Below, piece by piece: positions 1-64,000 of a stretch of DNA of 64,000 nt (position 1 is its first letter; every line of letters begins with the position of its first letter). Below the pieces are notes generated by a model. The model saw nothing but the letters and a program-made list of their open reading frames with translations, was not told where the DNA came from and did not search any database. Made by a program: the position numbers and the translations under genes. This DNA is from Pseudomonas aeruginosa PAO1. GTDB lineage: Bacteria > Pseudomonadota > Gammaproteobacteria > Pseudomonadales > Pseudomonadaceae. The stretch is from assembly GCF_000006765.1 (NCBI RefSeq), contig NC_002516.2; one strand, 5' to 3'.

Positions 1-2132
<2,132 letters not shown>

Positions 2133-2136
<4 letters not shown>

Positions 2137-3170
2137 GCGCGCCCCGGGTTCGCCTCGGCGACCTCTCGGTCGGCTTCGTCCAGGCGCTGGCCGACGCCCT
2201 GCTCGCCGCCGGCGTCGAGCCCGCACCACTGCTCGAGCAGTACGGCCTCGACCAGCGGCGCCTGGCCGAACCCGGGGCGCGCCTGTCGATCCCTCGCTAC
2301 ATGCGCCTCGGCCATGCCGCCATACAGCTCAGCGGCGACCCCGCCCTTGGCCTGCAGATGGGCCGCCTGAGCCGTCTCGGACAGATGGGCCTGGCCGGCG
2401 TCAGCGTCGCCCAGGCGCCCAACCTGCGCGCCGCCGCGCGGGCAATGATCCACCTGGAACCGCTTTACGCGCAGAACTACCGGGGCCAGTCGAGCCTGGT
2501 GGAAGACGCCGGCGGCGCCTGGCTGCGCTTCTATTCGATCAGCCCCTACAACGCCTACAACCGCTTCGTCGTCGATTCGGTGCTGGCGGGCTGGATCAGC
2601 CATCTCGGCGCCCTGGCAAGGCAGCCGTTGAAAGCGGAGCGGGTGGATATCGAATATCCAGCACCGCCTTGGGCCGAGCGCTACGAGGCATTCTTCGGCT
2701 GCCCGGTGGAATTCGGCGCGCCGACCAACCAGTTGCGCCTGAGCCAGGCCAGCCTGGCCCTGGCGAATGCCGAGCACTGTCCGAGCACCTGGAGCCAGAT
2801 GCTGGAACTCTGCAACCGCGAACTGGAGCAGTTGACCCGCACCCGCAGTTGGCGCGAGCGCGTCAGCCGCCTGCTGGGGCCGATGCTCAATGGCCGCGAG
2901 CCAGACCTCGAGGAAGTCGCCGCGCGCCTCAAGTTGCCGACCTGGACCCTGCGGCGCAAGCTGGCCGAGGAAGGCACGCAGTTCCGCAGCATCCTCAACG
3001 ACACCCGCCGCGACCTGGCGATGGTCTACATCCGCGAGACCGACCTGGCTTTCGGCGAAATCGCCTACCTGCTCGGCTTCGCCTCGGCGGAAGCCTTCCA
3101 GCGCGCCTTCAAGCGCTGGAGCGGGCAGACGCCCGGCGAATTCCGCCGCGCCCAGCGACAGAGCGCCTGA
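2133..3170 (+). CDS. AraC-family transcriptional regulator
   Basis: ATGA overlap with upstream stop. C-terminal double HTH (LEEVAARLKLPTWTLRRKL...FGEIAYLLGFASAEAFQRAFKRWSGQTPGEFR). Confidence 0.92.
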
Positions 3171-3257
3171 TCACATCTCGGTGGCGTCGTCCGCCGGCTC
3201 CGGCAGGTCGCATTCGGCGGCATGCTGCTCCAGCAGTTCTTCCTGGTAGTCGTCCAT
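3171..3257 (-). CDS. Putative 28-aa acidic small protein MDDYQEELLEQHAAECDLPEPADDATEM
   Basis: Below the ORF-track cutoff. AAAGGTGATC SD-like sequence 4 nt before ATG; 24/28 codons end in G/C; stop abuts the AraC stop. Confidence 0.6.
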   Translation of the reverse strand: MDDYQEELLEQHAAECDLPEPADDATEM

Positions 3258-3395
3258 CGCGGATCACCTTTCGTTCGTCTGTGTCTTTCAGCTGTAGACG
3301 AGGAAGATGACAGCGGGATTACCGCGCGCGGACCGACGGAGCAGGAAATCCGGCAAACAAGGAGAAAACGGAAGACGCAGGGGACGACGGAAACG

Positions 3396-3420
3396 AAAAA
3401 AGCGGCCATTGGCCGCTTTC
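3396..3420 (-). terminator. Rho-independent terminator of the tRNA Val-Asp-Asp transcript
   Basis: AAAGCGGCC-ATT-GGCCGCTTT hairpin with U-tract on the minus strand. Confidence 0.85.
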
Positions 3421-3457
3421 TTCGTGGCTCACCCCGCCTCGGCGTGGTGAAGATGTA

Positions 3458-3534
3458 TGGCGCAGCGGACGGGACTCGAACCCGCGACCCCCGGCGTGAC
3501 AGGCCGGTATTCTAACCGACTGAACTACCGCTGC
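3458..3534 (-). tRNA. tRNA-Asp(GTC)
   Basis: 77 nt GCAGCGG...CCGCTGC-G-CCA, anticodon loop CTGTCAC, T-loop GGTTCGAGTCC. Confidence 0.97.
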
Positions 3535-3648
3535 GCGTCGGCTGGGCAAGATGCCCGGTGAAGCGACTTCCTCTCGTTGCAGCCAGGCTGCCCGCCTTCT
3601 GGTGGAAGACGGCGAGTTCGGGGTGGTGAACTCGGGAGGGGAAGTGAA

Positions 3649-3725
3649 TGGCGCAGCGGACGGGACTCGAACCCGCGACCCCCGGCGTGACAGGCCGGTA
3701 TTCTAACCGACTGAACTACCGCTGC
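3649..3725 (-). tRNA. tRNA-Asp(GTC), identical second copy
   Basis: Same sequence as 3458-3534. Confidence 0.97.
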
Positions 3726-3741
3726 GCGTAACTTGCGAGAT

Positions 3742-3817
3742 TGGTGGGTGATGACGGGATCGAACCGCCGACCCTCTGCTTGTAAGGCAGATGCTCTCCC
3801 AGCTGAGCTAATCACCC
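3742..3817 (-). tRNA. tRNA-Val(TAC)
   Basis: 76 nt GGGTGAT...ATCACCC-A-CCA, anticodon loop CTTACAA. Confidence 0.97.
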
Positions 3818-3838
3818 TTCACTCTCGAAGTGGGGCGC

Positions 3839-3866
3839 ATTCTACCGACCGAAAAACCTAAGTCAA
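3839..3866 (-). promoter_or_regulatory. Stable-RNA sigma70 promoter for tRNA Val-Asp-Asp
   Basis: TTGACT-16 bp-TAGAAT followed by GC-rich discriminator GCGCCCC; upstream A/T tract. Confidence 0.85.
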
Positions 3867-3955
3867 TGCCCTGATTGAATTTTTTTTGAAATTTCGGCGA
3901 TCGCCTGTCGCCACGGTCGGCGCCGGGGCCCAGGCCGGCCCCAGCCACGGGCCGC

Positions 3956-4480
3956 TCACTCGACCCGCAGGCTCAGGCGCGCCGAGACCCGGCCGTCGAC
4001 CTGGCGGTCCAGGCCGGCCTCCGCCACCTGCACGCCCTGCCCGTTCAACTGCTCCAGCCAGGGCAGCAGCTTGGCGAATGGCGCCGGCTGCAGGGCCACC
4101 TGCACGGCGCCCTCGCCTTCGTTGTCGAGGCGCTCGACACTCAGTCCGGCCTGGGCTGCCGAAGCCGTGACCATGCCCTGCAGCGCCGCCGGGTCGATCT
4201 GCGCCTGTGGCGCCGCGGCATCGGCCTGGCGCACGTTGGGCGCCTGCTGCTGGATGTAGGCATGCAGCGCGCGCTGTTCGGTGAAGTACTGCCGCGCCGA
4301 CTGCAGATGGCGCTCGGCCGGGCGCCACAGCGCCAGGTAAAGCACCACCAGCAGGAGGAACGCGCCGAGCCAGAGCAGCGCCAGGCGGTCCCGCGCCGGC
4401 AGCCCGCGCCAGCGGATCGCCAGCTGCGAGGTTTCCGCCTGGGCCCTGAGGCGCTCGTGGAATTGCGTCATCACCTTCAT
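3956..4480 (-). CDS. xcpZ: T2SS inner-membrane protein GspM
   Basis: 174 aa, single TM helix (LALLWLGAFLLLVVLYLALW), last gene of the gsp operon. Confidence 0.93.
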   Translation of the reverse strand: MKVMTQFHERLRAQAETSQLAIRWRGLPARDRLALLWLGAFLLLVVLYLALWRPAERHLQSARQYFTEQRALHAYIQQQAPNVRQADAAAPQAQIDPAALQGMVTASAAQAGLSVERLDNEGEGAVQVALQPAPFAKLLPWLEQLNGQGVQVAEAGLDRQVDGRVSARLSLRVE

Positions 4481-4481
4481 C

Positions 4482-5630
4482 TCAACCTCCTATCACCAGG
4501 CGCGCGCTGACCGTCGAGCCATCGCGGCTGGCCGAACCCAGCTGCACCGCCAGCCCGGACTCGCTGAGACGCGAACGCAGCCGTTCCAGCACGTCGAAAC
4601 CGGGAGCCCGCACCTGGAGGGCGACGTCGCCGCGAGCGGCGCTGAAGTCCAGTTGCTCGACGCTCACCGTCGGCTCGCCGCCGATCACCGTGGCGGCCTG
4701 GCCAAGCAGGCCGAGCAACTGGCCCTCGCCGCCGCTGCTGGCGCTGTCGGCCAGGTGCTGGTCGAACTGCGCGCGCAGGTTGATCAGCTTGCGGTCCTCG
4801 GGAAACAACTGGCGGTAGAGTTCTGCGCTCTGCGCCGCGTAGCGGTCGCCTTCGCGCTGCAACTGCCAGGCCTGGACCAGGGTGAAGCCCCATTGCAATA
4901 CCAACCACAGCCCGACCAACCCCAGCAGCGGCCGCCAGCGGCGCCACTGGCTGCTCTGCTGGCGCGCGGCGAACTCGGCCTGGGCCAGGTCGGTGCCCAG
5001 CGGCTGCTCGCTCAGCCAGACGTGCGGATTGCCCGCCAGGGCCTGGACTTCCACCCCCTCCAGGGGCGCCACCTCCTGCGCGGCGAAGGCCCGCTGCGGC
5101 GGCGGGCAACTGTCGCGCAGTACCGGCCAATCCTCGCTGCCGCAGGCCAGGCGTACGGCGCCGCTGCCGCCGAGCAACCAGCGCTCTTCCAGCCAGAACA
5201 GGCAACTGCCCTCGCCCGGCAGGCAATCGGCATCGACATGCAGCGAAGCCGGCGCCTTGCCCGCGCCCTCGGCCAGCGCCAGCCAGGCGGCGAGCCAGGT
5301 GCGCTGCACGGCGAATACCCGGTGGCGGCCGTCGGCCAGCGCCGGACCAAGGGCAAGGTGCATCTGCTCGACATCGTCGGCCAGTTGTTCCTCCACCGCG
5401 AACGGCAGCGACTGGCGCAACCAGCGCGCCTTCTGTGTAGGCAGGTTCACCGCGCAGGCGGTCACCGCCTCCACCGGCAGGTACAGCCGCCAGGGCGCGC
5501 GGATCTCCGCCAGCGCCTGGGCGAACGGCGCGCGCCGGCACTCGCCATCCTGCACCCACCATACCGCCAGTTCCCCATCGGCCCCCGCCGTGCTGGCGGG
5601 CGGCAGGAACAGCGCACTCACTCCACTCAT
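4482..5630 (-). CDS. xcpY: T2SS inner-membrane protein GspL
   Basis: 382 aa from ATG 5630 (MSGVSALFLPP...); LPFAVEEQLADDVE GspL motif; overlaps xcpX stop. Confidence 0.93.
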   Translation of the reverse strand: MSGVSALFLPPASTAGADGELAVWWVQDGECRRAPFAQALAEIRAPWRLYLPVEAVTACAVNLPTQKARWLRQSLPFAVEEQLADDVEQMHLALGPALADGRHRVFAVQRTWLAAWLALAEGAGKAPASLHVDADCLPGEGSCLFWLEERWLLGGSGAVRLACGSEDWPVLRDSCPPPQRAFAAQEVAPLEGVEVQALAGNPHVWLSEQPLGTDLAQAEFAARQQSSQWRRWRPLLGLVGLWLVLQWGFTLVQAWQLQREGDRYAAQSAELYRQLFPEDRKLINLRAQFDQHLADSASSGGEGQLLGLLGQAATVIGGEPTVSVEQLDFSAARGDVALQVRAPGFDVLERLRSRLSESGLAVQLGSASRDGSTVSARLVIGG

Positions 5631-6628
5631 CGCTCGTCCTTCTTCCAATCGTCGCCGCCCGTCGACGGGATGGGCAGGCCGCCCTGCCCCATGTCGCGGG
5701 CCATCACGCGTATCTTGCCGTCCTTGCCCCGCTGCAAGGTACTCACCAGCACCTGCCGGCGGTCGCCCAGGCTGACCTCGCTGATCACCTGGAAGTAGCG
5801 GGTGCCGACGGCATAACTGACGTTTCCGGTCTTCGAACCCAACTGGGTCAGATGCTTGGTGAAATCGTCCTTGCTCTGGAAACCTTCCCGACCGCGGGCG
5901 TCCACGATGTTTTCCGCCTGTCCCGGATCGATCTCGAACATGGCGGCCAGCACCGGCACGCTGGCAGTGTTCACGTTCAGCGGCGCATCTTCGGGCAAGG
6001 CGCTGACGAACGGCAGCAGGCGTCGATAGTCGGCTTCCGACAATTTCAGCAGGCGCAGCTCGGACACGTCCTTGAAACTGCGGTTGGCGGCGCGGTAGGC
6101 CGGCGCCTCCAGCAGGTACTGGTTGTCCTCGGCGCCTTGCTCGCCCTGCGGATTCTGGTCGGCGTCGAGCCAGTCGGCCAGCCGGTCCGGCAAGCCCTGG
6201 ACGATCTCTTCCTTCATCCCCAGGGTGGCCAGCAGGCGACGGAACTGCTTCACCGAGTCCGGCTTGACCTTGCGCTTGCGCACCAGTCCGTTGAGGTTGA
6301 AACGCCCGCTGGGGTCCTCGATCCGCACCCGCAGCTCGCCGCCGTCGTCCAGCTTGAACGGCGTCATCGGTCGCGCCCAGGCCTCGCCCAGGTGGTCCAC
6401 CGGCTCGCGGGTATTCTCGCCGCCCTGGCGCAGGTCGCGGCGCAGCACCGCTTCCGCCAGGCGTTCGCCGCCCAGCGCATAGTGCCAGGCCTGGCGCACG
6501 TGCAACTGGTTGGCGCTGCTGCGTATCGCCAACTGCTGGCGGATGATCAGCCCGGCGCAGACGATGGTCACCACCGCCACCACCAGCAGCACGGTGATCA
6601 GCGCGACGCCGTTCTGCCCGCGCCTCAT
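5627..6628 (-). CDS. xcpX: T2SS minor pseudopilin GspK
   Basis: 333 aa; prepilin site QNG/VALITVLL lacking Glu+5, as expected for GspK. Confidence 0.93.
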   Translation of the reverse strand: MRRGQNGVALITVLLVVAVVTIVCAGLIIRQQLAIRSSANQLHVRQAWHYALGGERLAEAVLRRDLRQGGENTREPVDHLGEAWARPMTPFKLDDGGELRVRIEDPSGRFNLNGLVRKRKVKPDSVKQFRRLLATLGMKEEIVQGLPDRLADWLDADQNPQGEQGAEDNQYLLEAPAYRAANRSFKDVSELRLLKLSEADYRRLLPFVSALPEDAPLNVNTASVPVLAAMFEIDPGQAENIVDARGREGFQSKDDFTKHLTQLGSKTGNVSYAVGTRYFQVISEVSLGDRRQVLVSTLQRGKDGKIRVMARDMGQGGLPIPSTGGDDWKKDER

Positions 6629-7338
6629 TCCGGCGCCCCCGGCATGCCTTCCGGCGGCTGCGGCACTCCGCCCTCGCCGTTCTCGCCATTCTCGCCGCCC
6701 GGCTGGCCCTGCGGCTGGTCCTGCTTGAGCGGCGGATCGAGCAGACGCCAGACGCGCACCAGCTTGCCGTAGTGGCGGTGCTCCAGGGTCATCTCCACCG
6801 CCAGCGGCAGGCTTTCCAGGCGCTCCTCCTCGCTGCCTTCGTCGGTCGGCCAGTGGCCCTGCCAGTTGTGCTCCTTGTCGAGGAAGCGCCAGCTCAGCGC
6901 GGTAACCCCGTCCAGCACCTGCTGCACCCGTGGCTTGCTGTCCTGGGCGCGGTCCAGAACCAGCCAGTAGCGGCGTTCGAGGGTCTCCCCGGACAGCGAC
7001 CAGCGCACCCGCTGCAGGCGCGAGCGCGCCTGACCGAGCGGGTTGCGCCAGCCGCCACGGGTGAATTCGACGATCTGGTCGTTCTCGCCCTCGCTGAGGA
7101 AGGCGCCACGGTTATCGCCCAGTTCGTCGCGTACCGGACGTTCGACCGCCTGGGTCAGGTCGCGCTCCAGCGCGCCCATCGCCCGCACCAGCTCGCGCAT
7201 GCGCTGCTCCTGCACGCGAGTCGCCTGGTCGGTCTGCATCACGCTGTCGAACATGCGGTAGGTGGCCAGGGCCAGCAGGGCGAAGATGGCGATGGCGATC
7301 AGCAGCTCGAGCAGGGTGAAGCCCCGCTGTAGCCTCAT
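6625..7338 (-). CDS. xcpW: T2SS minor pseudopilin GspJ
   Basis: 237 aa from MRLQRG/FTLLELL class III signal. Confidence 0.94.
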   Translation of the reverse strand: MRLQRGFTLLELLIAIAIFALLALATYRMFDSVMQTDQATRVQEQRMRELVRAMGALERDLTQAVERPVRDELGDNRGAFLSEGENDQIVEFTRGGWRNPLGQARSRLQRVRWSLSGETLERRYWLVLDRAQDSKPRVQQVLDGVTALSWRFLDKEHNWQGHWPTDEGSEEERLESLPLAVEMTLEHRHYGKLVRVWRLLDPPLKQDQPQGQPGGENGENGEGGVPQPPEGMPGAPE

Positions 7339-7724
7339 GGCTGGCTCCCGAGGAAACCGACGAGGCGCGCCGCGGCGCGTTCCTCGATGCTGCCACGCTC
7401 GCGGCCAAGGGGCTTCGCCGCGACCCAGACGATCACCCGCCGCATATCCTGCTCGGCGGTGCTGTCGACCTGGGTGCGCCACTCCCAGCGGCGCCCGGCG
7501 AACTCCAGCTCGCCCTGGTTGCGGCCGCTGGAGGGCGGCGTCTGTTCCAGTTGCAATTCGTTGAGACGGTTGTCGGCGATCCACATCGCCAGGGTCTTGT
7601 CTTCCAGCCGCGAGGCGTTCTGCAGGCTGCGCGCGCTGGCACTGAGCACGCTGGCCGCGACCATGGCGAAGATCGCCAGGGCCACCAGCACTTCCAGCAG
7701 GGTGAAACCACGCGCGCGCTTCAT
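7335..7724 (-). CDS. xcpV: T2SS minor pseudopilin GspI
   Basis: 129 aa from MKRARG/FTLLEVL. Confidence 0.94.
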   Translation of the reverse strand: MKRARGFTLLEVLVALAIFAMVAASVLSASARSLQNASRLEDKTLAMWIADNRLNELQLEQTPPSSGRNQGELEFAGRRWEWRTQVDSTAEQDMRRVIVWVAAKPLGRERGSIEERAAARLVGFLGSQP

Positions 7725-8239
7725 CGCCGCGCCACCTCGACCCGTGGCAGGCGGAAACCGTCGCTGCTCAGCGACAACGCCCGCCCCTCGGGTCCGCGCT
7801 CGGCCAGGCGCAGGCGGAACGGACTGAGTTCGCCACTGGAGAGGATCAGCAATTGCGGCTGGTCGGTGCCTTTCTTCTGCTCCTTCTCGCCCTTGCTGCC
7901 GGCCAGCACCAGCGGCTGGCCGTCCAGCTCGAAGGTCAGCTCCGCCCACTCCGGCAGGCGGTGGCTGTCGCGCGCCACCGGCAACCAGCGCGCCTTCGCT
8001 TCGTCGTAGCGCAGTACCTGGTAGGCATCGCGCTCCAGGCGCAGGCCGTACTCGCGGTTGTCCAGCACGGCCTCGTCGGTCAGCACGCCGATCAGCCCGG
8101 CGAGCCGCTCGGCCTCGCTGTCCAGCTCCCGCGAGGTGCTGGCGAAGCCGGTGCTGAGCACCGCCAGGCCGATCAGTACGCTGATGATGACCATCACCAC
8201 CATCAGCTCGATGAGGGTGAAGCCGCGCGAAGCCCGCAT
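7721..8239 (-). CDS. xcpU: T2SS minor pseudopilin GspH
   Basis: 172 aa MRASRG/FTLIELM. Confidence 0.94.
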   Translation of the reverse strand: MRASRGFTLIELMVVMVIISVLIGLAVLSTGFASTSRELDSEAERLAGLIGVLTDEAVLDNREYGLRLERDAYQVLRYDEAKARWLPVARDSHRLPEWAELTFELDGQPLVLAGSKGEKEQKKGTDQPQLLILSSGELSPFRLRLAERGPEGRALSLSSDGFRLPRVEVARR

Positions 8240-8245
8240 GTCCGG

Positions 8246-8692
8246 TCAGTTGTCCCAGTTGCCGATGTCGGCGTCGTTGTCGCTGCCGCCTTCCTTGCCG
8301 TCGGCGCCCAGCGAATACAGGTCGAACGGGCCCTTGGTGCCCGGCGCCAGGTACTGGTAGGGATTGCCCCACGGATCGACCGGCAGCTTCTTCAGGTAGC
8401 CGTCCTTGTTCCAGTTCTTCGGCTGCGGATTGCCGGTGGGCTTCTTCACCAGCGCCTCGAGGCCCTGCTGGGTGCTCGGATAGGCGAAGTTGTCCAGCTT
8501 GTACATGTCCAGCGCGGCAGCGATGGCCTTGATGTCGCCCTTGGCCACGGTGACCTTGGCCTGGTCGGGACGGCTCATTACCTGCGGCACCACCAGGGCG
8601 GCGAGGATGCCGAGGATGACCACCACGACCATGATTTCGATCAGGGTGAAGCCCGACTGTTGGCGACGCTGCAATGGGCGGCTCTGATTCAC
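8246..8692 (-). CDS. xcpT: T2SS major pseudopilin GspG
   Basis: [28 protein letters not shown] start at 8692; alternative TTG start at 8674. Confidence 0.96.
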
Positions 8693-8696
8693 GCGA

Positions 8697-9914
8697 TTAC
8701 CCCACGAGTTGGTTGAGAGAAAGGATCGGAAGAAGAATGGCCAGGACGATGACCAGCACCACCGCGCCCATGAATATCAGCATGAACGGTTCGAACAGGC
8801 CGACCATCAGGCCGATCTGCGCCGCCAGGTCGTTCTCCTGGTTGCGCGCGGTGCGCGCCAGCATCTGGTCCAGCTCGCCGGAGCGCTCGCCGCTGGCGAT
8901 CATGTGCAGCATCATCGGCGGAAACTGCCCGGTGGCTTCCAGCGAGCGGGTCAGGCTGGCGCCCTCGCGGACCTTCTGCGCGGCCTTGACCACTTCGTTG
9001 CGGATGATCCGGTTGGCGATCACCTCGGCGGCGATCGCCAGCGCCTCCACCAGCGGCACGCCGCTGCGGGTGAGGATCGCCAGGGTCGAGGCGAAGCGCG
9101 CGGTGTCGGTGGAACGCACCAGCCGACCGACCAGCGGCACGCGCAGCAGGAAGCCATGCCAGCGCTCGCGAAAGGCATCCTTGCGCAGCGCGTAGCGGAA
9201 GCCGATCACCCCGCCGATCGCCGCGACGAAGGCCAGCGCACCCCAGGCCTTGACCCAGTCGCTGACGCCGATCAGCACGCGGGTCAACAGCGGCAGGGTC
9301 TGCCCGCTGTCGATGAACACCCGGACCACGTCGGGCACCACGTAGCCCAGCAGGAAGCCGACGATGGCCAGCGAAGCGACCATCAGGATCACCGGATAGA
9401 GCAGCGCCAGCTGGATCTTCTGCCGCGACTGCTGGCGCTGCTCGGTGTAGTCGGCAAGTTGCTCCAGCACCGGGCCGAGGTGCCCGGCATGCTCGCCGGC
9501 AGCCACAGTCGCCCGGTACAGCTCGGGAAAGGCGGTGGGAAACTCGCGCAGGCTGCCGGCCAGGCTATGGCCTTCGAGGACCTTGGCGCGCACCGCGAGA
9601 AGCATCGACTGGATGCGCTGCGAGGTGGACTGCGCCGCGGCGGCGCGCAGCGCCTCCTCGATCGGCAACGCGGCCTGGACCAGGGTCGCCAGTTGCCGGG
9701 TCACCAATGCCAGGTCGCGCGCGGACAGTCCGCGGGCGAACGTCAGGCGCCCGCCCTGCCCGCTCTGCTCGCGGGTACGGGTGGGCTTCACGTCGAGCGG
9801 CGCCAATTGGCGCTCGCGCAGCAACTGGCGGACCTGGCGCGCGCTGTCCGCCTCCAGCACGCCCTTCTGCTGGCGACCGCTGGGGTCGAGGGCGAGGTAT
9901 TCGAAGGCGGCCAT
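8697..9914 (-). CDS. xcpS: T2SS platform protein GspF
   Basis: 405 aa, two GspF repeats ([16 protein letters not shown]). Confidence 0.96.
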
Positions 9915-11422
9915 TATTCTTCCCGGGTCACGCGCAGGACTTCCTCGACCGTGGTGACGCCTTCCAGCACCTTGCGCCGACCGTCGTCGCGGATGCTCGG
10001 TCCGCTGGTGCGGGCATGCCGGGTCATTTCCTGCTCGGAGGATTCGTTGTGGATCAGCGAGCGCATGTGGTCGTCGAACACCACCAGCTCATAGATACCG
10101 GTACGCCCGCGATAGCCATGCTGGTGGCACTCGCCGCAGCCGCGGGCGCGATGCAGGGTCGGCGGCGCGGCGGGATCGACGCCGAGCAGCGCGCACTCGG
10201 CCTCGTCGGCGCGGTAGGGCTCCTTGCACGCCGGGCAGAGCACCCGCACCAGGCGCTGGGCCAGCACGCCAAGCATGGAGGAGGACAGCAGGAACGGCTC
10301 GATGCCCATGTCCACCAGGCGGGTGATCGCACCGATGGCGCTGTTGGTGTGCAGGGTCGAGAGCACCAGGTGGCCGGTCAGCGAAGCCTGCACCGCGATC
10401 TCGGCGGTCTCCCGGTCGCGGATCTCGCCGACCATCACCACGTCCGGGTCCTGCCGGAGGATCGCCCGCAGGCCGCGGGCGAAGGTCATGTCGACCTTGG
10501 CGTTGACCTGGGTCTGGCCGATGCCCTCCAGGTGGTATTCGATCGGATCCTCGACGGTGAGGATGTTCCGCGTGCGGTCGTTGAGCGTGGTCAGGCTGGC
10601 GTACAGGGTGGTGGTCTTGCCCGAGCCGGTGGGGCCGGTGACCAGCAGGATGCCGTGCGGCTTGCGCACCGTTTCGTCCATCAGCTTGCGGTCGCGCTCG
10701 CTCATGCCCAAGTGTTGCAGGTTCAGGCGCCCGGCCTGCTTGTCGAGCAGACGCAGCACCACCCGTTCACCGTTGGCCGAGGGCAGGGTCGAGACGCGGA
10801 TGTCCACCTCGCGCCCGCCGACCCGCAGGGAAATCCGCCCATCCTGGGGAATACGCTTCTCGGCGATGTCCAGCCGTGCCATGACCTTGATCCGCGATAC
10901 CAGCAGGGCCGCCAGCTCGCGCTTGGGCTCCAGCACCTCGCGCAGCACGCCGTCGACGCGGAAGCGCACCACCAGGCGTTTCTCGAAGGTTTCCAGGTGG
11001 ATGTCCGAGGCGTTCTCGCGGATCGCCTCGCCGAGGATCGCGTTGATCAGGCGAATGATCGGCGCGTCGTCCTCCTGCTCCATCAGGTCCTCGGTTTCCG
11101 GGACCTGGTCGGCCAGCGCGGCGAGGTCCAGGCTGCCGCCGAGGTCCTCGGCGAGCTGCATGGCCGCCGAGGAGTCGTGCTGGTAGGAGGCCGCCAGGGC
11201 CTGGTTGAAGGCGTCCTCGCCGAGCGCCTTGAGCGGCAGGCGGCGGCCGGCGAAGCGCTGCGCCTCGGCGATCGCCGCCAGCTCCACCTGCGGCCGGCAG
11301 GCCAGCCAGTACTGCTCCTCCAGGCACAGGAACAGCAGGCCCTGGCGCTTGGCGAAGCTGAACGGCAGACGCCGTGGCGGTGCGGCCGGCGCGGCGATGT
11401 CGGGTAATGGGGCTGTCATCAT
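9914..11422 (-). CDS. xcpR: T2SS ATPase GspE
   Basis: 502 aa, Walker [15 protein letters not shown], CxxC zinc motifs. Confidence 0.97.
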
Positions 11423-11442
11423 GGATGCCTTATAGCGGTAAC

Positions 11443-11554
11443 CTTACAGAAGTATCTTGGTCGTATATGACCACTGAACGGTTACCGTCAGTATTGTTAG
11501 TTGTTAGTCGTTTTGTGCGGCCGATCCCGAGTTCCTCTTGCAGAAGTATCCTGG
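11443..11554. repeat. 18-bp direct repeat pair in the xcpR-xcpP intergenic region
   Basis: CTTACAGAAGTATCTTGG (11443-11460) and CTTGCAGAAGTATCCTGG (11537-11554), 16/18 identical, 94 bp apart. Confidence 0.75.
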
Positions 11555-11599
11555 CGAGCCGTTATCTTAAGCACAAGCGTGCCTGGCCCGGCCAGTCAC

Positions 11600-11646
11600 A
11601 CCTATTGATAGAAGTAGGTAGCCTACTGGCAACGAACTGCTATGAT
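11600..11646 (+). promoter_or_regulatory. las/lux-type box plus extended -10 promoter for xcpPQ
   Basis: ACCT-N12-AGGT at 11600-11619; TG-c-TATGAT at 11638-11646. Confidence 0.65.
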
Positions 11647-12349
11647 CCCTCGGCGATCTTCAGACATAACGATAAAGACCAGGAGTGATGTATTGCCTTT
11701 CTCCGGCGCCTCTTCCCGCTGGCTGCAGCGGTACGCCCCGGCCCTTCTGGCTGTTGCCCTGATCATCGCCATGAGCATCAGCCTCGCCTGGCAGGCGGCC
11801 GGCTGGTTGCGCCTGCAACGCAGCCCGGTAGCCGTCGCCGCCTCGCCGGTCAGCCACGAGTCGATCCGCAGCGATCCGACCCGCCTGGCGCGCCTCTTCG
11901 GCACCAGCGCCCAGGACCCCAACGCCCCGCCACCGGCCACCAACCTCGACCTGGTGCTCAAGGGCAGCTTCGTCCAGAGCGATCCCAAGCTGTCCAGCGC
12001 GATCATCCAGCGCCAGGGCGACAAGCCGCACCGCTACGCGGTCGGCGGCGAGATCAGCGACGGCGTGAAGCTGCACGCGGTCTACCGCGACCGCGTCGAA
12101 CTGCAGCGCGGCGGGCGCCTGGAAAGCCTGCCCTTCCCGCACCGTTCCGGGGGACTGCTGGCCAGCGCGGACGACATTACAAGCGAGAACGACTCGATCG
12201 AACAACTGCAAAGCCTGCAGGATGAGAACGCTGCAGCATTGCGCGAGCGCCTGGACGCCTTGCGCCAGCAGATGGAAGCCACGCCCATCGCAGAACCCGC
12301 CGAAGAAGACTCGAGCGAGCCCACGACCACGCCTACGGAAAGCGACTGA
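11642..12349 (+). CDS. xcpP: T2SS protein GspC (start possibly TTG 11693)
   Basis: One TM helix, HR domain (SAIIQRQG...YAVGGEI..GVKLHAVYRDRVEL), acidic coiled-coil tail. AGGAG at 11681-11685 lies 7 nt before an in-frame TTG. Confidence 0.92.
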   Translation: MIPRRSSDITIKTRSDVLPFSGASSRWLQRYAPALLAVALIIAMSISLAWQAAGWLRLQRSPVAVAASPVSHESIRSDPTRLARLFGTSAQDPNAPPPATNLDLVLKGSFVQSDPKLSSAIIQRQGDKPHRYAVGGEISDGVKLHAVYRDRVELQRGGRLESLPFPHRSGGLLASADDITSENDSIEQLQSLQDENAAALRERLDALRQQMEATPIAEPAEEDSSEPTTTPTESD

Positions 12350-12353
12350 CCCG

Positions 12354-14330
12354 ATGTCCCAGCCTTTGCTCCGCGCCCTGTTTGCCCCTTCCAGTCGTTC
12401 GTACGTTCCCGCCGTCCTTCTCAGCCTGGCCCTCGGCATCCAGGCGGCGCACGCCGAAAACAGCGGCGGGAACGCCTTCGTCCCGGCCGGCAACCAGCAG
12501 GAGGCGCACTGGACGATCAACCTCAAGGATGCCGACATCCGCGAATTCATCGACCAGATTTCCGAAATCACCGGCGAGACCTTCGTCGTCGACCCGCGGG
12601 TCAAGGGCCAGGTCAGCGTGGTCTCCAAGGCCCAGCTCTCGTTGAGCGAGGTCTACCAGTTGTTCCTCTCGGTGATGAGCACCCACGGCTTCACCGTGGT
12701 TGCCCAGGGCGACCAGGCGCGCATCGTGCCCAACGCCGAGGCCAAGACCGAGGCCGGCGGCGGCCAGAGCGCGCCGGATCGCCTGGAGACGCGGGTGATC
12801 CAGGTGCAGCAGAGCCCGGTATCGGAACTCATCCCGCTGATCCGTCCGCTGGTCCCACAATATGGCCACCTCGCCGCGGTGCCCTCGGCCAACGCGCTGA
12901 TCATCAGCGACCGCAGCGCCAATATCGCGCGAATCGAAGACGTGATCCGCCAGCTCGACCAGAAGGGCAGCCACGACTACAGCGTGATCAACCTGCGCTA
13001 CGGCTGGGTGATGGACGCCGCCGAGGTGCTCAACAACGCCATGAGCCGCGGCCAGGCCAAGGGCGCGGCGGGCGCCCAGGTGATCGCCGACGCGCGCACC
13101 AACCGCCTGATCATCCTCGGCCCGCCGCAGGCGCGCGCCAAGCTGGTGCAACTGGCGCAATCGCTGGACACCCCGACCGCGCGCTCGGCCAACACCCGAG
13201 TGATCCGCCTGCGCCACAACGACGCCAAGACCCTCGCGGAAACCCTCGGCCAGATTTCCGAAGGCATGAAGAACAATGGCGGCCAGGGCGGCGAACAGAC
13301 CGGCGGCGGCCGACCGAGCAACATCCTCATCCGTGCCGACGAAAGCACCAACGCCCTGGTCCTGCTGGCCGACCCGGACACGGTCAACGCTCTCGAAGAC
13401 ATCGTTCGCCAGCTCGACGTGCCGCGTGCCCAGGTATTGGTGGAAGCGGCCATCGTCGAGATCTCCGGCGACATCCAGGATGCCGTCGGCGTGCAATGGG
13501 CGATCAACAAGGGCGGCATGGGCGGAACCAAGACCAACTTCGCCAATACCGGACTGTCCATCGGCACCCTGCTGCAATCGCTCGAGAGCAACAAGGCACC
13601 GGAATCCATCCCCGACGGCGCCATCGTCGGCATCGGCAGCAGCAGCTTCGGCGCGCTGGTCACCGCGCTCTCGGCCAACACCAAGAGCAACCTGCTGTCG
13701 ACCCCGAGCCTGTTGACCCTGGACAACCAGAAAGCGGAGATTCTGGTCGGCCAGAACGTACCGTTCCAGACCGGCTCCTACACCACCAACAGCGAAGGTT
13801 CGAGCAACCCGTTCACCACCGTGGAGCGCAAGGATATCGGCGTCAGCCTCAAGGTCACTCCGCACATCAACGACGGCGCGGCCCTGCGCCTGGAGATCGA
13901 GCAGGAGATCTCGGCCCTGCTGCCCAACGCCCAGCAGCGCAACAATACCGACCTGATCACCAGCAAGCGCTCGATCAAGAGCACCATCCTCGCCGAGAAC
14001 GGCCAGGTGATCGTGATCGGCGGCCTGATCCAGGACGACGTTTCCCAAGCCGAGTCGAAGGTTCCCCTGCTCGGGGACATCCCATTGCTCGGTCGCCTGT
14101 TCCGTTCCACCAAGGACACCCACACCAAGCGCAACCTGATGGTCTTCCTGCGTCCTACGGTGGTCCGCGACAGCGCCGGTCTCGCCGCGCTCTCGGGCAA
14201 GAAATACAGCGACATCCGGGTCATCGACGGCACTCGCGGCCCGGAGGGACGACCCAGCATCCTGCCGACCAACGCCAACCAGTTGTTCGATGGACAGGCC
14301 GTCGATCTGCGCGAACTGATGACGGAATAA
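12354..14330 (+). CDS. xcpQ: T2SS secretin GspD
   Basis: 658 aa from MSQPLLRAL; N0-N3 domains; secretin signature VPLLGDIPLLGRLF. Confidence 0.97.
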   Translation: MSQPLLRALFAPSSRSYVPAVLLSLALGIQAAHAENSGGNAFVPAGNQQEAHWTINLKDADIREFIDQISEITGETFVVDPRVKGQVSVVSKAQLSLSEVYQLFLSVMSTHGFTVVAQGDQARIVPNAEAKTEAGGGQSAPDRLETRVIQVQQSPVSELIPLIRPLVPQYGHLAAVPSANALIISDRSANIARIEDVIRQLDQKGSHDYSVINLRYGWVMDAAEVLNNAMSRGQAKGAAGAQVIADARTNRLIILGPPQARAKLVQLAQSLDTPTARSANTRVIRLRHNDAKTLAETLGQISEGMKNNGGQGGEQTGGGRPSNILIRADESTNALVLLADPDTVNALEDIVRQLDVPRAQVLVEAAIVEISGDIQDAVGVQWAINKGGMGGTKTNFANTGLSIGTLLQSLESNKAPESIPDGAIVGIGSSSFGALVTALSANTKSNLLSTPSLLTLDNQKAEILVGQNVPFQTGSYTTNSEGSSNPFTTVERKDIGVSLKVTPHINDGAALRLEIEQEISALLPNAQQRNNTDLITSKRSIKSTILAENGQVIVIGGLIQDDVSQAESKVPLLGDIPLLGRLFRSTKDTHTKRNLMVFLRPTVVRDSAGLAALSGKKYSDIRVIDGTRGPEGRPSILPTNANQLFDGQAVDLRELMTE

Positions 14331-14361
14331 CGGCGCCATACCGGCAAGGCGGCCTCATACG

Positions 14362-14398
14362 AAAAAAAGGCGCTGCTCCTTTCGGAACAGCGCCTTTT
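14362..14398. terminator. Bidirectional terminator between xcpQ and the SDR gene
   Basis: AAAAGGCGCTG...CAGCGCCTTTT hairpin flanked by A/T tracts. Confidence 0.85.
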
Positions 14399-14416
14399 CC
14401 GCATCTCCCCACCAAC

Positions 14417-15184
14417 TCAGTCGAGGTAGATCATTTTCCGGGTCATGCCGCCATCGACCAGGAATTCCTGGCCGGTGACGAAACCGGCGTCCTCGGAGAG
14501 CAGCCAAGCCACCAGCGACGCGACATCCTCCACCGTTCCGACCCGGCCGACCAGGTGCTGGTCGTGGTCCAGCTCGGTCAGCGGCGCAGCCTCGCGCTCG
14601 GCGGCCTCGCGGGTATCGATCCAGCCGGGGCTGAGCGCATTGACACGGATATCCGGGCCCAGGCTGGCGGCCAGGGCATGGGTCAGCGCCAGCAACCCGC
14701 CCTTGCTCGCGGCGTAGGCCTCGGAGTCAGGCTCCGACTGGTGGGCACGAGTCGAGGCGATGTTGACGATGGCGCCATTGTGCGCGCGCAGATAAGGCGT
14801 GCAGTACTTGGCCAGCAGCATCGGACCGGTCAGGTTGACCGCCAGGGTCCGGGTCCACTCGCCGAGACTCAGCGCCTCCAGCGGCGTATTGCGCGGATTG
14901 GCGATGGCGGCGTTGCAGACCAGGCCGTCGAGGCGGCCGAACTGACCGAGCACCTCGGCCACGCTCATCGCCACCTGGCCCTCCTGGGCCACGTCCATGG
15001 CCACGAACCAGGCGTGCTCGCCCAGCGCCTCGGCCACCCTGGCCCCGCGTTCACGGTCGTTGTCGGCAAGCACTACCTGCCAGCCCTCGGCGATCAGCCA
15101 GGCACTGATGCCCAGGCCAATGCCCCGGGCCGCCCCGGTGACCAGGGCGACCTTGCCGTTGCCTCGCAGGTTGGGTTCGATCAC
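14417..15184 (-). CDS. Short-chain dehydrogenase/reductase
   Basis: [16 protein letters not shown] motifs. Confidence 0.92.
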
Positions 15185-16392
15185 AGCGCGGCCAGCCCCC
15201 GAGCCATGTCGGCCTTGAGGTCGTCGAGGTCTTCCAGGCCGACCGCGACCCGGATCAGGCTGTCGCCGATCCCGGCGCGCGCGCGGTCCTCGGGGGACAG
15301 TCGACCGTGGGAGGTGGTCGCCGGGTGGGCGATGGTGGTCTTGGTGTCGCCCAGGTTGGTGGTGATCGAGACCATCCGGGTAGCGTCGATGAAGCGCCAG
15401 GCGGCATCGCGCCCGCCCTTCACGTCGAAGCTGACGACCGCGCCGAAGCCGCTCTGCTGGCGCCGGGCCAACTCATGCTGAGGATGGCTCGGCAGGCCCG
15501 CGTAGTAGACCCGCTCGATGCCCGGCTGGCGCTCCAGCCATTCGGCCAGGGCCAGGGCACTGGCGCTGTGCGCCTGCATGCGGATACGCAGGGTTTCCAG
15601 GCCCTTGAGGAACAGCCAGGCGTTGAACGGGCTGAGGGTCGGTCCGGCGGTGCGGAGGAAGCCGACCACTTCCTTCATCTGCTCGCCGCGACCGGCGACC
15701 ACCCCGCCCATGCCCCGGCCCTGGCCGTCGATGTACTTGGTCGCGGAGTGGATCACCACGTCCGCACCGAGCTTCAGCGGCTGTTGCAGGGCCGGCGTGC
15801 AGAAGCAGTTGTCCACCGCCAGCAGCGCACCCTTGGCGTGGGCGATCTCGGCCAGCGCGGCGATATCCACCAGCTCGGCCAGCGGGTTGGATGGCGACTC
15901 GACGAAGAACAGCTTGGTATTCGGCTTGCACGCCGCCTCCCAGGCCGCGAGATCGCTCAACGGCGGATAGTCGACCTGGATACCGAAGCGCTTGAAGTAC
16001 TTGTCGAACAGGCTGATGGTCGAGCCGAACACGCTGCGCGAGACCAGCACGTGGTCGCCGGAGCTGCACAGGCTCATCACCAGGGCGAGGATCGCCGACA
16101 TGCCCGACGCCGTGGCCACCGCCTGCTCGGCTCCTTCGAGGGCGGCGATGCGCTCCTCGAAGGTGCGTACCGTGGGGTTGGTGTAGCGCGAATAGACGTT
16201 GCCCGGCACTTCGCCGGCGAACCGCGCGGCCGCGTCGGCGGCGGTGCGGAAGACGTAGCTGGAAGTGGTGAACAGCGCCTCGCCGTGCTCGCCCTCCGGC
16301 GTCCGCCGTTGCCCGGCGCGAACCGCCAGGGTGTCGAAGGCCGCGCCTTCCAGGTCGCTGTCGAGACGCCCGGCATCCCAGTCCTGAGTCAT
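15181..16392 (-). CDS. metZ: O-succinylhomoserine sulfhydrylase
   Basis: 403 aa from MTQDW; [11 protein letters not shown] lysine HSATKY. Confidence 0.95.
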
Positions 16393-16408
16393 GCCGCTCT
16401 CCCCTTTG

Positions 16409-17914
16409 TCAGTCGTTGTACAGATCGATGATCGCGCTGACCGCCTGGCTCTTGGCCTTGGTCGCATCGTTGCGCGCCTGTTCGATCCGGTTCAGGTAGG
16501 CCTCGTTGACGTCGCCGGTCACGTACTCGCCGTCGAACACGGCGCAGTCGAAGTGATCGATCTTGATCTTGCCGCCGCCGACCGCGTCGATCAGGTCGGG
16601 CAGGTCCTGGTAGACCAGCCAGTCGGCGCCGATCAGCTTGCTGACGTCCTCGGTGCTGCGATTGTGCGCGATCAGCTCGTGCGCACTCGGCATGTCGATG
16701 CCGTAGACGTTGGGGTAGCGCACGGCCGGCGCGGCGGAGCAGAAGTAGACGTTCTTCGCCCCGGCCTCGCGGGCCATCTGGATGATCTGCTTGCAGGTGG
16801 TGCCGCGGACGATGGAGTCATCCACCAGCATCACGTTCTTGCCGCGGAACTCCAGCTCGATGGCGTTGAGCTTCTGCCGCACGGATTTCTTCCGCGCCGC
16901 CTGGCCGGGCATGATGAAGGTGCGGCCGATGTAGCGGTTCTTGACGAAGCCCTCGCGGAACTTCACGCCGAGCCGGTTGGCCAGTTCCAGCGCCGCGGTG
17001 CGGCTGGTGTCCGGGATCGGGATGACCACGTCGATGTCGTGGTCGGGACGCTCGCGGAGGATCTTGTCGGCAAGCTTCTCGCCCATGCGCAGGCGCGCCT
17101 TGTACACCGAGATGCCGTCCATGATCGAATCCGGACGCGCCAGGTAGACGTGCTCGAAGATGCACGGCGCGTACTTCGGTGCCTTGGCGCACTGGCGGGT
17201 ATAGAGCTTGCCTTCCTCGGTGATGTACACCGCCTCGCCCGGCGCCAGGTCGCGGATCAGGGTGAAGCCGAGTACGTCCAGGGCCACGCTCTCGGAGGCG
17301 ATCATGTATTCGACGCCGTTCTCGGTATGCCGCTGGCCGAAGACGATCGGACGGATCGCATTGGGGTCGCGGAAACCGACGATGCCATGGCCGGTGATCA
17401 TCGCCACCACCGCGTAGCCGCCGACGCAACGGTCGTGCACGCAGGAAACCGCGGCGAAGATGTCCTCCTCGGTGGGCTGCAGCTTGTTGCGCACCGCCAG
17501 CTCGTGGGCGAACACGTTGAGCAGCACTTCCGAATCGGAGTTGGTGTTCACGTGGCGCAGGTCGGATTCGTAGATTTCCTTGGCCAACTGCTCGACATTG
17601 GTCAGGTTGCCGTTGTGCGCCAGGGTGATGCCGTAGGGCGAGTTGACGTAGAACGGCTGCGCTTCCGCCGAGCTGGAGCTGCCGGCGGTCGGGTAACGCA
17701 CATGGCCGATGCCGACGCTGCCGATCAGGCGCTGCATGTGGCGCTGCTGGAAGACGTCGCGGACCAGGCCGTTGTCCTTGCGCAGGTACAGCTTATCGTC
17801 ATGGCAGGTGACGATACCGGCAGCGTCCTGGCCGCGATGTTGGAGGACGGTGAGCGCGTCATACAGCGCCTGATTGACGTTCGACTTGCCCACGATACCG
17901 ACGATGCCACACAT
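16409..17914 (-). CDS. purF: Amidophosphoribosyltransferase
   Basis: N-terminal MCGIVG (Ntn Cys), QHRGQD, PRPP loop [10 protein letters not shown]. Confidence 0.98.
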
Positions 17915-18135
17915 GTGACGCAACCCCTACTTGGCTCAAGCTGGAAAGATGGGAAGCGCGATCGGTCCGTCCCGGACCATCGAGCTGACCAGGGCCTGTG
18001 GGCCGCTGGCTCCCGCGAATCGGCGACCTTCGCCGCCGACTGGCTCGCGGCACGTCCTGTGCCGCCGGCGCCGCGCCATCGACGCGCCGCCCTGGAAAAC
18101 CGCGGGACCCGGCCTCGGCCAGTGTCCCGCCAAAA

Positions 18136-18678
18136 TCACTGGCTGGGAAGCAGCCCGCCGATGCCGCTCGGCGGCGTTATCGGCGCGGCCGGCAACCACT
18201 GGCCGGCGAAACCGAGAATGAAGTTCTTCGACCAGTCGGCAACCATCAGGAAATGCGGCATCAGCACCGACTGCTGCCACCAAGGGTCCTGCTGTACCGG
18301 GGCCAGGCTGAGCAGGCCGACCAGCAGCACGACCAGCAGTACGCCGCGCGCACCGCCGAAGACCATGCCGAGGAAGCGGTCGGTGCCGGAGAGGCCGGTG
18401 ACCCGGATCAGTTCGCCGATGAGGTAGTTGACCAGCGCCCCGAGCAGCAGGGTCGCGATGAACAGCAGCGCGCAGGCTGCGATGATGCGGGCCGAGGGGG
18501 TCTGGATGTATTCGCCCAGGTGCTGCGCCAGCGCCCCGCCGAACATCCAGGCCACCGCGCCGGCGACTATCCAGGTAAGCAGGGACAAGGCTTCCTTGAC
18601 GAAGCCGCGACTCAGACTGATCAGGCTGGAAACGACGATGATGGCGACCATCGTCCAATCGACCCAGGTAAATGCCAC
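18136..18678 (-). CDS. cvpA: CvpA family membrane protein (colicin V production)
   Basis: WVDW..RGFVKEALSL..DRFLGMVFG; GTG start inferred; directly upstream of purF. Confidence 0.9.
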   Translation of the reverse strand: MAFTWVDWTMVAIIVVSSLISLSRGFVKEALSLLTWIVAGAVAWMFGGALAQHLGEYIQTPSARIIAACALLFIATLLLGALVNYLIGELIRVTGLSGTDRFLGMVFGGARGVLLVVLLVGLLSLAPVQQDPWWQQSVLMPHFLMVADWSKNFILGFAGQWLPAAPITPPSGIGGLLPSQ

Positions 18679-18751
18679 TATGCAGCCCACAAGCAGAAAA
18701 GGCGCTGCATTTTAGCAGAGCGCGCCCGCGACGGTAAGCCGCGGGTCGCGG

Positions 18752-19411
18752 TCAACCGCGTTCCGGCTGGAAGCGCACGACGAAGCCGTTGAGCTTCTGC
18801 TGCTTGCTCAACTGGTCGCGCAGGCGATCCGCCTCGGCGCGCTGGATCACCGGCCCGACGAAGACCCGGTTCATCCCGTCGAAGCTGCGGATGTAGGCGT
18901 TGTAGCCCTGGGAGCGCAGGGTCTTCTGCAATTCCTCGGCGCGCGCCCGGTTGGACAGGCTGGCAAGCTGTACCGACCAGCTCTGCGGCAGGTTGTTGGC
19001 GTCCAGGCGCTTCTCCGCGGGCGGCGGGCTCGGCGGCGCAGCGGGCGGTTGCGGCTGGCTTGGCGGCAGGCTGGCGGCCGGCGCCTGGGCCTGGGCGGGC
19101 GGCTGGGTGGCCGGCGGGGTCGCCGGCAGGCCGCCGATCGGCTGGCTGGGCTGGCCGGCGGCGGCCGGGGAGCCTTCCTCGACGATCTCGGGAGCGATGC
19201 CTTCCTCGCCGGGCTGCAGTTCCGGCACCTCGGTCGGCTGCACCTCGACACTGGGCATGGCCGGCGATTGCGGGCGCGGCGGCGCTTCCACCACGACCTG
19301 GCGCGACTCGTCTTCGCGGGTGAACAGCATCGGCAGGAAGATCACCGCCAGGGCGATCAGCACCAACGCCCCGACGATGCGCTGCTTCAGCCCTCTTTCC
19401 AGCAAGGCCAT
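18752..19411 (-). CDS. dedD: DedD-like SPOR-domain cell division protein
   Basis: KQRIVGALVL TM, Pro-rich linker, SPOR domain WSVQLASLS...RVFVGP. Confidence 0.88.
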   Translation of the reverse strand: MALLERGLKQRIVGALVLIALAVIFLPMLFTREDESRQVVVEAPPRPQSPAMPSVEVQPTEVPELQPGEEGIAPEIVEEGSPAAAGQPSQPIGGLPATPPATQPPAQAQAPAASLPPSQPQPPAAPPSPPPAEKRLDANNLPQSWSVQLASLSNRARAEELQKTLRSQGYNAYIRSFDGMNRVFVGPVIQRAEADRLRDQLSKQQKLNGFVVRFQPERG

Positions 19412-19414
19412 GAT

Positions 19415-20704
19415 TTACTCCCCCTTATCCGTTCTACGGGCCAGCCATTCCAGGCCTTCGGCCACGCTATAGAACGATCCGAACAGCAGAATGACATCAT
19501 CCGCGGTAGCCTTGGCGCACTGCGCGTCCAGGGCGGCGGCGATATCCGCATGACTGCTCGCCGGAACCTGGCGCAGGATCAGCGCCGCCTCCAGCTCCGC
19601 GGCCGGCCGCGAACGCGGGGTCGGCAACGGTGCAACGGCCCAATCCTGCACCAAGCCGGTCAAGGGTTCCAGTACGCCATCCAGGTCTTTGTCCGCCAGC
19701 AGGCCGAAGACCGCCAGGTAGCGTCCTCGTGGCGCTGCGGCACGCAGGCGTTGCGCCAGGTACTGGGCGGCCTGGGGATTGTGCCCGACGTCCAGCAGGA
19801 GCTGGCGTGGCTGGCCGTTCCAGGACAGGTCGCGGCGATCGAGGCGACCGGTCACCCGGGTCCGCCGCAGCGCCTCGGCCAGGCGCTCCGCCTGCCAGGG
19901 CAACTCGAGCAACGCGTAGGCCTGCAGGGCCAGCGCGGCGTTTTCCATGGGCAACCCGAGCAACGGCAGATCGTGCAGCGCCAGCGCCTGGCCGTCCGCG
20001 GCCAGCCCGCGCCAGTGCCAGCCATGATCGGCGAGCGCCAGGTCGTAGTCGCGACCGCGCAGGTAAAGCGGTGCCCCCAGCGCAGCCACCTGCTCCAGCA
20101 ATGGCTGCGGGGGATCGAGATCGCCGCACAGGGCCGGTTTGCCGGCGCGCAGGATACCGGCTTTCTCGAAAGCCACGCTTTCGCGGGTATCGCCCAGCCA
20201 GTCCGCATGGTCCAGGCCGATGCTGGTGATCAGCGCCAGGTCGGCGTCGATCAGGTTGACCGCATCCAGGCGCCCGCCAAGGCCGACTTCCAGCACCGCG
20301 AAGTCCAGCCCGGCGCGCTCGAACAGCCAGAAGGCGGCCAGCGTGCCCATTTCGAAATAGGTCAGGGAAATCTCGCCACGTGCGGCCTCCACCGCGGAGA
20401 AGGCGTCGCACAGTTGCGCATCGCCGGCCTCGATGCCGTCGATCCGCACCCGCTCGTTGTAGCGCAGCAGGTGCGGCGAGCTGTAGACCCCGACCGACAA
20501 CCCCTGCTCACGCAGCAGTTCGGCGAGCAGGGCGCAGGTGGAGCCCTTGCCGTTGGTCCCGGTAACGGTGACCACGCGTTTCGCCGGCCTTCCCAGGCCG
20601 AGCCGGCGCGCTACCTCGCGGGAACGCTCCAGGCCCATGTCGATGGCCGTCGGATGGAGTTGTTCGAGATAGCTCAGCCAATCGGCCAGGGAACGCTGGG
20701 TCAT
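19415..20704 (-). CDS. folC: Folylpolyglutamate/dihydrofolate synthase
   Basis: [26 protein letters not shown]. Confidence 0.97.
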
Positions 20705-21573
20705 GCGGATACGGGGCTCGGCGAATGAGTGAAGGCCGACAGCAGATTGGCCAGGCGCGGCCGCAACTCGGCACGATGCACGATCATGTCGATGGCGCCA
20801 TGCTCAAGGAGGAACTCGCTACGCTGGAAGCCTTCCGGAAGCTTCTCGCGGACGGTCTGCTCGATCACGCGAGGACCGGCGAAGCCGATCAGCGCCTTGG
20901 GTTCGCCGACGATCACGTCGCCGAGCATCGCCAGGCTGGCGGAAACGCCGCCGTAGACCGGGTCGGTCAATACCGAGACGAACGGGATGCCTTCTTCGCG
21001 CAGGCGCGCCAGAACCGCCGAGGTCTTGGCCATCTGCATCAGCGAGATCAGCGCTTCCTGCATGCGCGCGCCGCCGGAGGCGGAGAAGCAGATCAGCGGG
21101 CAGCGCTTCTCAAGGGCGACGTTGGCTGCGCGAACGAAGCGCTCGCCGACGATGGCGCCCATCGAACCGCCCATGAAGGAGAACTCGAAGGCGCAGGCGA
21201 CCACCGGCATGCCCTGCAGCTTGCCGCTCATGGCGATCAGCGCGTCCTTCTCGCCGGTGTCCTTCTGTGCCGCGGCGAGGCGATCCTTGTACTTCTTGCT
21301 GTCGCGGAATTTCAGGCGGTCCACCGGCTCGAGGTCGGCGCCCAGCTCCTCGCGACCGTCCTCATCGAGGAAGATATCCAGGCGGGTACGCGCGTTGATG
21401 CGCATGTGGTGATCGCACTTCGGGCAGACATCCAGGGTCTTTTCCAGCTCCGGACGGTACAGCACGGCTTCGCAGGACGGGCATTTGTGCCACAGGCCTT
21501 CCGGTACCGAACTCTTCTGGGACTCGGAACGCATGATGGAAGGGATCAGCTTGTCTACCAGCCAGTTGCTCAT
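20701..21573 (-). CDS. accD: Acetyl-CoA carboxylase carboxyltransferase beta subunit
   Basis: 290 aa from MSNWL; CPSC..CPKC zinc finger, [13 protein letters not shown]. Confidence 0.98.
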
Positions 21574-21841
21574 GCTCTTTGTTCTCCAGTGCAAGGTCGG
21601 GATGGCCGCACCGATCCGGTGACGGCGTCCCTGAGCAAATTCATCTTCGTGACCGCCGGCAGCGGTGGGCCCCACGGCTGCGAAGCGTTTCGCGGCCTGT
21701 CCCATCCCCCGCCTGCGCGGTCACCTGGGCGATACCCGGCGAGCGGCTATCGCGAAATATCTGGCCTCCCTATCGGCGGCCGGGCGTTGTCGCGGAAACG
21801 GCGACACGCTAGTGGACGGCGGCGGGCCGCCCGTCGTCACA

Positions 21842-22477
21842 TCATGTCTCGTCGCGGCGCCGCGAACGCACCGCGTCCACGAACGCACGGACCCTCGCCG
21901 CATCCTTGATTCCCTTGCTCGCCTCGACGCCACCGCTGACGTCCACCGCGTAGGGCTTGACCTGCTCGACTGCCCTGCCGACGTTATCCGGCGTCAGACC
22001 GCCGGCCAGCACCAGGGGTTTGCCCAGGTCGGTCGGCACCAGCGACCAGTCGAACGCCGCCCCCGTGCCGCCGGGCACGCCTTCCACATAGGTATCCAGG
22101 AGAATCCCGGCTGCTCCCGGATATGCCGCCGCGCGCCCGACGATGTCGTCGCCGGGCTTCATCCGCAGGGCCTTCAGGTAGGGTCGCCGATGTCCCTCGC
22201 AGTCCTCGGCGCGCTCGTCGCCATGGAATTGCAGCAGGTCCAGCGGCACCGCATCGAGAATCTCGCCCAGTTCGCAGCGGCTGGCGTTGACGAACAGGCC
22301 GACGCTGGTCACGAACGGCGGCAGGGCACGAACGATCTCCCGCGCCCGATGGATATCCACCGCCCGCGGGCTCTTCGCATAGAACACCAGGCCGATGGCA
22401 TCGGCGCCCGCCGCGGCAGCGGCCAGGGCGTCCTCGACTCGGGTGATACCGCAGATCTTGATGCGAACGGCTGGCAA
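21842..22477 (-). CDS. trpF: N-(5'-phosphoribosyl)anthranilate isomerase
   Basis: TTG start; [33 protein letters not shown]. Confidence 0.96.
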
Positions 22478-22566
22478 CGACGGAGAATCCTCGGCGAGTG
22501 AGCGACGAACCGCCGGACGGCCGGTCCGGCGGGAATTCTCGATGGTAGCAAAAGCCCGATTCGACG

Positions 22567-23424
22567 TCAGCCGACGATATCGGGCAATCCGGAAAGGAAA
22601 TGCGGCCCCAGGTAGCGCTCGGGCAACTCGAACTCCCCGGGGTACTCCACCCGCACCAGATAGAGTCCGTAGGGGTGAGCGGTGACCCCACCGGCGCGCC
22701 GGTCGCGCGCCTCGAGCACCTCCTTCGCCCATTCGATCGGCCGCTCGCCGGCACCGATGGTCATCAGGACGCCAGCGATGTTGCGCACCATATGGTGAAG
22801 GAAAGCGTTACCGCGGATGTCCAGCACGATCAACCGACCATGCTCCAGCAAGCGCACGTGATGCATGGTCTTGACCGGCGACTTGGCCTGGCACTGCACC
22901 GCCCGGAACGAGGTGAAGTCATGGGTGCCGACCAGTACCTGGGCCGCCTCGCGCATCCGCCCGATATCCAGCGGCCGATGGTTCCAGGTGACCTCCTCGG
23001 CCAGGTGCGCCGGGCGGATCGGATCGTTGTAGATGGCGTAGCGATAGCGCCGGGCCATGGCCGAGAAGCGCGCGTGGAAATGCGCCGGCATCACCCTCGC
23101 CCAGGTCACACTGATATCCGCGGGCAGGTTGGCGTTGGTGCCCATCACCCATGCTTTCAACGGGCGCTCCACCGCGGTGTCGAAATGCACCACCTGGCCG
23201 CTGGCATGAACGGCAGCGTCGGTACGGCCGGCGCAGATCACCCCGACCGGCTCGGCGGCAACCTTCGACAAGGCGCGCTCCAGCGCTTCCTGCACGGAAG
23301 GCACGCCGGCTTCCTGGCGCTGCCAGCCACGATAGCGGGAGCCCTTGTACTCGATGCCGAGGGCGATTCTGGAAACGCCAGCGGCAGCCGATTCGGCTGC
23401 CGCTGGCGGAACAACATCGTTCAT
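22567..23424 (-). CDS. truA: tRNA pseudouridine(38-40) synthase
   Basis: [23 protein letters not shown]. Confidence 0.97.
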
Positions 23425-23445
23425 GAGGGTCGCTTCATTTCCGGA

Positions 23446-26205
23446 TCAGGCCAGGCGCTCCAGCAACTCGCGGGCTTCCGCCTGCTGGCTGTCATTACCT
23501 TCGGCCAGGACTTCGTCGAGGATATCGCGCGCGCCTTCGCTATCGCCCATGTCGATGTAGGCGCGAGCCAGATCCAGCTTGGTCGCCGCTTCGTCGGCAC
23601 CGGAGAGGAAGTCGAAGTCATCGTCGGCGTCTCCGTCCAGGGCGGAGGCGACCGCTGCATCTTCGGCGGAGAAACTCGGCGTCGCGCTCTTCGGCTCGTC
23701 AAGGTTGCTGGCCAACTCGTCCAACTGCGCACTCACCTCGTCCAACTGGGCGGCGAAACTGTCCTCGCCCTTCTCCGGAGCGGCCGGCTCCGTCGGCTCG
23801 TCGGCCAGCGACAGGTCGAAGTCGTCCGGCAGGGACAACGCCGGCTCTTCGGCAGCCTCGGTATCGAGGGTGAATTCGTTGTCGGCAGGCGCCGCGGCGG
23901 GCACTTCGTCGTTCAGCGAAAGCAGGAAGTCGTCGTCCGAAAGCTTGTCTTCCGGCGCGTCGAGATCCAGGGAGAAATCGCCCAGGTCGTCATGCTTGGG
24001 TTGGCTCGGAGTCTCTGCCAACTCCGCGAAATCCAGGCCGAAGTCGAGATCGTCGACAGGCTTGTCCGCCGGGGTCGAGGCCGCCAGGTCCAGATCGCTG
24101 TCCAGGGTCAGGTCGTCCAGCGCCCCGCTGTCGGACTTGAGGTCGGCCTGCACGTCGTCGCCGCCCAGGTCGTCCAGGCTCAGGTCGAAGGCGTCGTCGA
24201 GATCCTGTCCTGCCGCATCCGGCTTGGCCGCGTGACCGCTGTCGTCGAGCGACAGGTCGTCAAGGCTGAAGCTATCCAGCTCGTCCTGCGCCAGCTTGGC
24301 GCCGGCCAGGCCGGCAACCGCGGCGACCGCGACCATTGCCGGATAGCGCGACTTGAGCTGCTCGACCTGCGGCTGTGCGCCGCCGATTTCGCGCAGCTCG
24401 TTTTCCTGGCGAGCGAAACCTTCGCGATCGCCCATCTCGGCATAGACTTCCATCAGCTTGAGGCGCAGGTCGGTGCGCTGCGGCTCGTCGTAGATGGCGT
24501 TCTGCAACAGTTCGGCGGCCTGGTTGAAACGCCCGTAGGCGATATAGATGTCGGCCTCGCCCAGCGCATCGGAAGTCTGCGCGGTGGTCTTCTCGACCTG
24601 CGGAGCGACGGCTGCGACCTGCGGCTCAGGCTCGTCGAGGGTCAGGTCGTCGAAGCCGTCCTTTCCCAGGTCCAGCGCATCCTCCTGTTCCTCGCCGGTA
24701 TCCGCGGCGAAAGCCTGGGCTTCTTCCTTCTCTTTCTGCGCATTGCGCCGCGACAGGATCATCAGCAGCACCAGCAACGCCAGCAGTGCGCTACCGCCGA
24801 TCACCGCCAACCACAGCGGGTTGGCCAGCAGTTCGTCGAGGAAGCTCGGTGCCGGCTGCTCTGCCGCCTGTACCGGAGCGGGCGCCGGAACGGCAGGTGC
24901 CGGAGGCTTCTCGGCAGCTGGCGCGGGCGGCGGCGCCACCGGAGGCTGCGCCGGAGCGGCGGGTGCTTCTCCGGCTGGAGCAGGAGTCGGCGCTGCCGCA
25001 GCAGGAGTCCCGGGCTGAGCCGGCGCCTGCGCGGCCGCATTGGGCTGGGACGCATCCGGCAGGGCTGCGTTCGGCTGGGCTGCGCCCTGGCCTTCGGCGC
25101 CCAACTGCCCTTGCAGCTTGGCCAACTGGGCGTCCTTCAGCTGGATCAACTTCTGCAGCTTGTCCAACTGGCTCTGCAGATCCTGCATGCGACTCTGCAG
25201 TTCTTCGTTCTCGCGGCGAGTGCTGTCGAGGCTTTCCTTGGTCACCGCCAGGGTATCGGCGATCGCCTTGCTGTCGCCCTTTCCGCCCTTGTCGGCACCC
25301 TTGCTGGCCTTGCCCTCGCCAGACACCAGGCGCAGATTGTCCGTGGCGTCGACCTTGGATGGCGCCGACCCGGCGGCATTGCGCTGGGTCGCATCCAACT
25401 GCCTGGCGCCAGCGCTGCCCGCGGCCGGATTGCGGCTGCCGCGCCAGCTCTGGTTCTGCGCCTGCACCTGGGACAGCGCCTCGCGCGGCGAGCGCTCCAG
25501 CATCTGCTGTTCGGTGGGAATGCGCAGGACCTGGCCGCTCTTCAGCCGGTTGATGTTGCCATCGACGAAGGCGCCCGGATTCAGCTCCTGGAACGCGAGC
25601 ATCGCCTGGGGTACGGAAACGCGATCGGTACGGTTGCGCTGGGCGATCTCCCAGAGCGTGTCGTTGGAAACGGTGCGATAGGTGTCGCTGCCTGCCGGCG
25701 CGGTGGTACGCACCGGAGCCGGAGCCTGCGGGGCTCGCGGGGCGCCGGTCGCGCGCGGCGCGCTGACCGGCGCTTGCGGAGCGCTTGCCGCGGCCTGCGG
25801 GGAGTACAGCGGCGGATCCAGCAGGACGGTGTACTCGCGCAGCAGGCGGCCGTTCGGCCAGAGCACCTGGACCAGGAAGTTCAGGTAGGGCTCCTGCACC
25901 GGCTTCGACGAGGTCACGCGAATGACGCTCTTGCCGTTGGGCTTCACCACCGGCGTGAACTTCAGGTCGGTGAGGTAGTACAGGCGATCGACGCCCGCCT
26001 TGCTGAACTCTTCCGGCGACGCCAGGCTCGGGATCACCTCGCCCGAACCCAGGTCACGAACTTCGAGCAGCTCGATCTCGGCATCCAACGGTTGGTTCAA
26101 CGCCGACTTCAGGGTGATTTCCCCCAGTCCCAATCCATGCGCCATGCCGGAAGTCAGGACCGAGGCCGCCGCGATTGCCCGAACCAGTGTACGAAGCCGA
26201 ACCAT
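23446..26205 (-). CDS. fimV: Polar landmark / type IV pilus protein FimV
   Basis: 919 aa from MVRLRTL; LGEITLKSALNQPL, LysM (DTLWEIA), coiled coil, TM, TPR, acidic region, C-terminal TKLDLARAYIDMGD. Confidence 0.96.
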   Translation of the reverse strand: MVRLRTLVRAIAAASVLTSGMAHGLGLGEITLKSALNQPLDAEIELLEVRDLGSGEVIPSLASPEEFSKAGVDRLYYLTDLKFTPVVKPNGKSVIRVTSSKPVQEPYLNFLVQVLWPNGRLLREYTVLLDPPLYSPQAAASAPQAPVSAPRATGAPRAPQAPAPVRTTAPAGSDTYRTVSNDTLWEIAQRNRTDRVSVPQAMLAFQELNPGAFVDGNINRLKSGQVLRIPTEQQMLERSPREALSQVQAQNQSWRGSRNPAAGSAGARQLDATQRNAAGSAPSKVDATDNLRLVSGEGKASKGADKGGKGDSKAIADTLAVTKESLDSTRRENEELQSRMQDLQSQLDKLQKLIQLKDAQLAKLQGQLGAEGQGAAQPNAALPDASQPNAAAQAPAQPGTPAAAAPTPAPAGEAPAAPAQPPVAPPPAPAAEKPPAPAVPAPAPVQAAEQPAPSFLDELLANPLWLAVIGGSALLALLVLLMILSRRNAQKEKEEAQAFAADTGEEQEDALDLGKDGFDDLTLDEPEPQVAAVAPQVEKTTAQTSDALGEADIYIAYGRFNQAAELLQNAIYDEPQRTDLRLKLMEVYAEMGDREGFARQENELREIGGAQPQVEQLKSRYPAMVAVAAVAGLAGAKLAQDELDSFSLDDLSLDDSGHAAKPDAAGQDLDDAFDLSLDDLGGDDVQADLKSDSGALDDLTLDSDLDLAASTPADKPVDDLDFGLDFAELAETPSQPKHDDLGDFSLDLDAPEDKLSDDDFLLSLNDEVPAAAPADNEFTLDTEAAEEPALSLPDDFDLSLADEPTEPAAPEKGEDSFAAQLDEVSAQLDELASNLDEPKSATPSFSAEDAAVASALDGDADDDFDFLSGADEAATKLDLARAYIDMGDSEGARDILDEVLAEGNDSQQAEARELLERLA

Positions 26206-26373
26206 AGTGTAATCCCTTGGTTTTAATATCTTTTCTCGTTTCACGAGAGGGAGTGCGTCGGTGCTTGCTGTCCGCTCGCCCAGCCATGCATGGACGGACG
26301 CTCCCCGGCAGCAGCGGATCGAACCAGTATTAACAAGCTCGAATAATTCTACAAATCTGTGGGTAAGTATCTT

Positions 26374-27384
26374 TTACAGATAGTGTTTTATCAACAACTC
26401 ACCCAGGAGCACGGCATTCAGCGCGGCACCTTTTCGCACATTATCAGACACAATCCACAAATTGACCTGACAGGGATCAGCCTGCCCCGCCCTCACCCGG
26501 CCGACATAGGTCTCGTCCTGGCCGAGGGCATCGCCGACCACCGTCGGATAATCGCCCTCGCCGACCCATTCGATACCTTTCGTCGCATCGAGGACCCGCG
26601 TCACCGCGGCCAGGTCCACCGGTTCCGCGCACTGCAGGGTCACGCTGAGGCTATCGCCGAAGAATACCGGCGCCTGGATGCAGGTAACGTTCAACGGTCC
26701 GATACGCTCGCCAAGCAAGGCCTGCACCTCCGCGAAGATGCGCCGCTCGATCGCGCTGTGTCCCTCGGCATCCACCGCTCCGACCTGCGCGAGCAGGTTG
26801 AAGGCGATCTGGCGGTCGAAGAGACGCGGCTCCAGGGGGCGCGCATTGAGCAGTTCGGCGGTCTGCCGGGCGAGTTCCTTGACCCCTTCGCGCCCCAGGC
26901 TGGAGACGGAGAGGCAGGCTGTCAGGTTCAGTTGCCGGCAATCCAGCGTGGCCAGGAGTGGCGCCAGCACTTCGCACAGTTCGGCGGCTACGGCGCAAGG
27001 ACTGGACAAAAGGAACGGCGCCGCTTGCGAGGCCAGGCGTTCGGCATTCACCGAAACCATGACCGGCGGTGCGACGCTCGGTTCCAGGGCGCCGCTCAGG
27101 TCGATCACCGAACAACCCGCCGCGCGGGCGCGCTCGGCATGGGCACGCGACACCTCGGCTGCCGCGGCGAAGAAGGCCAGGCCGACACTGGAAAAATCGA
27201 AGCTATCGACATCGCCGACGCGCAGGCTGCTTTCGGCGAAACCCATGCGCTGCCCGGCCGACTCGGCGCTGGCCAGCAGGTGCAAACGATGAAGCGGGAA
27301 GTCGCGTTCGTCGAGGAGACCGACCAGAGCCTCGCCAACCGATCCGGTGGCGCCTACGACTGCGACATTGAGGGGCTGGGACAT
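26374..27384 (-). CDS. Aspartate-semialdehyde dehydrogenase-like protein (Usg-type paralog), probably catalytically altered
   Basis: GATGSVG Rossmann motif and SDNVRKGAA, but SSPCA and FFGDS at the positions of the NC and GH active-site motifs. Confidence 0.85.
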   Translation of the reverse strand: MSQPLNVAVVGATGSVGEALVGLLDERDFPLHRLHLLASAESAGQRMGFAESSLRVGDVDSFDFSSVGLAFFAAAAEVSRAHAERARAAGCSVIDLSGALEPSVAPPVMVSVNAERLASQAAPFLLSSPCAVAAELCEVLAPLLATLDCRQLNLTACLSVSSLGREGVKELARQTAELLNARPLEPRLFDRQIAFNLLAQVGAVDAEGHSAIERRIFAEVQALLGERIGPLNVTCIQAPVFFGDSLSVTLQCAEPVDLAAVTRVLDATKGIEWVGEGDYPTVVGDALGQDETYVGRVRAGQADPCQVNLWIVSDNVRKGAALNAVLLGELLIKHYL

Positions 27385-27485
27385 GGGAAAAGCCTCGGCG
27401 GTCTGCGAAATAGGCGTGGCACTTTACTTGCCCACCTTCGCCCAGGCAATCGAGGCGCCGCCCATTGCGGACGGCGCCGGATCGA

Positions 27486-28598
27486 TCAGCGCTCCAGCAG
27501 GATGCGCAACATGCGCCGCAGCGGCTCGGCAGCGCCCCACAGCAACTGGTCGCCGACGGTGAAGGCGCCGAGATACTGGGAGCCCATGTTCAACTTGCGC
27601 AGGCGCCCGACCGGAACGCTCAGGGTGCCGGTGACGGCGGCCGGGGTCAGCTCGCGCACGCTTACCTCGCGGTGGTTCGGCACCAGCTTGACCCAGGGAT
27701 TGTGCTGGCTGATCAGGCCCTCGATGTCGGTCAGCGGCACATCCTTGTTCAACTTGATGGTCAGCGCCTGGCTGTGGCAACGCATGGCGCCGACGCGCAC
27801 GCAGATACCGTCGACCGGGATCGGGTTCTTGAAGCGGGCAAGGATCTTGTTGGTCTCCGCCTGGGCCTTCCACTCTTCGCGGCTCTGCCCGTTGGGCAGT
27901 TCCTTGTCGATCCAGGGGATCAGGCTGCCGCCCAGCGGCGCGCCGAAATGCTCGGTGGGGAAGGCTTCGCTGCGCAGGGTCTCCGCCACCTTGCGGTCGA
28001 TGTCGAGGATCGCGCTGGCCGGGTTGGCCAGGTCATCCGCCACCGATGCATGGGCGGCGCCCATCTGCTTGAGCAGTTCACGCATGTTCTGCGCGCCGGC
28101 GCCGGAGGCGGCCTGGTAGGTCATGGCACTCATCCACTCGACCAGACCGGCGTCGAACAGCCCGCCCAGGGCCATCAGCATCAGGCTGACGGTGCAGTTG
28201 CCGCCGATGTAGTTGCGGGTGCCGGCGTCCAGAGCCTGGTCGATGACCTTGCGGTTGACCGGGTCGAGGACGATCACCGCGTCGTCTTCCATGCGCAGAC
28301 TGGAGGCGGCATCGATCCAGTAGCCCTGCCAGCCGGCCTCGCGCAGCTTGGGGAATACTTCGCTGGTGTAGTCGCCGCCCTGGCAGGTCAGGATCACGTC
28401 GAGGGTCTTCAGCTCGTCGATGCTGTAGGCGTCCTTCAGCGGAGCGATGTCCTTGCCCACTTCCGGGCCCTGGCCACCGACGTTCGACGTGGTGAAGAAC
28501 ACCGGCTCGATCAGGTCGAAGTCCCGCTCTTCCAGCATTCGCTGCATGAGTACGGAACCCACCATCCCGCGCCAACCGATCAGACCTACACGCTTCAT
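27486..28598 (-). CDS. asd: Aspartate-semialdehyde dehydrogenase
   Basis: [31 protein letters not shown]. Confidence 0.97.
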
Positions 28599-28667
28599 CG
28601 CAACTACACCTATATGAGAGAAGTGAGCTGGCCGGCAGCCATCATGGCGCCGGCCAAGCCCGTCAGA

Positions 28668-29750
<1,083 letters not shown>

Positions 29751-29808
29751 AACACCCTCTTGTCCTTCATTCATTGAACGGCGGGCATGCGCCGCCGCGA
29801 TCGAACCG

Positions 29809-30570
29809 TCACTCCCGACGCAGCCACAGCACCAGCACGTCGGTGCTGAACGAGCCGTCGTCGGCAATCTCGAAATACTCCCTGACTTCCTCGCCCACCG
29901 CCAGCTGCAGGCTGCGGATCGCCTGGCGGAACACCTCCGGCGTACGCATCCGCTCGACCCACGACTGGAACTCCAGGCGCAGGCGCTGGCGCCGGCTTCC
30001 GGTTACCAGCAGGCCCGCCTCGCCGCTCAGGCGCGCCCACTCGGCCGGCGAGTAGTTGCGCACATGGCTGGTGTCGCGGAGCAGCTCGACGGTCTGCAGG
30101 AAGGTGTCCGGCAAGGCCTGCCCGGGCGCCGCCACGTCGACGAAGATCGCCACCCCGCCGGGCTTGAGCACCCGCCGCACCTCGCGCAGGGCCAGGCCGA
30201 CATCGCGCCAGTGATGGGTGGAATAGCGACTGAAGACGAAATCGAACTCGCCGTCGGCGAAGGGCAGGCTCTCCGCCTTGCCCTGTTCGGTACGGATGTT
30301 CGCCATGCCCCGTTCCGCGGCGCTCTGCGCCACCACGGCGAGCATCTCGGCGGAAAGATCGTAGGCCACCACCTCCCCTGCCAGGGCGGCGACCTGGAAG
30401 CTCACGTGGCCGGCGCCGCAGCCCAGGTCGAGGACCCGCGCTTCCGGGCGCCCGGCCAGGGCGTCGCGCAGCAAGGCGAATTCCTCGCCCTGGGCATGCA
30501 CGGCGCTGCTCAGGTAGGCCGAAGCCTGGGCGCCAAACTGGCGCTGGACAACGTCATCGTGGTCGCTCAT
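29809..30570 (-). CDS. Class I SAM-dependent methyltransferase inside the leu operon
   Basis: 253 aa from MSDHDD; motif [30 protein letters not shown]. Confidence 0.9.
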
Positions 30571-30641
30571 GAACCTACTCCGGGAGAAAAACCGGGCGCA
30601 CCCTGCCCAGGATGCGCCCGGCAAGGGGACTCGCGTGGCGC

Positions 30642-31280
30642 TCAGCGGAACAGCCAGGGCTGCTGCTGGCGGTAGCCGTCCTCGAAGGCACGGATCGCAT
30701 CGGCGTCCTGCAGCGTCAGGCCGATGTCGTCGAGGCCGTTGAGCAGGCAATGCTTGCGGAACGGGTCGACCTCGAAACCCAGCACCTTGCCATCAGGACG
30801 GGTAACGGTCTGCGCCGCCAGGTCGATGGACAACTGGTAGCCTTCGTTCGCCTCGACCTGGCGGAACAGTTCGTCCACCTCGGCCTCGGGCAGGATGATC
30901 GGCAGCAAGCCGTTCTTGAAACTGTTGTTGAAGAAGATGTCGGCATAGCTCGGTGCGATCACCGTGCGGAAACCGTACTCGTCCAGCGCCCAGGGCGCGT
31001 GCTCGCGAGACGAGCCGCAGCCGAAGTTCTCCCGCGCCAGCAGTACGCTGGCGCCCTGGTAGCGCGGCTGGTTGAGGACGAAGTCCGGGTTCAGCGGACG
31101 CTTCGAGTTGTCCTGTCCCGGCTGCCCGACATCCAGGTAGCGCCATTCGTCGAACAGGTTGGGGCCGAAGCCGGTGCGCTTGATCGACTTGAGGAATTGC
31201 TTGGGAATGATCTGATCGGTATCGACGTTGGCGCGATCCAGCGGAGCGACGAGACCGGTCGTCTGGGTATAGGGTTTCAT
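30642..31280 (-). CDS. leuD: 3-isopropylmalate dehydratase small subunit
   Basis: [24 protein letters not shown]. Confidence 0.98.
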
Positions 31281-31291
31281 CTCGGTTCTCC

Positions 31292-32716
31292 TCAGGCGAG
31301 CAATTCGCGGACATCGATGAAGCGGCCGTTGACGGCCGCGGCGGCGGCCATCGCCGGGCTGACCAGGTGGGTACGGCCACCGGCGCCCTGACGGCCCTCG
31401 AAGTTGCGGTTGGAGGTCGAGGCGCAGTGTTCGCCGCTCTCCAGCCGGTCCGGGTTCATCGCCAGGCACATGGAACAGCCCGGCTCGCGCCATTCGAAGC
31501 CGGCCTCGATGAAGATCCGGTCCAGGCCTTCCTTCTCGGCCTGCTCCTTGACCAACCCGGAACCCGGCACCACCAGCGCCTGCTTGATGGTCGCGGCGAC
31601 CTTGCGGCCCCTGGCAACTTCGGCGGCAGCGCGCAGGTCCTCGATCCGCGAGTTGGTGCAGGAACCGATGAATACCCGGTCCAGCTGGATGTCGGTGATC
31701 GCCTGGTTCGGCCGCAGGCCCATGTACTTCAAGGCGCGCTCGATCGAACCGCGCTTGATCGGGTCGCTCTCGCGGGCCGGGTCCGGCACGTTCTGGTCCA
31801 CGGCCAGGACCATTTCCGGCGACGTGCCCCAGCTGACCTGCGGCTTGATCTGCGCGGCGTCCAGCTCGACCACGGTATCGAAGCGGGCATCGGCGTCCGA
31901 CACCAGCCCCTGCCAGCAGGCGACGGCCTGGTCCCATTGCTCGGCGCTCGGCGCGAAGGGCCGGCCCTTCACGTAGTCGATGGTCTTCTGGTCGACGGCG
32001 ACCAGGCCGACGCGGGCGCCCGCCTCGATCGACATGTTGCAGATGGTCATCCGCCCTTCGATGGACAGGTCGCGGATGGCGCTGCCGGCGAACTCGATGG
32101 CGTGGCCGTTGCCGCCGGCGGTGCCGATCCTGCCGATCACCGCGAGGACGATATCCTTCGCCGTGACGCCGGCCGGCAGCCTGCCTTCGACCTTGACCAG
32201 CATGTTCTTCATCTTCTTCGCCACCAGGCACTGGGTCGCCAGCACATGCTCTACCTCGGAAGTGCCGATGCCGTGGGCCAGCGCGCCGAAGGCGCCGTGG
32301 GTGGAAGTGTGCGAGTCGCCGCAGACCACGGTCATCCCCGGGAGGGTCGCGCCCTGCTCCGGACCGACCACATGGACGATGCCCTGGCGCACGTCGTTCA
32401 TCTTGAATTCGGTGATGCCGAAGTCGTCGCAGTTCTCGTCGAGGGTCTGCACCTGCAGGCGCGAGACCTCGTCGGCGATGGCGGCGATGCCGCCCTTGCG
32501 CTCGGTGCGGGTGGTCGGCACGTTGTGGTCCGGGGTGGCGATGTTGGCGTCGATCCGCCACGGCTTGCGCCCGGCCAGGCGAAGACCCTCGAAGGCCTGC
32601 GGCGAGGTCACTTCGTGCAGGATATGGCGGTCGATGTAGATCAGCGCCGAACCGTCGTCGCGCTGCTTGACCAGGTGCATGTCCCAGAGTTTGTCGTAGA
32701 GGGTCTTGCCGGCCAT
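31292..32716 (-). CDS. leuC: 3-isopropylmalate dehydratase large subunit
   Basis: [32 protein letters not shown]. Confidence 0.98.
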
Positions 32717-32766
32717 CGGGATTTCCTCATCAGCTCATTTCTATGCCCACAGGGCTTGTGAGGATG

Positions 32767-32795
32767 ATCCTATGGCTTGTCTACGAATAACTCAA
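32767..32795 (-). promoter_or_regulatory. sigma70 promoter of leuC
   Basis: TTGAGT-17 bp-TAGGAT on the minus strand. Confidence 0.65.
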
Positions 32796-32817
32796 ATTCA
32801 TATTTTTCATCCAAAGC

Positions 32818-32832
32818 ATTCCCAACAGGAAT
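32818..32832. promoter_or_regulatory. LysR-type T-N11-A palindrome
   Basis: ATTCC-CAACA-GGAAT, centred about 65 bp upstream of the predicted leuC start site. Confidence 0.65.
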
Positions 32833-32878
32833 CCGTTGGCGCTAAGCTCCGGGCAGCCGAAACCAGCGGAGGCCCGCA

Positions 32879-33772
32879 ATGGACCTGAACAGCCTCAACA
32901 CCTTCATCGCCATTGCCGAGACCGGCAGCTTCTCCGAAGCCGGCGAGCGTCTGCACCTGACCCAACCGGCGGTGAGCAAGCGCATCGCCGCCCTCGAACA
33001 GCAGCTCAATGCCCGGCTGTTCGACCGGGTCGGCCGCGAGGTCAACCTCACCGAGGCCGGCCGCGCCCTGCTGCCGCGCGCCTACCAGTTGCTCAACGTG
33101 CTCGACGACACCCGCCGGGCGCTGAACAACCTCACCGGCGAGGTCAGCGGCCGGCTGGTCCTGGCCACCAGCCACCACATCGGCCTGCATCGCCTGCCGC
33201 CGCTGCTGCGCGCCTTCACCCGGGCGCATCCGCAGGTGGCGCTGGATATCCAGTTCCTGGATTCGGAAGTGGCCTACGAGGAGATCCTTCATGGTCGTGC
33301 GGAACTGGCGGTGATCACCCTGGCCCCGGAAACCGCCGAACCGGTGCGCGCAGTCCCGGTGTGGGACGACCCGCTGGACTTCGTCGCCGCCCCGGAGCAC
33401 CCGCTGGCCCGACAGGGCACGGTGTTCCTCGCCGACGTCGCCAAGCACCCCGCGGTATTCCCCGGCGGCAACACCTTCACCCACCACATCGTGCGGCGCA
33501 TGTTCGAAGCCGAAGGGCTGACGCCGAACATCGCCATGAGCACCAACTACCTGGAGACCATCAAGATGATGGTCTCCATCGGCCTGGCCTGGAGCGTGCT
33601 GCCGCGGACCATGCTCGACGACCAGGTGGTGCGCCTGCCGCTGCAGGACATCCAGCTCAGCCGCCAGCTCGGCTATATCCTGCACACCGAGCGGACCCTG
33701 TCGAACGCCGCGCGCGCCTTCATGCGCCTGCTCGACGAACAGGCATTCGGCAACGGCACTCCAGCGGCCTGA
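32879..33772 (+). CDS. LysR-family regulator divergent from leuC
   Basis: N-terminal HTH (FSEAGERLHLTQPAVSKRIAALE). Confidence 0.95.
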   Translation: MDLNSLNTFIAIAETGSFSEAGERLHLTQPAVSKRIAALEQQLNARLFDRVGREVNLTEAGRALLPRAYQLLNVLDDTRRALNNLTGEVSGRLVLATSHHIGLHRLPPLLRAFTRAHPQVALDIQFLDSEVAYEEILHGRAELAVITLAPETAEPVRAVPVWDDPLDFVAAPEHPLARQGTVFLADVAKHPAVFPGGNTFTHHIVRRMFEAEGLTPNIAMSTNYLETIKMMVSIGLAWSVLPRTMLDDQVVRLPLQDIQLSRQLGYILHTERTLSNAARAFMRLLDEQAFGNGTPAA

Positions 33773-33864
33773 AGCGATTCAGGTCGGACGCCACGGGTAG
33801 GCCCTCCCCTCTTCGCCGTCCGCGGCCAGCGCTCACCCGACCTGCATGCCAATGCCCTCGCGAC

Positions 33865-34242
33865 TCAGCCCTCGCCGACCCACGCCTGCACCTCGACCTC
33901 CACGTCGACCCCCAGCGCCAGCCCGGCGGTCACCGTCGAGCGTACCGGCAAGGCCCCCTGCACATGACGCTGGTAGACCTCGTTGAAACCGGCGAAGTGG
34001 GCCATGTCCGACAGCCAGACGGTGACCTTCACCAGTTGGTCGAAACGCGCGCCACAGCTCTCCAGGGTCTCGCCGATGCGTGCCATCACCGCTTCGGTCT
34101 GGGTCTGGATATCGCCACGTACCACCTCGCCGCTCGGACTCATCGGCACCTGTCCGGAAAGAAACAGGAAGCCGCCGGCCCGCACCGCGCGGGAAAAGGG
34201 AAACGGCAGGCTGCTGGGGTAACGCTGGATGTCATCGCTCAT
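33865..34242 (-). CDS. RidA/YjgF/UK114 family protein
   Basis: FSRAVRAGGFLFLSGQVP, conserved Arg in PVRS, VEVEV. Confidence 0.9.
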   Translation of the reverse strand: MSDDIQRYPSSLPFPFSRAVRAGGFLFLSGQVPMSPSGEVVRGDIQTQTEAVMARIGETLESCGARFDQLVKVTVWLSDMAHFAGFNEVYQRHVQGALPVRSTVTAGLALGVDVEVEVQAWVGEG

Positions 34243-34321
34243 CTGGATTGCCTCCTGTTACTGAAGCGCTAGGAAGAAAAGCTTTCGGCCGCGGAATCGG
34301 CGTATTCATGTAGCACTGCGA

Positions 34322-35233
34322 TCAACCCTGGCTCATATCGACGCGCTCCGCCAGAAAGTCCAGGAACGCCCGCACGCGCAGCGGCAGATAGCCGCCCTGG
34401 CCGACGTAGACGGCGTGGACTTCCTCCAGGTCGCCCGGGTTGTATGCCTCGAGCACGGGAATCAGGCGACCGGCGGCTATGTCCTCGCGCACCTGGAACG
34501 CGGCCAGCCGCGCCAGGCCCAGGCCGGCCACGGCCAGACGGCGCAGCGCCTCGCCATCGCTGGCCTGGGCGTTGCCCGACAACGGCACCACGAGTTCCTC
34601 GCCGGCGTCCCGCAGCGGCCAGCCGGAGCGCGTTCGCACATAGTTGGCGCCGAGGCGGTTGTGCCCCAGCAGCGCCTGCGGCGTGGCCGGCATGCCATGC
34701 CGGGCCAGATAGGCCGGCGCACCGACGATCAGCATGCGCGTGCTCCCCAGCTTGCGCGCCACCAGGCTCGAGCTTTTCAGCGGCCCCGCGCGCACGGCCA
34801 CGTCGGTGCGCTGCTCGAGGATGTCGACGACCTCATCGGTCAGCACGATATCCAGCGTCACCTCGGGATGCTGCGCGAGGAACTCGGGCACCAGCGGCAG
34901 CAGGAAGTGATGCCCGAAAGGCACGTTGGCGTTGACTCGCAAGCGCCCACGCGGCGCCGCGTTTTCGCTCGCACACCGCTCGGCTTCCTCCAGATCGGCC
35001 AGGATACGCACCCCGCGCTCGTAGAACGCGCATCCCTCAGGCGTCAGTTGCAATTGACGGGTGGAGCGGTTCAGCAAGCGGGTTCCCAGGCGCTGTTCGA
35101 GCCGGGTGATCAGCTTGCTGACTGCCGAGGGCGTCATGCCGCAACGTCGAGCGGCGGCGGAAAAGCCCCCCGACTCGACGACCCGGGCAAACACCTCCAG
35201 TTCGCCGGAACGGTTGACTTCAAGCCGGGCCAT
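34322..35233 (-). CDS. LysR-family regulator (CrgA/DmlR-like)
   Basis: GGFSAAARRCGMTPSAVSKLITRLE, LLNRSTR. Confidence 0.95.
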   Translation of the reverse strand: MARLEVNRSGELEVFARVVESGGFSAAARRCGMTPSAVSKLITRLEQRLGTRLLNRSTRQLQLTPEGCAFYERGVRILADLEEAERCASENAAPRGRLRVNANVPFGHHFLLPLVPEFLAQHPEVTLDIVLTDEVVDILEQRTDVAVRAGPLKSSSLVARKLGSTRMLIVGAPAYLARHGMPATPQALLGHNRLGANYVRTRSGWPLRDAGEELVVPLSGNAQASDGEALRRLAVAGLGLARLAAFQVREDIAAGRLIPVLEAYNPGDLEEVHAVYVGQGGYLPLRVRAFLDFLAERVDMSQG

Positions 35234-35246
35234 GGCGCCCTGCCTG

Positions 35247-35261
35247 ATGATTTCGCTTCAT
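35247..35261. promoter_or_regulatory. LysR-type palindrome
   Basis: ATGA-N7-TCAT (T-N11-A) between the divergent LysR and SGNH genes. Confidence 0.5.
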
Positions 35262-35344
35262 AAATGATGTTCCCCGCTACGGCCTATTCCCCTTAAATCT
35301 TTGAATTCATCATCAGCTACAGGATAACCACTGAATTCAACGAC

Positions 35345-36673
35345 ATGAAACGACCCATCGAAAGACTTCCCGCCGCGACCTCCAGCGCAACCCGGGCCTT
35401 CGCGCTCACGACGAGCCTGTTGTACGCCTGCGCCGCGCCGGCCGCTTCCTGGACCGCCAGCTGGCAGGCCAGCCCGCAGCCGGTCTGGGCTGAGGACTTC
35501 CTGTTTCCCAGCAACGTGCCGGCCGAACTGCACGACCAGACGGTGCGGCAACTGGCGCGAATCAGCCTGGGAGGAACGCGCGTGCGCATCGTCCTGGCAA
35601 ATACCTATGGAAGGCGCCCGATCCGGATCGGCCGGGCCACCCTGGCCAAACCGGGTTCCGAGCGCGCCGCGGTCGCCACCGGCAGCCTGCATGACGTGAC
35701 CTTTGGCGGACGCCGGACGGCGACCATCGCGCCCGGCGCCACGCTACTCAGCGATCCGGTGGCGATGCCGGTGGCCGCGCTCTCGCAGGTGCTGGTGAGT
35801 CTCTACCTGCCGGCCGCCACGCCCATGGAAACCTTCCACTGGGACGGCCGCCAGACGGGCTGGATCGTCGCCGGCGAGCAGACCCAAAGCCACGCATTGC
35901 AGCTGGACGCGGCGGACAGCCAGAGCACCAGCGCGCGCCTGCTGTTGACAGGTATCCTGGTCGAAACCGAAACGGCAACGCGGACGCTGGTGACGCTCGG
36001 CGACTCGATCACCGACGGAGCCAGCGCCAGCCTCGACCGGAACAGCCGTTGGCCGGACTTCCTCGCCGAACGCCTGGTCCCGCATGGCGTCGCCGTGGTC
36101 AATGCGGGGATTTCCGGCGCCCGTCTGCTGAGCGACGGCATGGGCGCGAGCGCGCTGGCACGTCTGGACCGCGACGTACTGGCCCAGCCAGGCGCAAGCA
36201 GCATGGTGGTGATGCTCGGCATCAACGACATTGCCTGGCCCGGTACCGCTTTCGCCCGGAATGCCGCACCGCCCACCCTGGAAGCGCTGATCGCCGGCTA
36301 CCGGCAATTGATCGAACGGGCGCACAACCGGGGTATCCGGGTCGTCGGCGCGACCCTCACGCCGTTCGAGGGCGCACTGCCCGGCACGCCGTTGAGCGAT
36401 TATTACCATCCCGCCAAGGAAGCCCTGCGCAGGCAGGTTAACGAGTGGATCCGTCATGCCGGCGCCTTCGATGCGGTGATCGACTTCGACGCGGCATTGC
36501 GCGATCCGGAGCAGCCGTCGCGGCTCGCCGCGCGCTACGACTCCGGCGACCATCTGCACCCCAGCGACGAAGGCAACCGGGCGATGGCGGCCGCCGTCGA
36601 CCTCGACGTCCTGCTGGACGAGGTGCCTGACGGCACACCGGCAGAGCCCCGGGCCGATAGCGCAACGAAATGA
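35345..36673 (+). CDS. Exported SGNH/GDSL hydrolase
   Basis: Blocks GDSIT, NAGISG, GIND, DHLHP; N-terminal signal-like segment ending LLYAC. Confidence 0.9.
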   Translation: MKRPIERLPAATSSATRAFALTTSLLYACAAPAASWTASWQASPQPVWAEDFLFPSNVPAELHDQTVRQLARISLGGTRVRIVLANTYGRRPIRIGRATLAKPGSERAAVATGSLHDVTFGGRRTATIAPGATLLSDPVAMPVAALSQVLVSLYLPAATPMETFHWDGRQTGWIVAGEQTQSHALQLDAADSQSTSARLLLTGILVETETATRTLVTLGDSITDGASASLDRNSRWPDFLAERLVPHGVAVVNAGISGARLLSDGMGASALARLDRDVLAQPGASSMVVMLGINDIAWPGTAFARNAAPPTLEALIAGYRQLIERAHNRGIRVVGATLTPFEGALPGTPLSDYYHPAKEALRRQVNEWIRHAGAFDAVIDFDAALRDPEQPSRLAARYDSGDHLHPSDEGNRAMAAAVDLDVLLDEVPDGTPAEPRADSATK

Positions 36674-36700
36674 AAAAAGGCGCCCGAAGGCGCCTTTTTT
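36673..36700. terminator. Bidirectional terminator between the SGNH gene and ibpA
   Basis: AAAAAAGGCGCC-CGAA-GGCGCCTTTTTT. Confidence 0.92.
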
Positions 36701-36716
36701 CGATCACCGCTGACGG

Positions 36717-37166
36717 TTACTGGTTGTCCAGTGCCGGGCGCTGGCCATTGATGGCGATACGCTTCGGCTTGGCTTCTTCCGGAACCAGCCGGACCAGGTC
36801 GATGTTCAGCAGGCCGTTGGCCAGCGAAGCCGCCTTGACCTCGATATGGTCGGCGAGGCGGAACGACAGCTTGAAGGCGCGCTGGGCGATGCCCTGGTGC
36901 AGGTAGGTCACGTTGTCCGTGGACTTCTCGCGCTTGCCGCCACTGACGGTCAGCACGCCGCGCTCGACCTGCAGGTCCAGGTCTTCTTCCTGGAAGCCGG
37001 CGGCGGCGATAACGATGCGATACTCGTCGTCACCGTGCTTTTCGACGTTGTAGGGCGGGTAGGTACTCCCGGCCTCATTACGCAGGGCCGACTCGAACAG
37101 ATCGTTGAAGCGATCGAAGCCTACGGAATGACGGAACAGCGGGGCGAGGGAAAAAGCGTTGCTCAT
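36717..37166 (-). CDS. ibpA: Small heat-shock protein IbpA
   Basis: GFDRF, YPPYNVE, YLHQGIAQRAF, NGLLNI. Confidence 0.96.
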   Translation of the reverse strand: MSNAFSLAPLFRHSVGFDRFNDLFESALRNEAGSTYPPYNVEKHGDDEYRIVIAAAGFQEEDLDLQVERGVLTVSGGKREKSTDNVTYLHQGIAQRAFKLSFRLADHIEVKAASLANGLLNIDLVRLVPEEAKPKRIAINGQRPALDNQ

Positions 37167-37226
37167 TGCGAATCTCCTGAATTATCAGCAAGTACTCTGA
37201 TGCGGAACCCGTCTTCGGCATCCCGC
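37167..37226 (-). promoter_or_regulatory. ROSE-like RNA thermometer in the ibpA 5' UTR
   Basis: CUUGCUGA-UAAU-UCAGGAG hairpin (37192-37174) pairs the U(U/C)GCU motif with the SD, with a bulged G; an upstream GCGGGA..UUCCGC hairpin is present. Confidence 0.85.
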
Positions 37227-37232
37227 ACGAAC

Positions 37233-37261
37233 TAGATAGGGATCGTCGGAAGTATTTCAAG
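37233..37261 (-). promoter_or_regulatory. sigma32 (RpoH) promoter of ibpA
   Basis: CTTGAA-14 bp-CCCTATCTA, vs consensus CTTGAA-N13-14-CCCCATNTA. Confidence 0.85.
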
Positions 37262-37323
37262 AGCCTTGAGAACGACCGTTCGTCGTGCTCAGATCGAAAC
37301 TCATCCTTTCGAGAACCGTCGCC

Positions 37324-38127
37324 ATGGAACGCGCAATCCCGACCTTCCCCTGCCGCGATCTGGACAGCGCCAGCGCCTTCTACCAGTCCCTCGGCTTCCA
37401 CCTTGGCGCTCGCTATCCGACCTACGCCATCCTCCAGCGCGGCGCCCTGGAGCTGCACCTGTCGCTGTTCGAAGCGCTCGAACCGAAGACCAATTGCAGC
37501 GCTGCCTACCTGCGCCTGGAGGACGCCCAGGCGCTGCATCGCCAGGCCGCGGCCCTCGGCCTGGGCAGTCAGGGGATTCCACGCATCACGGCCCTGGAAG
37601 ACCAACCCTGGGGCATGCGCGAATTCGCCCTGGTCGATCCCGACGGCAACCTGCTGCGGGTCGGCCAGGAGCTCGATGCGACGCCAGAGCAACACCGGGT
37701 TCGCCTGGCCAGCGCCGACGACGTCCCCGCGGTGGCCGCCCTCTGGCAAGCCAATGTCCGCGAAGCCGGAGAAACCCTGGATGCCGGCGACCAGCAGGCG
37801 ATCCAGGCACTGCTCCTGGCCGCCTCGCGCAACCGCTTGCTCTGGCTGGCGGAGGCCCAGCAGCATCCCCGCGGTTTCGTCCTCGCCCACCTGTGGCAGA
37901 TCGAGGACGGTCAGGCACGGGTGGGAGAGATCGCAGAGCTCTACGTACTGCCGCAGGCCCGCCGCCAGGGCCTGGCCCGGGAACTGGTGGGCAGTGCCGA
38001 GGAGGCCCTGCGCTCGCGCGGCGCCGGCCTGATCCGCGCGCAATCGGCCCTTGACGCGCCGCTGTCCAACCTGTTCTGGCAGGGCCTGGGCTGGGACGCC
38101 GACTACCTGACCTTCACTCGCTACTGA
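37324..38127 (+). CDS. Fusion of VOC/bleomycin-resistance-like domain and GNAT acetyltransferase
   Basis: N-terminal AIPTFPCRDL..FYQSLGF..DQPWGMREFALVDPDGNLLRVGQ; C-terminal ELYVLPQARRQGLARELV. Confidence 0.85.
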   Translation: MERAIPTFPCRDLDSASAFYQSLGFHLGARYPTYAILQRGALELHLSLFEALEPKTNCSAAYLRLEDAQALHRQAAALGLGSQGIPRITALEDQPWGMREFALVDPDGNLLRVGQELDATPEQHRVRLASADDVPAVAALWQANVREAGETLDAGDQQAIQALLLAASRNRLLWLAEAQQHPRGFVLAHLWQIEDGQARVGEIAELYVLPQARRQGLARELVGSAEEALRSRGAGLIRAQSALDAPLSNLFWQGLGWDADYLTFTRY

Positions 38128-38143
38128 CCTGGGGAGCATCATC

Positions 38144-38890
38144 ATGCGCAACGTCATGCTGATCACCGGAGCCAGCCGCGGCATCGGCGCCGCCACCGCT
38201 CTGCTCGCCGCCGAACGCGGCTATGCGGTCGTCCTCAACTATCTGCGCAACCGCGAGGCCGCCGAAGCGCTGCGCCAGCGCATCGAGCGCCAGGGCGGCG
38301 AAGCCCTGGCGGTGGCGGCCGACGTAGCCGAGGAAGGCGATGTCGAGCGGCTGTTCGCCTCCATCGACGAACGTTTCGGCCGCCTCGACGTGCTGGTCAA
38401 CAACGCCGGCATGCTGGAAGCGCAGACGCGCCTGGAAAACATCGACGCGGCGCGCCTGCACAGGGTATTCGCGACCAACGTGACCGGCAGCTTCCTCTGC
38501 GCCCGCGAGGCGGTGAAGCGCCTGTCGACCCGCCACGGCGGGCGCGGCGGCAGCATCGTCAACGTGTCCTCGATGGCCTCGCGGCTGGGATCGCCCAACG
38601 AATACATCGACTATGCCGCCGCCAAGGGCGCCATCGACAGCATGACCATCGGTCTGGCCAGGGAAGTGGCGGCGGAGGGTATCCGGGTCAACGCGGTGCG
38701 GCCCGGACTGATCGATACCGAGATCCACGCCAGCGGCGGCGAGCCCGGCCGTATCGAACGCCTGAAGGGCGGCATACCGCTAGGACGCGGCGGTACGGCG
38801 GAGGAAGTCGCGCGGGCGATTCTCTGGCTGGCGTCGGACGAAGCCAGCTACAGCACCGGCACCTTCATCGATGTCAGCGGCGGCCGCTAG
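38144..38890 (+). CDS. Short-chain dehydrogenase/reductase
   Basis: TGASRGIG, NNAG, YAAAK. Confidence 0.93.
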   Translation: MRNVMLITGASRGIGAATALLAAERGYAVVLNYLRNREAAEALRQRIERQGGEALAVAADVAEEGDVERLFASIDERFGRLDVLVNNAGMLEAQTRLENIDAARLHRVFATNVTGSFLCAREAVKRLSTRHGGRGGSIVNVSSMASRLGSPNEYIDYAAAKGAIDSMTIGLAREVAAEGIRVNAVRPGLIDTEIHASGGEPGRIERLKGGIPLGRGGTAEEVARAILWLASDEASYSTGTFIDVSGGR

Positions 38891-38904
38891 GCCTGGTACG
38901 CAAG

Positions 38905-39864
38905 CTAGGCCGCCTGGCTGAACGACACCTGCAACAGCCGGTCGATGGTTTCGCAATCGCTTTCCCGGCGAATCCGTGCGAACAGCTCGACGGCTTCGGG
39001 ATAGGTGCGGGTGAGCATGCCCAGCCACTGCTTGAGACGGCCCGGGGCATAGCGCGGGGCGAGCTTGCGCCGGGCCTGCAGCCAGAAGTCGCGCAGCAGC
39101 GGCAACAGCTCGCTCCAGGGCATCTCGCGGATTTCGCCGCCATCGCGCCAGGCGGCGATCTGCCGAGCCAGGCCAGGACGCGAGACCAGGCCGCGACCGA
39201 GCATGATGTCCTCCACCCCGCTGACCTCGCGACAACGCAGGTAGTCGTCGAGCGTCCACACTTCGCCATTGGCGAACACCGGCACGCGCACCGCCTCGGC
39301 CACCCGCGCCACCCACTCCCAGTGCGCCGGCGGCCTGTAGCCATCGACCTTGGTCCGGGCATGCACCACTACATGGGCCGAGCCGCCGTCGGCCAGGGCC
39401 CGCGCGCAATCCAGGGCGCCGTCGGGACTGTCGTAGCCCAGGCGCATCTTCGAGGTCACCGCAATCTCGCTCGGCACCGCGCGACGCACGGCGGCGACGA
39501 TGTCGTGCATCAGCTCCGGCTCCTTGAGCAATACCGCGCCGCCGCGCGAGCGGTTCACGGTCTTGGCCGGACAACCGAAGTTCAGGTCGATCACCGGGGC
39601 ACCCAGCTCACAGGCGAACGCGGCGTTATCCGCCAGGCACGCAGGATCGGAGCCGAGCAACTGCACACGCATCGGCGTCCCGGCGCGGGTCCGGCTGCCG
39701 TCGCGCAGCTCCGGCGCCAGCTTGTGGAACGCCGTGGCCGGCAGTAGGCGATCGGTGATGCGGATGAATTCGGTGACGCACCAATCGATGCCGCCGACGC
39801 GGGTCAGCACGTCGCGGAGGATTTCATCCACCAGACCTTCCATCGGCGCCAGGGCGATTTGCAC
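38905..39864 (-). CDS. dusC: tRNA-dihydrouridine synthase, DusC/YohI type
   Basis: LAPMEG, NFGCP, HART, ANGE, MLGRG; GTG start. Confidence 0.88.
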
Positions 39865-39956
39865 GAACCACTACCTCGAAAATGACAGGCGGCGGATTCT
39901 AGAGAATCCGCCGCCCGGAACAAAGTGCGAATGCCTGCCGGTCGACGCGCGACGGG

Positions 39957-40394
39957 TCAGGCCCCGGCGAGCAGAGCCTGGCCGTAGCCGTCGATGAACT
40001 CCGCCGGCATCCGCTTCGGCTTGCCGCTGGACAGTTCGATGCAGACGAAGGTGGTCTGCGCCCGCAGCAGCGTGGCGCCATCCGCCGGGCGTACCAACTG
40101 GAAGCGCCGGTTCATCCGCAGGCGCTGGTCGGACTCGACGATCCAGGTCGCCAATTGCAGTTCGTCGCCCTCGTAGGCCGCGGCCAGGTAGTCGATCTCG
40201 TGGCGCAGCACCGCCATCGCCCGGTCCAGCCGGCGGTACTCGGCCAGGTCCAGGCCCAGCCGCTGCGAGTGGCGCCAGGCGCAGCGCTCCAGCCAACTGA
40301 CGTAGACGGCGTTGTTCGCGTGGCCGAGCCCGTCGATGTCCTCGGCGAGGACCCTGAGGTCGATCACGAACGGATCGGCGTAGTCCCAATTCAT
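39957..40394 (-). CDS. 4HBT/YbgC-like acyl-CoA thioesterase
   Basis: 145 aa from MNWDY; DIDGLGHANNAVY hotdog motif. Confidence 0.9.
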   Translation of the reverse strand: MNWDYADPFVIDLRVLAEDIDGLGHANNAVYVSWLERCAWRHSQRLGLDLAEYRRLDRAMAVLRHEIDYLAAAYEGDELQLATWIVESDQRLRMNRRFQLVRPADGATLLRAQTTFVCIELSSGKPKRMPAEFIDGYGQALLAGA

Positions 40395-41047
40395 CAATGC
40401 TGCTCCAGGCTGCCGGCCAGTTCGCGCGCTTCCCTGGCCAGTTGTGTGATCTGATCCCAGGCCCGCGCCCGGATCAGGCTCGGCGGCGCCAACCAGGTGC
40501 CGCCGACACAGGCGACATTGGGCAGGCGGAGGAAATTCAGCAGGTTGTCCAGGTTCACCCCGCCGGTCGGGCAGAAGCGGATGCCGGTGAACGGCCCCTT
40601 CAGGCTTTTCAGCATTTTCACGCTGGCAGTGCCATCGGCCGGGAACAGCTTCAGCGAGCGATAACCGTACTCCAGCGCCAGCAACACTTCCGAAGGCGTC
40701 ATCACCCCGGGTAGGTATGGCAAGCCGGCATCCTCCGCGGCGGCGGCAAGACGCGGCGTGCATCCGGGGCTGACGGCGAACTGTGCGCCTGCGTCGCGCG
40801 CCTCGAGAAACTGCTCGGTGTGGATCAGGGTACCCGCCCCCAGCAGGACCTCGGGCACCTCGCGATGGATGGCGGCGATCGCGTCCAGCGCCTGCGGCGT
40901 GCGCAGCGTCACTTCCAGCACCGTGACGCCGCCCGCATACAACGCGCGCGCCAGGTCGGGCGCCAGCGCCACGTCCTCGATCACCAGCACCGGCAATACC
41001 GGGCTGGCCTGCTGCAGGACCCGATCCAGCGGCAATGTCATGGGCAC
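40394..41047 (-). CDS. KDPG/KHG aldolase (Eda family), orphan copy
   Basis: LEVTLR, GAGT, FAVSPG, PGVMTPSE, Schiff-base LKLFPA, FCPTGG. Confidence 0.92.
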   Translation of the reverse strand: MPMTLPLDRVLQQASPVLPVLVIEDVALAPDLARALYAGGVTVLEVTLRTPQALDAIAAIHREVPEVLLGAGTLIHTEQFLEARDAGAQFAVSPGCTPRLAAAAEDAGLPYLPGVMTPSEVLLALEYGYRSLKLFPADGTASVKMLKSLKGPFTGIRFCPTGGVNLDNLLNFLRLPNVACVGGTWLAPPSLIRARAWDQITQLAREARELAGSLEQH

Positions 41048-41153
41048 TCCTCGATTCGAAACGGTTCGCCCCGCCGGATCGCTCCGCGCGGGCCACAGCG
41101 CTTTTTACCGAAGAACCGAGGTCAGGACAACGACAACCCCTCTGCTACGCGCC

Positions 41154-42011
41154 TCAGGAAGCGCTCGCCGTCTTTTCCACGCGCCGGCAAGCGCGCATCG
41201 CCGGGCGCTCCTCGAGCAGCGCCAGCAGCGACTCGCTCAGCCTGCGCTCGCCGAGCAGTCGGTGGTGGCCGCCGCCCGGCAGACGCAGCAAGCGACTGGC
41301 CGGCCAGGCGGCATGGATGCGCTCGGCATTTTCCACCGCTACGCGCGTGTCGTCGTCGGCATGCACCACCAGCCCGGGCATTTCCAGACGGTAGCGCGCC
41401 ACATCCAGGCACGCCGCGGATATGCCAGCCTGACGCTCGACCAGGCGGATGAAATGCGAGCGAGCCAGGGCCGGCAAACCGACGAAACGAGCGAACAGGC
41501 GCAACTGTTCGAGAATCCGCGACGGCGCCGAGACCGTCACCAGCGCTTCGCTGCGCAGCCCCATCTGGGCCGCCAGCAACGCCGCCGCGCCACCCAGGGA
41601 ATGACCGACCACCGCACGCAGCGGCGGCAACTCGCCAGCGGCCTCCAGCAAGGCATGGGCGAACAGCACCACGTTCGCCTCCCTGCCCGGCGAGCGGCCA
41701 TGGGCCGGCGCATCGAGGGCATACACCGAATAACCCGCGCCGACCAGTTGCTCGATCAGATGGGCGAACTGTGTCGGCCTGCCGGCCCAGCCATGCAGCA
41801 GCAGGACTGCCGGCCCCTCGCCCCAGCGCAACACCGACAGCCCGAAGCGCAGAGTGACGCGCTCCGAACTGGCCAGCAGCGGCAGCTCCCAATCCTTCGG
41901 CGGCCACTCTCCAGGCACCATGAACGTCCGACGCATACGCTCGGCCGTCCAACGCGGCGCGATGCGGCCGATCGTCCCGTTGAAACCGCGAATCCAGGTC
42001 AGGCTGCTCAT
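41154..42011 (-). CDS. Alpha/beta-fold hydrolase
   Basis: 285 aa from MSSLTW; LLHGW, DAPAHG, GHSLGG, HADDD, GGH. Confidence 0.9.
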   Translation of the reverse strand: MSSLTWIRGFNGTIGRIAPRWTAERMRRTFMVPGEWPPKDWELPLLASSERVTLRFGLSVLRWGEGPAVLLLHGWAGRPTQFAHLIEQLVGAGYSVYALDAPAHGRSPGREANVVLFAHALLEAAGELPPLRAVVGHSLGGAAALLAAQMGLRSEALVTVSAPSRILEQLRLFARFVGLPALARSHFIRLVERQAGISAACLDVARYRLEMPGLVVHADDDTRVAVENAERIHAAWPASRLLRLPGGGHHRLLGERRLSESLLALLEERPAMRACRRVEKTASAS

Positions 42012-42022
42012 CTCGCACCTCC

Positions 42023-42565
42023 TCAGTTCACCGCCTGCTTGGCGGCACGCAGAACCCGGTCGGACAGCTCCCCCGGCCCCAATGCCCGGGCCAGCGCCAA
42101 ACCGCCAATCATCAACACCAGGTCGGCCAGGGCGACGTCGGTTTCCTCGGGACTTTCCGCCAGGCTGGTGACCATGATCTCGACATGTCTGCTCAAGACC
42201 TCGCGAAACCCCTCCGGCAGGCGCGCCACCTCGGCTAGGGTCGCCGGCAGCGGACAACCGGCGTCGACCTGTGCGTCCCGATGCTTGCGCGACAGGTAGA
42301 AGGCGGCCGCCAAGGCACGACGCTCCTTTCCCGACAATCCGGGATCGAGTTCGCCGAGCAGTTCGCGGCGCTTGCCGAGCAATTGCTCGAACGCCTCGAG
42401 CATCAGCGCATCCTTGCTCTGGAAGTGGGCATAGAAGCCGCCGACGGTGAGCCCCGCCGCGCCCATCACTTCCCCGACGCTAGGTTCGACGGCGCCCCGC
42501 TCGAGCAGGGCCTGGGTGGCGGCACCGAGGATGCGGGCACGGGTCTGGGTTTTCTTGTCGCTCAT
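42023..42565 (-). CDS. TetR-family regulator (I recall this locus being called SawR; unverified)
   Basis: RARILGAA...SVGEVMGAAGLTVGGFYAHFQSKD. Confidence 0.93.
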   Translation of the reverse strand: MSDKKTQTRARILGAATQALLERGAVEPSVGEVMGAAGLTVGGFYAHFQSKDALMLEAFEQLLGKRRELLGELDPGLSGKERRALAAAFYLSRKHRDAQVDAGCPLPATLAEVARLPEGFREVLSRHVEIMVTSLAESPEETDVALADLVLMIGGLALARALGPGELSDRVLRAAKQAVN

Positions 42566-42577
42566 GACGATCTCCGA

Positions 42578-42610
42578 AAATATTATGGATGAAATATTAT
42601 ATGCATAATA
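42578..42610. promoter_or_regulatory. Candidate TetR operator(s)
   Basis: TATTAT-N4-ATAATA (42595-42610) and degenerate TATTAT-N4-GAAATA (42581-42596), just upstream of the TetR ATG. Confidence 0.5.
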
Positions 42611-42660
42611 AAAATCGGCAAGCGTACGGCCGGGCCGTCTGTCAGGAAATTCGAAAAGGG

Positions 42661-42697
42661 AAAAAACAAAAGGGCCATTCCAATTCGGAATGGCCCT
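42661..42697 (-). terminator. Terminator of the tRNA Ala-Glu-Ala-Glu transcript
   Basis: AGGGCCATTCC-5 nt-GGAATGGCCCT, 11-bp stem plus U-rich tail on the minus strand. Confidence 0.88.
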
Positions 42698-42723
42698 ATA
42701 GAGCCCCGCAGAGCGGGAAAAAG

Positions 42724-42799
42724 TGGCGTCCCCTAGGGGACTCGAACCCCTGTTACCGCCGTGAAAGGGCGGTGTCCTAGGCCACTAGACGAAGGGGAC
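42724..42799 (-). tRNA. tRNA-Glu(TTC)
   Basis: 76 nt GTCCCCT...GGGGACGCCA, anticodon loop CTTTCAC. Confidence 0.97.
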
Positions 42800-42845
42800 A
42801 ATGAAACCTTCGAAAAGTAAGGCCAGCGATGCTGGCCTTGGAATG

Positions 42846-42921
<76 letters not shown>

Positions 42922-43014
42922 GAATTCGCCATCAGGCGGGCGATCTTCCGATCGCTTCGACAACCTTCCGGTCGTCGACACGTTCATCCATTGCTGGGAC
43001 GGATGAACATGAAG

Positions 43015-43090
43015 TGGCGTCCCCTAGGGGACTCGAACCCCTGTTACCGCCGTGAAAGGGCGGTGTCCTAGGCCACTAGACGAAGGGGAC
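43015..43090 (-). tRNA. tRNA-Glu(TTC), second copy
   Basis: Identical to 42724-42799. Confidence 0.97.
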
Positions 43091-43138
43091 GAAACCTTCG
43101 TAGGAATCCGCAAAACCAACCGCGTATTCCCGGCAATT

Positions 43139-43214
<76 letters not shown>

Positions 43215-43267
43215 AAAGTACCGCTGGATCGCTTCACTTCGTTGAGTTCGTCGTGAAGACGGGGCGC

Positions 43268-43296
43268 ATACTAAGGGCGAGGCTTGAGGCTGTCAA
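43268..43296 (-). promoter_or_regulatory. Stable-RNA sigma70 promoter for the tRNA Ala-Glu cluster
   Basis: TTGACA-17 bp-TAGTAT followed by GCGCCCC discriminator. Confidence 0.88.
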
Positions 43297-43360
43297 CATT
43301 ATTTTTCATCGAAACCTAAAAAATTTTACCGGAAGAACAATCACTTACCTCCCCTCCCCC

Positions 43361-43392
43361 AAAAACGAGGCCCGCAACTGGGCGGGCCTCGT
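43361..43392 (-). terminator. gltX terminator
   Basis: ACGAGGCCCGC-6 nt-GCGGGCCTCGT plus TTTT on the minus strand. Confidence 0.88.
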
Positions 43393-43415
43393 CATCGACT
43401 GTGGGAGAAAGCCGG

Positions 43416-44900
43416 TCAGCCGGGAATGGCGTCGCGGATCTTCTCCCACTCCTTGGTTTCCTTTTTCGACGCCCCGCCCAGCAGCTCCAGGGCCTGGCGC
43501 AAGCGATAACGCGACAGGTCGGCGCCAAGGATCTCCATGGCGTCCAGCACCGAAACCGAGCTGGCATGCCCGGTGATGGCCGGGAACATCAGCGGCATCA
43601 CGTCGCGCAGCTTGAGCTGGAGGTGTTCGGCGACAGCCTGGATGCAGCCGGTGATGCGTTCCTTCTCCCACTGGCGCAGGGATTCGAGTTTCCACAGCAC
43701 CAGTTGCAGGACCTGGCGGACCTGGGTCGGATCGAGCTTCTTGTGTTCGAACAGCGAAGCGTCCAGCGGCACCCCGCCGCTGAAGAAGAATCCGGCCAGC
43801 GGCGCGATCTGGCTGAAGTTCTCCACCCGTCCCTGCACGTGCGGAGCGATCTTCATCAGGTATTCGGGATTCAACGCCCACTTCTGCACCTCACGGGCGA
43901 ACTCCTCCACGGACTGCTCGCGGATCCACTGCCCGTTCAGCCAGGAGAGCTTCTCCAGGTCGAAGATCGGTCCGCCCAGGGAGACGCGCGACAGGTCGAA
44001 ATGCTCGATCATCTCGGCGAGGGTGAATTTCTCGCGCTCGTCCGGCATCGACCAGCCCATCCGCCCGAGGTAGTTGAGCAGCGCCTGCGGCAGGTAGCCC
44101 ATGCGCTCGTAGAAGGTGATAGAGGTCGGGTTCTTGCGCTTGGACAGCTTGCTCTTGTCCGGGTTGCGCAGCAGTGGCATGTAGCACAGCTGCGGCTGCT
44201 CCCAGCCGAAATACTCGTAGAGCTTGATCAGCTTGGGCGCCGACGGCAGCCACTCTTCGCCGCGCAGGACGTGGGTGATGCCCATCAGGTGGTCGTCGAC
44301 CACGTTGGCGAGGAAGTAGGTGGGCAGGCCGTCGGCCTTCATCAGCACCTGCATGTCCATGCGATCCCACGGAATCTCGACATCGCCGCGGAGCATGTCC
44401 GGCACCACGCAGACGCCCTCGGTCGGCACCTTCATGCGGGTGACGTGGGACTCGCCGGCGGCGAGGCGGCGCTGCACCTCATCCTTCGGCAGGTGCATGC
44501 AGTGGCCGTCGTAGCGCGGGGTTTCCTTACGCGCCATCTGCTCGGCGCGAACCGCATCGAGGCGCTCGGGCGTGCAGAAGCAGGTGAAGGCATGGCCCTT
44601 CTCGACCAGTTCGTCCGAATACTTCTTGTAGATATGCCCGCGCTCGCTCTGCCGGTACGGGCCATGCGGGCCGCCGACGTCCGGGCCCTCGTCCCATTCG
44701 ATGCCGAGCCAGCGCAGGGCGTCGTAGATCTGCTGCTCGGACTCCCGCGTCGAACGCAGCTGGTCGGTGTCCTCGATGCGCAGGATGAACTGACCGCCGT
44801 GCTGACGCGCGAAGCACAGGTTGAACAGCGCGATGTATGCGGTACCGACGTGCGGGTCGCCCGTCGGCGACGGGGCGATGCGAGTACGAACAGTGGTCAT
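43416..44900 (-). CDS. gltX: Glutamyl-tRNA synthetase
   Basis: [10 protein letters not shown] (HIGH), RIEDTD, KLSKR (KMSKS). Confidence 0.98.
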
Positions 44901-44937
44901 GGAGACTCTCTTGCCAAGCGGAAGTTAAAACGGAAAT

Positions 44938-45858
44938 TCAGGGGCGCGATGTTATCAGGCGGGCCGCCTCCGGCTCCAGTAAACGACCGGTGTCGGCCGG
45001 CAGGCGGCTGATCAGGAAATCGAGGAAGGCCTTGACCTTCATCGCCTGGAAACGCCGCGAAGGATAGACCGCATACAGTTCGCCGACCGGCAACGGCACG
45101 TCCGCCAGCAAACGCACCAGACGCCCGCTGTGCACGCTCTCCGCACAGATCAGCGCCGGCAGCGCGGCAATGCCGGCACCGGCGACCACCGCCTCGCGGG
45201 CGAAGGTGATGTTGTTGCAGGACAGCACCCGCTGGCAGGGCAGGCTGTCTCCGGAAAGCGGCCAGTAGCGCTGGGAGTCGGTGGACAGAAGGACCGCGCG
45301 ATGCCCGGCAAGCTCGGCCACCGATGTCGGCGTGCCGTGCGCCGCCAGGTAGTCGGGGCTGGCGCAGAGCCAGCGGCTGGTAGAGAGCAGGCGACGGGCC
45401 ACCAGGGTGGAATCCTCCGGCTGGCCGACCATGATCACGATGTCGACGCCCTCCTGCAGCGGATCGACGCTGCGCGAGGCCAGCTCGACCTCGGCGGTGA
45501 TCTGCGGGTACTGGCGCATGAAGTCGCCCAGCAGGCTGGCGAGGAACATCTGGCCGAACTCTATCGGCGAGGTAATCCGCAGCAATCCCGACGGCGCCTG
45601 CTGCAACTGCATGACCGCCTGCTCGGCCTCGGCGAAATCGTGCATGATCTGCCGGCAGCGCTCGTAGTAGGCCTGCCCTACTTCGGTCAGGCGCAACTTG
45701 CGGGTAGTGCGATTGAGCAGGCGCACGCCCAGGCGCTCCTCCAGCAGGGCGATGCGCCGGCTCACCGTGGACTTCTGCATGCCCAGGCTCTGCGCGGCCT
45801 GGGTGAAGCTGTGGTACTCCACCACGCGGGTGAAGATCAGCGCATCATCAAGCCCCAT
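44938..45858 (-). CDS. LysR-family regulator
   Basis: SFTQAAQSLGMQKSTVSRRIALLE, LLNRTTR. Confidence 0.95.
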   Translation of the reverse strand: MGLDDALIFTRVVEYHSFTQAAQSLGMQKSTVSRRIALLEERLGVRLLNRTTRKLRLTEVGQAYYERCRQIMHDFAEAEQAVMQLQQAPSGLLRITSPIEFGQMFLASLLGDFMRQYPQITAEVELASRSVDPLQEGVDIVIMVGQPEDSTLVARRLLSTSRWLCASPDYLAAHGTPTSVAELAGHRAVLLSTDSQRYWPLSGDSLPCQRVLSCNNITFAREAVVAGAGIAALPALICAESVHSGRLVRLLADVPLPVGELYAVYPSRRFQAMKVKAFLDFLISRLPADTGRLLEPEAARLITSRP

Positions 45859-45860
45859 TA

Positions 45861-45929
45861 TTGTTCCCTATAAGCAACAAAGAGTCCGAAGTGTAGCGCC
45901 TATAACGTCCGGCGGAACACTGCTAGATT
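45861..45929 (+). promoter_or_regulatory. LysR site plus extended -10 for the efflux operon
   Basis: TTGTT-N10-AACAA (45861-45880) centred about 65 bp upstream of the start site implied by TG-c-TAGATT (45921-45929). Confidence 0.55.
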
Positions 45930-45960
45930 GGCCGAATTTTGCCGACGGAACACTCCACCC

Positions 45961-46995
45961 ATGCCCGCCCAACTCAAACGTCGCCTGACCGTCTTCCTGG
46001 TGGCCGTCGGCCTGATCGCCCTGGCCTTCTTCCTGCACTGGTGGTTCATCGGCCGCCACGTGGAAAGCACCGACAACGCCTACGTCCAGGGCGAGATCAC
46101 GCGGGTGGCCAGCCAGTTGGGCGCGCGGGTCGAGGAAGTCCTGGTGCGCGACAACCAGCACGTGGACAAGGGGCAGCTACTGGTACGCCTGGAAGACGCC
46201 GACTTCAAGCTCGCCGTCGAGCGCGCCCAGGCCGCGCTGGCCACCCGCGAGGCGGAACTGGCCCAGGCGCGCAGCAAGCTGGTGCAGCAGGGCAGCCTGA
46301 TCGCCGCCAGCGCCGCCGACGTCAACGCCAGCCAGGCAACCCTCGGTCGCGCACAGATCGACCTGAACCGCGCCGAAGCCTTGCGCAAGCCCGGCTACGT
46401 TTCCGAGGAACGGGTCACCACCCTCACCGCCGACAACCATGTGGCTCGCTCGCAACTGGCCAAGGCCCGCGCCGACCTCGAGGCACAACGCGTCCAGCGC
46501 GACACCCTGGGCGCCGAGATCAAGCGCCTGGAAGCGCAGATCGCCAGCGCCCGCACCGAACTGGCGCAAGCCGAAATCAACCTGTCACGCACCCTGATCC
46601 ATTCGCCGATCAGCGGCCTGGTCGGCCAGCGCAGCGCACGCAACGGCCAGTACGTGCAGGTCGGCACCCATTTGCTGTCGCTGGTGCCGGACGAAGACAT
46701 CTGGGTCCAGGCCAACTTCAAGGAGACCCAGGTGGGCCGCATGCGCGACGGGCAGAAGGCGCGCCTGACCTTCGACGCCTTCCCCGACACGCCTATCGAC
46801 GGCCGCATCGATAGCCTGTTCGCCGCTTCCGGCGCGCAGTTCAGCCTGCTGCCACCGGACAACGCCACCGGAAACTTCACCAAGGTGGTGCAACGCATCC
46901 CGGTGAAGATCGTGTTCGAGGCCGACAACCCGCTGCATGGCCGCATCCGCCCCGGCATGTCCGTCGAAGCCGAGGTCGAGCTCCGTGACCGCTGA
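45961..46995 (+). CDS. EmrA-like membrane fusion protein (HlyD family)
   Basis: STDNAYV, V.KGQLL, ANFKET, NATGNFTKVVQRIPVKI. Confidence 0.93.
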   Translation: MPAQLKRRLTVFLVAVGLIALAFFLHWWFIGRHVESTDNAYVQGEITRVASQLGARVEEVLVRDNQHVDKGQLLVRLEDADFKLAVERAQAALATREAELAQARSKLVQQGSLIAASAADVNASQATLGRAQIDLNRAEALRKPGYVSEERVTTLTADNHVARSQLAKARADLEAQRVQRDTLGAEIKRLEAQIASARTELAQAEINLSRTLIHSPISGLVGQRSARNGQYVQVGTHLLSLVPDEDIWVQANFKETQVGRMRDGQKARLTFDAFPDTPIDGRIDSLFAASGAQFSLLPPDNATGNFTKVVQRIPVKIVFEADNPLHGRIRPGMSVEAEVELRDR

Positions 46996-48544
46996 GGCGC
47001 TGGCCCGGCCGCTTGGCGAACCGACCCGGCGCGACTGGATCGCGGTGCTCAGCGCCATGCTCGGCGCATTCATGGCGGTGCTCGACATCCAGATCACCAA
47101 CTCCTCGCTGAAGGACATCCAGGGCGCGCTGGCGGCGACCCTCGAGGAAGGCTCGTGGATCTCCACCTCCTACCTGGTGGCGGAGATCATCATGATCCCG
47201 ATGACCGCCTGGCTGGTGCAGCTGCTCTCGGCACGCCGCCTGGCGGTGATGATCTCGGTGGGCTTCCTGGTGTCCTCGCTGCTCTGCTCGTTCGCCTGGA
47301 ACCTGGAAAGCATGATCGTGTTCCGCGCCATGCAGGGTTTCACCGGCGGCGCGCTGATTCCGCTGGCGTTCACCCTGGCCCTGGTCAAGTTGCCGGAACA
47401 CCACCGTCCGAAGGGCATGGCGCTGTTCGCCATCACCGCCACCTTCGCGCCCTCCATCGGACCGACCCTGGGAGGCTGGCTGACGGAAAACTTCGGCTGG
47501 GAATACATCTTCTATATCAACGTGCCGCCGGGCCTGTTGATGATCGCCGGGCTGCTCTACGGCCTGGAGAAAAAGGCGCCGCATTGGGAACTGCTGAAGA
47601 GTACCGACTACGCCGGCATCGTCACCCTCGGCATCGGCCTGGGCTGCCTGCAGGTTTTCCTCGAGGAAGGTCACCGCAAGGACTGGCTGGAGTCGCAACT
47701 GATCGTCAGCCTCGGCAGCGTCGCCCTGTTCAGCCTGGTCCTGTTCGTCATCCTGCAACTGTCGCGGCCAAACCCGCTGATCGACCTGGGCATCCTGCGC
47801 AACCGCAACTTCGGCCTCGCGAGCATTTCCAGCATCGGTCTGGGCATGGGCCTGTACGGCTCGATCTACGTACTGCCGCTGTACCTGGCACAAATCCAGG
47901 GCTACAACGCCATGCAGATCGGCGAGGTGATCATGTGGATGGGCATTCCCCAGCTGTTCCTGATCCCGCTGGTCCCGAAGTTGATGAAGCTGGTCTCGCC
48001 GCGCCTGCTCTGCGCCGCCGGCTTCGGCCTGTTCGGCCTTGCCAGCTTCTTCTCCGGGGTGCTCAACCCGGACTTCGCCGGACCGCAGTTCAACCAGATC
48101 CAGCTACTGCGCGCCCTCGGCCAGCCGATGATCATGGTGACCATTTCGCTGATCGCCACCGCCTACCTGCAGCCACAGGATGCCGGCTCGGCCTCGAGCC
48201 TGTTCAACATCCTGCGCAACCTCGGCGGCGCCATCGGCATCGCCCTGCTCGCGACCCTGCTCGACAGTCGCGCCAAGGTGTACTTCGACTATCTGCGCGA
48301 AGCCCTGGTGCCGACCAACCCGCAGGTCGACGAACGCCTCGCGCAACTCGCCGCGCAACTGGGCAGCCAGCAGGCGGCGCTGGGCAAACTCAGCGAGATC
48401 ACCCACCAGCAGGCGATGATCATGGCCTACAACGATGCTTTCCATGTCATCGGCATGGTGCTCGCAGTGAGCATGCTCGCGGTGCTGCTGACCCGCTCGC
48501 TGCCGGCCGGCATCGGCGCCCGCGCCGACGCCGGGGCTCACTGA
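46985..48544 (+). CDS. EmrB/DHA2-family MFS efflux transporter
   Basis: GTG start; FMAVLDIQITN, WISTSYL, FRAMQG, GPTLGG, about 14 TM segments. Confidence 0.93.
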   Translation: MTAEALARPLGEPTRRDWIAVLSAMLGAFMAVLDIQITNSSLKDIQGALAATLEEGSWISTSYLVAEIIMIPMTAWLVQLLSARRLAVMISVGFLVSSLLCSFAWNLESMIVFRAMQGFTGGALIPLAFTLALVKLPEHHRPKGMALFAITATFAPSIGPTLGGWLTENFGWEYIFYINVPPGLLMIAGLLYGLEKKAPHWELLKSTDYAGIVTLGIGLGCLQVFLEEGHRKDWLESQLIVSLGSVALFSLVLFVILQLSRPNPLIDLGILRNRNFGLASISSIGLGMGLYGSIYVLPLYLAQIQGYNAMQIGEVIMWMGIPQLFLIPLVPKLMKLVSPRLLCAAGFGLFGLASFFSGVLNPDFAGPQFNQIQLLRALGQPMIMVTISLIATAYLQPQDAGSASSLFNILRNLGGAIGIALLATLLDSRAKVYFDYLREALVPTNPQVDERLAQLAAQLGSQQAALGKLSEITHQQAMIMAYNDAFHVIGMVLAVSMLAVLLTRSLPAGIGARADAGAH

Positions 48545-48547
48545 GGT

Positions 48548-50560
<2,013 letters not shown>

Positions 50561-50747
50561 GAAAAACCTCGCAGGGAGCTGTGACGCCAAGGAAAATCCG
50601 GCGTCAGAAATAGCTGAAAGCATGCACCTAAATGTCGCCGCATGCATCAAGGGGTGTCTATAATAACCCCCCGTTTGCGCAACCCTTTGCGCCCCCGCAT
50701 AACGGGTTGCGTTGCCCTCCTCTCTTCACACTCCGAGCAGCCGCAAA

Positions 50748-51944
50748 ATGAGTCTGTTTTCTGCCGTCGAAATGGCACCGCGTGATCCCATCCTTGGCCT
50801 GAACGAAGCCTTCAACGCCGATACCCGTCCGGGCAAGATCAACCTGGGCGTGGGCGTGTACTACAACGAGGAGGGGCGCATTCCGCTGTTGCGTGCCGTG
50901 CAGGCTGCCGAGAAGGCCCGCATCGAGGCCCACGCGCCGCGCGGCTACCTGCCGATCGAAGGGATCGCCGCCTACGACCAGGGCGTACAGAAACTGCTGT
51001 TCGGTAACGAGTCCGAGCTGCTGGCCGCCGGCCGTGTGGTCACGACCCAGGCCGTCGGCGGCACCGGCGCGCTCAAGCTCGGCGCCGACTTCCTCAAGCG
51101 CCTGCTGCCCGACGCCACCGTGGCCATCAGCGACCCGAGCTGGGAAAACCACCGCGCACTGTTCGAAGCCGCCGGCTTCCCGGTGCAGAACTACCGCTAT
51201 TACGACGCCGCCAGCAATGGCGTGAACCGCGCCGGCCTGCTGGAAGACCTGAATGCCCTGCCGGCCCGCTCGATCGTGGTTCTGCACGCCTGCTGCCATA
51301 ATCCGACCGGCGTCGATCTCGAGCTGGACGACTGGAAACAGGTGCTGGACGTGCTCAAGGCCAAGGGCCACGTGCCGTTCCTCGACATCGCCTACCAGGG
51401 CTTCGGCAACGGCATCGAGGAAGACGCCGCCGCGGTGCGCCTGTTCGCCCAGTCGGGCCTGAGCTTCTTCGTTTCCAGCTCGTTCTCCAAATCCTTCTCG
51501 CTCTATGGCGAACGCGTCGGCGCCCTCTCGATCGTGACCGAAAGCCGCGATGAATCGGCCCGCGTGCTGTCCCAGGTGAAGCGGGTGATCCGCACCAACT
51601 ATTCGAACCCACCGACCCACGGCGCCAGCGTCGTCTCCTCCGTGCTCAACAGCCCGGAACTGCGGGCCCTCTGGGAGCAGGAACTGGGCGAGATGCGCGA
51701 CCGCATCCGCGACATGCGCCTGGCGATGGTCGAGCAACTGGCAGCCCACGGCGCCAAGCGCGACTTCAGCTTCGTCGGTCGCCAACGTGGCATGTTCTCC
51801 TATTCCGGCCTGACCGCCGACCAGGTCGAGCGCCTGAAGACCGAGTTCGGTATCTACGCCGTCAGCACCGGCCGTATCTGCGTCGCCGCGCTGAACAAAT
51901 CGAACCTGGAGACCATCACCAAGGCCATCGTCCAGGTCCTGTAG
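50748..51944 (+). CDS. aspC: Aspartate/aromatic amino acid aminotransferase (AspC/TyrB family)
   Basis: 398 aa from MSLFS; DPILG, HACCHNPTG, DIAYQGF, SFSKSFSLYGERVG. Confidence 0.9.
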   Translation: MSLFSAVEMAPRDPILGLNEAFNADTRPGKINLGVGVYYNEEGRIPLLRAVQAAEKARIEAHAPRGYLPIEGIAAYDQGVQKLLFGNESELLAAGRVVTTQAVGGTGALKLGADFLKRLLPDATVAISDPSWENHRALFEAAGFPVQNYRYYDAASNGVNRAGLLEDLNALPARSIVVLHACCHNPTGVDLELDDWKQVLDVLKAKGHVPFLDIAYQGFGNGIEEDAAAVRLFAQSGLSFFVSSSFSKSFSLYGERVGALSIVTESRDESARVLSQVKRVIRTNYSNPPTHGASVVSSVLNSPELRALWEQELGEMRDRIRDMRLAMVEQLAAHGAKRDFSFVGRQRGMFSYSGLTADQVERLKTEFGIYAVSTGRICVAALNKSNLETITKAIVQVL

Positions 51945-51951
51945 GGAAAAT

Positions 51952-51988
51952 GGGGAAGTCATCGGGAGAGGCTTGACTTCCCCTTTTT
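51952..51988 (+). terminator. aspC terminator overlapping the tRNA-Asn -35
   Basis: GGGGAAGTCA-12 nt-TGACTTCCCC-TTTTT. Confidence 0.75.
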
Positions 51989-52000
51989 AATCAGTAACAT
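51973..52000 (+). promoter_or_regulatory. sigma70 promoter for tRNA-Asn
   Basis: TTGACT-16 bp-TAACAT. Confidence 0.7.
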
Positions 52001-52012
52001 ACGCCTCGCTGT

Positions 52013-52088
52013 TCCGCGATAGCTCAGTCGGTAGAGCAAATGACTGTTAATCATTGGGTCCCTGGTTCGAGTCCAGGTCGCGGAGCCA
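52013..52088 (+). tRNA. tRNA-Asn(GTT)
   Basis: 76 nt TCCGCGA...TCGCGGA-G-CCA, anticodon loop CTGTTAA. Confidence 0.97.
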
Positions 52089-52093
52089 AATTC

Positions 52094-52123
52094 AAAGCCC
52101 TCGGCACATGCCGGGGGCTTTTT
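52094..52123 (+). terminator. tRNA-Asn terminator
   Basis: AAAGCCCTCGGCA-CA-TGCCGGGGGCTTTTT. Confidence 0.88.
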
Positions 52124-52160
52124 CGTTATCGGGACGAAAGTTCGCCCCTTCAGTCGCACC

Positions 52161-52490
52161 TCACTCGATGACGATCCGCGCCCGGTTCTTCTCCAGCAAC
52201 GCCGGGCCTACCCCTTTCACTTCCAGCAGTTGATCCACCGAGACGAACGGACCATGGGCCGCACGATACTCGAGGATCGCCCTGGCCTTGGCCTCGCCGA
52301 CACCGTTGAGCCCCCGTATCAGGGCGGCCTCGTCGACCGTATTGATATTGACCTGCTCCCCCGGCGACACGGTCGTCGCAGGTGTCGTTGCGGCCAGCGG
52401 ATTCTTGGCGACGGCGACCGGTGCGGCGGAAGCCGAAAACGGAAGACAGGCGAACAGGATGAGAAGCAGAGCGGATTTGATTAGGTGCAT
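52161..52490 (-). CDS. comEA: ComEA-like exported helix-hairpin-helix DNA-binding protein
   Basis: Signal peptide; VNINT..L..L.GVGEAKA.AI..YR...GPF.SV..L..VKGVG. Confidence 0.85.
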   Translation of the reverse strand: MHLIKSALLLILFACLPFSASAAPVAVAKNPLAATTPATTVSPGEQVNINTVDEAALIRGLNGVGEAKARAILEYRAAHGPFVSVDQLLEVKGVGPALLEKNRARIVIE

Positions 52491-52636
52491 GGGTGCACTC
52501 CTTCAGAGATGAATGACCACGTAGAGGGCTTCATGCCCATCCACGAAACCACCTTATCGCCGTGGAACGCACCTGGATCGACAGCCCCAGCAAAGCAGTC
52601 GCTTCCTGGTCCGGCACCGGAAACATCGTACGGAGA

Positions 52637-52665
52637 AAACAAAAAAGGCCGCTAGGCGGCCTTTT
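52637..52665 (-). terminator. Terminator after wbpM
   Basis: AAAAGGCCGC-TAG-GCGGCCTTTT with a long U-tract on the minus strand. Confidence 0.85.
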
Positions 52666-52680
52666 CCGGAGAACGATGAC

Positions 52681-54678
52681 TCAGGGTTCTCGCCGCCTCT
52701 GGCGATAGATCCAGTCGACGATTTCACCGTCAGGCGCATAGCCGCTGACGGTTTCCCGCAGCAACTGGCGAACCCGCGAGTAGTCGTCCTTCTCCACGGC
52801 GGCCAGCAACTGCTCCAGCACGACCTTGAAGGCCTCCCAGCTCAGGTGTTCCTCGTTGGCCCGCATGATCATCGGATGGTCGGTGGGATTCACGTTGTCA
52901 CCGATCAGCAGCTCTTCGTAGAGCTTCTCGCCAGGACGCAGGCCACTGAACTCGATGGCGATGTCACCATGGGGCGAACGCTCGGAACGCACGCTCAGGC
53001 CGGACAGGTGGATCATCTTCTCGGCGAGCTCCAGGATCTTCACCGGCGGCCCCATGTCCAGCACGAATACATCTCCGCCCTGCCCCATCGAACCGGCCTG
53101 GATGACCAACTGCGCTGCCTCGGGAATGGTCATGAAGTAACGGGTGATGCTCGGGTGGGTGACCGTCACCGGGCCGCCGCGCTTGATCTGCTCGCGGAAC
53201 AGCGGAATGACCGAACCGGACGAACCGAGGACGTTGCCGAAGCGGACCATGGTGAAACGGGTCTTGTTGACGTGATGCACGTCCTTCCGATCGCCGAACA
53301 GCACCGGTGCCGATTCGTTGCTGAGCGCCTGAAGGACCATCTCCGCCAGGCGCTTGGTGCTGCCCATCACATTGGTCGGTCGCACCGCCTTGTCGGTGGA
53401 AATCAGCACGAAGTTCTGCACGCCGACCTGCACCGCGGCCTGCACCGCATGCAAGGTGCCTATCACGTTGTTGAGAACGCCCTCGGCGATGTTGTGCTCG
53501 ACGATCGGCACATGCTTGTAGGCCGCCGCATGGTAGACGGTATTGACCTTCCAGGTACGCATCACGTCCACCAGGCGCTCGGGATTGCGCACCGAACCGA
53601 GGATCGGCAACAGGTTCACCGAAAGCGACTCGCGCTTGATCCGACGCTCCAGTTCCTGATGGATGCTATAGAGGTTGTATTCGCTGTGCTCGAACAGGAT
53701 CAGCACGCTAGGCGAACAACTCATGATCTGCCGACAGAGTTCCGAACCGATAGAGCCGCCCGCCCCGGTCACCATCACCACCTGACCGCGGATGCACCGT
53801 TCCAGCAGCTCCTTGCGCGGTGCGACGCTGTCGCGCCCCAGCAGGTCAGCGATGTCCACCTCCTGCAGGTCGTCCACCTTGACCCGGCCGCTGGCCAGGT
53901 CCATGAAGCCGGGCATGCTGCGCACGTGCAGCGGGAACGGCTCCAGGGACTCGAGAATCTCTCGGCGCCGGGCCCGAGTGGCGGAAGGAATCGCCAGGAG
54001 AACCTCCTGCGCGCCCGTCTCGTCGATCATCTGGCGGATATGCTTGGCGGTATAGACCCGCAGACCGGCGATGACCCGGTTGGCGATCTGCTTGTCATCA
54101 TCGATGAACGCCACCGGACGCATCGCCCGACCGAGACGCAATGCCGCAACCAACTGGTTGCCGGCCGCCCCCGCGCCATAGATAGCCACCCTGGGCAGGC
54201 CATCCTGGCGGTTGAGAAATGGTACCGACTGCACAGCAGAGTACCAGTCTCCCATGAAATACTGGCGCATGGCCAGACGCAAGCCGCCGATCAGCAGCAT
54301 GCTCAACCACCAGTAGTTGAACACCAGGGAACGCGGCACCACCGCCGGCGGGGAGCGGTACCAGTAGACCAGCAACGACAGGACCAGCGCGGAAATGGTG
54401 ACGGCCTTGGCGATCGCGATAAGGGCGTCGTTGCCCAGGTAGCGCATCACCGCCCGGTACATGCCGAAGCGGATGAACAGGGGAATGGCCACCAACGGGG
54501 CGGCGATGAACAGCCAGGCATGGCCGCTAAACGGGCTGATCATGTCTTCTGTGCCCAACCTGACCAAGAAAGCCAGCCAGAGGGATAGCCACACAAGAGT
54601 CACATCGGCAGCGACTTGCAGCATTCGCTTATAGCGGCGCGGCAATCCCAGGAGCTTTATCCTCAAATTATCCAACAT
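52681..54678 (-). CDS. wbpM: UDP-GlcNAc 4,6-dehydratase (CapD-like), membrane anchored
   Basis: 665 aa; four N-terminal TMs, GAGAAG, TGAGGSIGSE, HAAAYKHVP, STDKAV, MGSTK, RFGNVLGSSGSV, RPGEKLYEEL. Confidence 0.97.
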   Translation of the reverse strand: MLDNLRIKLLGLPRRYKRMLQVAADVTLVWLSLWLAFLVRLGTEDMISPFSGHAWLFIAAPLVAIPLFIRFGMYRAVMRYLGNDALIAIAKAVTISALVLSLLVYWYRSPPAVVPRSLVFNYWWLSMLLIGGLRLAMRQYFMGDWYSAVQSVPFLNRQDGLPRVAIYGAGAAGNQLVAALRLGRAMRPVAFIDDDKQIANRVIAGLRVYTAKHIRQMIDETGAQEVLLAIPSATRARRREILESLEPFPLHVRSMPGFMDLASGRVKVDDLQEVDIADLLGRDSVAPRKELLERCIRGQVVMVTGAGGSIGSELCRQIMSCSPSVLILFEHSEYNLYSIHQELERRIKRESLSVNLLPILGSVRNPERLVDVMRTWKVNTVYHAAAYKHVPIVEHNIAEGVLNNVIGTLHAVQAAVQVGVQNFVLISTDKAVRPTNVMGSTKRLAEMVLQALSNESAPVLFGDRKDVHHVNKTRFTMVRFGNVLGSSGSVIPLFREQIKRGGPVTVTHPSITRYFMTIPEAAQLVIQAGSMGQGGDVFVLDMGPPVKILELAEKMIHLSGLSVRSERSPHGDIAIEFSGLRPGEKLYEELLIGDNVNPTDHPMIMRANEEHLSWEAFKVVLEQLLAAVEKDDYSRVRQLLRETVSGYAPDGEIVDWIYRQRRREP

Positions 54679-54763
54679 CCTATTTATCAGCCCCGTTCAA
54701 TACATCCATACCAACCAGACAGATCAGACAGATAACCATGGCAACAATATGGCAAGGCCCACG

Positions 54764-55196
54764 CTACGTCTCAGGACATCCCCTCCCAAGACTCGTCGCC
54801 ATCCAAGCCATAGGAGCATACGCGATAAGCCCCCAAGTACTCCGTCGATAATGCTTAGTACTACCAGCAATGCTAGGGTAATAACCAGAAGAAACTGATC
54901 ACAGCCACAAAGGATAACCGGCAAATGCCACTTCAGCACGACACCAACGTGCCATCATGCGTGACTCGATAGCTCTGCCGAATTTTATCGCCTCATAACA
55001 AACGATGCAGCAGCAAAGTAAAAGTGACATCGAACACGAGCACGTCGAGTGGAATCAGCCAGCGTCCGAGCAGGATGCAAAAACCCGCCCCCCCATGGCA
55101 ATGCTCAAAAAATCACTGCCAGGCCCCTGAAAACACACGCAGGGAAAATCCCAGATCAGCTCCACATGCACGGATCGCCACAGCACCGTCGATACC
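54764..55196 (-). pseudogene. Frameshifted 3' remnant of a second wbpL-like (WecA/MraY family) gene
   Basis: Manual multi-frame reading: LIWDFP..F.G.GSDFL / WLIPLDVLVFDVTFTL..RLL*GDK / SHA*....HLPV / WLLP/LALLVVLSIIDGVLGGL/AYAP...GCPET*. Colinear with the C-terminal third of WbpL at 56428-57447. Confidence 0.85.
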
Positions 55197-55214
55197 TATC
55201 ACAAGGATCGTAGA

Positions 55215-56418
55215 TGACCTGCCCCCAGTTTTAGTACGCTGCCTAGGTAGTAGGCCCTGGGGTTGACATCAATTTTCCTGCTTCAGTTGCTGCTGGCGAG
55301 TTCGCCAACTTGCAGCAAACTCTAGCGAGGTGAGATTGCCAATGGCGCTGGACGGTCGGTGCTCGTTGTAATCGTGCCGCCAGGCCACGATGCGGATTCT
55401 GGCTTCGACCAGCGAGCAGCAGCAGTGCTCATTGCGGAACTTGCCGTTGAATGACGATGAAGGCGTTCTGCGTGGGCTTGCCGGACTGAGTCAGCTTCAA
55501 CTTAATATCACGCCGATAGGCCCACTGATCAAGCGCCTTGCCGGTGAACTCGGGGGTGCGGATCGCCTTCGGGTAGCCGCGCAACCGTGCCATCTCGTCC
55601 AGCGCCCGTGTGACACGAAAACCGCTGATACCGTGCTCCACCAGGATGCCAACCGACTCCTTGGTGAAGTCATCGACCACCGTCAGGCATTTGATCCGTC
55701 GCCCAGTGCTGAGCGCGTCGAAGACGAAATCCATCGACAAGACCTAGTTCGGTGCGCTCGGCAGGCTCAGGCATTCGCACGCCACCGCGCCCCTGTGGCG
55801 GCGCCTCCGCCGCTTCACCATCAAGCCGACGGCTCAGTATAGCCGGTAAGTCCGCTTGTAGTTGATCTGCACACCAGCACGCCGCAGCAGAATGTGCAGG
55901 CGGTGATAGCCAAAGTGCCGAAGCCCTTGCCAGTTCCACCAGTTGGGCTTGCAGCTCGGTGTTTTGCACACTAGTTCGCGGCTGGTGGCACAACACAGAG
56001 CGGGACAGCCTGAACAACTGACAGGCACGACGCTCGGAGATGTCGGTTTGCGCCTGCATCTCCTGCCCCCCCGCCCCGCTGCCGGGCTCCCCCTTTCCCC
56101 GGGTGACCACTTTCAGCGCCCCGATGTCGAGGAGGGACTCGGCGAGCAACTTCTTCAGCCGGCTGTTTTCCAGTTCGAGATCCTTCAGGCGCTTGGCATC
56201 CGGCACGGTCATGCCGACGAACTTGGCCCGCTAGGTGTAGAACGTGGCATCACTGAAGCTGTGTCGGCGACACAGCTCCTTCACCGGCACACCGGCTTCT
56301 GCCTGCTTCAGAAAGTCTAGAATCTGTTCTTCAGTAAAACGCTTTTTCACTGCCGTCTCCTGCTCGGAAAACAGACTCTACTAAGTTCGGCGTGGTACTG
56401 AAATCGGGGAGCAGGTCA
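55215..56418 (-). mobile_element. Decayed IS3-family (IS407-group-like) insertion sequence, about 1.2 kb; I recall it being named IS1209
   Basis: Imperfect terminal IRs TGACCTGCCCCCAGTTTTAGTAC (55215) and TGACCTGCTCCCCGATTTCAGTAC (56418, minus strand); orfA and orfB relics; no flanking target duplication. Confidence 0.92.
55277..56350 (-). pseudogene. IS3-family transposase orfA/orfB pseudogene
   Basis: OrfA MKKRFTEEQILDFLKQAEAG...FYT* (TAG at 56231-56233 where Trp is expected). OrfB fragments in several frames: FGYHRLHILL, SMDFVFD, LTVVDDFTKE, KPTQNAFI, DYNEHRP. Confidence 0.9.
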
Positions 56419-56427
56419 ATCCACGGC

Positions 56428-57447
56428 TTAGGATTTTTCCAAGGAACCCGCCTTGTATCCTACCGCCAAGAGGCAAAGAGGAGCATAAGCAACCAGGATA
56501 CCGATGAAGCCGCTGATCCAACCCAATGCAACCATCAGTGCCAACGGCAACAACCAAAGAGTGTTGATAGCCAGAACACCCAAGGTAACCCGCAGATGGC
56601 TAGCATAACGACGCGAGGCAAACTGATAAGCGTGGCTGCGATGCGCCTCATAGAATTTCTCCCCTCTGGCGATCCGGCGGATCAGAGTATAGGTTGCATC
56701 AACGATGAACACTCCCAGCAATATCAACCAGCACCAGAACAGCGAGGGGGCGGTCCATGCAGCCTGAATAGCTAGTGCACCAATAACCATACCAAGAAAA
56801 CCACTCCCCGCATCACCCATGAAGATTCGAGCTGGAGGGAAGTTCCAGATCAGGAAGCCGGCGACCGCGCACGCCAGCAACAGAGGGATACCAACCATCG
56901 CGACATGCCCTGTAAGCCAGTAGATCAGGGCCCCTCCTACACAGACACCAATGGCCTCGACACTGGCAATACCATCAATGCCATCCATGAAGTTATAAAG
57001 GTTCAGCACCCATACCAAATAGAAAACTGCCAATACGTGGCCCAGCCATCCTAAGTCGACAGCATGCCCAACCACATCCAGCGGCGGGAAACCACCCGTC
57101 CACAGCAAGATCCATATCGCTGCTGAGAAATGGCCGAGCAGCCGCCAACGCGCAGCAATGTGCCCATGGTCATCCAGGAACCCTAACAGTGCCACGCCAG
57201 AACCTGCACCCAGCATCGCCCCCCCCCAGCCGCCGGAGATACTGCCTGCACTCAGCATCCACACCAACGCTGCAAGGAAGACCAGAACGATTGCAACACC
57301 TCCCCCCCTAGGCGTCGGTTGACTGTGGGAGCTACGGGCATTCGGAACATCCATCAGTTTCGTCGCTAATGCATAGCGACGCAGCCCCCAGGTAGCGACA
57401 AATGAAAACAGCAAGACAACTAGACACGCGATCATCCAGATCATCAT
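56428..57447 (-). CDS. wbpL: Undecaprenyl-phosphate sugar-1-phosphate transferase (WecA/MraY family)
   Basis: RSSHSQPTPRGGG, GFLDD, NLYNFMDGIDG, FMGDAGS, AHRSHAYQ. Confidence 0.96.
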   Translation of the reverse strand: MMIWMIACLVVLLFSFVATWGLRRYALATKLMDVPNARSSHSQPTPRGGGVAIVLVFLAALVWMLSAGSISGGWGGAMLGAGSGVALLGFLDDHGHIAARWRLLGHFSAAIWILLWTGGFPPLDVVGHAVDLGWLGHVLAVFYLVWVLNLYNFMDGIDGIASVEAIGVCVGGALIYWLTGHVAMVGIPLLLACAVAGFLIWNFPPARIFMGDAGSGFLGMVIGALAIQAAWTAPSLFWCWLILLGVFIVDATYTLIRRIARGEKFYEAHRSHAYQFASRRYASHLRVTLGVLAINTLWLLPLALMVALGWISGFIGILVAYAPLCLLAVGYKAGSLEKS

Positions 57448-57507
57448 TGGAAAGAGAACCTTATTAAAGTTCAGCGTAATTGCCGACCAGGGGTTTGGAT
57501 GTGTCCG

Positions 57508-58470
57508 TCATTTTCGGCGCTCCCTCTGGCGAAGAATGTACTCTCGACCTGCTGCTTGCAGACCGGCACCAATAGTCTCGACGGGAACCCAGCCGAGCAG
57601 CCGGCGGGCCTTGGAAGCATCGACCTGTAACGAGCCACAGAGCTGTTCATGCATGGAAGCCTTACCCAGCAAGCACATTACAAGCTTCAGCAGCACCGCT
57701 GGAAACGTGAAAAGAGCTGGACGCCTGCCCATTCCCCGACTCAGGGCCTCGATCATTTGCGCAATGGAAACATCCTCGCCATCCGCCACCAGAAACAGTT
57801 CGCCCGCAGCATCGGGGTGTTCGGCACAAAGACTCAGGAAACCCACGATGTTTCTCCTAGAAACCAGGCTGCGCGCATTACGGACACCGTCAAGCGGAAG
57901 CGGCAGACCACTAGCGACGAGCTTGAGCAAACGGCCGAAGTTACCTGGCGCATCATTGGCATAGATCAAAGGCGGTCGGACAACCACCAACTCCATACCT
58001 TTACCCCGGAGCAAAGTCCCCAGCTCCTGCTCAGCCTCGTATTTGGAGATGGCATAGGGCGCATGTGGGCCGGCTGGAGAATCTTCGTTGAAAGCCTGTT
58101 GCCGGGTGCTGTTACCGTTAACGCCAATTGAACTGACAAACACGAAACGCTTCACCCCAGCCTCGAGCGCACGGGTAGCCAACCGGACAGTCGCATCTCG
58201 GTTGACTTCACGAAATGCGGCGAGCGGGTCTGCAACCTTGTCAGTGAGTATATGGGCACGTCCAGCGAGATGAATAATGCAATCCACCGTCGGGAACTCG
58301 CCGGCAAACGTGGCTGGATCGGTCAGATCAGCTTCGATGTACGTCACAGAAGGTATTCTTTCAACAACCCGCCGTACCACCGCAATCACCGCATACCCTG
58401 TCCGAGCAAGCTCACAGCACAAGGCCGATCCGACGAATCCTGATGCACCGGTCACCATGACAGCTTTCAT
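57508..58470 (-). CDS. wbpK: NAD-dependent epimerase/reductase (extended SDR)
   Basis: TGASGFVG, HLAGRAH, YAISK. Confidence 0.92.
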   Translation of the reverse strand: MKAVMVTGASGFVGSALCCELARTGYAVIAVVRRVVERIPSVTYIEADLTDPATFAGEFPTVDCIIHLAGRAHILTDKVADPLAAFREVNRDATVRLATRALEAGVKRFVFVSSIGVNGNSTRQQAFNEDSPAGPHAPYAISKYEAEQELGTLLRGKGMELVVVRPPLIYANDAPGNFGRLLKLVASGLPLPLDGVRNARSLVSRRNIVGFLSLCAEHPDAAGELFLVADGEDVSIAQMIEALSRGMGRRPALFTFPAVLLKLVMCLLGKASMHEQLCGSLQVDASKARRLLGWVPVETIGAGLQAAGREYILRQRERRK

Positions 58471-59708
58471 GCTGCGCGCCCATCAGCAAGGGCGTTCAAC
58501 ACCTGAAGAGCCAGACTCTCGTAGGTATAATGCTCCAGGACCGCATCACGCCCTCTTTGCCCCATTGTGCGACGCTCGTCTTCGCTCAGCAGCAACAGAC
58601 GGAAGATGGCTGCAGTAATATCCTCAGGGGCATCTGGGTCGGCAGATACACCGCAATCGTAGTCACTAACCGGGTCGTTCCCTGCCTTGCAGGCGAAAAT
58701 GACTGGCAACCCAACCAGCATGTAATCCCATAGCTTGTTGGGGCTCACGCCAAAGCGGAAGATCGGTTCTGACTTGAGCGAGATGTAGCCCGCCGACGCC
58801 AGCTTCAGGACAGCCATGATAGTCTCTTTGGGCTGCTGATCGAAAAACTCCACTAGCCCGCTGGCATCCTGTGCGGCAATCGCCTTGAGTTGCTCTTTGC
58901 ACTCTCCCTTGCCCACCAGAATGATTCTGATACTTGCACCACGCTCGCGCAGCAGTCCGGCAGAGCGAACCAATCCCTCCAGAGCATTGGGTTCGCCGTG
59001 CGCTCCAGCATAGATCACAACGAAAACACCCTGCTCCTTGAGAACTTGTACATGCCGGACCAAATCACTTGAACTCACAGCGCTATCAGGAGAGATATCG
59101 CTGCTGTCAACGCCATTCGGAACCCACAGGAACTTTCCAGCGGCAAGTCCTTTGTCGGCCATGTGCGGCTCCGCACATGGCAGCAGACTGATGATCTTAT
59201 CAGCTCGCGCATAGGAGAATCTTTCGATCCAACCGGTAACACGCACCAGGGGATTGTCAGCTTTCAAGCCTCCCAGTTCGACCAGACTCAAAGGCCAGAT
59301 ATCGCGCACCTCAAATACAAATTTCGCACCTAGCAGGCGAGCAGCCAGCCAACAGCTAACGACGCCAAACGGGTGAGGCGATGAGTAGATAATCGCATCC
59401 GGCGTTCCACGCTTCAGGGCCAAGATCAGGCAGAATGGCAGCAACATCATGGTAAATATGAGCATCGATAGCATTCTGCCCACGCCATTGCCCAAATAGC
59501 GCAAAGTAGGTACATATGCGTATTCGGCTCCATTTACACAGGTGACGCCCGAACGCTTTTCATCCGGTTCCAGCAGATGGTGATAGCCTGCCGAGATTAT
59601 GACCGACCGATGCCCAGCCTGATTCCAAAACTTGGAGAAATAATAAGGCCGCCAATAACGACCAACTCCGGGGCCGCCAGCATAGGGATGCACATACCAG
59701 ACGTTCAT
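58467..59708 (-). CDS. wbpJ: GT4-family glycosyltransferase
   Basis: FEVRDIWP, VPNGVD, YAGAHG, PNKLWDYM..GLPVI. Confidence 0.92.
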   Translation of the reverse strand: MNVWYVHPYAGGPGVGRYWRPYYFSKFWNQAGHRSVIISAGYHHLLEPDEKRSGVTCVNGAEYAYVPTLRYLGNGVGRMLSMLIFTMMLLPFCLILALKRGTPDAIIYSSPHPFGVVSCWLAARLLGAKFVFEVRDIWPLSLVELGGLKADNPLVRVTGWIERFSYARADKIISLLPCAEPHMADKGLAAGKFLWVPNGVDSSDISPDSAVSSSDLVRHVQVLKEQGVFVVIYAGAHGEPNALEGLVRSAGLLRERGASIRIILVGKGECKEQLKAIAAQDASGLVEFFDQQPKETIMAVLKLASAGYISLKSEPIFRFGVSPNKLWDYMLVGLPVIFACKAGNDPVSDYDCGVSADPDAPEDITAAIFRLLLLSEDERRTMGQRGRDAVLEHYTYESLALQVLNALADGRAA

Positions 59709-59750
59709 GGAACTAAATAAATCCTTTATTTAAACTCGACACGCAAAGCA

Positions 59751-60815
59751 TCACAGCTTGGCAAGATATTCAGCAATCCGAGAAGAGGCTTGACCGCCTC
59801 CGTAAAGCTGACCATCGTCTTGAATGGTCTTTCCCAGGCTAGTCCGTGCAGATTCGACAATCATGTCGCGGGCCGCTCCCACAAGAACGTTGGCTCCACA
59901 GGTCACTAGCTCCACCCATTCGGTCTGGTCACGCATGGTCACGCAGGGCTTGCCGAAGAAGAATGCTTCTTTCTGAACACCGCCGCTGTCCGTGAGCACC
60001 AGGCCAGAGCGTTGCAACAGCCAGATCATTTCCAGATATCCGACAGGATCGATAACCTGCACTTCCAGCTTGAGCCCTAGGCGCTCGATGACACCGCGGG
60101 TACGTGGATGCAGGGGTAGCACCACAGGTGCAACATTAATCTGGATTTCATTCAGAGCCTCGACTATCGAAGTCAGGCGAACTGGATCGTCGGTGTTCTC
60201 GGCACGATGCAGGGTCGCGAGAATAAACCCATCTTGTGACGCAAGTCCAATTGGCGAGGTTGCACGCTGCGCAAAGAATAGAGCGCTATCCTGCATCACA
60301 TCACCCACGTTGACTATCTTCGCAGCCTTTCTTTCGAAACCTTCATTCTTGAGATTATCAATTGCAACTCGAGTAGGGCAAAACAGAATATCACTAACCT
60401 GATCAGTAAGAATACGGTTAATTTCCTCCGGCATCCGCATATTGAAACTTCGCAGGCCGGCTTCGATGTGTGCGATAGGAACATGCAGCTTGGAGGCAGC
60501 CAACGCTCCAGCCAAGGTAGAGTTGGTATCGCCGTATACCAATACGCGATGAGGTTTCTCCTTGAGAATTACATCCTCGATCTCCATTAGCATACGCCCG
60601 GTCATTTGGCCGTGAGTACCACCATGGATATCCAACTGGTAATCCGGCTTTGGAATACCCAGCTGTTCGAAAAATATTTCAGACATATTGGCATCAAAAT
60701 GCTGACCAGTATGAACGATGATTTCCGAAAGGGTCTGCTGCTCAATGATAGCCTTTGAAACCACACTCGCTTTAATAAACTGCGGACGCGCACCAATGAT
60801 GGTCAGAATTTTCAT
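59751..60815 (-). CDS. wbpI: UDP-N-acetylhexosamine 2-epimerase (non-hydrolysing)
   Basis: GARPQFIK, HTGQH, GDTNST, HIEAGLRS, TDSGGVQKEA. Confidence 0.95.
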   Translation of the reverse strand: MKILTIIGARPQFIKASVVSKAIIEQQTLSEIIVHTGQHFDANMSEIFFEQLGIPKPDYQLDIHGGTHGQMTGRMLMEIEDVILKEKPHRVLVYGDTNSTLAGALAASKLHVPIAHIEAGLRSFNMRMPEEINRILTDQVSDILFCPTRVAIDNLKNEGFERKAAKIVNVGDVMQDSALFFAQRATSPIGLASQDGFILATLHRAENTDDPVRLTSIVEALNEIQINVAPVVLPLHPRTRGVIERLGLKLEVQVIDPVGYLEMIWLLQRSGLVLTDSGGVQKEAFFFGKPCVTMRDQTEWVELVTCGANVLVGAARDMIVESARTSLGKTIQDDGQLYGGGQASSRIAEYLAKL

Positions 60816-61933
60816 ATGGAATCTCGCTTACTCAGTAGATCGGAATAGAACCGCGCTAGTTTGCGCCCTTCCAAATCCCAGTTATAACGTTCGTTCACTG
60901 CCCGCTGGCCATTACGTCCCAGCGCTGCCGCCTCACACGGATTACTTACCAGATAGTCGATCGCTTCAGCAATGGCAGCAGGACTTAGAGGATCTACGCA
61001 TATACCACAATTGCTACCTTCAACAATTTCCCGCCAGAGAGGAAAATTGGAAGCGATCACAGGGATTCCCGACGACATATACTCGAACATCTTATTAGGT
61101 TGTGCATCAACATGATTAGGCATTGGGAGAAATGTCACCAACCCGGCAACAGAGTCACCGAGTACACGACGAACATCTTCTCGATCAAGCTGACCATGTT
61201 CGTTAACGGAGTTCCATCCCTTGAGCGCTCTGACTTCTTTTTCTATCTCTGGCTCTGAAAACTTTCCCACTAAATTCAAGCGCGCCGAGGACTTCAAGCA
61301 CTCAAGACTCTTAACGACTTCACGAACACCACGAATGGAAGTGATACCACCGACGTAGCAGACTTCAGTTTTCTTGCTTGCCCAAGGAACCATCGCATCC
61401 AACTCACCCAACATGGGAAAGTTATTAATATCTAGAACATTCCCATTAATATTTTTAAATTTTTCACGAATATGCGGCGTTGCCGTAAGGACTGCATCCA
61501 GCTTAGGGCATGCATATTTCTCATAGCAGGAAAATAACACAGCCACTACACGGCGTAAAAACGGTCGCATGTAAGGTTTACTCAGCAGTTGCTTCGGCAC
61601 ATCCTCATGGGAGTCGAAGATAACCTGCTTACCTTGCTTTTTCAGTCGAAGACCAACAGGTATCAGTTCGGGATCATGAAAATGATAGACATCAGCCCCA
61701 AGCGCCAAAGCCTGTTCATAAATTTTTCGGGTGGTTTTTAGAATACGATTCAAGCGACCTGAGAGTACTCCGACATCAACAATCCTTACACCATCCTTGA
61801 CTTCATCACCCTTACCATCTGCGACAACCAGATACACATCGTATCCGTATTGAGAGAGTGTTCTACACTGCTTTCGAAATATACGAATATCATAACGCGA
61901 GTGAACCGATGTCAAATGAGCAACTTTAGTCAT
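60812..61933 (-). CDS. wbpH: GT4-family glycosyltransferase
   Basis: HFHDPEL, YVGGI...RG, PNKMFEYMSSGIPVI. Alternative coupled ATG at 61948. Confidence 0.92.
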   Translation of the reverse strand: MTKVAHLTSVHSRYDIRIFRKQCRTLSQYGYDVYLVVADGKGDEVKDGVRIVDVGVLSGRLNRILKTTRKIYEQALALGADVYHFHDPELIPVGLRLKKQGKQVIFDSHEDVPKQLLSKPYMRPFLRRVVAVLFSCYEKYACPKLDAVLTATPHIREKFKNINGNVLDINNFPMLGELDAMVPWASKKTEVCYVGGITSIRGVREVVKSLECLKSSARLNLVGKFSEPEIEKEVRALKGWNSVNEHGQLDREDVRRVLGDSVAGLVTFLPMPNHVDAQPNKMFEYMSSGIPVIASNFPLWREIVEGSNCGICVDPLSPAAIAEAIDYLVSNPCEAAALGRNGQRAVNERYNWDLEGRKLARFYSDLLSKRDSI

Positions 61934-61947
61934 GACGGCCCCGGTCA

Positions 61948-63078
61948 TCACGAGTAGACATTGATGCGACGACCCAGCGCACGCTGGACAATCATTTGAA
62001 CTTTTTTCGCAATCCTCTGTCGAGAATCCCAGTTGGCAAACTCCGAATAGTCATGAACAGGTGCATTCATCAACTCTTCAAATTGAGCCTGGGTGATTCG
62101 CATCTTCTTGCAGAAATATTCGATATCAAACTGCAGTTCATCTGCATCATATAGCGGCTCAGCCAGTTTAGCCTGAGCTTCGTCACGCGTCATTTGCCCA
62201 GACAAAATCATGCTGGAGTAGTGCAGTTTGCGTTTATCATAGCCAAACTTGGTCGGTAGATAGTAGTTCTGGAAAAGCTTGGTGAAAATCGACTCTCCAT
62301 GCTTTCGCGCGTAAGAACGATAGCCTATCGTTTCTTGAAGGAAGGTTTCAGCCTTGGCCTTATCATAGGCCATGAAATTCAACGGACGGACCGTTCTCAT
62401 TCCTTTGACAAAGGGATACCAGAAATAGTACTCAAGAAAACTAATAGTCTTGTAGTCCCTTAGCGGACGCTCACCATATTTTTTGTGAATAGCCTTTAGG
62501 TTTATTGCATCCATAGCGCTGCCGTGCCATGTATCTGGGAATACTGCCTCAGTGGCCAAATTACCACCACTCAGAATGTACTTAATATTATTCTTCACAG
62601 CAAAGTGATACATACTAGCGAAGAAGGCATGATCTTGAGGCACATCCTGATTGGCGACAGCAGCTTTCATATAAGCCAACTGAAGATCACGAATTTCCTC
62701 CCAGTTTATTACATGAGTATGTAAATCAAAACCGCAATATTTTACAATCTTTTCAATATTACTGACTGCAAGTTCGCTATTCCAGCCGGCGTCCACATGC
62801 ACAACCAGTGGGCGCAAGCCAAGATCCTTGACCTTTACAGCAAGATAGGAACTATCTACGCCGCCACTAAGGCCAATGATGCAGTCATAATCCTTACCTG
62901 AACCGTCCTTCTTGATCTGCCCAATTATCTTTTGAAGGCGCTGCTCACCACTAGCATCGGAAAACAGCTGCCGGGACTGAACATTGTCAAATTTATGGCA
63001 GTGATTACAGACTCCCGCCTCATCAAATACGATTTCAGCGTCAGATGTATCCATAACACAGCGCGAACAGATCTTCAT
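61948..63078 (-). CDS. wbpG: N-acetyl-sugar amidotransferase (PP-loop ATPase family)
   Basis: CSRC...CNHC, PP-loop IGLSGGVDSSY, KHGES. Confidence 0.9.
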   Translation of the reverse strand: MKICSRCVMDTSDAEIVFDEAGVCNHCHKFDNVQSRQLFSDASGEQRLQKIIGQIKKDGSGKDYDCIIGLSGGVDSSYLAVKVKDLGLRPLVVHVDAGWNSELAVSNIEKIVKYCGFDLHTHVINWEEIRDLQLAYMKAAVANQDVPQDHAFFASMYHFAVKNNIKYILSGGNLATEAVFPDTWHGSAMDAINLKAIHKKYGERPLRDYKTISFLEYYFWYPFVKGMRTVRPLNFMAYDKAKAETFLQETIGYRSYARKHGESIFTKLFQNYYLPTKFGYDKRKLHYSSMILSGQMTRDEAQAKLAEPLYDADELQFDIEYFCKKMRITQAQFEELMNAPVHDYSEFANWDSRQRIAKKVQMIVQRALGRRINVYS

Positions 63079-63215
63079 CACAACAACCTCCCGAAGCACT
63101 CACCTCGGCCTGCCTAATGGAACGCCCCACTGACAAACTCAAATTTAGTTCGACAATCTTGAAGCGCATATAGCGTTGCCAACAAGCGTCCTTGCCATAA
63201 ATAACTCAGCTCACT

Positions 63216-63971
63216 CTAACCGACGTCGAGCTTGTTGACATCCGGATAACTAATCAGTACCGCACGATGCTTGCCATGGAAAACGAATAGGCTTCCCGCC
63301 GCTACTGCCGACACACACGTACGCTCAAAAAGATCGATGAGGTCAGCGATGGAGCCAGCTCCACCACAGGCGATCACTGGCACATGGACGTTAGAAGCGA
63401 TATTTTCCACTAGAGCGTTGTCGAAGCCTTTCTGCACTCCATCTCGATCAATAGAATTTAGAAAAATCTCACCCACTCCAGCCTCTTCGAGCGCTTGCGC
63501 CCACTCCAATGGGGAGCGTTTCATGTCGCGCGTCCCATTCTCTGAGAACACGGAGTGTCCTCCCCAGAAACCCTTGCGGCAGTCGATAGAGCCAACTACG
63601 CTTTGCGAACCAAACTTATCGGCAATTCTTCGAATCAACGAAAGATCCATAAGAGCGGCGGTATTTATCGAAACTTTTTCGACACCTAGGGAAAAGATTT
63701 TTTCCGCATGCTCCAATGTCTTGATACCGCCCCCATAGCAAATAGGCATAAAACACTCACCAGCCACTTCCGCGATCAACTCATAGTTAGGCTCTTGATT
63801 GAGCCTGGAAGCATCTATATCCAGCAAAATCAGTTCGTCGACTTCTTTCTCATTGAAGATGCGTATTGCGTTGATCGGGTCTCCAACGTACTTGGGCTCC
63901 TTGAACTTCACGGTTTTCACTAGACCGCGATCCTTGAGCAGCAAGCATGGGATAACGCGCCTCCGGACCAT
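63216..63971 (-). CDS. hisF2: HisF-like cyclase paralog in the LPS cluster
   Basis: RVIPCLLL, GDP, DELILLD, YGGGI, SIDRDG...GFD, IACGGAG. Confidence 0.93.
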   Translation of the reverse strand: MVRRRVIPCLLLKDRGLVKTVKFKEPKYVGDPINAIRIFNEKEVDELILLDIDASRLNQEPNYELIAEVAGECFMPICYGGGIKTLEHAEKIFSLGVEKVSINTAALMDLSLIRRIADKFGSQSVVGSIDCRKGFWGGHSVFSENGTRDMKRSPLEWAQALEEAGVGEIFLNSIDRDGVQKGFDNALVENIASNVHVPVIACGGAGSIADLIDLFERTCVSAVAAGSLFVFHGKHRAVLISYPDVNKLDVG

Positions 63972-64000
63972 CAGACAAGCTCCACGAAGTTTTTGAATAA
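63971..64000 (-). CDS. hisH2: 3' end of a HisH-like glutamine amidotransferase (partial)
   Basis: ...LFKNFVELV* matches HisH C-termini; TGATG overlap with the hisF2 start. Only 30 nt visible. Confidence 0.7.
   Translation of the reverse strand, partial: LFKNFVELV

Follow-up and report, generated by a model that had tools for sequence, protein, structure and literature searches.

The window analysed here is a 64,000-nt stretch of Pseudomonas aeruginosa PAO1 (NC_002516.2), and all coordinates are positions within it. In the region surrounding the fragment described below, all of the genes are carried on the minus strand. Read in the direction of these genes, the O5-type wbp cassette, including wbpJ and wbpK, leads into the resident wbpL (56428..57447, minus strand), an intact open reading frame of 339 aa with the Pfam domain PF00953, the stop codon of which lies 9 nt from the end of an insertion sequence (IS). 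The IS (55215..56418, minus strand; 1204 bp) is a decayed, ISPa32-like element of the IS3 family (IS407 group), recognized by its identity to ISPa32 and its terminal inverted repeats. Directly beyond it is a wbpL pseudogene fragment of 444 bp (54771..55214, minus strand), delineated by frameshift-aware and nucleotide alignment and by a maximum-likelihood (ML) tree, with the IS end at 55215 as its upstream limit. The homologous stop codon of the fragment occupies 54771-54773 and is followed by an old wbpL-wbpM intergenic spacer of 92 nt (54679..54770, minus strand), homologous to a 94-nt spacer in another P. aeruginosa cluster type, and by the ATG of wbpM at 54678. The wbpM gene itself (52681..54678, minus strand) is intact (665 aa), and its first ~151 nt (54528..54678, minus strand) form a serotype-linked 5' part, as judged by identity to the alleles of two other loci, L009 and L021. 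The G+C content is ~62% in wbpM, ~60% in the IS, and ~50% in the fragment.

Other P. aeruginosa loci were sampled through exact copies of two conserved neighbours, a PA3140-like protein (109 aa) and TyrB, and yielded six further cluster types, one of which, the L009 type, is also represented by the loci L018 and L046. In all six, an intact wbpL lies directly upstream of wbpM on the same strand, with spacers of 12-197 nt, and the fragment, separated from wbpM by 92 nt on the same strand, occupies the position that wbpL has in those types.

Two other features of the region were noted. A tRNA-Asn (GTT) is present downstream of wbpM on the plus strand (52013-52088), between tyrB and a comEA-like gene. 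The intact wbpL contains plus-strand runs of nine C (57219-57227) and seven C (57302-57308), which are G runs in the sense of the gene, and these tracts are candidate slippage hot spots for O-antigen loss; a 7-base homopolymer run also occurs inside the fragment (55089-55095).

A broken wbpL homologue upstream of wbpM

The original prediction placed a colinear homologue of the WbpL C-terminus, broken by at least five frameshifts and two internal stops, at 54764-55214, an extent that proved essentially right. The three minus-strand frames of 54690-55262 contain ELIWDFP, WLIPLDVLVFDVTFTLL, LL*GDK, SHA*WHVGVVLKWHLPV, FWLLP, and LIAYAPMAW, and all of the motifs on which the claim had been built (LIWDFP, *GDK, SHA, and others) are found there. 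Using a frameshift-aware local aligner written for this analysis (BLOSUM62; gap 11/1; frameshift 14), residues 199-337 of the resident WbpL aligned with 55159..54770 at a score of 97 (50 identities in 126 positions), compared with 40.2 ± 5.8 (maximum, 58) for 100 dinucleotide shuffles of the DNA and 42.4 ± 6.0 (maximum, 65) for 100 shuffles of the protein, while the reversed protein and the opposite strand scored 36 and 32, respectively. The L009-type WbpL gave a score of 203 with 78 identities in 125 positions (62% of amino acids over matched codons) and five frame changes (shuffles, 38-44 ± 5-8; maximum, 72). Frameshift-aware alignment to WbpL/WecA proteins is thus significant (97-203 vs ~40 ± 6-8 for shuffles), and 55214..54771 is confirmed to match the C-terminal ~45% of a WbpL/WecA-type transferase in a colinear but broken form.

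Conventional searches recover less, as tblastn with the resident WbpL finds only separate, weak pieces because of the frame changes within the fragment, and the separate pieces have no match in Pfam. The latter is expected, since PF00953 (Glycos_transf_4), which both intact WbpLs match at E 1e-31 to 1e-36, covers WbpL residues 78-228 and the region of the fragment lies mostly outside of it. These two observations (best tblastn piece, 28 bits) would be the grounds for a chance or compositional likeness, a membrane-protein-like reading of non-coding DNA, but the probability of this is negligible and it was rejected, with the colinear alignment 9-30 SD above shuffles, a DNA-level match to the L009 locus at E 4e-170, and a conserved position directly upstream of wbpM.

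The fragment spans approximately residues 185/205-342 of the L009-type WbpL, the 3' ~45% of the gene and ~140-155 codons' worth of sequence. Homology is weak in the last ~55 nt beside the IS (55160-55214), at ~41% identity in a MAFFT alignment and 25 of 49 positions by direct count, and the remaining 5' ~55% of this wbpL was not found elsewhere in the 64-kb window. Without most of the PF00953 domain and the catalytic core, the fragment therefore cannot encode an enzyme; its homology to the WbpL/WecA family is colinear, while an uninterrupted frame of ~340 codons and the Glycos_transf_4/catalytic core are absent.

Relative to the L009-type gene, the nucleotide alignment of the coding part contains eight indels (-2, -4, -19, +3, -1, -2, -1, and -1), seven of which break the frame, and three in-frame stops occur on the frameshift-aware alignment paths. 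Mismatches between the fragment and L009 amount to 28, 23, and 39% at the first, second, and third codon positions, respectively, whereas pairs of functional wbpL genes from different types have 19-39, 8-22, and 50-71%. This combination of low third-position and high second-position divergence indicates a fragment that is specifically related to the L009-type gene and has nevertheless lost coding constraint. Most of the substitutions are transitions, and GC-to-AT changes are in mild excess. Depending on the aligner, nucleotide divergence from the living L009-type gene is ~22-30%, too large for the parent to have been a modern allele, which suggests that the joining event was far older than current strain diversity or took place in another lineage.

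Nearest relatives of the fragment

When the intact wbpL of each of the seven P. aeruginosa cluster types was aligned with the fragment, the L009 type scored 203 and the other six, including the resident O5 type, scored 87-122. Many of the 120 database homologues of the resident WbpL also outscored the resident protein (up to 145), and when the L009 protein was used as the query of a further search, no closer relative of the fragment emerged, the next score being 156 among 234 WbpLs (230 other WbpLs ≤156). In a set of 5.8 billion proteins, the WbpL next in similarity to the L009 protein has ~72% identity with it, and an exact 27-mer of the fragment had no match in 185,579 species-representative genomes. 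At the nucleotide level, the fragment is 69% identical to the L009-type wbpL and 53% identical to the adjacent resident wbpL, and in an ML tree built from the fragment and the 3' 450 nt of eight wbpL genes, the fragment joins the L009 type on a long branch with an ultrafast bootstrap of 100. The data support the fragment as a specific relative of the L009-type wbpL, closer to it than to any other wbpL compared, its neighbour included.

These comparisons bear out the view of a diverged second wbpL that is not a recent duplicate of its neighbour, and the comparison across serotypes and the phylogeny both identify the L009/L046 type as the nearest relative; the adjacent wbpL, which as the closest relative would have pointed to simple duplication, is far more distant. 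Two wbpL-like sequences 1.2 kb apart in the same orientation could bring to mind a tandem duplication of the resident gene with subsequent decay of the downstream copy, but the fragment is nearer the L009 type than its neighbour by every measure (scores of 203 vs 97, nucleotide identity, and tree) and the L009 homology runs on into the spacer and wbpM. Local duplication of the O5-type wbpL is rejected by the nearest-relative test and is left as a very improbable explanation.

The cluster of the L009 type comprises, in order, wzz, wecB-like, wecC-like, wzx, and wzy genes and two glycosyltransferases, followed by a fused ADH/GFO oxidoreductase, a heparinase-II/III-like gene, a GT4, PglC-like, PglD-like, and PglE-like genes, wbpL, and wbpM. 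This arrangement differs from that of PA14/O10, where an epimerase (orfM) precedes orfN and wbpM. The gene content is compatible with an O unit containing L-GalNAcA and a derivative of bacillosamine, which we take to be that of O3, and based on gene content and known O-antigen structures, as opposed to a typed reference, the L009 type is probably serogroup O3/O15; a search of the literature for confirmation of the serogroup name found none.

The resident wbpL has different affinities. Its nearest relatives (76-83% identity over residues 150-339) are in putida-group pseudomonads, and Pseudomonas sp. HMSC08G10 (L031:1-9100) possesses a syntenic block from wbpG to wbpL, 74.5% identical at the nucleotide level over 7 kb, in which similarity ends at the wbpL stop. 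There, a separate wbpM homologue (73% amino acid identity to that of the window) follows 91 nt after wbpL with no IS. This uninterrupted wbpL-wbpM junction indicates that the resident wbpL belongs with the cassette and that the fragment is the odd one out.

Insertion sequence, spacer, and wbpM 5' end

The IS shares with ISPa32 the terminal inverted repeats, TGACCTGC(T/C)CCCCGATTTCAGTAC and its complement, transposase homology in the form of HTH_Tnp_1 and rve remnants, and 87-89% nucleotide identity (89.4%) over the full length. In contrast to the 1236-bp ISPa32, the element in the window is 32 bp shorter due to eight deletions (1, 4, 2, 9, 2, 12, 1, and 1 nt) that have destroyed the transposase frame and fragmented the open reading frames. 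Assignment to IS3/IS407 therefore draws on the terminal inverted repeats and the transposase homology, with intact orfA/orfB and the 4-bp target-site duplication both absent. The flanks read GGAT on the cassette side and TCTA on the fragment side, compared with a plasmid copy of ISPa32 flanked by the 4-bp duplication CAAA/CAAA. The missing duplication would fit IS flanks that came from different molecules or from a deletion, though loss of a 4-bp repeat simply by mutation could explain it too. Burrows et al. reportedly named the IS at this O5 border IS1209 in 1996 and are said to have proposed horizontal acquisition.

The IS and fragment are present in nine of nine O5-type loci examined, at 98.9-100% identity over 1861 nt (54600-56460); within 54600-55260, five of the loci have no differences and three have 2-3 SNPs. 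Elsewhere, in one L020-type strain, a DDE_Tnp_1 transposase gene interrupts a glycosyltransferase upstream of the epimerase and wbpL (L026:12847-13700), a separate instance of IS insertion into an O-antigen cluster.

On its other side, the fragment is continuous with DNA of L009 affinity. A blastn match between the window and L009 extends unbroken into wbpM, from -383 to +249 relative to the wbpM start (81% over 645 nt), while the DNA match of the other types begins only at -45 (L021), at -29 (L010), or inside wbpM. The 92-nt spacer is 73.6% identical to the 94-nt L009 spacer. Within it, and reaching into wbpM, 54658-54712 (approximately -33 to +20 relative to the wbpM start) shows no differences from the L009 type although both flanks have diverged, and this block may hold translation or transcription signals of wbpM.

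Amongst the types, wbpM is ~99-100% identical beyond nt ~200 (beyond ~400 for L008/L012), while nt 1-200 are type-linked and 64-81% identical between most types. The first 200 nt of the window wbpM are 91.5% identical to L009, 91.0% to L021, and 65-79% to the other types, with all 17 differences from the L009 allele falling at nt 21-151; the 5' ends of L009 and L021 share 98.5% identity. Overall, the serotype-linked part extends ~150-400 nt into wbpM (54279-54678, compared with L008-L012, L020, and L021), with 64-92% identity between types, and as the remainder is nearly identical, the serotype-specific region has its right-hand border inside wbpM and not upstream of it. The similarities support one block of L009-family ancestry that would include the fragment, the spacer, and the 5' end of wbpM. 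Third-position divergence is 39% in the fragment and 20-26% in the adjoining wbpM 5' end, the latter comparison being a small sample, and the two may not share a single, simple history.

In L021 (10431-10590), an unrelated wbpL is joined to an L009-family wbpM 5' end, and the sequence becomes similar to the window and to L009 abruptly at -45. The L021 spacer is a second, different junction, free of any IS, onto the same family of wbpM 5' ends.

At the opposite border of the cluster, the ihfB ends of the O5-type and L009-type loci have only ihfB itself in common, and no second L009-type footprint was found at the ihfB end of the O5-type locus. The left end of the O5 type (L036:9286-11100; a LapA-domain gene and the wzz region) has its best matches in two other cluster types, L045 and L040 (identities of 90% and 83% over the first 400-520 nt), and is unlike the L009 type (L046). 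Judged by these matches, the two ends of the O5-type locus have different affinities.

History, present role, and comparison with known systems

The fragment is very probably a non-functional relic of the 3' part of an L009-lineage wbpL, still attached to its own spacer and to the first ~150 nt of its wbpM, in a locus that was joined through the IS. An O5-type cassette joined in this way to the wbpL relic, spacer, and wbpM 5' end of another lineage would make the present locus a chimera. The idea of a fossil wbpL-wbpM junction from a different lineage, cut off at the IS, has fared well: the fragment is truncated exactly at the IS end, homology to L009 is unbroken into wbpM, and the cassette with its own wbpL exists as a natural unit elsewhere. 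In the proposed sequence of events, an O5-type cassette, ending 9 nt past its own wbpL, would have been joined through an ISPa32-like element to the middle (codon ~185-205) of an older wbpL. The most likely route would be an IS-associated rearrangement, either recombination between two IS copies or an IS-mediated deletion, and the deletion variant would have removed the cassette's own wbpM and the 5' half (~185-205 codons) of the other wbpL. After the join, the fragment, by then redundant, and the IS would both have decayed neutrally. That the IS made the junction is suggested by the truncation exactly at the IS end together with the missing 4-bp target duplication.

The fragment side may have been the resident DNA and the O5 cassette the incoming one. 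The roles could be reversed, with the IS, fragment, and wbpM 5' end incoming to a strain with the O5 cassette, or the whole chimera could have been imported as one block with a right-hand crossover in wbpM at nt ~150-400, and to these possibilities we give real weight, if somewhat less than even. The serotype-linked sequence reaches ~150-400 nt into wbpM in every type, followed by ~99-100% identity, which implies that crossovers normally fall inside wbpM and places the fragment to the cassette side of such crossovers. Among the places examined, a WbpM protein identical to that of the window occurred only beside O5-type clusters, and the heavy decay and divergence of the fragment contrast with the near-identity among O5-type strains. 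Additionally, wbpM has been reported as a high-recombination region and switches of whole clusters between serotypes are documented (PMC4600120). Against these possibilities, the fragment and wbpM 5' end have no close relative other than a P. aeruginosa type, the WbpL that comes after it being ~72% identical to the L009 protein, and the fragment 27-mer is absent from the species-representative genomes.

The large divergence (~22-30% of nucleotides) and the lack of a same-type trace at the left (ihfB) end both bear on when the join would have taken place. Two points, the usual position of crossovers inside wbpM and the contrast between third-position divergence of ~20-39% and the near-identity of O5-type strains, make an early join, possibly one that took place outside the present species population, no less likely than a simple arrival in an ancestor of P. 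aeruginosa.

As a gene, the fragment is without function today, and at most it is a spacer or an upstream region for wbpM. Searches for regulatory features returned no Rfam family match at E ≤1 in 54400-55400, no consensus promoter in a sigma-70 scan of 54500-56500, and, in the same interval, one weak terminator-like site, below shuffle expectation. With the IS lying between wbpM and the cassette, transcription of wbpM must start somewhere in the stretch made up of the IS, fragment, and spacer. Since the decayed IS cuts wbpM off from cassette transcription, the wbpL relic and spacer, alone or together with an outward-reading end of the IS, could conceivably have been exapted as a putative promoter/5' leader of wbpM in all O2/O5-group strains, though this seems rather unlikely. 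If so, expression of an O-specific antigen gene would depend on pseudogene DNA, and the block from -33 to +20 would be the selected part.

As a relic of a chimeric join, the fragment would be a concrete, datable scar in the LPS locus of the O2/O5/O16/O18/O20 type (the PAO1 type), where a wbpA-L cassette with relatives in other pseudomonads appears to be IS-joined to the wbpL-wbpM junction of another serotype lineage. Studies of serotype evolution gain a hypothesis of ancestry, an O3-type right-hand junction, and the IS and fragment may be used as a marker for the O2/O5 serogroup. The extension of the serotype-specific region ~150-400 nt into wbpM matters for the borders used during in-silico serotyping and for recombination analyses. 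The known picture of LPS synthesis is unchanged by the fragment, which is of moderate interest to specialists in P. aeruginosa LPS and serotypes.

Dead partial genes at the edges of exchanged polysaccharide loci are a well-known kind of feature, and IS- or repeat-associated remnants occur in enterobacterial O-antigen clusters. The literature searched, which did not extend to Burrows et al. 1996 and Raymond et al. 2002, contained no description of this wbpL remnant, and an earlier description is possible. The nearest counterpart amongst the sampled types is the intact wbpL of L009/L018/L046, with which the fragment is colinear over residues ~205-342 (62% amino acid identity; 69-81% nucleotide identity by aligner and span) and shares site, orientation, and spacer; in contrast, only the 3' ~45% is left in the window, with seven frame-breaking indels, three stops, and no catalytic core. 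A comparable relic in the capsule island of Neisseria meningitidis is the galE2 remnant of region D' (PMC5349592). Both are dead partial copies, at the border of an exchanged polysaccharide locus, of a gene that the functional cassette carries intact, and both can be read as scars of exchange, and they differ in that the wbpL relic is the allele of another serotype lineage and not a copy of the resident gene, is more decayed, and abuts an equally decayed IS. Within P. aeruginosa, switching from O4 to O12 in ST111 has occurred by recombination of the whole O-antigen cluster (PMC4600120, PMC11637443). As proposed for the window, this replaces a cassette between ihfB and wbpM, with wbpM as the recombination-prone border. 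Those switches are recent and homologous with large flanks and, to our knowledge, leave no internal relic, whereas the junction in the window appears to be old and is bounded by an IS.
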